Notes: a model not told the origin generated them from the sequence alone. A stretch of DNA of 63,925 nucleotides, filler included, from Perkinsus chesapeaki ATCC PRA-425 (GCA_013115145.1; 9 parts of 9 records of this genome joined end to end with filler, not necessarily neighbours in it); one strand, 5' to 3'. Shown: positions 1 through 63,925, counted from the whole stretch's first letter. Translations and numbers: made by a program.

Positions 1-8
1 CAGGTAAT

Positions 9-3000
9 GTGCGCTGGCGTCCTTATGCTAAGAAGCTATATCACCAGCTATCCGAGAAGGGCAAAGAGATCTATCAGGATTTGGTGGATGGTTATATCAA
101 TAGAGGTTGGTGGCAGCCACTCTTCCCTGACAGCTCGCGAGTAGGAGACCTACTGCCCGCAGAAGTTTTTCTCCTGGGGGCGAAGCCTGGCGACTCTCGA
201 AAACCGCGGTTGGTGGCTGATTTCTCGCCTTGTAATGCTCAACTCCCGGCTTCTACTACCTCTGGGATCTCGGTCGGTGATGTTTTGGTTGTTATACGTT
301 GCTTATGCCCGTGCTTCTTGGTTGGGTATGACTGTGCTTCTGCTTTTTATCGGTTAAGATTACACCCTGATAGGCTCTTGTATTTACACTCAGGGATGGC
401 TGAATCTCTTGCGCCCGATTTCGTCTCTCTGCGACTAAGTTTCGGCTTAGGAGCAGGCCCTATGAGTCTGGAAGAGAGTTTGGGATGGTACATTACCCGA
501 TTCCGCTCCAGTCCCTATGCTATGTTTCTCCTCATCGTTGCTATTTTTGTGGATGATGGAATACTTGCTGGAGTGGATAAGAGGGTACTACTGGCTGCTA
601 AGATCCTCTTTTTCTTGCTTGATCTGGTGGGGTTTGCTTGCGCACTCCCTAAGCTTCATTTTATCTGCTCTAATCCCGCGGATGTTGGTGATGTCTTCTT
701 GCCTCCTCAAGATACTATGTTGCACCTCGGTTGCGAGCTATCCTTCGACCACGGCCGCCTGGTCGTGAAGTGCTGCCGAGACGAGCGACTGAGTCGAGTG
801 GTGTCACTATGTCAACGCTGGCTAGATGATGGCACAGCCGCTTCTGTCACTAAGCGTCTTGTGTTCCGTTTAGCTGGCGCTATAGCCTATGATCCTATCC
901 ATCTCCATGCTCTTTGCTCTTTGCTTGGAGACTGCTTGCGGCGCATAGTAGGAAAAGCTTACGCTCAATTTGGGTGGGATGCTCAGTTGTCTCTCATGCA
1001 TCTACCCAATGAGCTACTCCTCGCATGGCTTGAGTTGCTCCGATGGTGCCTTCAGCAGGCGCAGCTCACAGGTGCGTGCTCGCACGCTATTCCTGCTCCT
1101 TTTCTCAACCACCAACATGTGCATCTGGCTCTGTATACCGATGCGAGTAGTGTGGGCGGTGGTTATGTACTGTACCGGTTAGCTCCGCCAGATTCAGACA
1201 TCTGTGCTCCGAAGCAGTACCTGTTGACTCAAGCAGCTTTTGCTTGGCGGGGAGGGCAGCATGCTTGGCATAGTAATCGCAAAGAGCTCACCGTTCTTCT
1301 TAAAGGCATTCGTTGCGCAGTGGGTTTGATGCGCAATATCATAGCTATGTCACCAGACAAGTCACTGTCTATTTGCCTGGATATCTGCTCTGACAATAAG
1401 CCGAGTGTGTCTTGGGCTCATAAGGCTCACGGAGCTTTTCCGCAAGGTGTCGGCCGCAGCTCTAACGTGGAGAAGCGGAGCATTATTCGTCTCATCGACG
1501 CCGTGGCCGAGGAGTTTCGTATCTTGAGATCACTTGGTCCTGCGGTGACTTACCATGTGCGCCATTGTGCTGGTCTCGACAATCCCGTCGCTGATGGCCT
1601 CAGTCGTTATCTCGAGCGTACTTGTGATCCAGCAGGTAAGATCTCACTAGCTTCCGCGCTGTGCGATTTTGCTGCAGTCGATAAGGGCGCTTTAGAAAAT
1701 ACGGCTGAGGCGGTGAGAGAGGCAGACCGTCTAGCGACGGACGAGGACTATCTTAGGCTTCTATCCGAGCTGGATCCTTGTGAGGAAGAAGAGCGCGAGG
1801 TCCCCCTTGACGAGGTACTCTTCATTTCGGCCCAAGCTGAAGGTGAGGCCGATGACGAGGTAACTGATGGCCTCTATCTATTTGAGCGTTCTTTGTGCCA
1901 TCCTCTGGCGAAGGCGGTTTTGGATGATTGCTCTGAACGGTATGTTGCCAAAACCATGCTCGATTACATGAACGATGCGGATGACAGAATCCTTGCTATT
2001 AATGCGGCTGGTACGAGCGCTTCAGCTGCCAGCCTTTGTGGTGATCTTCTGGTCTCTAACGACATTAACATGGTCTACCGGTCAGTCGCGGTACTTCGAG
2101 CGGTCCTTGGTTTTTGGCGCAGTCTCGCGGCTAAGAGGAAGAAAGCTGCTGGTCAGTACAATCTCCGGAAGACCCCCCAGAGACGACAGGTGGTTTCCCC
2201 GGCAGCCCAAGAGGAGGAGGAAGAAGCTGGTAAAGAGGAGATCGCTAGTCTAGCGGGGGGTGGATATGAGGAGAAGGATGTACTCACTATAGTGCGGCTA
2301 TCGCAGGAGGGCGTTGACTACGCTGCTAAAGGGCATTCTTTCATTTACGATCCCGCTACCGGAGTTTGGTTCTTCCGATCAGGAACTATCACTGGCTACT
2401 CTCTGCTCCGACCATGTGTTCCACGGTCGGCTGAGCGGTTTCGTTTCCTTTTGGCCCTCGATGCTCATCGGCGAGCGGCTCATGGAGGTCCTACTCCGAC
2501 CCTCAGTGCTCTCAATATGGACCTTCATGTGCCGGCAGCTTCCTCCGAGGCCAAGCGCATATCTGCTCGATGCCTACTGTGTGCCAAATTACGTTTGCGT
2601 AATGGCGCACTCATCCGCCAAGCCCCGTTAGGTGGATCCTGCTGGGATATCGAGAAGATGCTCCTAACTGGCACGCCTTACAGCGTCTGTGCAGTGGATT
2701 TTTTGCATGTCTTTCCTGGTCAACTCGTCTTTGCGGTTCGGTGTTTGGCTACTACCCATACCACATGGTTACCGGTGAGACAAGCTGCTGAATGTGCGCA
2801 AGCTGCGATAGAAGGCGTCCGTTGGTTATCGAGCCGTTGCGGTAAAGTTATGATTGTTTACTGTGACGCCGGGACTGCATTCATAGCTAACACCTTCCAG
2901 GATGAGATGGCGAAGATGGGAGTGAAGGTTGAATTTCATTCAGCTAGAGCCCCCTGGGAAACGTCCATTGAGCGCAGCCATCGGGTAGGCCTGCGGACGA

Positions 3001-3602
3001 TGAGAGCTTGTTATACACCTCATCAACTTGCCCGAGCTAGCGATATGGACTTGTGTGAAATCTATGATCATGTTACCCTGCTGATGAACACTGCCCCTAT
3101 CTGCCTACACAACGCGGATATCCAGTCCGGCTCGGCGGAGGCTATTACGGCTGACTCCCTGGCATTTGGATATACTCGACGAACTGGTTTACTGCTCTCA
3201 CACCTACAGGGTACTGACGGTCCTGAGCTACCAGATTTGCATGTCGATCGACCCCGGGCCGTGCAGAACGTGAGAGGGTGTTATCTTAAGCATCATTGGC
3301 AGATGCTCAGAGATCGTTCAGCTAAGCAGGTGGGCCAGCAACCGGCTAAGCATCGTTCTCCTCTACCTCCGGGCTCTGCTGTTCTCATCCGTTATTCTCC
3401 TAAGAATAAATGTGACCTTGGTGTGCAGGTTGGGCACATTGTCAGTGCCGAAAAGTCCAAGGATGAGTTTTGTCGACGCTATCGCGTCAAGTCTACGTCT
3501 GGTCATGAGTCCCTTGAGAACCATTGCAACTTGGTGCCGCTCGACGTACATTCTCCTCGAGACTGTGCCCTCACCAGGGGGGCGTGTTGCAGGAAGATGT
3601 GA
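9..3602 (+). mobile_element. pol: LTR retrotransposon pol ORF (RT-RNase H-integrase), BEL/Pao-like, 5'-truncated by the window edge
   Basis: Uninterrupted 1197-codon frame, also open upstream of position 9. RT motifs: PRLVADF, GYDCASAFY, LSFGLGAGP, IFVDD. BEL-like TKRLVFRLAGAIAYDP. RNase H motifs: LYTDAS, RKEL, SDN, NPVADGLSR. BEL-like spacer motif YRSVAVLRAVLGFWR. Integrase HxxxxH...CxxC (HRRAAH, CLLC), core VDF / CDAGTAF / APWETSIER. Confidence 0.9.
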
Positions 3603-3721
3603 TGAGGGCTCTATCGTAGCGCGGTGACTGGCGAGCGCGCGTGAGTAGCTATGTATTTGCGTGCACTCAGTTCATTGGCTTTCTCTATTGCCTATCTTTG
3701 AGTTGTAGCAAGGCATTATCA
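3576..3721 (+). repeat. Polypurine tract plus probable 3' LTR (starts TGTTGC at 3585; right end uncertain)
   Basis: AGGGGGGCG lies immediately before TGTT and overlaps the last pol codons, the usual arrangement in BEL/Pao elements. Candidate LTR end ...ATTATCA at 3721. The 5' LTR is not in the window, so the end cannot be confirmed. Confidence 0.55.
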
Positions 3722-3759
3722 GTATAAGTCACTAGTCACAGTTAGAGTTTGATCCAACG

Positions 3760-6700
3760 GTTACCCTTGCGTTTGTCATATGACAGTTCCCGATCCGGCC
3801 GATTCCTCCAATACAGATATTCGCGAGATTCGAAACAGACAAACAAATGTTCAGATAATGAGCCTCTTTGCGATATTGTTGGCGCCAAGAGATTAATAGG
3901 CCTGGATCATTATGGTTCCTCTCGATCATATCGAGACCTACCAACAATCAGACTGTTACATCTCATCGAGTCGGATTCAATCCCTATGGGAAATCACTTG
4001 TAGAGCATTCAACAGAGAATGAGCTAACTCGAGATTCGCTATACTCTTAGAGTCTTTGCCCGCCATATGTCTAGACGAGCTCAATTCATGAGCCCTCTCA
4101 TGCTCACCTTCGGTGCATATTCTTCTGTTGCTCAGCCATGACCTCAACCCTCTTCAACAGACCGTTATATCGATGCACGTGCTCCTGAAAAACAAATGTC
4201 TTCCGAAGACATCTCGAACATACCTGGACTCGGGCCTCGACAACTCGCTCGATCTCGGTATCTTTCAGCTTGCTCTTTCTCTCATCTTCAACACGTCCAG
4301 CCCGAACGCAGCGATGTTGCTCTGTCCGACCACGCTCACTCGATCAACTGGAACCCTTACCTGCGGGAGCTTTCTTTCCGATTTCTTTTGCCATCGCTTC
4401 GCAGGCGACCACCAGAAGCCGCAAATCCGCCGAGCTGAACGTACCGGACTGCTTCCTTTTCGTAGATGCACGTGTGAGGCTGAAAGACGCTTATGGGGAA
4501 CACCAAGTCATCCAGGCTCACAGGAATGGCTTCCCGGGGCTTCCCGGGGCTCCCCGGGGTCAAAAAGTATTCCTAATCCAGAAGGGATACAATGACAAAG
4601 AGCGCGTGCTCAGTTGCTCAACAGTAGTGGGTGGCGTTGGGACGCTCTAGGCAGGGGCAGAAGCGCTCGTGCGATCGTGCTCCGTCCCGTCCCTTCCCAG
4701 AACCAACGCCCACTAGCCTATGGCGAGCTATCGTGAGCTGTCTCCCTCCCTCCCATGGAAAATATGTTCCTAGACTAATAGAAAAGATACATTCTTCCAG
4801 GATCTGAAGTGTGATGCGAATTTTGTCTCCTTTACAGCTTGTATTAATGATTAGTTCATGACCCCATGGAGGCCCAAACAGACGAAAATATGAAAACTAG
4901 TGAAACGATTTTATCAATCAAATGATCGTATAATTTTTTATGACCAAGGAATCACCTAGCCTCACGCAAATTTATCGACGTACGGTTGATGCAATAGTAC
5001 ATCGTATAACCATCAATTAGTTGTACTACTATGGGGCACTTCATAGGAAAATAACAATGAAAAATAGTTAACCATCTTTTTGAAATCACAATCGATGAGC
5101 TTTTCAAGGCGCAGCGCTACCCCTGTGGTTGCGGGAAAAAGATAAATTCTAGTTTCAGCATCGATTCCATGCTAGGCCTCGGACCATGGCGGCGATCGGT
5201 TCAGGCCTCTCCCAAACGATCGTGGTACGAAGCGAGAGCCCTCATGGTCCTAGGTAGTGTGATCGATGACGTGAACACGCTTGAGGAAAATAACCATGAA
5301 AACTACATTATCAACTATTCTGATTACGACCAATTGAATTTCCACCCAAGGCGCTGTGAGAATCGTAACTTGTGATTTAAGTAAGATTAGCAAGATTGCA
5401 AGAATCTCTTGTGTCACGCAAATATCTTCAAGCTAAGCTTAGTGTAGATATGATTGTCTAGTAGTAGACTCATAAACTTTGCTGTATATATTTTTATTCT
5501 ACAAGCTCTATGCCAATGCGTCATCAATTCATTAACTTTAAGCTCAACGAGAGCCAAGTACAGCAACAGGCGCAAAGCTACCCAGCGAGAACGAGTAAAC
5601 ACGCATAAGGGGAGTTCTTCAATCCAACAACCCACCAATCAATCTTCTCTTGGATCTTTTTCAGGCCGTTCAGCAACGCCTCTTCCGTGGATTCTCCAGT
5701 TGATGTTGCCGAACTAGGTGACCCTTGCAAGGTCAAAATCACCTGATACAGGCGGCTGGTGTTCGGTCAACCATACGATTCCGGCGCGAATCTCGACAGC
5801 AATAAAATTTCTCACAGTGAAGCGCTGTTCTTTCGCTCACGGGATTGGAGAGCGAGGAGAGTTTGGTTTAATCTTTAGAGACCATACTTTTCGGGAACAG
5901 TTGAAAAAAATCTATACTGCAGCCCGCCGCTACACTGAGAATACTTGTTCGATTTATTCCTTCAGCGTCATGTTCTCTTATCTATACTACTCATCTTCGA
6001 AATTTCAACTCACAACAACACCCAATTTGGAGCAAGAAACCGAATTATCATATTTCATTGCTCTATTAGGGATACATAATACCGAAAGTTCAATATCAAT
6101 ATCGGAAACTCACCAATGTCAAAAGCTGTATGAACCTACTTGCCGTTGGGCCGCTACAATTCTCTTCAGTTTATCAATCTTCGACGCCCCTTCCGAGGAC
6201 TTCTCATCGCCCTCTAGGCTCGCTTTATCATTTCGCTCAAACCTGAGCTGTCCTTCAACGACGCAATTTCATTATACCTACCTGGCCAGCTCCGCGCAGA
6301 CACTTTGCAGTGCTACCAGTGCATCGCTCTCGGCACTTCCGTTTGCAGCTGCCGTACACAGAGCCAGTCGCCTGAGGAACGCCGTAGGAACCTCAAGTCT
6401 AGGAGTTACCAGCGATCAGTGGCCGCATGTTGGGATACCGTCCGGCCACACTTGTCACGCAAATGGTCGAATTTAGTTACCTCACGCCGCTTTGAGATTA
6501 CGAACCATCATCCATCAATATACATATATCGAATCGATTGAGTATACCGAAGCCATCGGTATCGGTGTCATGCCTATATATCGATATAAACCGATATTAT
6601 ATCGGCGATGTATATTATCGTGTATTTCGGCGGACAACGAACACCAGTGGTGTTACACCACTAAGTTTTCTTCTCCCGTGCCATTGCTCGCCGTAACACT

Positions 6701-9700
6701 TCGTACTTCCGGATACTTACTGCGCAATCAGGATGTGCCTCCGTTTCTATGCGTCAGAAACGGAAGATTGAAAAGCGCTCCAAAAAGTGAGTGGAAATCT
6801 GAAGTTCCTTTCGAACTTCCCGCGAAATTCGGGTTCGGGGGAGCTCCTTCACGACTAATTTTCCTCAACTATCAGAAGGGAAAAACCTCACAGGTGTCCG
6901 CTGCACTTGCTAACGTGCCCGAAAGAGTCAATTTAAATCTCAAGTTCCTTTTTGGACTTCAGAAAAAATTTTCTCTGCCATTATGGCAATTTGTGTCACT
7001 GTGTCCCCCATAAGAGATATCGCTCAGAGAACCGTCGGGCCTCACAGAAATATGCTCCTCGCGGATCGGGAAGTTTTTCCAAGATTCGGAAATACAATAG
7101 GAACTTGGTGATAAAATATGTTACTATTTCAAAAGGAACATTGTTTTCTGATTCATTCCTTTTCTGGGCCTAACATCTGAAATTCCTCTACGACTCCCTG
7201 ATCTTACTTTCTCAATTGGTCCAGCTGCAACTTGAGCCTCGAAGTCTCAGCCGCATGGCCTTCTAGTGTAGCCGAGAACGCCTGATTAAAGCCTGTCCGC
7301 TGACAACGTACAGCGAAGCTCTCAAACCTGTTGTACTCATAGCAGGTCCGTGATCTACGGACTTCTAATACACACCACTTTTCCCCAACCAAGCTGGGAA
7401 TTTCATCAACGGATCGCGTTGGAAAAGACACTATTTAGCGCTGGGAAACAGAAGGAATTCACGGAAATTTTTCAGCAGAATTTCCGTATCTGCCCAACAT
7501 ATACCTACGCAGGCAATATACACACGGTAGCCTTCAGCCTTATAAAAACTAATTACACTATTCGATATAGAAAACCACGAGGGAGGGTACATATAAATTC
7601 ACATGCCACACCGTTGCTCCCTTGTGTCTCACCAGAAGATGCATACTGCAAGTTCGAGAATAATGAATTAGAGTGAACATTCATCGAATTCTCACCGAAT
7701 ACATTTTTATGATTCGGGCGCCCTTGGAGAATTCCAGGAAACCGCCAAGCAAGGCTACCAGACGTTAAAACTTAACCAGTATGATTGCACTTTCACCAGC
7801 AAGCAGTCTTGTCGTGCAGCTGACTCTGCAGAAATTGAAACGAAAAATAAGACCAGGAATAGGAACTCAGACACACTAGTAAGGCTCCTAGATTCAGATT
7901 GTCTCGACCAAATTGAATTGTTTTGTTGGTGACACGGAATTCTCAACAATGCCCACCTCACGGTCAGCGTCAAGCTTGGCCTTCATATCCTGCAAGTCCC
8001 TCTCTAGACTGAGGCGAACGCTCGAGATCTCCTCGGCGTGACGTACCTAATGACAGATAATCCAACGGGAAGTAGGTTGAGGAGCTCCTTGCTTTGAGGG
8101 AGTGACATTCCTGGTCCACTCGGGCTGAAATGACCTCTTCAAAATAATCATCTGTCAGAGAGCTATCTGGCTTCGGAATTGAAACGGCTGGGAGAGGGAC
8201 TGCGGCTGTACGTTGGCCCTCTTCAACCAGTATGGCAGATAACCTAGCCTGAATAACGGGCGTAAAAATAATATATAAATGTAGTGGCATAAAAATATTA
8301 TATAAATGCATTGAGGAAGTGGAGGCATAAACCTTATAATCACAACTTAATTACTATATAATTACAATCCACCCCACTCACCTCAATCGCAACGAACTTC
8401 TCCCACACCTTCTTCAAAATGACGTCATCTTCAGCTACCTCACTTCTCCTCTCAACACTGACATCACCGATCCTTATCAAAAGCCCCATAAAGAGAATTG
8501 CTCTCCATCTGCTACAGAGTTATTAGTATTTACCACCAACTTAGTATTCCATTCAGATGTCGTTATTTTAGCAGTGAAAAATGATAATCGAGCAGTTTTC
8601 ATTCAGCGAGTCGCACTTTTCCACAACAGTAAGCATTATGTTTAATATTTTAATGTTTGATAATACCAGAGTATTGTGTTACAAGGGCAAGTCTGCACAC
8701 ATTTTGGGAATACGTGGAGTACTTATTGCACCTCCCGGGTCAGTCCTGAGTTGTGGCCCTTCAGCGTAGATGGACCTCGTTCATATTCCATTCGTTAAAA
8801 ACCTAGAGGCCCGAGATCCGCTGTCCGGGCGGCCGAGAGCAAGACTTAGTGAAATTGCGACGCTTATGCCACAATCGTATCGGCGTCGCTGGAAAAGAGC
8901 TCTAATAAGGGATATGCACTCTACTCATTTCAATGACGTTCACTTGGCGGAATTGAAAAGTGCGAAACCATTCTCCAGGTATCTTTTACACATCCTACCT
9001 GTCCCTTCGAACAAGATCATTCTTCAGTTGAAGATTCTCCGACTTCAACGCATCTGTGCGCCTAATTGGACTAATCAGCGCTCTCGAACCCACGCGCGAC
9101 TGACCGGCTGTATTCTATTAAACGGTTCGTGAGGGTGTCGAGCGCTCCTCTGTAGACAGATACAGCTGAGCCCTCATCAAAAGTAACTATCACAGTAACA
9201 TTACCCACGGGAAGTCCTCGGCCTACACGACTAAAGCTCGTAGACTTTCTCGATCAGTTTCGACAGGATGGTCTAGTGAGAAAAATGCTACTAAAATATT
9301 TCAACCGAGACGGCAAATTCCATCCCTTGAGGAGCATTGCGATTCGCGATTTACAAGTACTACTGAAAATCATAACACTTAAAGCAAGATACAGAACGGA
9401 AGAATACTGTTTCACAGAACATACCAGAAATCCCTTCTGAGCTCAGGTGACCTACTTCTCGGCGACACAAGCTCGCTGTCTCCCTCTGGCATAGGTGGGT
9501 TTCCAGCATCCCCCCAGGTCTCCGTCTTCAAGCTGGCCGATTTCTGCATGAACAGGAGCTCGGCGCGGGCCTCTTGCCAACCTGGGCAACACATGGACGT
9601 GAAAAGGTTAGCGTTTTCCCAGCAAGGAAAAATGTGAAAAATTTTAACAAAGATTCTGATCGACTTGAATTCCAGAGCCGAGTTGAGAATGACGAGAGAT

Positions 9701-12700
9701 ATCCTATCACTGCCGTAAAATAAACGCGAATAATCACAAACATCGTGTCTACAAAATTACACTTTGCATAATATAGGTTTGTCTTCCCACACATACGATT
9801 ATAAAAAGTACACTAGATATATCTCCGACAGAAAATTTTAACACTAAGTAAGTTTCGAGGAGAAATGCAGTCCCTTCCAGCTTGCCTTGTAGGCTTGCCC
9901 TCAAGGCTCCTCGTAAGGATTGGTTCACTTCGCTTAATGTCCTCCAGCAAGCTCCATGAGGAACGGCCGAGTCACTCGTCCCTGCCTGGGCGAGCGAGAC
10001 CAATGCCTCTTCACTGTGATGCCAATTCCGCCAGAACCTGATTGAGATGGGAGCATTAACCTCTTTTTCATGTCAGACTCTGACAATCAAAGAGATACAC
10101 GTGAAAAAGTTTCTCAGCAATATTGACACCCAATCGAGGAACCATACCATCTACATATTCACCTTATTCATTATTTTTACCTCATTACATTTATATATTA
10201 TTTTTACCTCATTACATTTATATATTATTTTTACCTCATTACATTTATATATTATTTTTACCTCATTACATTTATATATTTTTTACCTCATCACATATAT
10301 ATATTATTTACTTCTACGAAGAATATAATAACTATTTAAATACAAGCTTTATCCTACTGAATCATTATAATTCGCGCCTCCCCGTGAGCTCACCGTTCAA
10401 TAGCGGCCTGCAGCCTTTGCGATTTACCTTCCTCCCTCCACAGTCGCTCAGCCGTCGCCAGCAGCAATTCCCCCAAATCGAACTCCTGGTCGCTTCCTCG
10501 CCCCCTCTCTAGTGCTTCTTCGAGCCCTAACGGCGGTGTGAACTGCAAATAACATCACCCGAGAACGCGGTGGAGGCAAGCCACCTTCCCCATGCCTTGC
10601 GAAATCTGCTTCAACATATCGTCGGTCGACCTTACTTGCTTCATCAAACGCTCCACTTGCCCTTTATGTAATCGGTGCATCTCACTTATCTGAGGACGGC
10701 AGCCAAAAGGTGACAGACAGCGCAGAAATTCCGCGAGGCTAACTGCCCGAAAAATCCTCTCCGCCTCGTCGTATAAATCACCGAAGTGCAAAAACCGACC
10801 GGAGGATCGCGAAATTTCGCAAATATGTGCACTTCTTCGCCATCAGCTGATGATGCCCTAGAGCTTGCTATATCATATAGCCTATGTGATCACCATGGAG
10901 GGAACCCTATGACCACTATGAAGGGAACCCTATGACCACTATGAAGGGAACCCTATGACCACTATGGAGGGAACCCTATGACCACTATGAAGGGAACCCT
11001 ATGACCACTATGGAGGGACNNNNNNNNNNNNNNNNNNNNNNNNNNNNNNNNNNNNNNNNNNNNNNNNNNNNNNNNNNNNNNNNNNNNNNNNNNNNNNNNN
11101 NNNNNNNNNNNNNNNNCAGGGAACCCTATGACCACTATGGAGGGAACCCTATGACCACTATGGAGGGAACCCTATGACCACTATGGAGGGAACCCTATGA
11201 CCACTATGAAGGGAACCCTATGACCACTATGGAGGGAACCCTATGACCACTATGGAGGGAACCCTATGACCACTATGGAGGGAACCCTATGACCACTATG
11301 AAGGGAACCCTATGATCTCCTGGAGAAGAATATCAGATGTTAGACCCAGAAGGAATGCAGATGATGCTTTATTTTTGTGTTTTCTATAGTCAATTCTTCT
11401 GTTGCAAATCCGCGTTAGGAAACCAGCTTCTTAAACGCCGAGAAACGCATTTCTGTAGACGGCTATCTAGAGCCCAACCAAGTAGGGCTACAAGATCTAC
11501 TGGAGCTGCAGCGTGATAAAAGCTTCTCGAAGTTCCCCGACGACAAGCTCACCCTTGCACTAAGCCGCTCATTGGTCTCCTTCAATGCCACAGTCTCCTC
11601 GCTCCCCTCAACCGAACATTCCCCACCTCGCTTCTCCTTCAAGTCGGTCTCCAGAGCCGCATGCTTGCTCTCTGACTGCCGGTGCAATACAGCGAGACGA
11701 TCCAGAGAGTCTTGCAATCGCCGAGCTGAAAAGCAGTATAAAGCAGCATCTTATATTCGGTACATGTTGGACTAGCGAACTTCGATAGAAATGGATACTG
11801 CCTGTATAAGTGTCTATACCATTGAAGGTAGTTCGAGTGTTAAAAAAAGACCGGGTTTTTCTGAAAAACTTTCCATTATTAATAAATGCAATGTGACATA
11901 ACATATATGTAAGCTTTATGAAGTACAATAATACATTACAGTAGAAAAAAACAGCAAGTGAGATGGTGGACCACCATTGGTGGTACTAAACCTGTTATAA
12001 CAGTAATAACAATAATGATTCTGATAATGTATCAGTAATAAGAGTATCACTTCAAGAGAGTGAATTATTCCCGTCGCGAGTACAAAACCGTTGAAGATGT
12101 GGTAAAATATTTCGCAGTGTACCTTCCCTGCCACCCTGAAATAAAATTATTACTCTACAAATACTTGAAGGTGCTAAGGCAGCGTGCATAGTGGACGAGC
12201 GGCGCAAGCTCCTAGATCCCGAAGGTCTCACGGGCGATACTTCCAGAGTAATGTCATATCTTAAATGCGCCAACTACTGTAGTATGTGCCGCTCATATTA
12301 TCATGTTCGATCAGTAGCGGCAAATATACGTATCGCGTTGGACTGAAATCGATGGTATTCATTCGGCCTGGCATGTCGCCGTTGTGCGTGAAGGTAGCTT
12401 GATTGCCTTTGAAAATGGTTCTCACACGAGCTGTAGCAGCAAGGCAGACTGCGCAATTCGGATCACGCGACGTGACAGTTATCAAGAAGGAGTTAGTAGA
12501 ACTGCGTAGCTTTTGCAGCCCCACCACTGGTCTGGTTAGCCTGTAAGTGAAAACACGCTCAATTCCCATACAAAGATGTGAGATAGAGAGAGCGGCAGTG
12601 CTCCACAAGGGTGCGAGAGGTACTCAAATGCAAATTGACGTGAAAATCGCCGACCGATTTATTGCTAATTTCAAGTTGATCAGATTCGCTCGTTGCCCAG

Positions 12701-15700
12701 CATTAGAGATAGAGCGCGGAGCGGCAAAACGATATAAGGAGCTGCTCATGGAGCTTGATCCACCCTCGAGAAGCGCTAAAGTGATTTTACTACCACGAGA
12801 TGCAAAGGCTATACCCCCGCTGCACACCGAATCGTTTTTGTACAGCGGGATTGATGAAGCGGACGATGAATCGAGTGGAGATGAGGATGGTAATACGAAA
12901 CTTGGCTTCTCTCATTCGTTAATAGTCCCTAGATCCTGAGGATCTGATCCTCGGCGAGCACATGATCGAACCATCCCTGCTGACCTCGAGGCGCAGTTCG
13001 GAGAGGAGAGCGTTTTTCTCGAGGCAACGGGGTTGCTCCTGGACGATTCCCTGCTCTGACTCAGAGCCTCTGAGCAACAGTGTGAAGGAGCGCGCCCGAT
13101 ATCATGAACCCCTGCGGACATTGGCATGCGAACAGGCAGTGCGCCAGGCAGAACGGGTAGAAGTGTGAGACCCCTGTCATGGATGCCCACTCTAGAGCTA
13201 CGGGTGACCAAGAGTAGACTATCAACTAACAATTCGAGCTAGTAGAGAGTGATCCGAGCAACAGTGTGAAGGAGCACACCCGGGTCACAGTTCATCGAAG
13301 TTGATGACATGAACCCCTGCGGACTACTCAATCCGAAAGCTATAGCACTCCAAAACTCGCCCTGCGCTGGCCGGAATGGAACGAGTCATAGGTGAAACCT
13401 CGACAACTTGAGAGTAGGGGCGAACGACAACCTACTCCAAGTCCATAGGGACCTAGCCAGTCCCGAATAGAGTCCGGACATCAGCTACAACGAGCCGCTA
13501 GGCCAGCAACTAGGCGCGCCAAAGAAAGTGGCCGAGAGAGCAATAAAGTGGCGCGCAGAGAAAAAAGTGGCGCGGGAAAAGCAGAAGGGGTAGATTCTGT
13601 CTGGAGGCAAGGCTGGAAAATCGAGGTTGATTATTCAGGTAACTTCACTCGATCTCGCGAGATTCTAGGCACCCATATGAACGGCCGTGGGTCAGCGCTA
13701 AGAGACCCCTATGAGCGCTAGTGTTAAAATACCTTTCTCCATGGGCCCATCCAGGCGTAGCCGAGGCTCTTGGAGCACGAGTGAGGAGCCGGCTGGGCCT
13801 TCACCCTTACCCTTGTCGGTTTCTGGGCGCATTGAAACTTGTAGGCTCTACAATGTCCAGTTGACTCGGATACCGTCGACTGTATTAGTAGATATAGTCC
13901 CTCGGACTGAAGAGAGGATCATGCGTTATCGACGACCTCATAGCGTCCGAATAATGCCGGCTATCTGGCGCAATTGTTACTCATTCGCCGGCGCATGGCG
14001 CCTCTTGCGCCGCTCCCCGCACGTTACGCGTGATTCGTGTGTACAGCTAATCGCCCTTGCGAGTGTTATGATAAGAGTCGACTAATTCTAAGGAGTTTCC
14101 CATTTACAATGTTCATTCCCATTCTACGTCCCACCATCTACTTCATAGTATGTAATATTATCGTATTCGGCATAAAAGAGCCCATCACACATCCCGATCC
14201 TGAGAGCTTGTCTGCTACTCGTCTACTCAACCATGAAACTAACTGCGGCTTCTGCAAGTTCTGCGCAGACACGGGTGGAGTTTTAGTGCCATTGGCTTGC
14301 ATTGGGATTTTTGTTGAGTGTGGTAGGGATGGTTACTTATGTGAAGGATGCTGTACCTAACACTCAGTCTAGAGTACGGGTTGCCCACCCGAATGTTATG
14401 AATGTCGAAGTCTATCCCGCAGAACTCATGCTCTCGGTTGCTCAGTCCATGCAGAACGCTGACCACGCTCAGAAGGATTTGCCTACGGTCGAGCCTGTCC
14501 ATCCCCTGTCCAACCAAAAGCTACAATTCTGGATGGTCTTGTCGGGCTCAGCCCTATGTAGTCTTAGCTATGCTTGCACTATGCGCGGCACGCGTTACGC
14601 ACGCTGCCGGCCGTCGGAGTGCATGTGTGTTTTTTCTTTGGGGCGCACAGGTGCTTTTTGCTCGCTCGTCGCCCAAAAGTGCTGTATGTAGCATAGCTAC
14701 GTAACACCTACATGGCTGCTCTTAGTCATTTACTCCCCATCTTCCCATCTTTCTGCGGCACCTAAACGGCATGGCGTTCAGTCCAGTCAATCCCTTACAC
14801 AGCCGTCAACTGGTAGCCACGTGTGCTTTCACATGGTGCGACTAGTCTGCCACGGGTGTGTACGCTCGCCCCGCACGGCGGTTTCAATTACGCGTTGTAA
14901 GGCCCCTGAGTTGCGATCGCTCCTCCCTATTTCTTAGAACGTAACAGATCGCGCCGACCGAATGGCTGCATGGTAAGAGTTCAAGTTCTGCTTATGAATA
15001 ACTTGTGGGATCTTGCTCCGCAGGCCCTCAACTCGAATGATTAAACTGAGTGCGCCGCGAAGCATCAATATCACTCAGGCAACCATACGAGCACGAGCTA
15101 CTGGTTTCGGATACACGGATCATTGCTATAACTGGTCATCAATCATTTATCCATGAAAAATTCTACCAGGTGGGCATTGGGACCTTCCAAGAGCCTGTAG
15201 GTGTGTGGGGCATTTATATCGCCCAATCCTGCTACGCGTGAAACACGCACACGGCCGGGTGCTAAGCCGGTAAGTCACTTCCGCGCTCGGCCAGCTGCGC
15301 CGTCGCTGAACGTCATTTGATTACTGCTCATTACCAAAATCCTGATGTTTCAAGCACACCCTCTACGAAGGCTTTCTGTCCGAGGTTCCAATTTCGAGCG
15401 TTGAGTTAATTATGTTGTTTCTTTTTCGCCATAAGTCCTCGCCGAGAACGTCGGAATCCGGGACTCGTCGGATTTGTCCCACTAGATGTGCTTCTTATCT
15501 AACCCGGTCACGCACTCCGAAAAACGTGGCGACGAACGAGCGCTGATTACACTCATAGACTTCGAGCAAGGCCCAACCGCGACCCAACTTTGGGGAGGGC
15601 GCTGGTGAGCATGCTTAGGCCTCAGCTCAGAGTGTTGCCCATCGAAGAGAGTCAATGAATAAGGAGTGGTGAAATTATAATGATGAAGTGAGAACAATGA

Positions 15701-18700
15701 TAAAATGTTAGAGAAGAAATAATGATAAAAATGTTAATAATAAAAATAATAAAAGAGGAATAATGATGAGAAGGTGAATAAGAATAGAGAAGGAATGATG
15801 AAAAAATAGAAGAACCATAAGGAGCATCTAGTAGTTCCAGAAATGTTACCTTTTTTCTCTGATACTTCATACTGAGCTGACAATCGCTGTGCCCGAACTC
15901 TTCCTTCGTATTCCAATCGAGTCAGTGAAAGAACCTTCGAAGTGAGCTGGTTCATTCGACACACTGCTGAGCATTCCGCAGAGTCGACCAGAGCGCTACT
16001 GGGCCTGACAGTAGAGAGTTAAATGCAATTAGTTTAAACAGTCAACGATTCACACTAAGAAAGCACCATCTAATTCACCAAAGCGATGCAAAATAGCAAT
16101 CCGGAAAGGCATTACAGCGAACTATTAATTTGGTATCTTAGGATGCTTTGAGCCACGCTAAAACATGCTCAAAAATCGCCCAAATTTATTAGGTTTCTCC
16201 CAAAGAGAATCCATTTTTGCACTCGAACCACGGGAGCACTCAACTGTGAAATCTCCTTCACTGCAGCGCAGCTCTCTCCGACTTCGAGCACTTCAGTGCG
16301 CCTATCAGCAACTGGTTCGGAGCTGGGAAAGATATCGGCGATGTTACATTCGCTCGAGTGTCAACTCGCCTTCGGACAATTTGGTCTCTAAGAATGCCTT
16401 TTCTTCATCCCACTTATTTTGGGCTGTCGTCCACTCCTCAAGTACCTACCCTATCAGATCGAAAAAAGTTTTCACCGAGAGAACTGCAATTATTAACACT
16501 TTTAACACACTAAAACTTTCACTTATTCAGTTACTGAAGAATTTCAATCGGATACCTACAAGTGCCTCATTACAGATGAGATATCTGACGTATCATATTA
16601 ACATCTGTATATGTTATAATATCCATTATTGCTACATAGTGTATAATAACATTCCACAACGATAATGATAAGTTAATAATGTGTAATAAACTAAGTCAAC
16701 TTGAGTTAATATTAATACTTATTCTGTGTAATAAACTAAGTCAACTTGAGTTAATATTAATACTTATGCTGTGTAATATTGTAAAGCTTGCAATTTCAAT
16801 AAATTAAAATAATAAAGCCAACCAGAATTAGAAAACACCTTTCATTAGGGAATCTTTCAAGTCCGGAATCGTTTCCGAACAATCTTCCAAGTTCCCTCGT
16901 TTGGGACACTGTGCTCGTTTTGCCAATAACCATAACCTTACCTGATGCAGCCTTCCAGCAACCCTTTCCTTCTCGGCCGTTCGTGCTCTCAAGTCTCTTT
17001 CGAGCTCCTCGCACGTCGCCCGAAGCTCGCCGATGCTGGCCTTCCGTTCGTCACAAAGAATTTCTAGGCGCGCGGTCTTTTCCTCTGCAGAGCGCATCTG
17101 AAAAAGTATTTCCCAGAAAACAGCATATCACGCTCCCACCTGGTCGCTGAGCTTTCTGTGTTCGGTTTGAGACTGCACCAGAAGCTCGTAGCGCGCCTGC
17201 TCCGCATCGTGCAGCTGTTTCCTCAGTTCGACGACAAGGGTAGAGCTCTCAACCTGAAGAAGATGCCAACTTTTACCACACCCTTGCAGCCACAACTTTT
17301 TACACTGCTTTTATCTCAGTGAAACACAATGAATAAGATCGTTTACATATGAGAAATATTTTTTCTGTTAAAAAAGCTGTAAAGATGCTTGAAAGAAATT
17401 TCGAAAAAAAACTAACGTTCCATTCTGTGGGGAACTTTTCTGAGTCCCGGCTTACCCGATCAAGTCCACGCATGAACTCTTTGAGCGGCCATGTCAACTG
17501 GAAATCCTCGGGAGTCTGGCACATCACTGTTGATTGTAGGGGGTGATTTCTGGAAATGAAGGAATAGGTGAAGAATAGGTAAAGAATAGGTTGAGAATAA
17601 GTAAAGAATAAGTAAAGAATAGGCAAGTAATAGGTAATAAAAAGGTAAAATAGATGGATGGATGAATAAAGAGAAAATAATGAAGTGACGGAATAAAGGA
17701 ACTGAAGGTAGAGGTGAAAGATGATGGGAATTCTTGGGTAAACCCGCTAGAAAGAGTATCACAAAGATTCTCACTTAGCCTGGATTGCTTCGAGTTCTTC
17801 AACAGCAGCAGCTTTCTGTCTTATCGCTTCCTTCTCTGCAAAGTGACAACGTTGATTCTCCAAAGTGAGCTCCGATACTCGTGCTGAAAAGCCACCGGAT
17901 GCCCAAACTCGGCATCCAAAGGCTCCGGAAAACGCAATCAACGTCTGCTGCCGACTGATCTAAATCGAGGGAAATTCCGGAAATTTTCCCAGAAAATTTT
18001 ACCAGGGCTAACAAATAACTGGTATGATTCGAGAGAAACACTGATCGAGAAAATAACGCAGAGTCAAAAATATATGCGAATGGGTGGCTACTCAACTGAC
18101 GGGGAAAATTCAGTGAAAAAGACTAGTGGCTAGTGCGAGGAAACCTTGGAAACTTCGATTTAACCTGTTTAGAGAGTTCTCCTCGCTGATTGCTGATTAA
18201 GTGTAAGATTGCCCTCAAAAATGTGTTCATGGGGAAAATAAAAGTATTATCCGTGGATTCGAAGCTTCAGATTAACTCTGACGCTTCAACTGCTGAAGCG
18301 CAACCGGAATATTACGGTCTACTTTGCAGTGCCGTTACTATAACGTAATTTTCTCAGTACGACGCCGTAACGTAGCTTCCCCGGTACGGCAACGTAACCT
18401 CATCCTGCCCATCCATAAACCGACGTTATTCATAATACCACATTTATCGTACATATCTACTAACGAGTACATAGCAAGTGTCTCACCTTCGAGATCCTTC
18501 AATGTCTTCTCCTGTACAGTCGATCGCGGTGGGCTTGCTTTCTTAACCTTGGCAATATGCTCACTTTCTTTTTCTGCCAAACGCTGTTTCGCCCTGAAAT
18601 TGGGTCACCAGACCCGGTGCGCGGCGCACCGTGCGCCTCAGCAGGTCACTTGTTCGCTTCTTCATTTAGTCGTTTAATTTCCGATTTTAACTTTGAGTTT

Positions 18701-20168
18701 TCGCCAAGTAATTTCTCTTCAACTGATCGATCCTCCGTTTGAACCTACAGCCTTCGACCTCCATCCAGCAATTATCGATGCTTAATGAACATTTGGCCGG
18801 TAATGCATATGTGCCCTACTGGTGGACACTGTACTGTATACCCGCTGAATCAGCGTCGCTGATAAACTACAAGTGGATGCCTTCAATATGCATATTAAAA
18901 ACGTATATTATAGTCTACCCCACATTAAACGCTTTACTGCATACTATTCCATGTATAATGAAACGGCTATATGATACGCTAGTCTACCTAAAAAGTTTTG
19001 AAGCTTTCCGAACGTTTTGAAGCGCCCCTTGATGGTCCGTGCAAAACTTGCTCGAGATTGCCGTACTTCAGACAAACGACACTCACGCTTTTCACAGCGG
19101 TGGTTCGCTTCATCCGATCGATCTTCTCCTGCAGGTACTTTTTATCTTCTTCGCTTTCAATAACGGATTTCTTTAACTTCTCAATTTGCAACCGTGCTGC
19201 CCCGTCAGCGCGTCTTAGTGTTTCGAATTCCGTTGCGGCTGCGTCGTTTAACTCTTGGAGACGATGAACCTTCCGGAAACTAGTAGGCAAGGAAACTGTG
19301 AGACTCGTGGGTCACGAGACAAGGAGGCACAATTAGCTTGCGATACCTTACGCAGCCTACTAGGTCGAAGGATGGAAGTCTATCAGTTGAGCAGTTGAAC
19401 TGTTCAACTAACAAACTTACGTCGATCACCTTTAACTTGAATTTGAATTTGAAGTTGACGTCAGTCTATCTTGAAGTCGCGTCTTGAACCGGAAGTTTTA
19501 AAGGTATTAGGAGCAGTTTCATCATGACACTCTCATGAACATTCCATATTTTGAACTGCGGTTTGACCGTCACAAATGGCTCATGGTGAACTAAGTGTAA
19601 AGATCAAACATTTTAATCCAAACTATAGATCCCACTTCAAGCTCCCTACAAGCCATCCAACCTGCCAGGATTTTCATGATGATATGAAGGCGAGGGTCAA
19701 ATACTAAAACATAATGTAAGAGTCTTCTTATGCACCATTATGCCAGTTTCACTGGGTAATGGTCTTACTAATAGTGGGAGTAAATGTATACAAGGTATTT
19801 GACCTGTTTGGGTTCGAAAGCTCAAATGAGAAAATGAAGGCTATGGCAATCCGGAATTGCTGGGCCAAGAAGATACAACTTCCGACGCCGATGACTGAAC
19901 ACGTGTTTGTTGCATAAATTTAGACACACTAACTCTCTGCCAGATCTTACCTCAGACTGAAGTTTCGCGCATTCCGTGAGAAGGCATTCGAATCTCGTTT
20001 GCAGTGCCGACTAGCAAGGATCCGGTTTATTCCAGCCGAGTGGAAACAGTCCTCACTTCTCGTTCTGCCGCCGCTTTTTTGTCTTCTTCCAGAGTAGCCT
20101 TCTCAACGGCCAATGCTTCTTTTTCTTCTTTCAGTTTCGACATCATTTCATCTTTACTTTGCAGTACC
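3760..20168 (-). CDS. Large multi-exon coiled-coil protein gene (dozens of exons; boundaries approximate; may be more than one gene)
   Basis: Successive minus-strand GT-AG-bounded exons with heptad/charged content. Examples: about 20040-20168 VLQSKDEMMSKLKEEKEALAVEKATLEEDKK; about 19010-19290 LQELNDAAATEFETLRRADGAARLQIEKLKK; about 16950-17100 ARLEILCDERKASIGELRATCEELERDL; about 11480-11720 QDSLDRLAVLHRQSESKHAALETDLKEK; about 10570-10790; about 6160-6400; about 4090-4300 EHVHRYNGLLKRVEVMAEQQK. Confidence 0.6.
8770..9410 (+). CDS. Protein-like, apparently spliced plus-strand sequence lying inside an intron of the minus-strand coiled-coil gene
   Basis: 120-codon ORF (8770-9132) followed by a short GT..AG segment and a further open stretch (TAEPSSKVTITVTLPTGSPRPTRLKLVDFLDQFRQDGLVRKMLLKYFNR...). 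It is flanked by minus-strand exons at about 8390-8510 and 9450-9590. Confidence 0.3.
10171..10305. repeat. 27-bp AT-rich tandem repeat, about 5 copies
   Basis: Unit TTATTTTTACCTCATTACATTTATATA read directly: four copies plus one degenerate copy. Confidence 0.95.
10895..11315. repeat. 23-bp minisatellite spanning an assembly gap
   Basis: Unit G(G/A)AGGGAACCCTATGACCACTAT. At least 14 visible head-to-tail copies with no spacers. Confidence 0.95.
13071..13580. repeat. Interspersed direct repeats, probably the non-coding part of a transposable element
   Basis: GAGCAACAGTGTGAAGGAGC...CATGAACCCCTGCGGAC occurs at about 13072-13118 and about 13256-13324 with a different internal spacer. Three AAAGTGGC(G/C) motifs follow at about 13525-13575. 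Confidence 0.5.
16680..16777. repeat. 45-bp tandem duplication
   Basis: TGTGTAATAAACTAAGTCAACTTGAGTTAATATTAATACTTAT(T/G)C occurs twice, followed by a partial third copy. Confidence 0.9.
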
Positions 20169-20484
20169 TAGAAACGCTTCGCTAGAATCTCGAAGTTCAG
20201 TCTCTCAACAGAGATACTGACCAGTGGCTTGCCAATTGAGTGAATTAAATTCACCCACGGCAAGGGCCAAGGCTGACAGCCCAATAAAGGATCCAGTGGG
20301 ATTTGCAGCTTACGCGAGAGAAACAAAACTCAACATGGATTTTGATAAGCTGCAAGCCACAACGAGAATGCTGTACGGTATTTTCGGGTTACTAATCTGT
20401 AATTACGACGAATTCTATCTAGCCGGTGAACAGGGCCTTATTGTACGGTGACGCGTGACACACGTCGTGTGTAGTCGGAATATC

Positions 20485-22420
20485 TTAGGTAGCATCTGTT
20501 AAGCGTCCCTGAACAGCAATGCAGATTGTAGGACCGATGATGCCAGAGAGGGCAAAGCGGAAGCTCAAACCGATGCCGGCCATGATAATGGCACTAAAAG
20601 AGGCTATTTGTGATGTGCTCAATTTCTTGATGTTCTTGAAACGATGCCATGACGGTGGGATGAAGTCTTTCCATGGATGGTCTAGGAAAGTCGGGCTGGT
20701 TTGAGCGCGGAATACCCTTTAATACAAACCGCATCCTTGTGGGCAATCTAGTTATTCCCGAGAATTTCATCCATCTAGGATCACATGATCCTTGTCCTCT
20801 AGAGTACCAAGCTGGGCACTCACAAACAGGGCCGGCGATAGGTCCCACCTAAGGACGTCAGACATGCTATGTCTTTTTTGAGGAAGTCAGACATCGTGAC
20901 AGCGGTAATCGTGGTCAAGGAAGATAGCCAGATGTAGAGACTTGGTTTTCCGATAAGACCACCACCTTAGTTAAGTAGGCGAGCATCGAGAGAGGGCTGA
21001 ACTCCTGGCTGTCGGACGAAGTCAGCAAAAGTCTTTTGCCAAAAGAGATCAACACCACTTCATGAAGGATTCGACCCAGTGATATAGCGAGAATACTTTC
21101 TTATGTTTGCCTAAGCGCCGTCTTAACTGCATTGGCATCTTCCAAATGTTTGACGTTGGTGTCAGCCGATGATGAAAGGGCAGTGTCTCCTCCGGTATAC
21201 TCCCGCACAGGCACATCCTCCGAATATGACTTTCGTAGGGGACTCGTATGACTTTTTCCGAAATAAGCCTAGATGGTGGGACCGGAATCGCAGCCTGCGA
21301 TTCGCAGGCACCCCAACATCAGAATTGAAAGTCGACTGGCATACCCAAATCGAGGGAACGAGTGGGCTACTTCTTGGAACAGGCAGAAGAAACAGTCTTG
21401 CAAGCTAGTGGAGCCGGAAGGATGCCTCAGCTCACCACAGTCAAGAGGACAGCTGTTGAATGTGGCTCTCCCGATTCTTCCTCGGCCCAACTTGAGCCGT
21501 CTTACCATAAGACTCTTACGTTTGTTAGCGAGTTGAATTATTTCCTTACCAGTAGCGCTGCTTCGCTCCGTCGGCTATGCTCTAGTTTCTCAGCTTGATA
21601 GTGCTGTAATGAGACTGAGGTCCTCTCAAGCACCATGTGATCATCTCCAGATGCCTCCATTGACAGCGGAGTTGGACTCAGAGTACTGAGTTGCTGTGAC
21701 CTTTGAGAATCTGTAAGTTCATGATAAAATATCTTGGTCTGCCATTGGTGGACTACCAAATGTAGACTTACCCTCATCACGGTGACAAAGAAGCTGTTTG
21801 AGCTGATCAATGGTTGCGGCTGACTTGTCTCTTTCCCTCGACACAGTGCCTGAATGAACCAACTGCGTCGCTAATGCAAAGAGGACTATCCGGTAGGTTT
21901 CGTCCTCTTATGACGAGTTATGCAATCGTACTTCTACTATACTACTACTAATATACTTTTCCAACTTGGTCGAAACGATCCTCGAATTTCCAGTACCTTG
22001 CGAGACTTACTATTAGTAACAACGGATGCTTATGGATTGGTCTCGCTTTTGGCTCGAATTCAGAAACATATAGACAGCGGTCGAAACGAATGGTAAATTA
22101 ATGGCTCTCAGACTTTTAGCTGGACCGAAAGAATCTCAACAAACCAGACTGTATACCAAGGGAGCATCTTGAAGTTGGATATCTTGAAGATACGCAACTT
22201 CTATTCGGACAATTCATATAAGCTCGCAACTATTAGCAATCAGAGAAAGGTTGATAAGCTAGCGCTTAACTAACCGGAGACAGACTAGTTGTGTTCGAAA
22301 ATATTACCTTCGAGCGCTGTGATCTTCTTCTTAATACTATTATTCTCGTCTTCACTAATCGCTAATCGTTTTCTTATCGTTGCTAACTCTTCTCGAAGTA
22401 TACATTCTACACTCTCCTTG
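20485..22420 (-). CDS. Multi-exon gene segment with N-terminal coiled-coil and a hydrophobic putative transmembrane region; may be separate from or spliced into the downstream coiled-coil gene
   Basis: Exons MGKESVECILREELATIRKRLAISEDENNSIKKKITALE (about 22300-22420), QHYQAEKLEHSRRSEAALL (about 21550-21740) and WKDFIPPSWHRFKNIKKLSTSQIASFSAIIMAGIGLSFRFALSGIIGPTICIAV (about 20510-20680), separated by short GT-AG introns. Confidence 0.4.
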
Positions 22421-22811
22421 CCCATCAAAAATGCTGTGTAAAACTATAGGGCAAGTCACCACAGTACAGTTAGACCATCAAGTCACTTAGGTGCAATAAG
22501 CAGCATGTATCACAGGCAGAGAGTGAACGCTGAGCAACGTTGATTTCAGAATAAAACAAAGAAAAATCGGTAAATCGAAAAATTCGGAGTTCTACCTCCT
22601 GGGAGGATCTGACTCCTGTTCATTAAATCAATTCTGGGATTCACAAATCGATTCTAGCATCGCATGCTAAGCGTAAACCGCAGTTCTGGAATCGATTCTG
22701 GATTTTAGAAACGGTTTATTGTTTATCGGCCCCTGAGATACTGAGTTTCCCAGAAGAATGTATAATATATTAAAAATTACAATTCGTGTGAAATCGTTTA
22801 CATTATGATAG

Positions 22812-23106
22812 TACAGGGTGATGCGAAAAAAAGGGCCCATGCCTCATATTTTTTTGGCGCGTGAGAGTTACGAGTGAAGTAAGGTACCAACTTGAAGCTC
22901 TTGGTGGGCTCTTTCTAATGCCCCATGAACCATTGCGATATTAGAATTAGGCTCTGAGTAATGGTTGAACAACAAAATCGTTACACAGAGAAATTGATGC
23001 CCTCAGATGTTCTGGGCTGCACGCGCGCTACACTGACACGATCAACGAGTATCTCCCTGCCAAAAAAATATGAGGCATGGGCCCTTTTTTTTTGCATCAC
23101 CCTGTA
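22812..23106. mobile_element. Tc1/mariner-type MITE (about 290 bp) with about 45-bp TIRs and TA target duplication
   Basis: Left end TA|CAGGGTGATGCGAAAAAAAGGGCCCATGCCTCATATTTTTTTGGC (22814-22858). Right end GCCAAAAAAATATGAGGCATGGGCCCTTTTTTTTTGCATCACCCTG|TA (23059-23104). No transposase ORF inside. Confidence 0.9.
22995..23061 (+). pseudogene. About 66-nt fragment of 18S (SSU) rRNA captured inside the MITE
   Basis: TGATGCCCTCAGATGTTCTGGGCTGCACGCGCGCTACACTGACACGATCAACGAGT matches the highly conserved eukaryotic SSU stretch GTGATGCCCTTAGATGTTCTGGGC(C/T)GCACGCGCGCTACACTGA with one mismatch over 42 nt. Flanking sequence is not rRNA. Confidence 0.9.
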
Positions 23107-24024
23107 AATATCTAATTGACTTATCAGTCGTTTTCGACTGAAGAGTTTCGAAAGCTAGACCGAAATCGACCGAAGCTAGTTTTCTAGCTCCCAGAGAAAA
23201 TATGTAATGTCATTCTGCAAAGCAGTTCATTAGTCCACTCCAAAGATGGCACCTTTCTCTTCATCACCCTTTCACATTTACTCCACACAATGCCACTTTA
23301 ACGTCAGAAACTGGCGTCAAAATAATAATGAGGATTAATAATATCAGAAATAATGAAACTGCAATTGATGTGTGAAAAAGTAACCACGACAATAGTAATG
23401 GTTATTCATAGAAAATTCCGTGTAGCACGTATCCGATTGCCGGCGCCGCTGCGGTGAAGGCTATAATCTGACCAAACAGGATTGAACACAACGGAGGGAA
23501 CAACACTATAGATTCGGAAGACCCTAAGTACCGTAGAAGGGTGACCGGAGACAGACGGCATGAAAGCCTGAGGCGACGTCTTATTAAGAAGCCTTCTCCG
23601 ACCGACAGTCGCGAAAATCATTTCTTGTAATGGACCGGTGAACCCGCGGCAGGGTCGAAATACGTGCTTCTGGTCGGCTCATCCCGTAAAAATTTGGACG
23701 AAAATTGACGATCAAATTCCGGGATACTTCAGCATTTCCCATAACTAACGAATGCTCCTACGAGAAGTCCGCGAGGCGACCATAGCGGATCACTAACAAA
23801 TAAGCCAACCCTCACTTGCCTGTTCGATCAAAAACGATTGATAACTTACCATATTGCCAACACTTCTCCTCGTGAATGGAAGCTTTTGCCGAGTCCAGCG
23901 TGAGTTTGACATGAGGACAACGTCGCATTTTCGCATAAATCCAAAACCTCGACGCACCTATTGTTGCCCTGAAACACAGATTTATCCATTTCCGATGAGT
24001 TGATTCATCGGAGGGCAGGAAAGC

Positions 24025-24144
24025 GTTACTAGTGATACGGAGGAGGAGATATAATAGAAAGGAGTTTGATAGGGAATATGTTACTAGTGATACGGAGGAG
24101 GAGATATAATAGAAAGGAGTTTGATAGGAAATATGTTACTAGTG
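24025..24144. repeat. 55-bp purine-rich tandem repeat running into a gap
   Basis: GTTACTAGTGATACGGAGGAGGAGATATAATAGAAAGGAGTTTGATAGG(G/A)AATAT starts at 24025 and 24080; a partial copy starts at 24135. Confidence 0.9.
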
Positions 24145-24244
24145 NNNNNNNNNNNNNNNNNNNNNNNNNNNNNNNNNNNNNNNNNNNNTTAATTAATTAA
24201 NNNNNNNNNNNNNNNNNNNNNNNNNNNNNNNNNNNNNNNNNNNN

Positions 24245-24365
24245 CATTCAGTACACTAAAAGTTCGTACACTTTCATTTCGTTCACCCCCATTTCATACA
24301 CCAAAATCTCAATCCACGCTTTTTCCGTACACGCATATCTCGTACACGTTCATTTCGTACACTGC
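24245..24365. repeat. Cluster of (C)GTACAC motifs, resembling DNA-transposon subterminal repeats
   Basis: AGTACAC, TTCGTACAC, CCGTACAC, CTCGTACAC and TTTCGTACAC occur within 120 bp next to a gap. Confidence 0.45.
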
Positions 24366-25859
24366 AAAAATTTTTGCGTTTCGTTGCGCAAAAACTGCAA
24401 ATTGTTGCGAGCTTCGTGACAAGTATCTGCACGGTGCGGGGCTTAGTGTAGCCCTGCTTTGTCGGAGGCGCGGCTTCTGTTGGTAATAATCGGGAAGTCG
24501 ATACCTCCTCCAATCCCTATTCGGTATAATAACTCAAGTCGAATCAATGGGGGTTGATACAGCATGGTGTCCCTATTCCGGTGTTACTAACGGTGTTATT
24601 AACGACTAGCTGCTGTCAAGGACTCCTCATCGACCATTCACTAGTTCATAAATGAGTGACTTCTGAAGATGACTCATCATCATGAATCTTCATAGATCAT
24701 CATTCGCAGGTTGAATATTTTCACTGTGAAAATTTCACAGCATTGCGGCGGTATCATAGTTCATTAGCCACCACATCAAGTACTCTGAAATGTTAAGCTC
24801 CTTATTCCTTATCCATTGTAATAGACCTATCCGAAACCACTGTTTCTACGGTCGGGGGGATCTTGTCGGCTCCGGAGTCAGTTAGATCCCACGGCTGGAT
24901 CGGACCGATCCGGATCTGCCCAAGTTCCGGAACCGGGTTCCTTGACTTGAGCGGGGCAAATCTTGGCGAACTGCTTCAGCATATCCCTGTGCTCGTCTGA
25001 ACCCTCGGGGATGGATAGAGACGCTCTCCATTGAGTCTGGGCTTTTCCTTGAACTTGAAGATGTGGCTATATGGTCGAACAGTGGTACCACACGGGAACG
25101 TGATATTCAGTCTCGGGGGGGCAGTCGACAAAATGTCCAAGAAAGGCTTTTCCTGGTCAATTTTAAATTAACAATTGATATGTACCATCATAAAACTAAG
25201 TCTCCGAGACTCTTTGAAGGCATAACCAGGGGCTCTGGTTGTTGTTGTGTAGTTTAGAGTCCGACGCCAATATGGCTTACTCAGACAGTCTGAGTCAGAC
25301 TGTCTTACACGTTGTTGCACTCGTATGTTCCCGCTTAATAGTTCCAGTCGGTCAAGGCCTAGCTGGTCCCTAGGGACTCGACTGAGCGGCAGACCAGGTT
25401 TAATGACTTTAACCGTTCTAAAGAGATAGAGTACTGGCCCACGGTACCAATTGTATTGTGCCAAGCTGGTCGATTGCGTGTGATAGGACAAACCATTATC
25501 TTGTGCTGACCGTCGTCTGTTACATCACAGTAGGGGCATAGAGGTGAGTCCTGTATTCCCAGGCGGTGCCGATAGGAGCCTAAGGATTTTGAGCGGAGGG
25601 GGCTCTGGTAAAGCCCATAACAATGAGGATGGCCGATAAACTCATTTGAATGAATCGAAACAATGGAGATGCACCCGTGATATGAGAACCGCTAGTGAAA
25701 ACCCTATTCCACTTTTCACTTCACCAAAATCGCNNNNNNNNNNNNNNNNNNNNNNNNNNNNNNNNNNNNNNNNNNNNTTAATTAATTAANNNNNNNNNNN
25801 NNNNNNNNNNNNNNNNNNNNNNNNNNNNNNNNNGTTACTTTGACACATCTACTATCGAC

Positions 25860-27316
25860 TTATCTTGTGAGAACGGTTGCGTTTATAAGAACCTGAATTC
25901 TGTACACTTCTATCTTGCCGAATATTTCGCAGCCGATTTTTGGCAACCTCCGGATACGAACGTTCAAACTAACGCTGAAGTCAACTGAACCCTGTAAGAC
26001 TCCCGCGTCTTGCTCCGGCAGACCGCGATAAGATATCCCGCCATGGATACAGACCGTAATATCGAGCTTAGCGAAGGGCAACCCTTGCTGGAAGATAACA
26101 GCGCATCTACCGGCTTTGAGGACAAATTTGAAGGATGAAGCACCACGGTCACTCAGGGTTTCAATACCAACTTCCAGATGAGACTGGCTGTCAGTGTCGA
26201 ATACGTCCACGAACACCATGGCGATAATTTTCTTGTTATTCCCCATGTCGACATAGAGGCAGTACGGTGTGTCTTCACCAACTGATAGTTCGGCCGCGCA
26301 ACCTGTGGGGAACTCAAACTCTATCACATTCATTAGGTGGCGTTGTCTTTTATTAGCAGTGAAATACTTTGCACTGGCTGTCCCCTCATCAAGGCCGAAG
26401 TAATCAATAGGGACTGGCGAGCCGGCCGAGCTGCGCAGACGTCTACGAGGCTTCCAATCCGGCTTTTCGCCGTTCTTGAAGAATTTACGTGTACTCTCGC
26501 CGACCAGATAAGTCCTAACCAAATGGGAATGCAGGGTTGGTGCGTCATCCCGGAAGCCGGCTGCGGTGCTTCGTCGCCGATATCATATTGAGAATATACA
26601 TAACTGAGGGCCTCCTCTATGGTCATACCTTCAGATAGATCTTCCCAATAGATAACCGATGTCTCTTGAAACACTTTACCGTCTTCAAGCGAGTTGACGC
26701 CCAGCAACTTCACCATTTTCTTATCACTTTCGTCGGTCATAAGGATCCACGTGTTTGGTAGAAGCCCTGTCTCGATGAGCGAGGAGGAGTTTATACCGGA
26801 CTGAGGATCAACCCCCTCCACTCCAGTTTTCATCCATTTATTCACTTTCTGCCCATCAACCTCTATGATACCATGATGAACCCAAGTGTCATCCTCGAGA
26901 GTATGATCAGCTTTGAGTCTTCGCATAGGTGGTCGCTTACTCTCTCGACGGGAGGCTTTGTAGACGGGGAACGATTTTTTATTGAAGAACTGCGCAGTTT
27001 CAGTAGTCTCCGGTGTCTCGGTCATGAGTAGATATTGATAGGGATAGTTGGGAGAAGCTTGCACTGTAACTTGGCCACCATTTACTATAAATACATCTTG
27101 ATAAATTGTGAAGGACTTGCCATCATCCATGCCCGGTAGGACCATGCCCATAGTCTCTCTCGACTTGGAGATGTGGCATCATACAGGCTTACCATGTTCA
27201 TCTAATAAGTCAGAATTGCAGTAATGGGTAACCTTAGCCTGCATACAAACATTGCTCATAGTAAAAGCAGATGCACCAAGAGGGAATAATAATATGGCTT
27301 TGAGGAAAGTGGCCAT
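25860..27316 (-). pseudogene. Disrupted paralogue of the secreted protein at 28452-30101
   Basis: ATG at 27316 (MATFLKAILLFPLGASAFTMS). Premature TGA at 27179-27181 where the intact copy has CGA. 1-nt deletion at about 26549 (GTCATCCCGG vs GTCATCTCCGG). Near-identical to the intact copy down to about 26250, then divergent. Confidence 0.85.
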
Positions 27317-27369
27317 GGTTGATGGAGGGAAACAACTGAAAGAAGTTCCTTTTCTCGTGCGTGTATCAC

Positions 27370-27990
27370 AAGAAACTCATTTGATGGGTAAAACGCTCTA
27401 ATTGCAAGCATATATTCCCGGAAAAGGTTGACCTTCCGATAAAGAGGCTCGAAGTGGATCTGCTTGTCGTACCACTTGTACGCACACATGTCATGCACAC
27501 TTGTTGTGACTCGCAATGTACCAACTTGCATCACCACTACTCCATGGGTAATCGGAACGGTGAGAAAAGATAACAAGCTGCATATTGATGATGCAGTCGT
27601 TTACAGGAGGCGTACCTGTCCAATGGACTAGCGGTTGTGAGGTCACTTTAAAATCCTCACACCTCACTGAGGTGTAACCACCAATGGTCACAGAGGGTGA
27701 CGCCAACGGAAACTACTCATTTGAAACTAGGCGACTGACACTTCAGTTTGATGTTCCGCCGGCGACAGGTGTCGATGATTCACTGTATTATCTAGTTTAA
27801 TCGCCACTCTTGACGTCGAGCTTTCTGCGGTACTAGTATCTGCTAAGTCTCTCTTCGGTATCGCTCTTGGTAAGCGCCCTATGGTGCAGGTTGTATTTGA
27901 ATGCGACATCTTGGTAATCATTCATATTTGGACTCATTTATGGACCCTCATGTCTGATGTAGCGAGGGATACCGTTGTCATTACCCCATG
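27370..27990 (-). pseudogene. Heavily decayed coding-like remnant between the two duplicated genes
   Basis: One frame reads as protein-like sequence (WGNDNGIPRYIRHEGP*MSPNMNDYQDVAFKYNLHHRALTKSDTEERLSRY*...SVTIGGYTSVRCEDFKVTSQPLVHWTGTPPVNDC) with multiple stops. Family not recognised. Confidence 0.25.
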
Positions 27991-28451
27991 TCGAACATGG
28001 ATATAGCGGAGCCAGCGCCCGAATTTCCGACTCGCTCATCTGCCAGCCGCGTCATAAATTATGAGTCTCATCATCACTCGAAGAACCCAACAAAGCAAGA
28101 TCTGAAGATCATGGCTACCTTACTTAAAACACTCTAATGACAGTTGGCAGTAAGTGCTGCAAACGGTAGCAGTAAACGATGATCAGAGGTGGAACTGGTT
28201 CACCAACCAATCCCATATTAGTTGACGTGTTATACGCATCAGCGCAATGTTAAAGATATCCATGCTAGTAACACATACGGAAGCATGATATTAGGGCACA
28301 AGTAGAAAGATAAAAACACCGGCAATTACCGGTAATGAATGCTTATCATTTGTAGAGAAGAATTATATGGCAGGACTGCTGCCGCGGGAGAAGCAGAACA
28401 TCATCTGGGTTCACCCCACGTGAAATGTTTTGCAAATAAACTTGCTGTCGA

Positions 28452-30101
28452 TTAGTCCGTCTCAGGGCGAGCGTCCCATATAGTCCAGGTCCAGGGCCAT
28501 TCGTGTTGGAAGGATAGAACATCAACCCACAAACGCAGATTAAAACGGGACTGAAAGTCCCACTTGTCATATCCCGCGCCAGGGCTATGGCCATAGACAT
28601 CAAACGATACCCTCACGCCACCCATGTCCGTACCAAGCTCTATACCAAGCTCGCCGTAAACAGTGTAATTCTTGCCCGGAACAGCATATATTCCAGCATT
28701 TGCTAAGATTGTGCTGTACACCTCTTTTGAAGTTGGAAGGACAAGCCTGAATGTGAGCTTGACCTCAGTCGATCCTTCAAAGATAGAAGGATCTGTATTA
28801 GAGCCTCTATTATAAGCGAACTCACCATCGACACATACCGTAATGTCGAGTTTGGCGAAGGCTAGCCCTTGCTGGAAGATAACCGCGCAACCGCCAGCTC
28901 TGAAGATGAAGTTGAGGGATAATTCATTCCCCTTTCGCACAGTTTCAGTCCCAACCTCAAGGCGAGCACGGCTGTCAGTGTCGAATACATCTACGAACAC
29001 CATGGCGATAGTTTTCTTGTTATCCTCGATGTCGACATAGAGGCAGTACGGTGTGTCTTCACCAACTTCTAGCCCGGCCGCACAACCTGTGGGGAACTCA
29101 AACTCTATCACATTCATTAGGTGGCGTTGTCTTTTATTAGCAGTGAAATACTTTGCACTGGCTGTCCCCTCATCAAGGCCGAAGTAATCAATAGGGACTG
29201 GCGAGCCGGCCGAGCTGCGCAGACGTCTACGAGGCTTCCAATCCGGCTTTTTGCCGTCCTTGAAGAATTTACGTGTACTCTCGCCGACCAGATGAGTCCT
29301 AACCAAATGGGAATGCAGGGTTGGCGCGTCATCTCCGGAAGCCGGCTGCGGTGCTTCGTCGCCGATATCATACTGAGAATATACATAACTGAGGGCCTCC
29401 TCTATGGTCATACCCTCAGATAGATCTTCCCAATAGATAACCGATGTCTCTTGAAACACTTTACCGTCTTCAAACGAGTTGACGCCCAGTAACTTCACCA
29501 TCTTCTTATCACTTTCGTCGGTCATAAGGATCCACGTGTTTGGTAGAAGCCCTGTCTCGATGAGCGAGGAGGAGTTTATACCGGACTGAGGATCAACCCC
29601 CTCCACTCCAGCTTTCACCCATTTATTCACTTTCTGCCCATCAACCTCTATGATACCATGATGAACCCAAGTGTCATCCTCGAGAGTATGATCAGCTTTG
29701 AGTCTTCGCATAGGTGGTCGCTTACTCTCTCGACGGGAGGCTTTGTAGACGGGGAACGATTTTTTATTGAAGAACTGCGCAGTTTCAGTAGTCTCCGGTG
29801 TCTCAGCCATGAGTAGATATTGATAAGGATAGTTGGGAGAAGCTTGCACTGTAACTTGGCCACCATTTACTATAAATACATCTTGATAAATTGTGAAGGA
29901 CTTGCCATCATCCATGCCCGGTAGGACCATGCCCATAGTCTCTCTCGACTTGGAGATGTGGCATCGTACAGGCTTACCATGCTCATCTAATAAGTCAGAA
30001 TTGCAGTAATGGGTAACCTTAGTCTGCATACGAATATTGCTCATAGTGAAGGCAGATGCACCAAGAGAGGATAATAATATGGCTTGGAGGAAAGTAGCCA
30101 T
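28452..30101 (-). CDS. Intronless secreted protein of unknown function (549 aa from the first ATG)
   Basis: Long uninterrupted ORF. ATG at 30101 starts a signal-peptide-like MATFLQAILLSSLGASA. Beta-rich composition and Trp-rich C-terminus (HEWPWTWTIW). Confidence 0.85.
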   Translation of the reverse strand: MATFLQAILLSSLGASAFTMSNIRMQTKVTHYCNSDLLDEHGKPVRCHISKSRETMGMVLPGMDDGKSFTIYQDVFIVNGGQVTVQASPNYPYQYLLMAETPETTETAQFFNKKSFPVYKASRRESKRPPMRRLKADHTLEDDTWVHHGIIEVDGQKVNKWVKAGVEGVDPQSGINSSSLIETGLLPNTWILMTDESDKKMVKLLGVNSFEDGKVFQETSVIYWEDLSEGMTIEEALSYVYSQYDIGDEAPQPASGDDAPTLHSHLVRTHLVGESTRKFFKDGKKPDWKPRRRLRSSAGSPVPIDYFGLDEGTASAKYFTANKRQRHLMNVIEFEFPTGCAAGLEVGEDTPYCLYVDIEDNKKTIAMVFVDVFDTDSRARLEVGTETVRKGNELSLNFIFRAGGCAVIFQQGLAFAKLDITVCVDGEFAYNRGSNTDPSIFEGSTEVKLTFRLVLPTSKEVYSTILANAGIYAVPGKNYTVYGELGIELGTDMGGVRVSFDVYGHSPGAGYDKWDFQSRFNLRLWVDVLSFQHEWPWTWTIWDARPETD

Positions 30102-30968
30102 TGCTAGAAGATGAATGCAGCTACAAGAGGGTGCGTTTGACAAAAAGCCTAGGTATTGAAGTCTCCCGGTAGTTGCACATCGAGTGGATAGTCTAAGCCA
30201 TTTGGCGTTGGACTATAAACTCTCGTACACACACACGAAAAACCTTCCCGAGTGTGAAACTGCCACACATACGTATATGGAGACAGTTTGCCTGTCACGG
30301 CACTAGAAAAGAGACAATAACCGGCTGGTTGCAAATTAAGCATGCTGGTGGCCACCACTTCCGCGTTGTACTCCTCCTTGACAAGGAATCCTTGTTCGTT
30401 TGAGACTTGGCGTTTGGCAGCATAGTGATGTCACTACTAGGAGTAATAACGAGAGAATAGTCTAGCAGTTTGGAGATCTCGACCCTAGCATGAGCGCCCT
30501 CGTAACGATCGCGGTGACTCGTCGGTCACAACTGTTGCGCTGAGTATGCTTGTTAGTACAACATCGATGCTGCAAACAATTGTAATGGTGGTGAAAATGT
30601 AGCACTCTTGCAACGTGTGATTTACCCGTTGGGTAAAACTCATTACATGTTTTGCACACCATGTGTGTTATGAAGAGCCATAGCGTGTTGTGGGAAGTAT
30701 CTTGCACTGGCTTTTTACATAACTACAAAGTCTAATAATATTAAATTAGCGACTTACAGGCAGCAAGCCTACTAGCATAATCTGACAGAATTCCTTTGGT
30801 AATCAGATTTGTTGGCTTCTCTATGAACACGGTGCGGGATCTTTCGATTTCCTAAGTGGGCGTAGAATGGAGATTCGTGACGCGAGCGTGCGCGGTTCTC
30901 ATCAATACGATACGTCTTACGGGACAGAGCTCTTGGGATACTAGCAACGCGAGGCTTTGTTAGGCTAG

Positions 30969-33735
30969 TTAGGAAGCATGTCTATTCGAAATTATCGCAT
31001 CAAGAGGGTCTTCATCTGCCTCCGACTCCGAGACACCCGCGCTATCCGCAACCAGACCAGCTATAGCCGAAGGTTGTGTTGGCACCACTTGGAATGGGCC
31101 ACCGGAAAGCCGTGGAACGACTTGGTGATTGAAGCCGCTCCGACCCATGAACTGAGAGATCAATCTTCACTAACATAAACGGCTATCTCGGTAGCACCGC
31201 GTCTGATGCGAGAGACCTAGCGCTGCTCGATGCCGACTCGGTAACACTGCTGGACTGAGTTCCAGAGACACTCCTTGTGTCACCATCGACAGCGGAGGTG
31301 GCGTTAATGAAATGGGCTTGTTCGTACTCGCTGCCCTTCTCGACTATATCTCTCTCTTGCTGCCTGAGATGAATGTAACTGTATTCTAAGCGGTCGTCAG
31401 TTGAAGCGTACACCCTTCTCGAGTGCAGCATAGCTGTGATTGCAACGACAAGTAGAGTAGCAATAAGTCCCACAATCCAACGAGGTACACGCTGTCTCAC
31501 TCCCCCGCGATAGCCAACAGGAGGCCCAACTTTGTATCTATGAGCAAGTACGTCCCAGGCCTGGCAGTATCGTTTAGCGCACTCACACTGTATGTTGTTT
31601 CCGTATATGAGCTGTGGTCATCAGTGCTGCTTTGGCCGGTCCCGCATCATCGTCCTTCCTCCCAGCATAGTTCTTCCCTTCGTATGGAGCATGCCGGTGG
31701 GAGGGTTCGCTGCCCGATACGGCTTGTGGTGAGTCAAATGTGATCGGGGCCTCAGTCGGGTAAGGGCTCTTTGCGTCACCCACTGGAACAAGTTTTACCT
31801 GAAAGATGAGTGCCTCTGCATGGACCTCCTCAATGAAGAGTCTTTGTAGCAAGGAAAGCGATCTAACTTGGAGAGCGTACAAGAAGGTCAGTAGCGAGAA
31901 TCTACCACTAGAACAAAGTACACGTTGTGTTTAACGTTCGTTACAAAATACGTTTCAATACGTGCAGGTGATGCAATCAGCTACGGTTAAGATGTAATTG
32001 ATGCCTACTGTAGTGAACTGATGCACTGCTACTCTAAAGCCTTTATATCTGACGGGATTCAACTTCAACAAAGCGGGGATGGACGGCATTCTACTTCTCC
32101 TCGGCTTCTCGACGCTGTTCGTCATTTAATTTAGGGCACACGTTAGGCCAGACCTCGGGGTCATTGCCAAAGCAGCATTGAGCATCGTTCTCGTCCATGT
32201 ACCTTACTCGCGATAGATTCCGTTTAGGGATACCCTATTAGGGGATAACTGTCGCACTACATGAATGGCTCTGGTAATGGGCAGCCTTTTCCCGATTTGA
32301 TAGCGTGCGAGAACGTCGGGCCCAGCGGGAAGAAACTAGAGGTAATCAGAGCAAGCCGTGGCGTAATGTGAACGAACAGGACGCAGCTCACAATTCATGA
32401 TGCGCCTTGTCTCGTTCTTTATCTGACCCTTTGACCGACAGGCATTTAGTGAGCTTGGATGTCACCCACGGTTGGCATAGTTCCACAGGGAGGGATGCGG
32501 ATAGATCTGTTGGTCAATCCTGTAGGATGACACTCACTGGGCCGACCTCTCGGGGATCGAGCGCCCTTTCCGTGTACACGGCCGGTTGCTGGCAGGAGGG
32601 CGACTTTACCTCGTTGTCTATCAAATGATGCTAAGGTGTATTCTGTGTGTTCGTCCAGAGTGCCAGAGTCCGGACCTAATGTATAGCAGTAATTCCAGTG
32701 AGCGACTCCAGGCTTATTTCACATTCGCAGGAAATGAGCTTTCTTAAGCCTATGCGCCATCACGGTGAGTTTACAGACAGTGTTGCGTGTGAACTCTCGA
32801 TCCTTACCATAATCGAGGCCTCGCTCTCCTGGGTAGAGGTCCATACCACCACTGGCCATTTGGATGTTCGCATCGAGTGATGACTTGCACCTCCGGATGT
32901 GTGAAAGATACAACAAAGGTAGAAGTAGCGATGCCCACATTCTGACCCAGTGAACTCTGATATCGAGGGAAGTTATCTCACCGGCTCGCACGCCAGCACC
33001 CTCGACAAAATCGCGTCATGGTTGAGTATTCGATGACTGGACAGTGGTTTAAAGGGTGTTATGCAGCGACTCGGCGCCACTCACCGCTGGTACGTTGTCT
33101 ACGCTATTAAGCATCCTCTGTGCCTAACCTCGCAATCGACCTCGTTGCTCGTGACTCGTCTCACTAACACTAATTCATATTCCAACATCAAGGATACAAG
33201 CTTAGCAGAATAGTAAAGTTTTGTGCAGCAGCAATGATGGTTACTATGTGGAGTTTAGGTAACAGGCTCCACATAGATAATTTTATCAACAGTAGTTCTC
33301 CCCTTGGACAGTGGGCATTCCATGTCCCTGACTGAGCTCAACGTTACCATGCTGTGTGAGCACTAGTTTAATTAGCTTCCACAGTCAATCATATATTTAA
33401 CCTTCAGACGTGTTGTGGTTTGCTGATAAGATGATGTCAGTCACTTTGCCGTATAAATGGGATGATAGAAGCTTCTCTAAGGGGTACGAAACAAGCCTGA
33501 CAAAGTCACTGTAGTCCAGTAAAATGTAACGTATAGCCTACCCGTTAGCTGTTTCGCAGACGACAGTGTTCCCAAATACGTCGCGTATTTGCGTTATAAG
33601 CTGAATGTCGTTCTGTTCTGCCGGGGATGACCGAAGGACTTCTTCCACGATCGATTCGTCGAGCTGTGGATGAGGATATCGCAGCAACCAGCATGTCTCG
33701 GGGCCTTTAGTGGCAGGTGGTTCAGAACCGCTCAT
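30969..33735 (-). CDS. Multi-exon gene (or two adjacent genes) of unknown function, with one predicted transmembrane helix
   Basis: Probable first exon MSGSEPPATKGPETCWLLRYPHPQLDESIVEEVLRSS (33735 down). Further exons at about 32700-32900, 31600-31870, 31190-31500 (RWIVGLIATLLVVAITAML) and 30969-31163, with short introns between. Confidence 0.35.
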
Positions 33736-33811
33736 TTAAAATTACTATCTTGTATCATCTATAACAGTTCTAGCATTCGTTCGCGAACCAAAGACAATAT
33801 GAGACTAAAAA

Positions 33812-33883
33812 GGCCGGACTGGGGTTCGACCCTGGGGTCAGCGGCTTAGCAACGCGACGCTCTACCTGCTGAGCTGCCCGATG
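33812..33883 (-). pseudogene. Degenerate tRNA-like element (pseudo-tRNA or SINE head), apparent anticodon GCT
   Basis: 72 nt with tRNA spacing: D-arm GCTC-AGCAGGTA-GAGC intact, loop TTGCTAA, B-box-like GGGTCGAACCC, followed directly by TTTTT. Acceptor, anticodon and T stems are only partly paired. Confidence 0.6.
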
Positions 33884-34025
33884 AAGCCGCGCCGCGGCTC
33901 GGGTCCCTGGGCGGGCCATACTAGAGCGACAAACATTACATCGAGTAGTTTATTTGACTATGGATGATAACATCTACCTCAGTTATTTTATTTAAGCAGT
34001 GTCCTCACGGACCGCTTGTTGTTGA

Positions 34026-34790
34026 TTGACAATTTCCACTGTATCGACTGCTCCACCACTTCCTCGACCCGACAACATTGATAAACATAGAAGCAGTCCT
34101 TACTACACTCAAACAGCAGCCAAACAGCAGCAGCCACTTAGAACAACACCAGTTACTACACCAACAACAGACAACAACCAACAACAGCAGCGCAGAAGAA
34201 CTACAACAGCAGCACAGCAACCTACTACTACTCAACCACTACCACCAAGTCTCGCGGGAAAGCGTTCAGCCTCCTCTAGACAGCTCAGGTAGTAGTACTT
34301 GGGGCCTTGCTAAATATAGCAAGTAGCATTTATCAGGTCATCAACACCTAACCAGACAACTACAGCAGCAGTTAGCTCTTCTTCTACTTCTAAGCTTCGT
34401 ACAACACCTCCTCTTTCACTCAGCCTACCAGGGACTAAAAAGAGTCAAGGCAGCCAAGGTTCAAGCGCGTCTTTCGCTTTAGCCGGTAGTAACAGGAAAA
34501 GCCAAGGGTCGGCTAGTAAGAGGTTAGCTCCTCCGAGGTAGTAGTGGGCGCACATGATGGTGGTGTTTAGGGTAAAATCAGGTCCCGTACATCGAACAGG
34601 TCTTCGGGTACACCGCTACTAGGTTCAGTAGGCGGCGGCGGGGAATCCCCACACACTTCACCTTCATCTGAGGTAACAGCGCGGGGATCTACTGTACTAG
34701 ATTGAGATTTCATATCAGCACCCAGCCGTTAGAGCGGCCAGACGTACTAGGAAGGAGCGTAAGCAGCTTAAAGGTAAAAGACTTGTAGTG
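34026..34790 (+). CDS. Gln/Thr/Ser-rich low-complexity multi-exon protein (start uncertain)
   Basis: Open frame TTPVTTPTTDNNQQQQRRRTTTAAQQP followed by GT-AG introns at about 34290-34335 and 34535-34570 and further S/G-rich exons. Confidence 0.4.
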
Positions 34791-34915
34791 TAGGGAACGT
34801 CTATCGAGGTCTGTGTTGTTGTTGTTACTGTGTAGGGCTAGTAACCTGCTGTTCACACTTCTCTGAGATCTGTCAGACTAACTGTACCGTATATTTTGTT
34901 GGTTTCAAGGACCAT

Positions 34916-37113
34916 ATGCTTAATTTCGTACAAAATATATTCAAGTAGTATTCCGGACTTTGGGACGGCTCGGTTAGTACGCTGCCATACAGCCTGTATG
35001 ATACAGGCCGTCCGGCTATAAGAAGCAGAAGCCTCAAGAGCTGGTTAAACAAATGGCTGATGAATTGGAGTCCCTCCCAGACGTTATTGAAGAGACTGCC
35101 AATACCAATTCTGTTACTGGAATGACGGTACTCCACCAGAGGGCTCCTCCATCCTGCTGCTTCCTTGTTAACGTCGTCCGCAGGTATCTCTCTCAACCTC
35201 TAAGTCATTCCATAGGAGCAATTCGTCGGTGGACGAAAATGAGACTAAGAAGTACGCGCCGGTAAGGGTCCGACATGTGGGGGATTGTACTGGAGCGTCA
35301 CGGTGGTCAGTTAGAGGATTTCTTGGCGGCCGCGGTGATCCCGACAGGCGGCTCCTCTACTGCCGATCACAAACCAGACAATCATGCAGGGCCTCCGACG
35401 CAGGTGGGGAAGCCGAAGAAGGCCTTGTGGGTTGACTAGTGCCTATTCAGTTCGGTAGTGTTACTAGTACGCGGAAACCGCCGAAGTCTGAGGAGATAGA
35501 GAAGGTTATTAATCAGAGCTTGCAGTAGGATACCCTCTGGATAGCTGTCGGTGTAGAGCATCCTTATTAGGAGTAACCTTCTGCTCAAGATAGCCAGGCA
35601 TATAGCAGTGGCTAGTCCCGAACTAAGACGGTCGTGTGTACAGGTAGTAGTACGGTTAAGCTAGTAGGATGGAGGGTGATGGTGTAATAGGTTTGGGGGC
35701 ATCTGTTGAAGTTGGAGTCTCCTAAGACACATGATAAGGTTAATCTTGCGTATCTTATGACACATCCAGATTGCATGCGAGTAATAATAAGGAGAGACGT
35801 CCTTTTTTTCTGACACCTCTAGCTATGTTATTTCAGTGTTTGATTTCCTGCTATAGTATCCCTGATTGTTCTATTCATGTTGGCGTTATGATACGTGATG
35901 CATGCAAGTTCCACGATGTGGTCCAGTCCCAAATGTTCAACTCTGGTGAGCACCCTGCCCTCTTACCCACACGGCTACTCTCCTGCCCTCAGGTTTGATC
36001 TATCAGCTCTTCGACGTGCTGCACTCTCAAAATTTTGATACTCAAGCTGATGGCTTTGAGACACTCAAGGAGGTAGCACTGGTGGAGCCGTCCTTTGTTC
36101 GGTAGTTGATGATAGGTTTTGATGAACCATAAGGACGTGTCGGTGAGATGGTTACTGGACAATTTCGATGAGTTTTTCGATCGGTGAGAGTGGTCGTCAC
36201 TGGGTGGTGTTCGTTGTATCTATGTTATATAGGTATCAAGAGCTATTGGATGCCTCATCAAGTGAGACACAGTATGTTACTGTACGCCAGTCTCTTAAGT
36301 TACTTGGGGACATCCTACTTGATAGGCCATTTATGAAGGTAATAGGAAGAGGGAGGAGACATCATCATCATCATCAAGCCATATAACCAGGGGGGACCTT
36401 CGCGTTAAGCAATACAGCGCACTTTATCTAAGTCATATCCTCTATAGGATTGATCAGCTGCTCAAGTTCCAGTAGTAGGTTCAACAGGATCCCCCGTCCT
36501 AGTATATGCTTTCACTATCTTTGTGCCTTTATGGCCATTAGCGGTTGAAGCTACTTCTTGTGCTGTGGTGTAGGTTATGGTTCGGTTTGTTAATGAAGAG
36601 CGTTATTTAAAGTCGGTAATGATTCTTTTGGGTAACAGCTCGAAGGCAGTGCAAGTCGAAGCTTTCCATGTTTTCAAGATTTTTGCGGCCAACCCTCACA
36701 AGGCCCCCGCGGTAAGTGTTCGAGTTCTTGTTAGTGGCGGTCACGGGACATTTGGCCGCAGGTCCAGCAGATACTTTATCAGAACAAGACGAGGTTAATA
36801 AAGCTGTTGAACCAGCTTGAGATGGTTGTTATATCCAGTACTGGAGTACACAAGTCACAGAGCGAGGAGAAGCAGTTCGTCGCTGATAAGGTGAGGACAT
36901 CACGCTGTTGAGGTTCGCTGTGTGATAACGGTCGTTGTTCAGCAAGCTGTAGTTAACAAGCTAGAGAAGCTGACAATGCCAGAGAAGATAGGTCATCATC
37001 ATGCTCATGGCCAGCAGCACAGGGAGTCATCCAGTGCCTCCCCTGAGAGTGATCGTCAGAGAGCCTCTCAGCAGCTGCCGCCAGCTGCTGCTCGGACTAG
37101 ATCAGCTGTATGA
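34916..37113 (+). CDS. MO25: MO25/CAB39 family scaffold protein (multi-exon)
   Basis: Diagnostic motifs YVTVRQSLKLLGDILLDRPF and YLKSVMILLGNSSKAVQVEAFHVFKIFAANPHK. N-terminal MLNFVQNIFKPSGYKKQKPQELVKQM assembled across a short intron. Confidence 0.9.
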
Positions 37114-37732
37114 GTGTGGTACTATTCGATACCTTTGTTGCACTGCTGCGGACAGGATCAGGAGGTATGTGTTGATCCTGCCGCTATTTATATTGTAGCC
37201 TTCAACTTCCTGGGGGTATTGAGTTTATTTCTTGTGGGAAGTGTGGTATGATAGTATTTGTTGCTTATGTCTGGCGGCTCTAGTATTGGTTTATCACCGT
37301 GCTGCACAACAAGGGATAAGAGTATTGAAGGTCTTCGTAGTAACAACAGGGCAGTGGCTAATAGAGCAGCTCATGTACTAAGCAACAGGGGGAGGTCGAG
37401 GAAGGGGAGCTCTTGGGACTAAAGCCTCGACTTCAAAGATCCGCACAGTGTTGTTACCAGCGCTCTAAAGTGTGCGGGGAAATATCTCCTCTGTTATGGT
37501 CGGTGCCCTGTGTGACCAGGAGTCGATTCAAGTGAACATCGCTTCCGGGTTCCAGCGGTTGGTTTTCTAGTTCTCTTGTATATTTAAGTGCAATCACTCC
37601 GCGAGGGGGTCTTGCGGAACCTCGCACGTGAAGCCGAAATGGAGACTGGGGTCCGGTTTCCGGTGATATTCCCTCCTGACTCACCCCCCGCAACCAAGTC
37701 CGCGGTAGGCTTTATATTTTTAGTTCAGTTAC

Positions 37733-38414
37733 ATGCTGGGACGAGTGTACCGTATTCGAGTATAGCTTCATCATCCTCTTCATCATCCTCAAGTGTTATA
37801 TCTCATCTATCTGGTATCCTATCCAGCACTGGTAGAGCTATCAGCCGCAACCTCGGAGTCAATAGCAATAGGGATTCACTGGTGGACGAGAAAGTGGAGG
37901 AAGCGGTAGCCGCGGACTCGCTAGTAGCCGATGTTATCGAAGATTCGCTCGGTGCCAGTATAATGGGTAAGCTGAGTGACGTTACGCTGCCAGGCGATGC
38001 CATCTGCTTTAGATTCCCAGGATGGTGAAGAGTTTAATGTGAGTATCCACCGCACGAGTAAGGTCTGATGGTATTGGCGCTTTTGATGGACTTCGCAGGA
38101 CGTAGCTCGACAGACGGTCGATTGGGTTTAAGGATGTCCTCACATGACAGTGGCTCACATTTGATAATAAATGGTGTTAATAGTGGAGGGAGTGTGTCGG
38201 AGTGGAACAAGAACTGCCCTGAGTTGGCACTGAAGGAGGGGGATAAGATAGTTGCGGTAAGTGTTCGGGGATTGGTTGCAGCCTTAGTGGTGTTGATGTT
38301 GTTCAGGTTAATGGTGTCCGTGGTAACTCTGGTAGAATGCTACAAGAGTGCACTGGTGGCAGTAATGCTCTTAGATTGACTGTTAGGCGAGGAGGTCGAA
38401 CCAGCTCGTGTTAG
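37733..38414 (+). CDS. PDZ-domain protein (multi-exon, start approximate)
   Basis: LGLRMSSHDSGSHLIINGVNSGGSVSEWNKNCPELALKEGDKIVA | VNGVRGNSGRMLQECTGGSNALRLTVRR, joined by a GT-AG intron ending at 38306. Stop at 38412-38414. Confidence 0.75.
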
Positions 38415-38628
38415 CTTTACCGATGTTCATGTTACCGATAGTGTCCTTTATAACACTCAGTGTCGTGTTGAAGTTGTTAGTGTAGGGGGGGGGGAAGGTG
38501 TGCCTACTGCAGGGGAGGGGGAGGGGGGGCTGTCCTGTGGTTGCGGGCGGTGGAGTGACATTGGCATCGGCGAGTAGCAGCACCTAGTGGAATTTGTAGG
38601 ACACGCTGTTGCTAATCAGTAGTGTTGC

Positions 38629-39285
38629 ATGGGGGCTAACAACTGCTGTGATCGTGAAGGCACTGACAGTTCAGCCAAGGATGCTTGCAGCAGCAGCAGC
38701 AATGAGGTACTGGCCGTATCAGAAGGCTCACCATATGAGTTTGCCAATACCCAAACCTCTGGCTACAGAGAGGCCCCTCCCAGCGTCAGTGACTACGGAC
38801 CGGGGGAGCTGAGTATGGACGCCTCTGTCGTGGAGGCATCCCCTCCTCTAGGAGTGAGCCATTTCTGGATACTCCTGTCTATGCTTGCTCTCAGCCGCTG
38901 CCTGGTGTTGAACCACGAGGGAAGAAAATGTGGATCGTTACGATTGATAAGGCTGGTACACTGTAATGTCATCTACGTTGCTCTACCGTTCGTGTCCGAC
39001 AGGTTCGCGATTGGGGATCGATGTCGACCACAATGACCCGGGCTACCTGCTCATTGAAGGGATCAGCGGAGGGATAGTTGGGGCACATAACAAAGAGCAT
39101 CCCAGAGATGCCCTACAACCTGGTGATCATATAGTAGAGGTGATGCCGACCTAGGACTAACTGCCATTAAAAGGCTCTGACAGGTCAACGGTGTTCGAGG
39201 AGATGCCATTGGAATGATAGCCCGCTGCAAGGCCGATGAGAGGTTGACCATGAGTATCGAGCGAGAGGTGGTGTTGACTCGGTGA
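38629..39285 (+). CDS. PDZ-domain protein with putative N-myristoylation/palmitoylation motif (MGANNCC)
   Basis: Starts MGANNCCD. Spliced PDZ RLGIDVDHNDPGYLLIEGISGGIVGAHNKEHPRDALQPGDHIVE | VNGVRGDAIGMIARCKADERLTMSIER. Stop at 39283-39285. Confidence 0.8.
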
Positions 39286-39407
39286 TGACTAGGTTACTAG
39301 ACCTTCCTGTGTGTGAGTGTTCCTTGAGCTTAAGTTTATTTGTTGCATGATGAGTGATGCAATCTATATGTTGTGTTGTAACACCTTAATACCATTCATC
39401 GGCCCCA

Positions 39408-39999
39408 ATGGACGACGACTCCGCTGTCGAAGAGTTCATCCTATCAGTTCGAGAAGCCAGCAAGAAGGATTTGTCTGCTGCCATCAATGGTCCGATAGAT
39501 ATCCCTTTTGAAGGTTCGTCAGTGAAGGGCATGTGAGCTATAACTTACTGTTTGCTGCCAGACTGGTCACAGGTTTCGTATTGAAACTCCCCCCAAGGCT
39601 GATGGCGCATCAACTACAACTCTCAACGACGAAGTTAAAATATCCTTCTGCTTGGATCAGGCCAGAAGTGATCCCATGGAGTTGATGTACATCCAGGAGC
39701 TCATCAAAGCAGTTGCAGTTGAACTTGGGAAGATTCCTAATTCCGGCTTCACTCCTATCTGGTCCACCATCGATGGAACATCTGATGTGGCCCTCGTAGC
39801 CTACAGTGAGATTGGCGAACTTAATGACGTTACTCGTGGATTCTCTGATGTAAGTTACATAAAGATACTTCCTTTATTTCGTTTATCAGTTACTGCAACG
39901 CTGCTTAGTTCGCCATGTTGCCAACAGGCCGTTGGACACAGTATCAGGTTTGGTCAGATCAACTCCTCTGTATGCTGCTCTGTCTTCAATGCACTCTAA
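39408..39999 (+). CDS. Small multi-exon hypothetical protein
   Basis: Exons MDDDSAVEEFILSVREASKKDLSAAING and ARSDPMELMYIQELIKAVAVELGKIPNSGFTPIWSTIDG, separated by short GT-AG introns. End uncertain. Confidence 0.4.
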
Positions 40000-40163
40000 T
40001 TAAATACCATTTTCCGATTGCATTTGTTTTGTACAACTAGTGCAACACAAAAACAGTGCAAGGTGGAAAAAATGAAAATATTCATCATAGAGATGAACAT
40101 CAAACCTACGTCGCCTACATTCCCTAAAACAGATCAGTTCAGCCATCATAGCAAAAACATACT

Positions 40164-41876
40164 TCACATGTGGGAGAGGCATTCCTCAGCGATGTCAGAG
40201 CTTATTTCCTGGACTAAATCCTTGGCTTTGTGGCCGTTATCGAGGGAGACCACAACCTCAGCGATCCAGCTAGGCATGCCCTCCTCTGGACCAACCAAGC
40301 TCTCTCCATCTTGAACAAGGGGGCTCAACTGCACTACACCGGGAATATCACGGAATTTATCCAAAAATTGTGTGCTGTCGACGACACCAGACTTTGGGGC
40401 ACCAACGAAGGCATATGCTATATACATACCTGTAGGGCTTATAGGTGGTCTAGATGGTATACCAACGGTCATAAGGAGTTGTTCTACAACCAGATCGACA
40501 TTGCTTACATGCTTATGGATAAGCCTGGTAGGCCCACCACCCATTCTCGCATTAACTTCGATGAGACGAGGGCCACGGCTGGTGAACTTGCCTTCAACAT
40601 GAAAAACACCGTGAGTGAAACCGATAGCAGCGACTGCATCTTGGGCCATTTTCTTGAGTCCATCAACTTTATATTCCGGTAGTAGGGACGGGAGGGCAGC
40701 CCAGGTCTCGGCAAAGTAAGGCTCGACAGTTGGGCCATTGTCTATAACATAACAGAATCGACATTCACCATCACAAAAAAGGCAATCGACATCCACCTCA
40801 TCACCATCAAGATACTCTTCTAGCATCATATCAAGAACAATAACATGCTCCGCAGTGACACCTTCAGATTCCATGGCTTCTGAGAGGGTCGAATCGGTGC
40901 GAACCTTTGTAACACGCTCCAAGGCCCCAGCCTTGACTCTAAGGCCGGCCATCAAATGAACTAGGTCAGCGTAAGTACGTTTGAAATCATCCATATCAGA
41001 TACCTTCTGAACACCAAGAGATGCCGCGCCAGCAATGGGCTTCAAGACGGCTGGAAAACCAACGTGGGCCGCGGCTTGGTCCAGTTGGGAGGGATCGGTT
41101 ATGAGGAAATTCTTGATGGACGGCAGACCTTTGTCAGTCATGATGTCACGAGTCTTATGCTTATCCCGAGCTATATCAACGCACTTGACAGAGGGACCCG
41201 GCAGACCCAGAGCTTCGGTCAAACGAGCAGCCATGGGAACGGCTAGTTCGATGAAGGTACACACACCGTCGACGGCACCAACTTGGGGATCATCAGCCAG
41301 GGATTTGATAGCATCCAATGCTTGATGGAAAACGGCATCGTTGTCCACGTTGAAGTCTATGGGGATGAACTTAGCGATGATCTCTTCGTCCACCATCTCC
41401 TTCGCCCAGGAATCGCTACCGTCCAGGATGACCACTTTGACGCCGAGCTCGGCTGCTCTTTGATAGATAAATTTTTTACCTTTGTAACCGGCGCAGAATA
41501 TGGCAATGGTAGCACCGCGGAGGAGCTGCTGTCGGAGGGCTTGTCCCTCTTCGCTATTGTGCTCTAGCAGCTCCGGAGGAATCTTTTTAAGCATCTCGAA
41601 GGTGGCAGTCGGAGTCAGATTGGCAGCAACCTTCCTTCTTTCATCAGCGGTCATGGCCTCGGGTAAATCAGAGGTTCCAAGGAACATGTCGGCCATGAAG
41701 GGTGTCGATAAATCGAGGTTAAGTTGACCACTATCTTCGATAACTTCAAGACAGATAGCGTCCAGGTCAGATGCACTCGGTGACCGTTGATGGGGTCTGG
41801 CTAGTGGTGATTGCCAAGTCCCCTCATTGGGCCTATTGGTGGCAACCTCGAGGGCCTCGTCGAAGCTAAGAGTCAT
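40164..41876 (-). CDS. Intronless ATP-grasp ligase, carnosine synthase / L-amino-acid ligase-like
   Basis: ATP-grasp motifs ARDKHKTR, FPAVLKPIAGAASLGV, LEEYLDGDEVDVD, GVFHVEGKFTSRGPRLIEVNARMGG. The N-subdomain AGYKGKKFIYQRAAELGVKVVILD resembles CARNS1-type enzymes. First ATG at 41876. Confidence 0.85.
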   Translation of the reverse strand: MTLSFDEALEVATNRPNEGTWQSPLARPHQRSPSASDLDAICLEVIEDSGQLNLDLSTPFMADMFLGTSDLPEAMTADERRKVAANLTPTATFEMLKKIPPELLEHNSEEGQALRQQLLRGATIAIFCAGYKGKKFIYQRAAELGVKVVILDGSDSWAKEMVDEEIIAKFIPIDFNVDNDAVFHQALDAIKSLADDPQVGAVDGVCTFIELAVPMAARLTEALGLPGPSVKCVDIARDKHKTRDIMTDKGLPSIKNFLITDPSQLDQAAAHVGFPAVLKPIAGAASLGVQKVSDMDDFKRTYADLVHLMAGLRVKAGALERVTKVRTDSTLSEAMESEGVTAEHVIVLDMMLEEYLDGDEVDVDCLFCDGECRFCYVIDNGPTVEPYFAETWAALPSLLPEYKVDGLKKMAQDAVAAIGFTHGVFHVEGKFTSRGPRLIEVNARMGGGPTRLIHKHVSNVDLVVEQLLMTVGIPSRPPISPTGMYIAYAFVGAPKSGVVDSTQFLDKFRDIPGVVQLSPLVQDGESLVGPEEGMPSWIAEVVVSLDNGHKAKDLVQEISSDIAEECLSHM

Positions 41877-42102
41877 GAACAAATGAGACTGAAAGTGATG
41901 CGAGTTAATCTGCTCCAATCGCCAGCGACATGTATGTAATCATACCTCTTTAAAAACGGAGGTAACTTCCCCGCTGCTAGCCCAGCGCTGCTAGATCCAT
42001 TGGAACGGCGACGACGTTGATGTCACACGCGTGCAGGACGACGGAGCGAAGCGAATTGGGCACTTTTTCGAAGACCGCAGCACAAAAGCATTAACTCGTT
42101 GC

Positions 42103-44223
42103 ATGTCGTCGTCGTCGCCTATAGAGCGTCGTCCGAGGCAGCGGCACCGTGGGGCACCTTCCCCTTCAGTCTGCTTTGATTCTGATGAGATACCCTCTGA
42201 TAGCCCCAGGAAAGGTAGTAGGTGTATTCGATAGTAGTGGTGACAGGGTGGTGATACAGGGAAAAGGGTGTCACCACGTGGCGGAAGACAACTATCACCA
42301 AGGACAGGAAAGGGGGAAGGCTCCCGACATGCTGGTCTTGGAGCCAGCAGCCCACCACGATCAAGGTACTTCACTGCCTTCAGCGGAGAGGGTTAATGAG
42401 CAACATATTACACCGCGCAAGATACTCGAGGATTTTAAGGATTGGTTGGAGGCGAGTTCGTCAATGAAAACTTGTGCCGCTCTTGAACTGGCTTTTGCAC
42501 GGTCTCATAAAACTTGTGGTATTATTTCTGCATCGAGGGTGATGACAGGTTCACAGCAGAGGAAGGAGGAGGATGGTGGCTGAGTACATACAGTCACAGG
42601 CCCACCTGTATGCCACGAGGCTTCCAATACGAAGGGGCCCTCGGCCAGGTGCCTATCACCGATCGCTAGTCGCTCTATTTATCCTCTTGTAGGGTTCGTA
42701 CGGCTGTGTGGTGGCGGCCACGAGGACAAGTGATGGGTCAGCAGTGGCCCTGAAGCTATTCACCAATACTTCCCATGTACCTCAATCCAACTCGGCAGAT
42801 GATCCTGACTGGTCCACATTACGGGAGCTTAGAGTCCTTCGTCTGCTACCTCCGTGTGCCCTCATAGTCCAGCCTCTCGAGGTCCCAGCTGCCTCTAGGC
42901 TACCCCTTGTCCCTCCATATTGCGCTGCTCAGGTGGTTCGATGCGGGCCAGGAGACCGTACACTGTGCCTGGTATCGGAAATGATGGGAGAGTCTTTAGA
43001 GTCCTTCATTTATTACGTATATCAGCAGTGCTACTCTCCTCAGTCAGCAGCAACAGCAGCAAGCGAAGAGGAAAGGTAGTTATCGAAGGCTTCTGAGGCC
43101 ATACCGCTCCTTTGTTTGATCAGCAATAATTTATTAAGTGCATTCAAGCATTGTTCTATAAGATGGATTGCGCAGCTCCTATGTGCCCTCCAGTTCCTCC
43201 ATGACTGTGGAGTAGGTCACAGGGACGTCAAGTGTGCCAACATACTCTTGTCCTTGGGGGCCGCCGAAGCCCTGGAGAACGGCCATCAGTGCCGGCAAGT
43301 GTATGTATTCGATCTGTCACTAGCGAACCTTGTAAATAGGCCTAAAGTGAAGCTCTGCGACTTTGGTCTGGCTCGACCTTATGTGCGTCATCGGGCACCT
43401 AAGAGGGCCGTAGGGGATGTGACAATGCGCGAGATGGACAAGCGTCGTGAGACCGCACCAGAGAGACTGCACAGAGCCTCCGACTACGGCGGGTGAGTGT
43501 GCCGGTAATGGTGATGATGATGAGCTCATTATAGGTACACCCAGCACGTAGGGACACCAGTGTGTTTGGCACCGGAGGTCCTATGCTGGTCAAAGCACTA
43601 CAGTCTGGCAGAGGCTGACCTTTGGAGCTTAGCGGCGGACGTGATCGCTCGTCTAGTAGGTGGACCTTGGCCTAGTGGGCTGTTCTCCGAGGACTATACT
43701 GGAGATCCTGACTGTAGGGAAATGAGGGGTAGTGAGGGTAATGCAGAGTAGGTAATGGGGTGGAGAATATGCAAGACCAAGATGCCTGGATACTCCGACG
43801 GATCGCCTGCGTTATAGGGCGGCCCAGCGATAGGGAACTGAAGGCTGTGTGCCGGTGAGCAATAGCACCACACCTGAGTCGTCTCGCAGAAAGCTTCAGT
43901 AATGTTGCGTACCGTCGTGTCCTGGAGGCTCAGTACTTTGCTGGCCTCACTGTGGAGGATGCAAGTCGACCCGATGCCGGGTTAAGAGAGTAACCAGAAG
44001 CTGCTCGTTGGAACATCTGATAGAGTCCTGCTGTAGGCTTTATGAAGCAAGTAGCCCTAGTGGATACGACTTACTGCGGAGCATACTGCAATGGGACCCA
44101 GCGGATAGGGCCTCTCTTGAGGATGCAATGAACAGTGAATTCTTCTATTCAATGGGGGAGCATGAGTGGCCAGCATGTGACTGGAAGGTTTGCAGGCTAC
44201 AGGACTCTGAGGACTTCGAGTAA
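42103..44223 (+). CDS. Ser/Thr protein kinase, CMGC group (CDK-like), multi-exon
   Basis: Spliced LGQ|GSYGCV glycine loop, VALKLF, TLRELRVL, HRDVKCANILL, LCDFGLAR, YTQHVGTPVCLAPE, ADLWSL, LQWDPADRASLEDAMNSEFF. Confidence 0.85.
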
Positions 44224-44884
44224 GCTCATCAGCGGTACTTTTCGATGGAGCTCTGTGGCGTAGTTATGAGATCGGAGACTCTTGGGACAGTCGCACGTTA
44301 GACTCTGAGATGGCATGGGAAGTGGAGGCATGGCAGAAAAGGAGTACACAGCATCATCGGTCTTATACTCGGGGACGAGCGGCAAGGAGGAGCTATTAAA
44401 GAAGGAGGAGGACGAGCCGTACTGGCGTGAATCCACAGATCTACTTTCAATCGTTCTTGCACCATATCAATCGCCATCATGAACTGCAGCAGCTAGTATT
44501 AGGTTTGAAGGAGTAAAGAAATTCAGCATAAGCATGCAATTATGTATACTTTCATCATCATCACACTGCAGCAGAGTTTGCACAGTTGTACATCTCCCCT
44601 CTTGCTGCTGCTGGTCAGTAGTGGTTTATTAGATAGTCCACGTGCTGCATTGTAGAAAGGAGTTTCATCCTCACTACTTCCTTTGCCTTGAGTTTGTATC
44701 CCAGTGATTGACCCACCCACTCGAGTAACGCAAAACAGTGATAAAGTAAGGATACAGTAAGCGAGACTCACGAGAAAATATGTGGAGGAATCGCAAGTTC
44801 AAAGGAACACATAGCTTATTATCAACCACCACAGCAGCACTGCACATCGGGCAGCGTGGAAAACGAAAACGCGAGAATAATTAT

Positions 44885-45466
44885 TTAGTTAGTGCACTGA
44901 TCAGGGGACAGGTCAAGGTTGAGGGCACCGGCCACGGAAACATGGAAGATGTTGGTGTTAGCATTGTAGCTGCACTTCATGAACTGAGACAGCTGCTGGG
45001 TGTTCATACCAAGAGACTCGGCCAACTTGATGAGATCAGCGTTGTTCCAATCGGGGGCAACAGTAGTGCAATCAGACTCCATGGTATAGCCGATATCCTT
45101 GGCGTTGATCATACCAGCGACGTTAAGGTCGAAGGAGTTGTCGTGGAGCTCGACAGTGGCGGGCATGCCCATAGCGGAACCACAGTACTCACCCTCGGGC
45201 TTCTTGCAAGAGGAGCCAGCGCTACCAGTAGTGGTAGAGGCACCAGCGGCACCAGTGGTCTGAGGAGCAGCGGTAGTCTGTTGCTGAGACTGAGAGGAAG
45301 AAGTGGTAGTGGCAACCTCAGAAGGGCCAGTGGGCTCCATGAACTTGGTGGTAGCCTGGGGAGCAATAGTAGTCACGGGAGCAGCGGTGGTGGTGCTATC
45401 ATCATCACTGCAACCGGTGAGGGAGACGGCGATGAAGGCACTGACGACAGCAGCGATGAACTTCAT
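44885..45466 (-). CDS. Lipobox-like secreted/surface family, copy 1 (193 aa)
   Basis: MKFIAAVVSAFIAVSLTG-C19-SDDDS, Thr-rich linker, then domain CKKPEGEYCG...C...PDW...Y...F...LDLSPDQC. Intronless. Confidence 0.9.
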   Translation of the reverse strand: MKFIAAVVSAFIAVSLTGCSDDDSTTTAAPVTTIAPQATTKFMEPTGPSEVATTTSSSQSQQQTTAAPQTTGAAGASTTTGSAGSSCKKPEGEYCGSAMGMPATVELHDNSFDLNVAGMINAKDIGYTMESDCTTVAPDWNNADLIKLAESLGMNTQQLSQFMKCSYNANTNIFHVSVAGALNLDLSPDQCTN

Positions 45467-46095
45467 TACGTAGGTAAGTAAGGGAAGAAGAAACAGGAAA
45501 AGTCCTTTTGAGAAGAGTTGCTTAGCTAGCGTTTGGGAGGCTTTGTGTAATATGTCCCTAAACTCGTGTGCGAAAGGCTTATGGCTAGCAAACACTAGAC
45601 GCTCGCGATACTATACAAAAGATATAAGTTCCGACATAACTATCCTCGACTTATTGTAAGATGCCATCAGGGCATTGTCACTCCAAGCCCGTTGAGGCTC
45701 AAAAATTAGCTGCGGAATTATGCACGCGTGCGCAAACCTTGGCAATTGGTTCTGTTTTATGACCCCACCGGTTACGCCCCTCGATAGAGAAGTCAACGGG
45801 GTCCTGTATTCAAATACCGATCGAACGTTATAGACAAATGATTGTTAGTTTTCCATTACGTCAGTACGAATTTGATCAAGTGTGAACTGGAATAAACGCG
45901 CCAAGCCGAAACCCTCCCCGAAAACTTAGAACACAACATGAGTCTCGCTTCACTGAGCAGAACAAGGAACTAACTGTCAGAGAGAATATACACTGCTGTG
46001 ACTGCAGAGCGTGGTGAACACGCTAACTAGATGGTATAAGAACAGGAATATGCGAATGCAAAAGAAGTTTAGTTCAACACCGGAACACGGACTTC

Positions 46096-46590
46096 TTAAT
46101 CAGAACACTGACCGGTGGTCATGTCCAAGGAGTGACCGCAGATCTTGCTAACGTCAAGGGTAAAGACATTAGAAGTGGCATTGTAATCGCAGAACATCAT
46201 CTGCGACAACATACTAGGCTCCATTTGGGCAGACTTGGCCATAGCCTCGTAAGAGGGGCTAGTAGAGTCCAAGATCAATTGGGAGCAGTCGGAGGACATA
46301 GTGAAAGGAACGTTATCACAGGTCATTGTGTTGGCGAGGTTCATCGAGAAGTTGTCGCCATCGATGGTTACAGAGCCGGGCTGGCCCATGAAGCTACCGC
46401 AGTACTTGCCACTAGGCTTCGCACAAGTAACGGAACCGGTGGGGGCGCTAGTGGTAGACTGGAGGAAGCCGGTAGTGGGGGCTGCTGTGGTGGCAGGGGC
46501 CTTCGTGGTAGTAGTAGTACTGTCACTATCACTGCATCCGGTGAGGGATACGGCGACGAGAGCACTGGCAACGGCGGCGATGAACTTCAT
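46096..46590 (-). CDS. Lipobox-like family, copy 2
   Basis: MKFIAAVASALVAVSLTG-C19-SDSDS, Thr-rich linker, CAKPSGKYCG domain ending LDMTTGQC. Carries additional Cys residues. Confidence 0.9.
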   Translation of the reverse strand: MKFIAAVASALVAVSLTGCSDSDSTTTTTKAPATTAAPTTGFLQSTTSAPTGSVTCAKPSGKYCGSFMGQPGSVTIDGDNFSMNLANTMTCDNVPFTMSSDCSQLILDSTSPSYEAMAKSAQMEPSMLSQMMFCDYNATSNVFTLDVSKICGHSLDMTTGQCSD

Positions 46591-47259
46591 GTTAAAGGTC
46601 GGTGTAGAGAAAGAAGTCTGTTTGATTTCGGGAAGCGCGAAGCTAAGGAATTTTTGGAGACAAAGCTTTGTGCAAAATCCGGCGCAATCGCTAAGCGGCA
46701 AAATCTACCTTCCTTGAAGGAAAATGAGGAGCTCACAACTCAATGGAGCAGTGAGTGGACGACGTGCATATATCACAGATCAGTCCCGGGAATATTAATA
46801 CAGGTGGCGGTGAGAAAAAAATAATGTGATCCATGCGCCGACTCGGAACTTCCGAGTCGGAAGCAATGTCTTTTCGATGGTGAAACCCCCTATCGTTAGA
46901 GGAACGGAGTCCCGTAGCCCTTCAAACCTTGAAGTAGTCTCTGTGCGAAAACGATGTTGATTCCGATTGGATACACGAGGTTACGAGGTATTGTGACGTT
47001 CCGTATACGATGTAGGTTTGTTGAAGTCGAGATAGTTTGGAGTCTGCACGCATGCGCAGTCGCACAACCCTTAGAAACGCGTAGACGAAATGTTACCACT
47101 ATATTGAACAAAACCCTCTATTCTTTGGAAATAAGTCAACCGCGATGAAAGCGACCACAAAACAAGGCCTTCGCTCAAAGGCACAGCTGGACACCACCAC
47201 ATTGCAACATGCGGCAGACCGCGCTATACGGTTCAGCTGGATAGTAAACACGCAACTGA

Positions 47260-47997
47260 TTAACACTGTTGCTTAGATAAGTCAAGAGAGCCTAGACCAC
47301 TGACGTTAACACTGAAAGTATCATCAGACGGCTCATAGCTTATGCTCAAAGTAGAAGCCAATTCTTGAGGGGGGATACCGAGGGTTTGGGCAAGGGCCAC
47401 CATAGCAGGGTTAGAATAGTCGGGCTTGAAATCAGTGCAGTCCTCTAGAGTGTATCCTACGTTCTTAACGTTAACCAATGGGGCAACACTGAGACCGAAT
47501 GTGTCCTGTCCAATGGTTGCGACCCCACTGAACATAAGGTATTTGCCGCAGTATTCTCCACGGGGAATGACCAAGCAGGATGTAGTGGAAGCGGTCGTTG
47601 GTCCGCTTGTAGTAGAAGTTACCGGAACGCTTGTGAACACGGACGAAGTCGTTCCAGTGCTGCTTGGTACAGTGGTGTTACTAGACGGAAATGTACCGTC
47701 TGTAGTTGAGGTAGCAGTAGCTGTACTAGCACTGCCCGTTGTCGAGACCGTTGTGCCTGTCACGGTCGTCGAAGTAAAAGTAGCCGGCATAGTCGTTGTT
47801 GCATTCACCGAGATAGTAGTATTGATCGGTTAAGTAGAAAAGCCGCTAGTCGAAGTTCTTGGGGTCCAAGCAGTTGTAGCCATAGGTACCGCCGTAGTAG
47901 GAGCCGCCGATGGCTGCGCTGTGGTAGTAGAGTTGTCACTGCAGCCGCTCAAATAGACGGCGAGCAATCCTGCAGCAGCGGTTGCAAAGAATTTCAT
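47260..47997 (-). pseudogene. Lipobox-like family, copy 3, with a single in-frame TAA at 47830-47832
   Basis: ATG at 47997 (MKFFATAAAGLLAVYLSG-C19-SDNS) is in the same frame as ORF 47260-47808, which ends in the family domain CLVIPRGEYCG...LDLSKQQC. One stop lies inside the Thr/Ser linker. Confidence 0.8.
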
Positions 47998-48078
47998 TGA
48001 TGCACAAAAACTGAAAACGTCAGATTTGAGACAATACCGTAATTAATCGCACTTTATCAATGTAACTCATACGAGGCT

Positions 48079-48139
48079 AGGGGCTAGCCCCTTGACCCTA
48101 GGCTAGCCCCTTGGCCCTAGGCTAGCCCCTTGGCCCCTA
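48079..48139. repeat. Three 19-bp tandem repeats led by the 14-bp palindrome AGGGGCTAGCCCCT
   Basis: GGCTAGCCCCTTG(A/G)CCCTA starts at 48082, 48101 and 48120. Confidence 0.9.
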
Positions 48140-48244
48140 GCTGTCTTCCTCCGGGACTTGCTCGGGTGTCTCATCTACACAAAGTTTGGTGACTAAGGGT
48201 CTAAAATAACGGAGAGCTTATGGAGTGAATCAGCCGTATTTATA

Positions 48245-48480
48245 TAAACTAAACACTTATAATCTATCAGACACAGACCAGAGCAAAATGCTCAAATACC
48301 CAACCCCACTCCAGGGAACTGATATAAATCTTTCCACAACAAGTACCGCTCATCAATAGACAGAACCTGGGGATGTCCAGAAGGAAAGAGAGTTCAGTTA
48401 GCAGTATTTCAGTTATTAGCATGAGGTAAAACTGGCAGGTAGTTCAGTGTGAAGGAAAATATGAAGTAGTCTAGTAACCG
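48245..48480. repeat. About 235-bp 3' flank duplicated almost identically at about 51305-51540
   Basis: TAAACTAAACACTTATAATCTATCA...GAAAATATGAAGTAGTCTAGTAACCG is present downstream of both copy 4 and copy 6, with only isolated mismatches visible. Confidence 0.9.
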
Positions 48481-49052
48481 TGATGGTCTCGACCATTTTC
48501 AGGCTCACAAGCATCATGAGTCATGGTTACCGAGACCTTTGGCTTCCAATCAAGATGGAAGCTATCACTGGGAAGATTATATGTGATGGTAAGTACTTGT
48601 TGGAGCTGATCCGTAGTAAGGCCAAATTCTTGGGCCACACGAGCAACCTCTTCACTGGAGTAGTCGGGCTCGAACTCTTTGCAATCCTCAAGATGGAATG
48701 GTATGCTCTTGAGGTCAACCTTCGGCTCATAGTCGAAATAGAATACGTGTTCTTCAATAAGTATCCGAGCCATCTCGCCATTGATTTTACCGCAATACTC
48801 TCCAGCAGGCTTGCCAGAGCAGTATTCGTCGTCTCCTCCTGAATAAGCTGTTGTTGCATCAGGTTCATAGTGGTTATCGGGGTCGAACGCTGTAGTAGGG
48901 GCCATGAAATGATCTCCGTCACTTGATGTTGTTTCATGCATGCTTGCTGCAGTAGTTGGAGCAGCAGTGTTCCTGCTACCATCACTCGAACACCCGCTCA
49001 TAAGCACCATTACCAAGGCGAGGCACACTCCCGCAAAAGAAAACGTAGACAT
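48471..49052 (-). CDS. Lipobox-like family, copy 4 (193 aa)
   Basis: MSTFSFAGVCLALVMVLMSG-C21-SSDGS; domain CSGKPAGEYCG...DCKEFEPDYSSE...YNLPSDSF...HDAC. Confidence 0.9.
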   Translation of the reverse strand: MSTFSFAGVCLALVMVLMSGCSSDGSRNTAAPTTAASMHETTSSDGDHFMAPTTAFDPDNHYEPDATTAYSGGDDEYCSGKPAGEYCGKINGEMARILIEEHVFYFDYEPKVDLKSIPFHLEDCKEFEPDYSSEEVARVAQEFGLTTDQLQQVLTITYNLPSDSFHLDWKPKVSVTMTHDACEPENGRDHHGY

Positions 49053-49533
49053 TGGTAGACTAAATGAAAATCAGTAACAACTAGCGGTCACGAAAAATCT
49101 GTAACTTACTAATATTGAAAACTTTCACAAGTCACATTATTCGGTATAATGGATTGCGCTATAGCTCGGAAAGCATCATTTTGTGACTTCATGTCTACAA
49201 ACTGGTGTCACAAATCATCACTGTGACATCGTTGTCCCGCCAGTATGGTACTGTGTGTCCCTTCGCTAAACGGATAAATACTTTATATATCATGTGCATC
49301 GAAATGACGGTTTTTCAACTAGTGCATAAAACATCGTAGTAAAGTTAAAAGACACGAGCAGCTAGCACAAATCTTGGCACCATTGATCAAAGCAATAGGC
49401 AAGTGGTTGTCGATGGATACAGTATAATACAAGGAGCTTGCAAGGAGAAAACGATTGTGGCACACAAGAGAAAGGGCCCTTGGCGAATCAGACCAACTAC
49501 TCAAAGGCGTGATGGACTAGTGCTGCTTCTAGA

Positions 49534-49800
49534 TCAGCCTCGGGCTTTTGTGAGATTGATGGAAGAACAGGGGGATGATAGATGCAATCTCTTTAAGCAG
49601 GGAATAATATACTGAGTTCTCTGTTCATGTTAACTAGCCATCCTTTGCAGCCTACTAGCTACCTGGCCTCTTCAGGATTGGTGCAGTCCTCGACTACTAA
49701 TCAAACATAACTAATCTGGCCTCAGAATGCTGGCCAGCATACTGCCCTCGTACGTCTGCGCCTCATCACGTCGGAGATAGACTACTGTATTACGGTGGTT
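49534..49800 (-). pseudogene. Decayed relic of a lipobox-family copy, closest to copy 7
   Basis: Broken frames give TYEGSMLAS, VEDCTN, MNRELSIYSLLKE and SINLTKARG*, aligning with copy 7 NYEGLMGS, VDQCTD, MNKDVKISYSPLND and PISLTRDQC*. The 3' flank at 49330-49480 also resembles the copy 7 flank at 53220-53370. Confidence 0.45.
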
Positions 49801-50129
49801 TTTTACTACTCGCTAATGTGGGTAATGAGTGTCATCTACAGGCTCTACTCAAGTGTAAAAGCCAAGAGATACTCTTACTGAAGGCTGGATGAATTACACT
49901 AATTTGTCAATTTGGTTATCGTGAGCCCGTGACATTGTGTGAAGAACTCAGCTGACACAGTGGGATATACTGTCATACTAGCTTAATAGCCACAGTCATA
50001 ATAATTGGGTATGGTAGAACGTGAAGGACGAGCTTCGAGGTTGCATGTCTCAATTTCGGATGTAATATAGAGATGGTATTCTATAAAGTTGAAAGCAGCT
50101 TCTATTTTTACGTTTTTCGTGTTACTATA

Positions 50130-50705
50130 ATGAAGTTCTTCCCCGTCGTTGCCTCCGCTGTTGTTGCCCTCTCTTTAACTGGTTGCAGTGATGATGACTC
50201 TACCACGACTGTTTCTCCCAGTACCACAACAAGCGCTGCGGCCCAAGCCACTACTGCCGCTATGGAGACTACAACGTCTTTCCTCCGTCCCACTACAGCT
50301 CCTGGTGACTCCACTACTGCTGCTTCTGGTGAGGCGACTATCAGTTCCTCTGGTTCTGAGACTACCGCTCCTAGCGATGGTGGAAGCTGTTCGGCTACCC
50401 CTTCTGGCAAGTATTGCGGTAAATACATGATGTTTAAGGGTACTGCTACTATCGATGATGGAACCTTCGGCTTAAGTGTTAAACCCGTTGTGAATATCAA
50501 TGGTGTCGATTACACTATGGATACTTGTACCGACTTCGAGCCCGACTACAGTGATCCTCAAATGGTGGAAATGGCCCAAACTATCGGTATGACTCCTGAG
50601 GAGCTCGATCAGGCTATGACTGTTACTTACGATGAGTCCAATGATACCTTTAATATCTCTGTGCAGGGATTGATGTCTCTTGACCTTTCTAAGGATCAGT
50701 GCTAA
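50130..50705 (+). CDS. Lipobox-like family, copy 5 (inverted relative to the others)
   Basis: MKFFPVVASAVVALSLTG-C19-SDDDS, Thr/Ser linker, CSATPSGKYCG...CTDFEPDYS...LDLSKDQC. Confidence 0.9.
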   Translation: MKFFPVVASAVVALSLTGCSDDDSTTTVSPSTTTSAAAQATTAAMETTTSFLRPTTAPGDSTTAASGEATISSSGSETTAPSDGGSCSATPSGKYCGKYMMFKGTATIDDGTFGLSVKPVVNINGVDYTMDTCTDFEPDYSDPQMVEMAQTIGMTPEELDQAMTVTYDESNDTFNISVQGLMSLDLSKDQC

Positions 50706-51531
50706 AGTGCATTGTGAAGATGGTTGTCACCATTGGTACATCGAGCAGATACGTATTTGATAGTATCATCTTGCTCTCCATTGTTTTGACTAGTTTAAAC
50801 CATATCCCTTTTTGTGATGGTTTAATCTATTTATCGTATTGTGTTTTTAACTGGTCTACGGGCGGCGCTGGAGGCAGCACCGGCCCGGTGCCACTGGGAC
50901 ATGGTAGGTCTAAAGAAAGGGGACACTCGACACAAAGCTTACGGTAGTCTATACAGAATGAACTAGCGAAATATATTATTGGCACTTAAGTCTGTGTAAA
51001 GGCACCGCAGTCAACTGTGATTGCCAATACAAGGTATATAAGGCTTGTTCCTTTAGCCTTGCGCAAAATTTTGAATAGGTATGACGAGGGTGAGTACCAC
51101 CAGTGATGACCGGCCCGCTCATAGAATGAGCCGACCGCCCATTTATATAAAGTTCCGCCGTATGTTATTGAGAGAGGATTCCAAGGGAAGCTCCCTGAGT
51201 GAAACCTCAGTAGAATATAATCCCGTAGCTGAAAAAGCGTATTTACGGCGTTGGCCGGAATGACAAATATAACAACCAGGGGACACTGTTCGAACACTGT
51301 TTACATAAACTAAACACTTATAATCTATCACACACAGACCAGAGCAAAATGCTCAAATACCCAACCCCACTCCAGGGAACTGATATAAATCTTTCCACAA
51401 CAAGTACCGCTCATCAATAGACAGAACCTGGGGATGTCCAGAAGGAAAGAGAGTTCAGTTAGCAGTATTTCAGTTATTAGCATGAGGTAAAACTAGCAGG
51501 TAGTTCAGTGTGAAGGAAAATATGAAGTAGT

Positions 51532-52470
51532 CTAGTAACCGCGACAGCCATCATGAGCCATTGTCACCGAGACATTTGGCTTCCAATCAAGATGGAAGCT
51601 ATCACTGGGAAGATTATATGTGATGGTAAGTACTTGTTGGAGCTGATCCGTAGTAAGGCCAAATTCTTGGGCCACACGAGCAACCTCTTCACTGGAGTAG
51701 TCGGGCTCGAACTCTTTGCAATCTTTAAGATGGAATGGTATGTTCTTCAGATTAACCTTCGGTTCATAATGGAAATAGAATACGTGCCCTTCGATAAGTA
51801 TCCAAGCCATCTCGCCATTAATTTCACTGCAATACTCTCCAGCAGGCTTGCCATAGCAGGACTCTCCATCGCCTCCTTTATAAGGTGTTGTTGTATCAGG
51901 TTCATAGCGGTTATGAGTCTCGAACGTTGTAGGGGCCACGGGATGGTCAGACTCGCAGAAATCATGAGTCATGGTTACCGAGACCTTCGAGTTCCAGTCA
52001 AGATTGAAGCTATCACTGGGAAGATCATATGTGATGGTAAGTACTTGTTGGAGCTGATCCGTAGTAAGGCCAAATTCTTGAGCCACACGAGCAACCTCCT
52101 CACTGGAGTAGTCGGGCTCGAACTCTTTGCAATCCTCAAGATGGAATGGTATGTTCTTGAGGTCAACCTTCGGCTCATAGTCGAAATAGAATACGTGTTC
52201 TTCAATAAGTATCCGAGCCATCTCGCCATTGATTTCACCGCAATACTCTCCAGCAGGCTTGCCAGAACAATATCCGCTTCCAGTATAAGGTGTTGTTGCA
52301 TCAGCTCCATGGCGGTTATCTGGGTCGAACGCTGTAGTAGGGGCCATGAAATGATCTCCCCCATTTGCAGTAGTTGGATCAGCAGTGTTGCTGCTACCAT
52401 TACTGGAACACCCGCTCATAAACACCATTACCAAGGCGAGGCACACTCCTGCAAAAGAAAACGTAGACAT
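51532..52470 (-). CDS. Lipobox-like family, copy 6, with two tandem copies of the domain
   Basis: MSTFSFAGVCLALVMVFMSG-C21-SSNGS followed by two near-identical GKPAGEYC...DCKEFEPDYSSEEVARVAQEFGLTTDQLQQVLTITY domains. Confidence 0.9.
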   Translation of the reverse strand: MSTFSFAGVCLALVMVFMSGCSSNGSSNTADPTTANGGDHFMAPTTAFDPDNRHGADATTPYTGSGYCSGKPAGEYCGEINGEMARILIEEHVFYFDYEPKVDLKNIPFHLEDCKEFEPDYSSEEVARVAQEFGLTTDQLQQVLTITYDLPSDSFNLDWNSKVSVTMTHDFCESDHPVAPTTFETHNRYEPDTTTPYKGGDGESCYGKPAGEYCSEINGEMAWILIEGHVFYFHYEPKVNLKNIPFHLKDCKEFEPDYSSEEVARVAQEFGLTTDQLQQVLTITYNLPSDSFHLDWKPNVSVTMAHDGCRGY

Positions 52471-53426
52471 TGGTAGACTAAATGAAATGTAAAAACAACT
52501 GAGCAAACACGATCAGCCCAGCACCCACGAATGGTGGAAACACTTAAAAGTCACAGTATTCGGTATAATAGATTGCGCTATAGCTTGGGAAGCACCCTGT
52601 TGTGAGTTCCTGTCTACAAACTGATGTCACAAGTTGTAACTGTGACGAAATCACAGGATATACGGATAGCCGAATGTCCTCCATGGTTTGAAGACTTCCA
52701 TTCGAACTCGCGGAAACAACTTTGTAAAACGTTCGAGGGCGCATGAGAAAGCTACGCCACTGTAAAATGCAATTTCGGAAACTGGTAGAGGAAGGATTCC
52801 CCAGAAACTGCTGGATCGAAATTTCATCCCGCGAAAGATTACAAAGCAAAAAACTTACAACTAGAAAGTTTTTCTTTGCTTTCCACACTTGTGCTTTTCT
52901 CAGAATATTTCAACAATACGAGACTCTCGCAGGGAGAGATGTGCCTTAGAAAGGCACAAAATGTCAACTACACGGAAGAGTGGTAGAATATTTGGAGGTA
53001 CATGTCTGCTGGCGAGTGGTGTGAGAGAATTTCACAGAAATTCGGTCGATGTTCAAACCTCCCGAGACCAAGGGGGGCTTTCACTGCGGCCGCTCGACAA
53101 GGTAGTTGTAGGACTCGACTGAGCGATCTAAACGCGCAATCCAAGCACTTGACGCCAACTAAACTCTATAGACTACGCGTGCATCGAAAGGAAACTCTTC
53201 AACTAGTACATTGACGAGTGTAGTGGAGCTTAATAGTTGAAAGACAAGAGAGGCCAGCGCTAATCATAGCCCCGTTGGGTCGATGATAAGCGTTGTACAC
53301 TCAGGAATATAGTATGATACATGAGCGGGAACGTAGGAGATGATTGTGATACACAACAGAAGGAACTTTTGCCGAAGTATGCCGCTCACTATTGATCACT
53401 TATCAAAGTGCTCTTAGTGCTCTCAG

Positions 53427-53930
53427 TCAACACTGGTCCCTAGTGAGGCTGATGGGAGCATTAGGAGGATGGGACACAGAGAAACTATCATTCAATGGAG
53501 AATAAGAAATCTTGACATCCTTGTTCATTTCGGCAGTCGTCGTACTCATCCTACTAGCTACCGCGGCCACCTGGGGATTACTGTAGTCCGGCACGAGATC
53601 AGTGCACTGGTCGACGTAGTAGGCGACATTACTAACAAGATCACCAGAAGGTATAGCGACGGAGAACGCCTTTGACCTGATGGTGACGCTTCCCATTAGA
53701 CCTTCATAGTTGAAGCAATAGACTCCAACAGGACTGTTAGGACATATAATCGCTGTCGGGTTTCCACCGAAGTCGGTTACCGATTCCTCAGAGGATACGG
53801 CGACGGGCCTGCCAGTGGGTGCAAGGAACGCCTGCTCTTGTAGAGCCGCCTGCTCAACTGCTGCGTGGTCCGTACAGCCGGAGAAGAATACTGCAGCGAT
53901 TGCACAGCAGAACAATGCCACTGAACGCAT
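53427..53930 (-). CDS. Lipobox-like family, copy 7 (most divergent, 167 aa)
   Basis: MRSVALFCCAIAAVFFSG-C19-TDH; CPNSPVGVYC...DQCTDLVPDYSNP...YSPLNDSF...LTRDQC. Confidence 0.85.
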   Translation of the reverse strand: MRSVALFCCAIAAVFFSGCTDHAAVEQAALQEQAFLAPTGRPVAVSSEESVTDFGGNPTAIICPNSPVGVYCFNYEGLMGSVTIRSKAFSVAIPSGDLVSNVAYYVDQCTDLVPDYSNPQVAAVASRMSTTTAEMNKDVKISYSPLNDSFSVSHPPNAPISLTRDQC

Positions 53931-54468
53931 AATTGAATGAAAGAATAAATCTGCTTAAGCTTGGGTAACGTGCGAAACTATTTCAGCGACCCCCGATACC
54001 CTAGTAGATACTAGTAGCCTCCAGTATGTCTTGGCCGGTTCTGTTCTCTATCTGTGCCGGTAACTCTACAGTTGATGCCATAGAAAACAGGGGTTGAGNN
54101 NNNNNNNNNNNNNNNNNNNNNNNNNNNNNNNNNNNNNNNNNNTTAATTAATTAANNNNNNNNNNNNNNNNNNNNNNNNNNNNNNNNNNNNNNNNNNNNCT
54201 TTTGTTGCTGATAGCTATACTTTTCTTGGCTCTGCTATTCAGATTCTTTCCTTTACATTGGCCGGTGCTGGAAAGCGCCAGCCCACCGCGTCGTTCCGGC
54301 AGGAACACGCGCCTTGGATCAAGGAACTCCTGCAGGATGATTTCGCTTAAGTATTACTACTTTTGGAGAGTCTTTTATAAGTTCTGTCGAATAGTTGTGA
54401 TTGTATACGCCCAGTGTTGTAGTCGTAGATTATTATGGTCTGTCAGTTTTCCTCCTCCATTAGCTAAC

Positions 54469-54687
54469 ATGCAGTTCAACCTACTTCTTATCTGTATTGC
54501 TACTATGCTGATTAGAACCGTCTCAGTGAAGTACTGTAAGACAAGTAAGCACTGCCCCAAGGAGACTCCGATATGTCACAAAGGCCAATGTACGAAGTTT
54601 TGCAAAACGGACAGCGACTGCTTCATCCTTGGAGTGTTCTACCGTTGCAAGGTCGTGGCGGGTCTCAAAAACAACGCATGCATCTGA
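54469..54687 (+). CDS. Small secreted cysteine-rich peptide (72 aa, 8 Cys in the mature part)
   Basis: Signal-like MQFNLLLICIATMLIRTVSV followed by KYCKTSKHCPKETPICHKGQCTKFCKTDSDCFILGVFYRCKVVAGLKNNACI, with two similar CKTxxxC modules. Confidence 0.65.
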   Translation: MQFNLLLICIATMLIRTVSVKYCKTSKHCPKETPICHKGQCTKFCKTDSDCFILGVFYRCKVVAGLKNNACI

Positions 54688-55904
54688 TATGAATGCTGCG
54701 CTTGGAGGTGTATTCTAATCACCAAACGAGTGAGCAGCCTATGCTGGTTCTTGTAATGGTCCTGTAGTTCTAAAGCAGATCTAGTGAGGGAGCCACTCAG
54801 CTTGTAGTCGTCTTGTAAAACCATTCTATAAAACCCTTGTCACCAAAGTCTCACATCACCAGCCTTGAGTTGAAAGAGTGGATAGGCAGTCAACTCGTCC
54901 ACTGTAAGTTATAGTCTATAACACCGCAGTTTTGCGCTCTCTCACACAGTTCTGACTCTACAGAACCACTGTACGTAGTTGCCTCTACCTCTAAAGTATT
55001 TCCTCACTAACTATCCCATACGAGCTCTTCTGGACCTCGCGATAGTCTATCCGGTAGACACAAATGGTGCAATAGACTCAATTTAATAGATTTCCCAAAC
55101 GCCACTGGCCTTGCAGCTCGCTGGCTGGGAGGCAAGCAATTTTGTGTGAGTTCTCTGCTTTGAGCATCTAGCTAACGATCGAGCGTTGTCACTCGATGAG
55201 TCAACTCGGTGGAGCTCACAATTCCTCGGTTCATACCTGTGAAACCATCGAACCACGCCGATCACCATTGAGCGTCATCGTCGCCGCGTAAACGAAGTAT
55301 TTACTAAGAACTAACGAAACGAACGAAATAACGCGAGCCGTATGATGCATGGCAGATCAACAAAAAGATTGGTATGATGGGACAGGTCCCGGCGGTCGGA
55401 ACTCCCATGTTCCGGCAGCTATGGACTTCTCTACAAAAGCTATTCAGGTCAAATGCAGAGGTACCCCTTGTTAGTGAAGGTACAACGGTGAGTCATGCCA
55501 AGGTGTTCATCCTCTCTTCATTCGCAATCACCCTGGCAGAACCTAGTGCACTGGCCGGTATAGCATATCGGATCACTTCCTCGAGAGTCTTGGGGCCCGT
55601 TGCAGTAAATGATGGCCGAAACTTCAAGTAGTGTAGTGCTTAAGCAGATGAAGAGAATTCCGAACGGCATTATTACTTGCTATTAATAAAGCTCCGATGT
55701 CAAGGTCCAGTCATGGGCTCCTGTCTCGAACGGGATTGCACATATCACACTGGACTGTGNNNNNNNNNNNNNNNNNNNNNNNNNNNNNNNNNNNNNNNNN
55801 NNNTTAATTAATTAANNNNNNNNNNNNNNNNNNNNNNNNNNNNNNNNNNNNNNNNNNNNTATCGATGGGTGAAGATTTGGTCATTGACAATGTGTTCATT
55901 GAAC

Positions 55905-56050
55905 AGATTTTATGTACTTGAACACTACTGTACACACTGTAGTGTACAAATGTACAAGTGGTAAGAGTCACTGTAGTGTACAAGTACACAGTGTACTTGT
56001 ACATTGTCGAGTGTTGTACGTTTATTATACTACAGAATTCAGTACACCCT
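55905..56050. repeat. GTAC-rich low-complexity repeat containing a perfect 27-nt palindrome; likely MITE/transposon subterminal sequence
   Basis: Many TGTACA/GTACAC motifs; TGTACAAGTACAC-A-GTGTACTTGTACA at 55977-56003. Confidence 0.55.
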
Positions 56051-58479
56051 ATCTTGATCTCCAAGATGCTTTCGATTGAGTTGTACTCTCGCTTACAAGA
56101 CTTTGCGTGCTGCTGCATTCTACTTGTCCCGCTGAACTCTCCTTCAGACATTTGCCTATATTCACTATCTCTACGGTCAAGTTTTCCTCAGGTCAGCGCA
56201 CCACTAGTTAAATCAGTTTTTATGCATGAAGATACTTGCAAGGCAGTCAGTGGTGAAGTTACTGACTTGAAGATACTCCCCAGAGTCCTCGATACCGCGG
56301 ATATCGGTGGAGAGGTAAGTGACCGTTTGTAAATTTAATGTTATTAACACTTTGCGATCTGGGTTTACCTCACCCGTTGTAATTGTTACTGCCTGTAGGA
56401 TTTCGAGTTTCATGTCGATTCAACTGCACCCCTTACCATTGATCTCGAACAGATCCTTGAGTATATAATCCTTCCATTTAATTTCCTAAAATAATTATCT
56501 CTTTCAATTCGATATTACAGTTGGAAAATAAGAACTTTACCACTGGCAAAGTTCTTCCTTTCCAACTGTGATATTCCCGACACTGCCAAATTGCCACGCT
56601 TGTGACGCTCTCATCAGAGGCGCGAGAATCCAGGTTGATTTGTAGGTGAGGAAAGGGCGGCCTGGTAGACCATGACATGACCGTTCTCCTGTATGTGTTG
56701 AATCTAGAGAGATTGTGTTACTAGTTAGATCGGGGACACAAGAAGTTGAAAAGATAAACCATCGTCAACAAAGCGAAAGTATACAACCGTGGATGAATAA
56801 CGAACGATACGCGAAGTCGTACGGAAAACAGGAAAGCAGCTTCGAAAGTTATCAACTCGAGAGGTTATCGGATTGCCGGGATCATGAAGATGGTCTAGGC
56901 CAAGCGGGCCATCTGTCGCCTATTTATTACTATACCAGTATGCCATTACTATGCTATTAGTATGCCATTACCATTACTATGCAGAGCTGATTTATTANNN
57001 NNNNNNNNNNNNNNNNNNNNNNNNNNNNNNNNNNNNNNNNNTTAATTAATTAANNNNNNNNNNNNNNNNNNNNNNNNNNNNNNNNNNNNNNNNNNNNAAT
57101 GCGGATCAAATTCGATGTACACAGATTCAGTTCTGCGTACATCGGATTGAGCCACCGGCGCTGTGTCAGCTACTTCGCGAGATTCGGATTGAACGATAAT
57201 AATGATAACTACCGATACCGATAACTAATGGCCTCAGTTTACGGTCGATAAACTCGGACTTCCACAACAATAGTGGAGGTCTGGGCTTTGCTTAGACCGA
57301 GTTCAAGAGAGCTGTAACACCTCGCTCCACTCTGTGTATGCGTGCAAGGCATTCTGAGAATTAGCTAAACACCCCCCCCCCACATAATTCTAGCGTAATC
57401 GGTTTTTCCACAGATCTGTGTTATATATGAGAGGTTGAATCTCCCCCGCATACAGGGTTATGACAATAGTCTAATATAACCTCGAAGTTTCAGGTCTAAA
57501 CTGGTGTTGATTGTTGCGAACAAGAAAAGTCGCACCAAGATTATGCCACAAATTCTTAGCATACAGAGCTTAAATTTGACCCAAGGAATATCTAATTTTT
57601 TCATTGGGGAGGTACTTTTGCGTATACCAATACGATAAAAATGGGTAGTGAAGAGCAGGCTGCTCTGAGCAGCAGCTCAATGCGAAACTGTCAGTTTACA
57701 CTAAGTCTTAGTGTAAACTTGTAGTCTTAGTGACTAAGAGGACAGACGGCATACTGGTAGGTTTGAATTAGTAAAAATATATATACACTTTATGGCATCA
57801 TTTTGAATAGCTAACTGCATGTAAATGCGTGCACTATGCACGCGTTCGCATTGGCCAGTTTAGAGAAGTCAACAGGACTATTTGCAGATAAGTTATCTGA
57901 GATAACGACTGTTCTCTTCGATCATGATATCCTCCCTCTTGAAGAGAAGGTTCCTAGCCATGTTACTGTCATGAATCCTTTTGGTTGTATTCGGCTTGGC
58001 GTCCGCGTGCGACGGAAATGAGTGGCCGCGAATGTTAGGCTAACAATGTCAGCTGGCAAGTGAGCCAGCGTCCCATTTCCCATGACTTTCAGAGAGGCGA
58101 GCACATGCTCACACCCATCCGGAAAGGGTCGAGTAGTTTTGCAGTAAATTGATGTGTAGCACAAGATATTGTGTGTAGCGTAAAATAGCGACTACAATTC
58201 GAGGAGTGCTACTGTGTTCTGGGCTAGGACAGACTCACTGTCGAGTTTGGTGGATCTTTCTCGCCCTAGCGCGCTGCAAGATATCAACCCGTTGTTCATG
58301 AATGGGGTGTTGCAAAGCTGAGTTGCTATGTCGTTGGCTTTAACTTCTGCGGATGGCTTAAGACATGGCACAGATAGTANNNNNNNNNNNNNNNNNNNNN
58401 NNNNNNNNNNNNNNNNNNNNNNNTTAATTAATTAANNNNNNNNNNNNNNNNNNNNNNNNNNNNNNNNNNNNNNNNNNNN

Positions 58480-60988
58480 CAGGACCGTACCGATATGAGC
58501 TTCTTCTTCTCGAGATGCAAGTGGGCATATCACCCTGTCCACCTGGGATTTGGACGCAGGAGGTACATCTAAACCACTCTCACTGGACGTATGATTCACT
58601 GTGCAGCCGGACTCGATAACACGACATATCATATCATCAGGGCCATCTGGTACAGCCTCATCGGGAGTGGCACTGAATACACAGTTCCCCGCAATGAAGG
58701 CACGACGAGTACCATACAACACCAAGCCCCACAGATTGACAAGATCTCGCCCAGCTAGGACACGCCATTCATCTTCACTCGAGAGAGAGGAGCATAGCAA
58801 ACACCGCAAAGTACACTCCTTATAGTCGGTGATCACGACACCATCACAGTCCTGGACTGCAATTGAGCAACGAATACCATAGCGGATCTGGGACACCGAT
58901 CCGTCAGCAAGGGATACAGAAATGGGGGGTATCTCAGTGATGCCCCAACCCTCGCAATCGTTGATCTTTGAAATGAGTAAATAATTACCACCAGCACCAG
59001 TGTCTACCACACAGGGAATAGAACGGACCTGGCTGGAACCAAACCTCAACGATACACGAAGGACAACTTCTTGAGCTGAGCTCCCAGAAAAAGTGACAGC
59101 ACTAATACTATCTTCTAGATGGATAGAACTATATACGACTGGACTACCACTATTTTCTACGGAGGGTATAGAGAGAGGATGTCCGAGCTTGCTACCCTCC
59201 GAGCAAGGCCCATCATTCATCCTAGCGAGAGTTTTGACTCTGGTCGACCCCGCAAAGCGGAGAACGACCTGACGGCGGGGGCTTGTAGTTATCGTCCCAT
59301 AACCAACACCGGAAGTGATCCTGCGGAAACACATCACGTCGAGCTTCATATTTCGACTTGTCAAGATACCCCAGGAGGAAGTAGGGACGCCGGAACTTGT
59401 CACGACGAGGAAGGATACCGTCAGCTTGACCGAGCTTCTCGACCTTATTACGGTCCCGACAGCCTCTTCCAGTTACACCACAGACGACCGCAAACTTCTT
59501 CACCCATTCTCTGGGGTGTACAGAGCTATGACCTCCGGATGAGTCGAGATACCTAACGGAATCTGACCTATGACCACCGGGAGAAGAAATAAGACGGTCT
59601 GTCTCCTCATGAGACCTGCATTCTTCCTTGATAAACTCGACGACGGTGAGACGGGTCGATCCGTCAAGGGAGTGAAAAGGCACGCATGTTTCCCACTCAG
59701 CACCATCAGGACCATGAGAGCGGCACTTCTTAATCACCGCCAAAGCTATAGGCTTGGACATACGGCTCAGGACAGTACGGACGAAGTGAGCGTGCTGAGA
59801 TCGATCGCTGGGGAAGACCAGCCGGTAGATCTCGAAGGCGTTAACACAATGCTTGATGTAGGTGTCGATCTCTCTCACGCCACTGAACCTCAACGCCTTC
59901 ATACGCTTCTCCATTTCCTCAGCCAAGACCGATTTACGGGCGAATTTCTCGGTACAAGACTCACAAATACGGGACCACTCATCGCCGTAGGTATTGTATG
60001 CACTCTGAGCTTGCTCTAGCACATCAGGGCACTTTTCAAGAGTGCTCAGTAGCTTCTGTACACACGCATGCCGTAGATGCCTGAATGGCTGGAAGGATTT
60101 ACTTCCATCTGGAGCAAACGCGAATTCGCCAGCACCGCTCTCACATAGTAACTCTTCAAGATGTCGGCAGTGCTGTGCCACCCTGAAGCTCTCCTTGAGG
60201 TGAACGACCGTCAGTTTGCCAATTGTACCGCCATCACAGAAGGGGTGATATTGCCGGCCGACAGATGGCATGAACAATGGGGCAGAAGTGGGCTGGTGTG
60301 TCTTCTCCTGGTCCTTGCTGGTGTAAACTTGTCTTCTTGGCTCAACAGGATACGTTGCATGGGCGTGCTGACCTTGTGCAGAGCGGCCCTGATGTAAACA
60401 AACAGATGCTGAGTCTTCCGGACGGATCTCTTGGTCCGCAGTCAAAGCCTGCGGGGCCTCAGCGACATTTGTTACAGGAAGAGCCCTGATAACTGGCGAT
60501 TTGTTATCAAATGAAGCAACAGCAGACCCCTGTCTTGACCTCACAACGATAGCAGAGCCACAATCAGAAATCGTCGATCGGACTTCAGCACCCATGATCT
60601 CGACGTCTCGTCGTTCAAGCTCGACGACATACATCATGGACTCTTTCAAAGCTTGACGGACATTCGACTCTCTTCTCTCCAGCTCTGCAAGAGCTGCGCG
60701 AGTATCATCATCATCGTTGACGAGAGTATCCATCTGCTCATGAAGATTCCTCAATTGACCTCGTAGACGCCCTCTGTATCTTCGAGCCTTGACAAGCTCG
60801 CTTCGAAGGTCCTTCTCGCAATGAAAAGAATTGGCCTTGTCCGCATAGTCCTGACGGGTCTTGGATTCACCAGAAGAGGCAGATAGCTCAAGAAAAGCGT
60901 CATCTGTAATGGCGTTGTTGATTGAAGCACCAACGGTACTCGGGACAGGCACCTCGTGAGGGTTGATTTGAAGTCTAGGTGTCGCCAT
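58480..60988 (-). mobile_element. gag: LTR retrotransposon gag (59222-60988) plus aspartic protease start of pol (to the gap at 58480)
   Basis: 588-aa ORF with N-terminal coiled-coil and a capsid-like region (LRFSGVREIDTYIKHC...FVRTVLSRM). The next frame carries the retropepsin motif VVDTGAGGNYL and later LAGRDL. Confidence 0.75.
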
Positions 60989-61139
60989 GATGTTCCTATA
61001 GACAACTCAATGCCAAATGGAACGAAGTGAACAAGTCTTNNNNNNNNNNNNNNNNNNNNNNNNNNNNNNNNNNNNNNNNNNNNTTAATTAATTAANNNNN
61101 NNNNNNNNNNNNNNNNNNNNNNNNNNNNNNNNNNNNNNN

Positions 61140-62415
61140 TCCCACGCGAATCATCACGACGTGGGCTCTCAGCAGGATCTCTCTTGGACTTAACGTCGAG
61201 GCTATTAGTCATGCGTCTATATTGGCGCAACACAGTGGCCTTGAAGTCAGCGTAGTTCACTTCCTTGTCATCCAAGTCGTCATTCACACGTAGTTGTAGT
61301 TCAGAGTCGTTGAGACCGTTGTAGAGTTTCCACTTCAGCTTGTATTCGAGTATAGGTGATCCAAGATGGTAGAGTTCTCCACTTAGTTCCTCGAGACGTT
61401 CTATGAAGTCGTACACCGAACCTTTACCCTGAGTGACGTTGTTGAAAGTGTGCTCAGTCTTATGTAGATGTTCGTCGGTGTCGAAGGACTTGCGGAGATG
61501 TCGAACAACCTTCTCAAGTTGGCATTCATAGTCTCGGTAGCAACGTCCTGGAGGAGTGAGGTTAGCTGTCACCTCGTTCCAAACCTTGGACGACGTATAC
61601 TTCTTAAGCCAGAGGTACCTGACTACGTCAGGGTGTCCCTCAGTCTCTTGGTACATCTCAGTAATCCAAGTTGTACCAGAACGTGGGTCTTTAGCACCGG
61701 TGAATGTTCTATCAGGACGTAGAGCACGTATGACGTTCTGCATAGTGTCAAAGTCACGTACTGATATAGATTGTTCACAACGGCGTCTTTCACATCCTGA
61801 ACACCAGTCACTAGAGGGGATCCCACGTTGTGGAGGTACGTAGTATGTACCAGAGGTCAGACCGTGGCGTTGAGGGGCATGTCGACGTCTATGTCTTTTA
61901 GACGAGTCTCTAGAATTAGCAGATCTCGATGATGGTCTTGAAGACGAACTCGAACTCCTTTGACGGTGTCTGTGTTGCCTGTCACGTCTTCTTGAATGTT
62001 CTTCTCCACGGTCAGGTTGATCTTGTGGTTGTTGTCGACGTAGATGGTCTCTCCTTCTTGTAATACCATCATTAGATGATCGTGATGTCGTAGAAGAAGA
62101 ACGTGATGGTCTAGGGAGTCTTCTACCGTTCTCCGGTGGGACATAGACAGCACGAGGGGGAAGTCCAGAGTTATCATCCGTGCCTCTTTGAAGATTGTCG
62201 TTGTTCTGACCGCTCGTCTGGGGATAGACGTAGGGAATGGTGCCGTAAGGTAATCCAGGAATACCATTAATAGGTATTGATGGAGGTAATCTTCTTAGGA
62301 ATACATCAGGTTGCTGAGGTGGGTCGGTGTTGATACCAATAGTAGTACCAACAGTCTGGGTGCCGATCCCGTTGTTGTCGTTCAAGACGATGTCGTTGTT
62401 GTCGGGGGTGGTCAT
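61140..62415 (-). mobile_element. gag: Retrotransposon gag-like ORF (Ty3/Gypsy-type capsid region), 3'-truncated by a gap
   Basis: TFTGAKDPRSGTTWITEM...VTQGKGSVYDFIERLEELSGELYHLG...KLYNGLNDSEL matches the retrotransposon gag pattern Q...SV.E+..RF..L.....F..GL. ATG at 62415. Confidence 0.7.
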
Positions 62416-62667
62416 ATTAGTTAGGGAGTTGTGCGTAACCAAGTCGCTACAACGGACCATCCAGAATAGTCACAATTGAATTGACGTTGAACTCAGCGTT
62501 CAGTTGTACATTCTCAGAGAAAGTAGTCTCTTGGATTAAAGTAGATCCAAGGACGTTAAAGTCAGNNNNNNNNNNNNNNNNNNNNNNNNNNNNNNNNNNN
62601 NNNNNNNNNTTAATTAATTAANNNNNNNNNNNNNNNNNNNNNNNNNNNNNNNNNNNNNNNNNNNNAG

Positions 62668-63925
62668 ATACCAAAAATATCTCCTGCGTGGGCAAGGCAA
62701 CTGTACGACGCTGGCTTTGTGAGCCCTAAGATGGTGGCGGGGGCTACTACTCAGGAACTACAGGTCATCTTGAGACGGGCGCTCCCACCGCAAGTGCCAG
62801 ACGTGCCGCAGGATGCTCTGGAGAGGCTCATTAGCGACGCTGCTGTCACCGCTAAAGAGCAACGAAAACAGAAGATGCGAGAAGCCAGGGAATTCCAAGT
62901 CACCGTGTCTCATCGGCCGATACCCGAGGCTCCTCCTCCAGTCGTAGTCGTGCAGCCGGTGGCTAATAAAGAAAATGCCTCGGCGGTCCAGCCTCAAAGC
63001 CCAGCTCGACCATCGCGCCTGTCGTCCGCATCTCTCTTCACGCCTGGTAGGGAGTCCACTCAAGTTGGGTTTACCCCTGGCACGGGGTACAACGATTTCA
63101 CCGACCCTACAGATTTTCTTTGGGCATCACAGCGAGAAAGAACCGACTCTATCATCGATGTGGATCCCGAAAGGCTCTCAGCAGGCCTCAGTAGACTCGG
63201 CCGGCGAAGTCTGACTCTCAAGGACAAAATAGCCCGGCTTTCTGCCGAAGCCCTGTCGTCGATGCCAGCTGCCAAGCGAAGGCGTTTGACCACCGAGTCG
63301 GCCCGTACTTCAGGTGCGGCGGTCACCCCTGATACTTCCCTGCTACAAGAGGATGTGGAGCCCACTGAGAGGCGCCGCAGCTCGGTCGCCAATCCCCGAG
63401 ACCTTCAGCAGCGTCGTTGGATGGTCGGCTTCCTTACTGACATGCCGCCAATTCCATACACAAGCAGTTCCACATTCGACCTCACCGATACTATTTACCC
63501 TGAAGCCACCGTCTTTGTTTGCCAACTCGGTGTGCGGGACAGCATCACTGTTATGTGGGTTAGCAACTCAACCCTCACAGTAGAGTATGCCTTACTAGAC
63601 GACAACGTGGATCAGCTCAAGCTGGTGCTGGAGAGCTGCAGCCAGTACACTTTGGTCCTCACCGAGTCCGCCGCGGACTTTTGGCGTTTGCTGAAACAGA
63701 AGGTTCCCGAGTTGAAGTGCTCAGCATGCTTGCGAGCGGTTGTCGTTGATCTACATCTGATGGCGTGGCTCCGGAACCCAGATGATTCTACCGGTCCCTC
63801 CCTTGAGAAGTACGTTAAGCAGCTGCCGACGCCCCACTATACCGATCCTGACTTGAAGAAATGCCTCGGGATCTACAGTGCTTGCGCGGATCTTGGCCGG
63901 GGCCTGGCCCAACACCCGGGCCTTC
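62668..63925 (+). CDS. POLQ: Probable DNA polymerase theta (helicase C-terminus, linker, start of Pol A exonuclease-like domain); partial at both ends
   Basis: Hand translation gives at least 419 codons without a stop; the ORF track missed it because there is no stop codon in the window. PAWARQLYDAGFVSPKMVAGATTQEL resembles the Hel308/POLQ helix-hairpin-helix (RAR.LY.AGF.T...+A.A...EL). VVDLHLMAWLRNPD resembles the Pol A-family D..+AAWLL.PD motif. Confidence 0.55.
   Translation, partial: MPKISPAWARQLYDAGFVSPKMVAGATTQELQVILRRALPPQVPDVPQDALERLISDAAVTAKEQRKQKMREAREFQVTVSHRPIPEAPPPVVVVQPVANKENASAVQPQSPARPSRLSSASLFTPGRESTQVGFTPGTGYNDFTDPTDFLWASQRERTDSIIDVDPERLSAGLSRLGRRSLTLKDKIARLSAEALSSMPAAKRRRLTTESARTSGAAVTPDTSLLQEDVEPTERRRSSVANPRDLQQRRWMVGFLTDMPPIPYTSSSTFDLTDTIYPEATVFVCQLGVRDSITVMWVSNSTLTVEYALLDDNVDQLKLVLESCSQYTLVLTESAADFWRLLKQKVPELKCSACLRAVVVDLHLMAWLRNPDDSTGPSLEKYVKQLPTPHYTDPDLKKCLGIYSACADLGRGLAQHPGL

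Follow-up and report, generated by a model that had tools for sequence, protein, structure and literature searches.

Seven tandem genes of Perkinsus chesapeaki, from a genus of alveolate parasites of clams and oysters, encode proteins whose hydrophobic leaders all end in Gly–Cys, and the conservation of this junction indicates that it is under purifying selection. We give an even chance to the reading that they represent a Perkinsus-specific secreted family in which the junction is kept as an attachment point. That the family is secreted is very likely, and selection of the Cys for some function is only a little less so.

An array of seven leader-bearing genes

The genes lie at 44885–53930 of the window (the whole 63,925-nucleotide stretch of DNA analysed), on a 28,265-bp P. 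chesapeaki contig whose GC content they share. The original prediction, made from the DNA alone, described a tandem array of intronless eukaryotic genes comprising seven paralogues and a relic. The tandem arrangement, the eukaryotic origin and the seven genes all hold, each gene being intronless and possessing a leader; a separate eighth relic copy was not found by tblastn or blastn, and the presumed relic is either c3 or the second domain of c6. Scanned in all six frames for a lipobox-like motif with a hydrophobic leader, the entire 28-kb piece matched only at the seven gene starts. The 105-aa four-Cys domain is present in eight copies, because c6 carries two.

All genes but c5 are on the minus strand. 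The 193-aa c1 ORF (44885–45466) begins with a leader ending SLTGC (45410–45466, Cys at residue 19), followed by a 67-aa stalk and a barrel (44888–45208) with five Cys. c2 (46096–46590, 164 aa) has the same leader ending (46534–46590), a shorter stalk of 36 aa and a barrel (46099–46425) with seven Cys that deviates at the PD[YW] site. c3 (47260–47997; leader 47941–47997, ending YLSGC; barrel 47263–47577) is broken by a single in-frame TAA at 47830–47832 (codon 56, in the stalk between leader and domain); its NCBI model, P0011, starts downstream of this stop, and no transcript cover was seen in the RNA-derived contigs. c4 (48471–49052, 193 aa) has a leader ending LMSGC (48990–49052, Cys at residue 21) and a barrel at 48507–48821; NCBI model P0010 places its start at an internal Met. 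The plus-strand gene c5 (50130–50705, 191 aa) comprises a leader ending SLTGC (50130–50186), a 67-aa stalk and a barrel (50388–50702); an in-frame ATG upstream, at 50073, is probably not used. c6 (51532–52470, 312 aa) places two barrels (51955–52269 and 51544–51858) behind a leader ending FMSGC (52408–52470, Cys at residue 21). In c7 (53427–53930, 167 aa), the leader ends FFSGC (53874–53930) and a 43-aa linker, poorer in Ser/Thr, precedes the barrel (53430–53744).

Transcripts and start codons

c1 and c2 are expressed and spliced-leader (SL) trans-spliced. RNA-derived contigs with no differences to the window are collinear with c1 over 45185–45507, with no joints, and carry a loose end at 45507 whose reverse complement is a DinoSL-type spliced leader (SL sequences are given in PMC3101222). 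The trans-splice acceptor AG (45505–45506, minus strand) is preceded by a pyrimidine tract, and the 5′ UTR (45467–45504, minus strand) is 38 nt long, with no upstream ATG. Zero-difference contigs for c2, again collinear and free of joints, cover 46391–46619, and one with two differences covers 46131–46420; two runs have contigs with a loose end at 46619, which marks the acceptor AG (46618–46619, minus strand) ahead of a 27-nt 5′ UTR (46591–46617, minus strand). The spliced leader is therefore joined just upstream of the MKF start codon in both genes (38 nt for c1, 27 nt for c2), which makes their leaders true N-termini, and the predicted lack of introns is borne out for both at the transcript level. 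Contigs approximately 93% identical to c5, from a relative or an allele, fit from 50122 on, with a spliced-leader-like loose end before that point.

Conservation of the Gly–Cys junction

As originally noted, the leaders end LTGC (c1, c2 and c5), LSGC (c3), MSGC (c4 and c6) or FSGC (c7), with the Cys at residue 19 or, in c4 and c6, 21; SD, SS or TD follows. The accompanying claim that [ST]-G-C is invariant stands within the window but fails beyond it: orthologues and other paralogues also have A, N or I at −2, further paralogues having L-I-G-C and one distant P. marinus member V-T-S-C. In an alignment of 17 Cys-anchored leaders, the only invariant columns are Gly(−1) and Cys(0). Across approximately 24 leaders, on a tree whose length comes to some 8 substitutions per site (~8.2, as the sum of the printed branch lengths), the Cys is unchanged and the Gly has changed once, to Ser. 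At the junction, Gly is encoded by each of its four codons and Cys by each of its two. The paralogue clades (c1, c2, c5, c4/c6 and c7) each contain two or three species and so predate speciation, with Gly–Cys kept across them. An unchanged Cys, a single Gly change and mixed synonymous codons together argue for purifying selection on the junction, in agreement with the proposal that the leader Cys is selected.

The bacterial lipobox consensus, [LVI] at −3, [ASTVI] at −2, [GAS] at −1 and C at +1 (PMC6952399), is strictly fitted by ~20 of the ~24 leaders (LTGC, LSGC, LAGC, LIGC and VTSC), the exceptions being MSGC (c4 and c6), FSGC (c7) and LNGC (P. olseni c2). In a bacterial lipoprotein signal, a positively charged n-region precedes an uncharged h-region and the Cys lies at about position 15–35. 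With the Cys at 19 or 21, all window copies fall within that range; c1, c2, c3, c5 and c7 begin MK or MR, whereas c4 and c6 (MSTFSF...), like the P. olseni orthologues of both, lack K/R in the n-region. NCBIfam gave nothing above threshold; below it, the leaders of c2, c4 and c5 match chiefly the N-terminal parts of bacterial lipoprotein families.

A disordered stalk and a four-Cys barrel

The predicted architecture of leader, tether and folded domain is reproduced by structural models, in which disorder gives way to a confident barrel: in c5, residues 1–85 have pLDDT values below 50 and residues 87–191 values of ~90. The stalk is acidic or Thr/Ser-rich. Linkers are net negative (2–11 acidic residues versus one basic), and that of every paralogue has an invariant Phe in F-[LM]-x-[PS]-T, 14–31 residues past the Cys. 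Chains end 0–11 residues past the last Cys, and we found no hydrophobic C-terminal tail, GPI signal or transmembrane segment in these proteins.

The domain pattern C-x3/4-P-x-G-x-Y-C...C...PD[YW]...Y...F...C is present as described, including the deviation of copy 2, which reads LDS at PD[YW]; the count of four Cys holds for most copies but not for c1 and c2. Cys parity gives no consistent hint (four in most domains, five in c1, seven in c2). Modelled alone, the 105-aa domain (pLDDT 89) is an 8-stranded lipocalin-like β-barrel with a two-helix insert between strands 5 and 6. Fold neighbours include Lipocalin_4, META, MliC, Omp19, fHbp, TbpB, LbpB and Tp17, with TM-scores of 0.53–0.62 to Atlas clusters of Lipocalin_4/META/MliC-type families and Z-scores of 6–7.8 against PDB lipoprotein barrels, Z below 8 being the range of a common arrangement. 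Judged from the models, the likeness to bacterial lipoprotein barrels is generic.

Relatives of the family

A profile of the 105-aa domain gives full-length matches to all eight window domains and to 11 representatives (P0004, P0009–P0017 and P0019; E 1e-16 to 3e-51), with P0021 at E 7e-10. The named sources of these matches are all Perkinsus; the others equal Perkinsus loci analysed here or were read as family members. An exhaustive profile search of 1.84 billion representatives likewise found real relatives in Perkinsus only (P. chesapeaki, P. olseni and P. marinus) and none in bacteria, the bacterial rows being summed 4–10-bit repeat matches. Pfam had no match up to E 10 for 13 domain sequences, and none for the full proteins. 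By sequence comparison, this is an unnamed, Perkinsus-specific four-Cys barrel family. All copies derive from one ancestor and the motif therefore has a single origin; with no bacterial sequence relative, horizontal acquisition of a lipoprotein family, one of the origins originally proposed, is unsupported. As to bacterial or protist ancestry, the sequence relatives are protist, and Perkinsus alone, while the bacterial fold matches are generic (Z below 8).

Orthologues in syntenic position are present in P. olseni and P. marinus, the array adjoining ATP-grasp and kinase genes. Those of c5 are 64–70% identical in both species; the P. olseni orthologue of c6 also has two domains, behind a leader ending FLAGC; and c7 orthologue leaders end SLSGC in both. 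The P. marinus c2 orthologue bears the UniRef name 'Secreted protein'.

Comparison with known systems

The leaders are akin to those of bacterial Sec/SPII lipoproteins, which are handled by the Lgt, LspA and Lnt pathway and in which leaders of the Braun's lipoprotein type end L-A-G-C-S-S. Both have a short n-region, with K/R in most of the Perkinsus copies, and an h-region devoid of charged residues; L-[ASTI]-G-C follows, its Cys at residue 19–21 and Ser at +2, and a flexible low-complexity tether then leads to a small β-barrel. In contrast to the bacterial proteins, the Perkinsus genes are nuclear, belong to an alveolate and yield SL-trans-spliced mRNAs; they show no homology with bacterial families at the sequence level, and the c4 and c6 n-regions are uncharged. 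The suggested parallel with bacterial surface lipoproteins appears to extend to a fold class that these use heavily: Lipocalin_4 (PF13648), META (PF03724) and MliC (PF09864) are likewise 8-stranded antiparallel barrels of ~100 residues, tethered behind a lipobox, and the resemblance takes in Omp19/Omp10, the barrels of fHbp, TbpB, LbpB and NHBA, Treponema Tp17 and SP_0198. The Perkinsus barrel differs from all of these in having no HMM match, its own four-Cys pattern and the two-helix insert.

Hedgehog and Spitz are palmitoylated at an N-terminal Cys by HHAT/Rasp, an MBOAT enzyme. No other established eukaryotic example is known of an N-terminal Cys that is exposed by signal-peptide cleavage and acylated in the secretory lumen, and this one is known in animals only; its sequence context, C-G-P-G-R, is unlike the Perkinsus junction. 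Tandem, rapidly diversifying, intronless arrays are familiar from alveolate parasites, as Cryptosporidium mucins and apicomplexan GPI-anchored surface antigens. The Perkinsus proteins have in common with them variable-length Thr/Ser-rich stalks and a small Cys-stabilized domain, but lack a GPI signal or transmembrane segment, and their domain is unrelated. Archaeal lipobox proteins are lipidated by AliA/AliB in a lineage without Lgt or LspA homologues (PMC12462473), so that a lipobox can be conserved and functional without these enzymes; unlike the Perkinsus proteins, they belong to prokaryotes, in which Sec or Tat carries them over the cytoplasmic membrane.

Alternative explanations

An ordinary signal peptide cut after the Cys ([ST]-G-C|S), with the Cys discarded and the motif an inherited cleavage-site preference of no mature role, is unlikely but has several points in its favour. 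The von Heijne −3/−1 rule for signal peptidase I is satisfied by T/S-G-C|S (S, T or A at −3, C at −1), and therefore the Cys could leave with the signal peptide. In most copies the mature protein would retain four Cys, which could pair into two disulfides; the uncharged n-region of c4 and c6 gives their leaders a eukaryotic look; and the UniRef name points the same way. This account has difficulty with a −1 position open to A, G, S, C or T that is nonetheless fixed as Cys while other columns vary, with N and I at −2, which would become poor or unusual −3 residues, and with the odd Cys counts that remain in c1 (five) and c2 (seven). True bacterial-type lipoproteins, encoded by a horizontally gained bacterial lipoprotein gene, given a diacylglyceryl-type lipid on the Cys and cut before it by an Lgt/LspA-like or AliA/AliB-analogous system, are quite improbable. 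The strict lipobox in most leaders, their MK/MR n-regions with the Cys at residue 19–21, the weak profile matches to bacterial lipoprotein N-termini, the kind of barrel and the archaeal precedent for lipidation by enzymes not homologous to Lgt (PMC12462473) would all suit them. Against these stand the profile search empty of bacterial relatives, the want of any above-threshold Pfam or NCBIfam match, a fold Z of at most 7.8 (the common-arrangement range), the contig-like GC content, c4 and c6 leaders with no positive n-region, and the occurrence of M or F at −3 and N at −2. Lgt and LspA are also not reported in eukaryotes: reviews give them no mammalian or eukaryotic counterpart, and a literature search linked neither enzyme to Perkinsus.

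The invariant Phe of the linkers raises a further reading, a bipartite signal for a relic plastid with the leader as its first half, since F-[LM]-x-[PS]-T presumably resembles the dinoflagellate FVAP transit-peptide motif. We consider this very improbable: the motif lies 14–31 residues past the Cys, behind an acidic SDDD-type stretch, in linkers that are net negative, and a disulfide-rich barrel on a mucin-like stalk points to an extracellular or secretory-lumen fate. Bacterial contamination or mis-assembly, which has the bacterial look of the leaders and nothing else to commend it, is ruled out: the array recurs in syntenic position in three Perkinsus genomes that were assembled independently of one another, on contigs of 28 kb, 457 kb and 484 kb, and the mRNAs bear a spliced leader. 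The neighbouring protein kinase gene, ATP-grasp genes and Pao-type retrotransposon also speak against it.

A conserved cysteine as a possible attachment point

The observation behind the original prediction is confirmed, and its interpretation is partly supported: the tandem array, the selection on the junction and the architecture hold, whereas the proposed Cys-lipidation or membrane-anchoring route is hypothetical. Under our preferred reading, of a secreted family with a retained attachment point, nuclear, intronless tandem genes would give rise to proteins that enter the secretory pathway through a cleavable N-terminal signal peptide. Either G|C or C|S could serve as the cut site of a eukaryotic signal peptidase. 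Most likely, the ER enzyme would cut between Gly and Cys, with which G at −1 and L at −3 in the leaders are compatible, and the Cys, kept there by selection, would become residue 1 of the mature protein and be retained for covalent attachment; we slightly favour the Cys as the mature N-terminus. Points against this reading are the fit of T/S-G-C|S to the signal peptidase I rule, the uninformative Cys parity, the descent of all copies from one ancestor, and the fact that eukaryotes are not known to have Lgt or LspA. A disordered acidic or Thr/Ser-rich stalk, probably O-glycosylated, would follow, and the disulfide-stabilized 105-aa barrel would close the C terminus. Cleavage position, Cys chemistry, cellular location and any barrel ligand are what we infer. 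A luminal acyltransferase might acylate the Cys in the manner of Hedgehog and Spitz, the Cys might receive a thioether lipid of the bacterial or archaeal kind, or it might form a disulfide to a partner or the cell wall; lipidation of either sort is possible but doubtful.

The lipobox-like leader motif is real and unusual, and possibly important. With any of these attachments, the flexible stalk would tether the barrel at the parasite surface, where a role as surface antigen or effector is a matter of speculation.

A seven-gene array of stalked, four-cysteine proteins

The array lies on P. chesapeaki contig JAAPAO010000478.1 (25834–54098, 28,265 bp), which has an even GC content along its whole length (0.44–0.54). 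The left part of this piece carries a DUF6740 gene pair, an ATP-grasp gene and protein-kinase exons. The two DUF6740 paralogues (25860–30143, − strand) comprise an intact copy of 563 amino acids, whose ordinary signal peptide ends in LGASA, and a copy split across overlapping frames (26333–27151 and 25860–26522) that is probably frameshifted.

Listing and translating the ORFs, together with a motif scan in all six frames, defines seven paralogous genes, c1–c7, at 44885–53930; across the whole 28-kb piece, the scan finds no match beyond these seven. Each begins with a hydrophobic leader of 19 or 21 residues, ending LTGC (c1, c2 and c5), LSGC (c3), MSGC (c4 and c6) or FSGC (c7). A net acidic stalk of 36–67 residues follows, with Ser+Thr reaching 53% (c7 has the lowest Thr content), and leads into a 105-residue domain with invariant C, P-x-G-x-Y-C, F, C, D, A, Y and C. 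There are eight such domains in the seven genes, c6 having two. The array with lipobox-like leaders described in the original prediction is thus confirmed, and is reinforced by the transcript, orthologue and codon evidence below; the separate relic copy also proposed there was found by neither tblastn nor blastn. Copy c3 contains a single in-frame TAA (47830–47832, − strand) in the stalk, between an intact leader and an intact domain, which could reflect a pseudogene, an allele or a sequencing error.

The proteins terminate 0–11 residues past the last Cys, and no GPI signal, transmembrane segment or hydrophobic tail was found in the family proteins of the window. N-terminal attachment would therefore be the sole anchor; otherwise the proteins are soluble.

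The stalk is variable apart from one motif, F-[LM]-x-[PS]-T, whose Phe never varies; it is present in every paralogue (for example, c4 at ~48900 and c7 at ~53810) in forms including KFMEPT, GFLQST, HFMAPT, SFLRPT and AFLAPT. Despite its likeness to the dinoflagellate FVAP transit-peptide motif, it sits 14–31 residues past the leader Cys in acidic surroundings; it might serve as a site of processing or of recognition. The c3–c4 spacer holds a 19-bp unit repeated 2.9 times with 97% matches (48082–48136). Long antisense ORFs run over the family genes (44780–45481, 46132–46824 and 51553–52476, all + strand, and others), most likely as a by-product of the Thr/Ser/Ala-rich stalk codon make-up and not as genes.

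Transcripts and true start codons

Transcript evidence came from contigs of small RNA libraries placed on 44800–50750. Window-identical, collinear contigs cover c1 over 45185–45507 (and 44879–45161 in another run) and c2 over 46131–46619. No joints are reported in the contigs over either gene, so both are intronless at the transcript level. Past 45507 and 46619 the contig ends, once reverse-complemented, have the form of a dinoflagellate/Perkinsus-type spliced leader, abutting genomic AG acceptors at 45505–45506 (c1) and 46618–46619 (c2). Published Perkinsus spliced leaders differ from these ends by one base in the T-run (PMC3101222). The libraries are RT-PCR products, so the odd base may come from a primer. 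The resulting 5′ UTRs are short (38 nt for c1, 27 nt for c2) and neither has an upstream ATG; with the spliced leader positioned at the acceptors, the MKF... leaders of c1 and c2 are therefore real N-termini.

For c5, cover is by ~93% identical contigs from a relative or allele, whose fit starts at 50122, nine bases before the ATG, preceded by a spliced-leader-like end. No transcript cover was seen for c3 and c4, an absence that carries no weight since the runs are very small. In run X4 the c1-like contigs at 44879–45161, part of them ~94% identical (a relative or other allele), reach a very high word depth of 55–197 in ~4 million letters; c1 may be abundantly expressed, though contig-based depth is a poor measure.

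The public NCBI models of three copies look wrong at the 5′ end or internally. That of c4 (P0010; gene 48471–49052) starts at an internal Met, MVLMSGC..., that of c3 (P0011; 47260–47808) has its start placed after the in-frame stop, and that of c5 (P0001; gene 50130–50705) has 16 conserved residues cut out as an intron.

Sequence relatives are found only in Perkinsus

A homology search with c5 gave FOL47_007822 of P. chesapeaki (92% identical, its NCBI model being 16 residues short), and beyond this species relatives in P. olseni and P. marinus only. An exhaustive profile search of 1.84 billion representatives returned 28 rows, 12 of them true family members (P0004, P0009–P0017 and P0019 at E values from 1e-16 to 3e-51, and P0021 at 7e-10). 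Those with a source name are Perkinsus; the others are window, P. olseni or P. marinus ORFs, or family-like by sequence. The bacterial and metagenomic rows among P0018 and P0020–P0035 (P0021 apart) are long repeat proteins that accumulate partial matches of 4–10 bits each, and were rejected as relatives.

Pfam searches with full proteins, domains and leaders gave nothing above threshold (the c1 leader matches LPAM_1 at E 1.5). With c2, c4 and c5, NCBIfam gave sub-threshold matches, mostly to the first 30–70 positions of bacterial lipoprotein families (LpqN, YgdI/YgdR, TrbK, WKL, LppK, NigD and SP_0198; E 0.006–0.8, far under the cut-offs). At the level of sequence profiles, this shows a resemblance of leader and tether to a bacterial lipoprotein N-terminus, and nothing beyond that.

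A small barrel of a common fold class

AlphaFold2 modelling from a 13-sequence domain alignment (pLDDT 89, pTM 0.76) yields eight strands and, separating strands 5 and 6, a pair of helices. A full-length c5 model has pLDDT below 50 at residues 1–85 and ~90 at 87–191, supporting a predicted layout of leader, disordered tether and folded domain. Foldseek found clear matches to uncharacterised entries only, which by accession series look to be from Perkinsus, joined by weaker, Symbiodinium-like ones.

A shape search of the ESM Atlas ranks a Perkinsozoa cluster first, then bacterial Lipocalin_4, META and MliC clusters (TM 0.53–0.62). In the PDB, the best matches (Z 6–7.8) include many bacterial surface lipoproteins (LbpB, TbpB, fHbp, NHBA, Tp17, SP_0198 and Omp19) together with FABPs and designed barrels, a level classed as common arrangement and thus indicative of fold class, a small calycin-like barrel, not of homology. 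Among Swiss-Prot models, Omp10, Omp19 and LprI appear at E ~0.1. Bacterial clusters from an atlas feature search, one of them a lipid-attachment-site family, score at most 0.79 and were set aside as too weak to serve as evidence. The original prediction had looked to domain profiles and structure searches for bacterial or protist relatives: these give generic fold matches to bacterial barrels and no bacterial sequence relatives. Nor does any sequence match support its suggestion of horizontal acquisition from bacteria. As a guess from the fold class, the barrel might bind a small hydrophobic ligand or, like Omp19 and MliC, act as an inhibitor of a host enzyme.

The Gly-Cys junction is retained across paralogues and species

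Syntenic arrays are present in two further species. That of P. olseni holds c1, c2, c6, a c4/c6-like fragment, c7 and c5, adjoining kinase and ATP-grasp genes; that of P. marinus holds c2, c7 and c5, the last in two copies, and is interrupted by a Pao-type retrotransposon. The latter encodes a Pao/BEL-type polyprotein of 1,923 amino acids (L002:3545–9316, − strand) between the c7 and c5 orthologues. Contamination is ruled out by synteny and the spliced leader.

Orthologue leaders end LTGC, LNGC, LAGC or LSGC. A second P. chesapeaki contig, JAAPAO010000819, carries an extra paralogue with a leader ending FLIGC (2263–2841, + strand), placed between two c5-like copies that are nearly identical; on this contig, NCBI model P0003 joins two genes into one. 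These extra copies mean either that the family extends beyond the window or that there is a second haplotype. On P. marinus GG673688 (5725–6762, + strand) lies a distant member; its leader ends VTSC, and where the Thr-rich stalk would be, three Cys-rich repeats (W-D-x-Y-C ... S-Y-C-K-x-W-D ... P-V-C-Q-G-S) come before the barrel.

Aligning 17 leaders on the Cys leaves Gly(−1) and Cys(0) as the sole invariant columns; Leu(−3) is at 82% and others at 35–88%. The junction is encoded by GGT, GGA, GGC or GGG and by TGC or TGT, so both residues have outlasted recurrent synonymous substitution. In a maximum-likelihood tree computed for 24 domains (length ~8.2 substitutions per site, as the sum of printed branch lengths), the clades c7, c4/c6, c1, c2 and c5/c3 are resolved. 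Two or three species share each of them, which makes the duplications older than speciation. Conservation of the leader Cys equals that of the domain disulfide Cys residues. By the measure of these alignments, the leader Cys shows retention by selection. All copies have a single ancestor, and the evidence speaks to retention of the motif, not to its repeated origin. A leader-only word search (region 1–40), of low sensitivity, found no other Perkinsus family with such a leader.

Cleavage and the role of the cysteine

We regard it as shown that the family consists of secretory-pathway proteins. Two cuts are conceivable for a eukaryotic signal peptidase: G|C, which puts Gly at −1 and Leu at −3, and C|S, which puts Cys at −1 and Ser, Thr or Ala at −3. 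Were the constraint simply one of cleavage, Ala, Gly or Ser could stand where the Cys does; the Cys nevertheless never varies, which favours G|C. A cut at G|C, making the Cys residue 1 of the mature protein, thus seems slightly the better supposition. An argument from Cys parity was dropped, c1 and c2 having odd domain Cys counts.

In the bacterial lipobox consensus, cleavage falls between Gly and Cys (PMC6952399). That the Cys carries a lipid is possible but doubtful; the hypothesis draws chiefly on the strict Gly-Cys retention. The Cys may instead be joined through a disulfide to a partner molecule or the cell wall. Were a lipid attached, candidate machinery would be acquired Lgt/LspA-like enzymes or an unrelated eukaryotic acyltransferase. 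A bacterial-type route, already counted within our estimate for lipid, appears very improbable. LspA has no mammalian equivalent (PMC6952399), and archaeal lipobox proteins are lipidated by AliA/AliB, which are not Lgt homologues (PMC12462473). The fuller proposal, that Perkinsus lipidates a lipobox-type Cys in the secretory pathway and so anchors diversified, stalked lipocalin-like barrels at its surface, is in our view unlikely. The question is directly testable, P. marinus being culturable and transfectable.

Discussion

A literature search on Perkinsus with lipobox, Lgt or LspA, and on the locus tags, found nothing on these proteins, which are annotated as hypothetical apart from one 'Secreted protein' entry. 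The family is secreted and specific to its lineage, and stands out for a conserved, unusual junction at the signal peptide: in a eukaryote, purifying selection has held a lipobox-type Gly-Cys across numerous duplications and three or more speciations. If lipidated, these proteins would be the first eukaryotic lipoprotein system to depend on a lipobox and would represent a new membrane-anchoring route, which could offer a target specific to the parasite, among pathogens devastating to oyster and clam stocks. If not, they still make up an expressed group of secreted proteins of stalk-and-barrel build, specific to this lineage, that might scavenge ligands or interact with the mollusc host.
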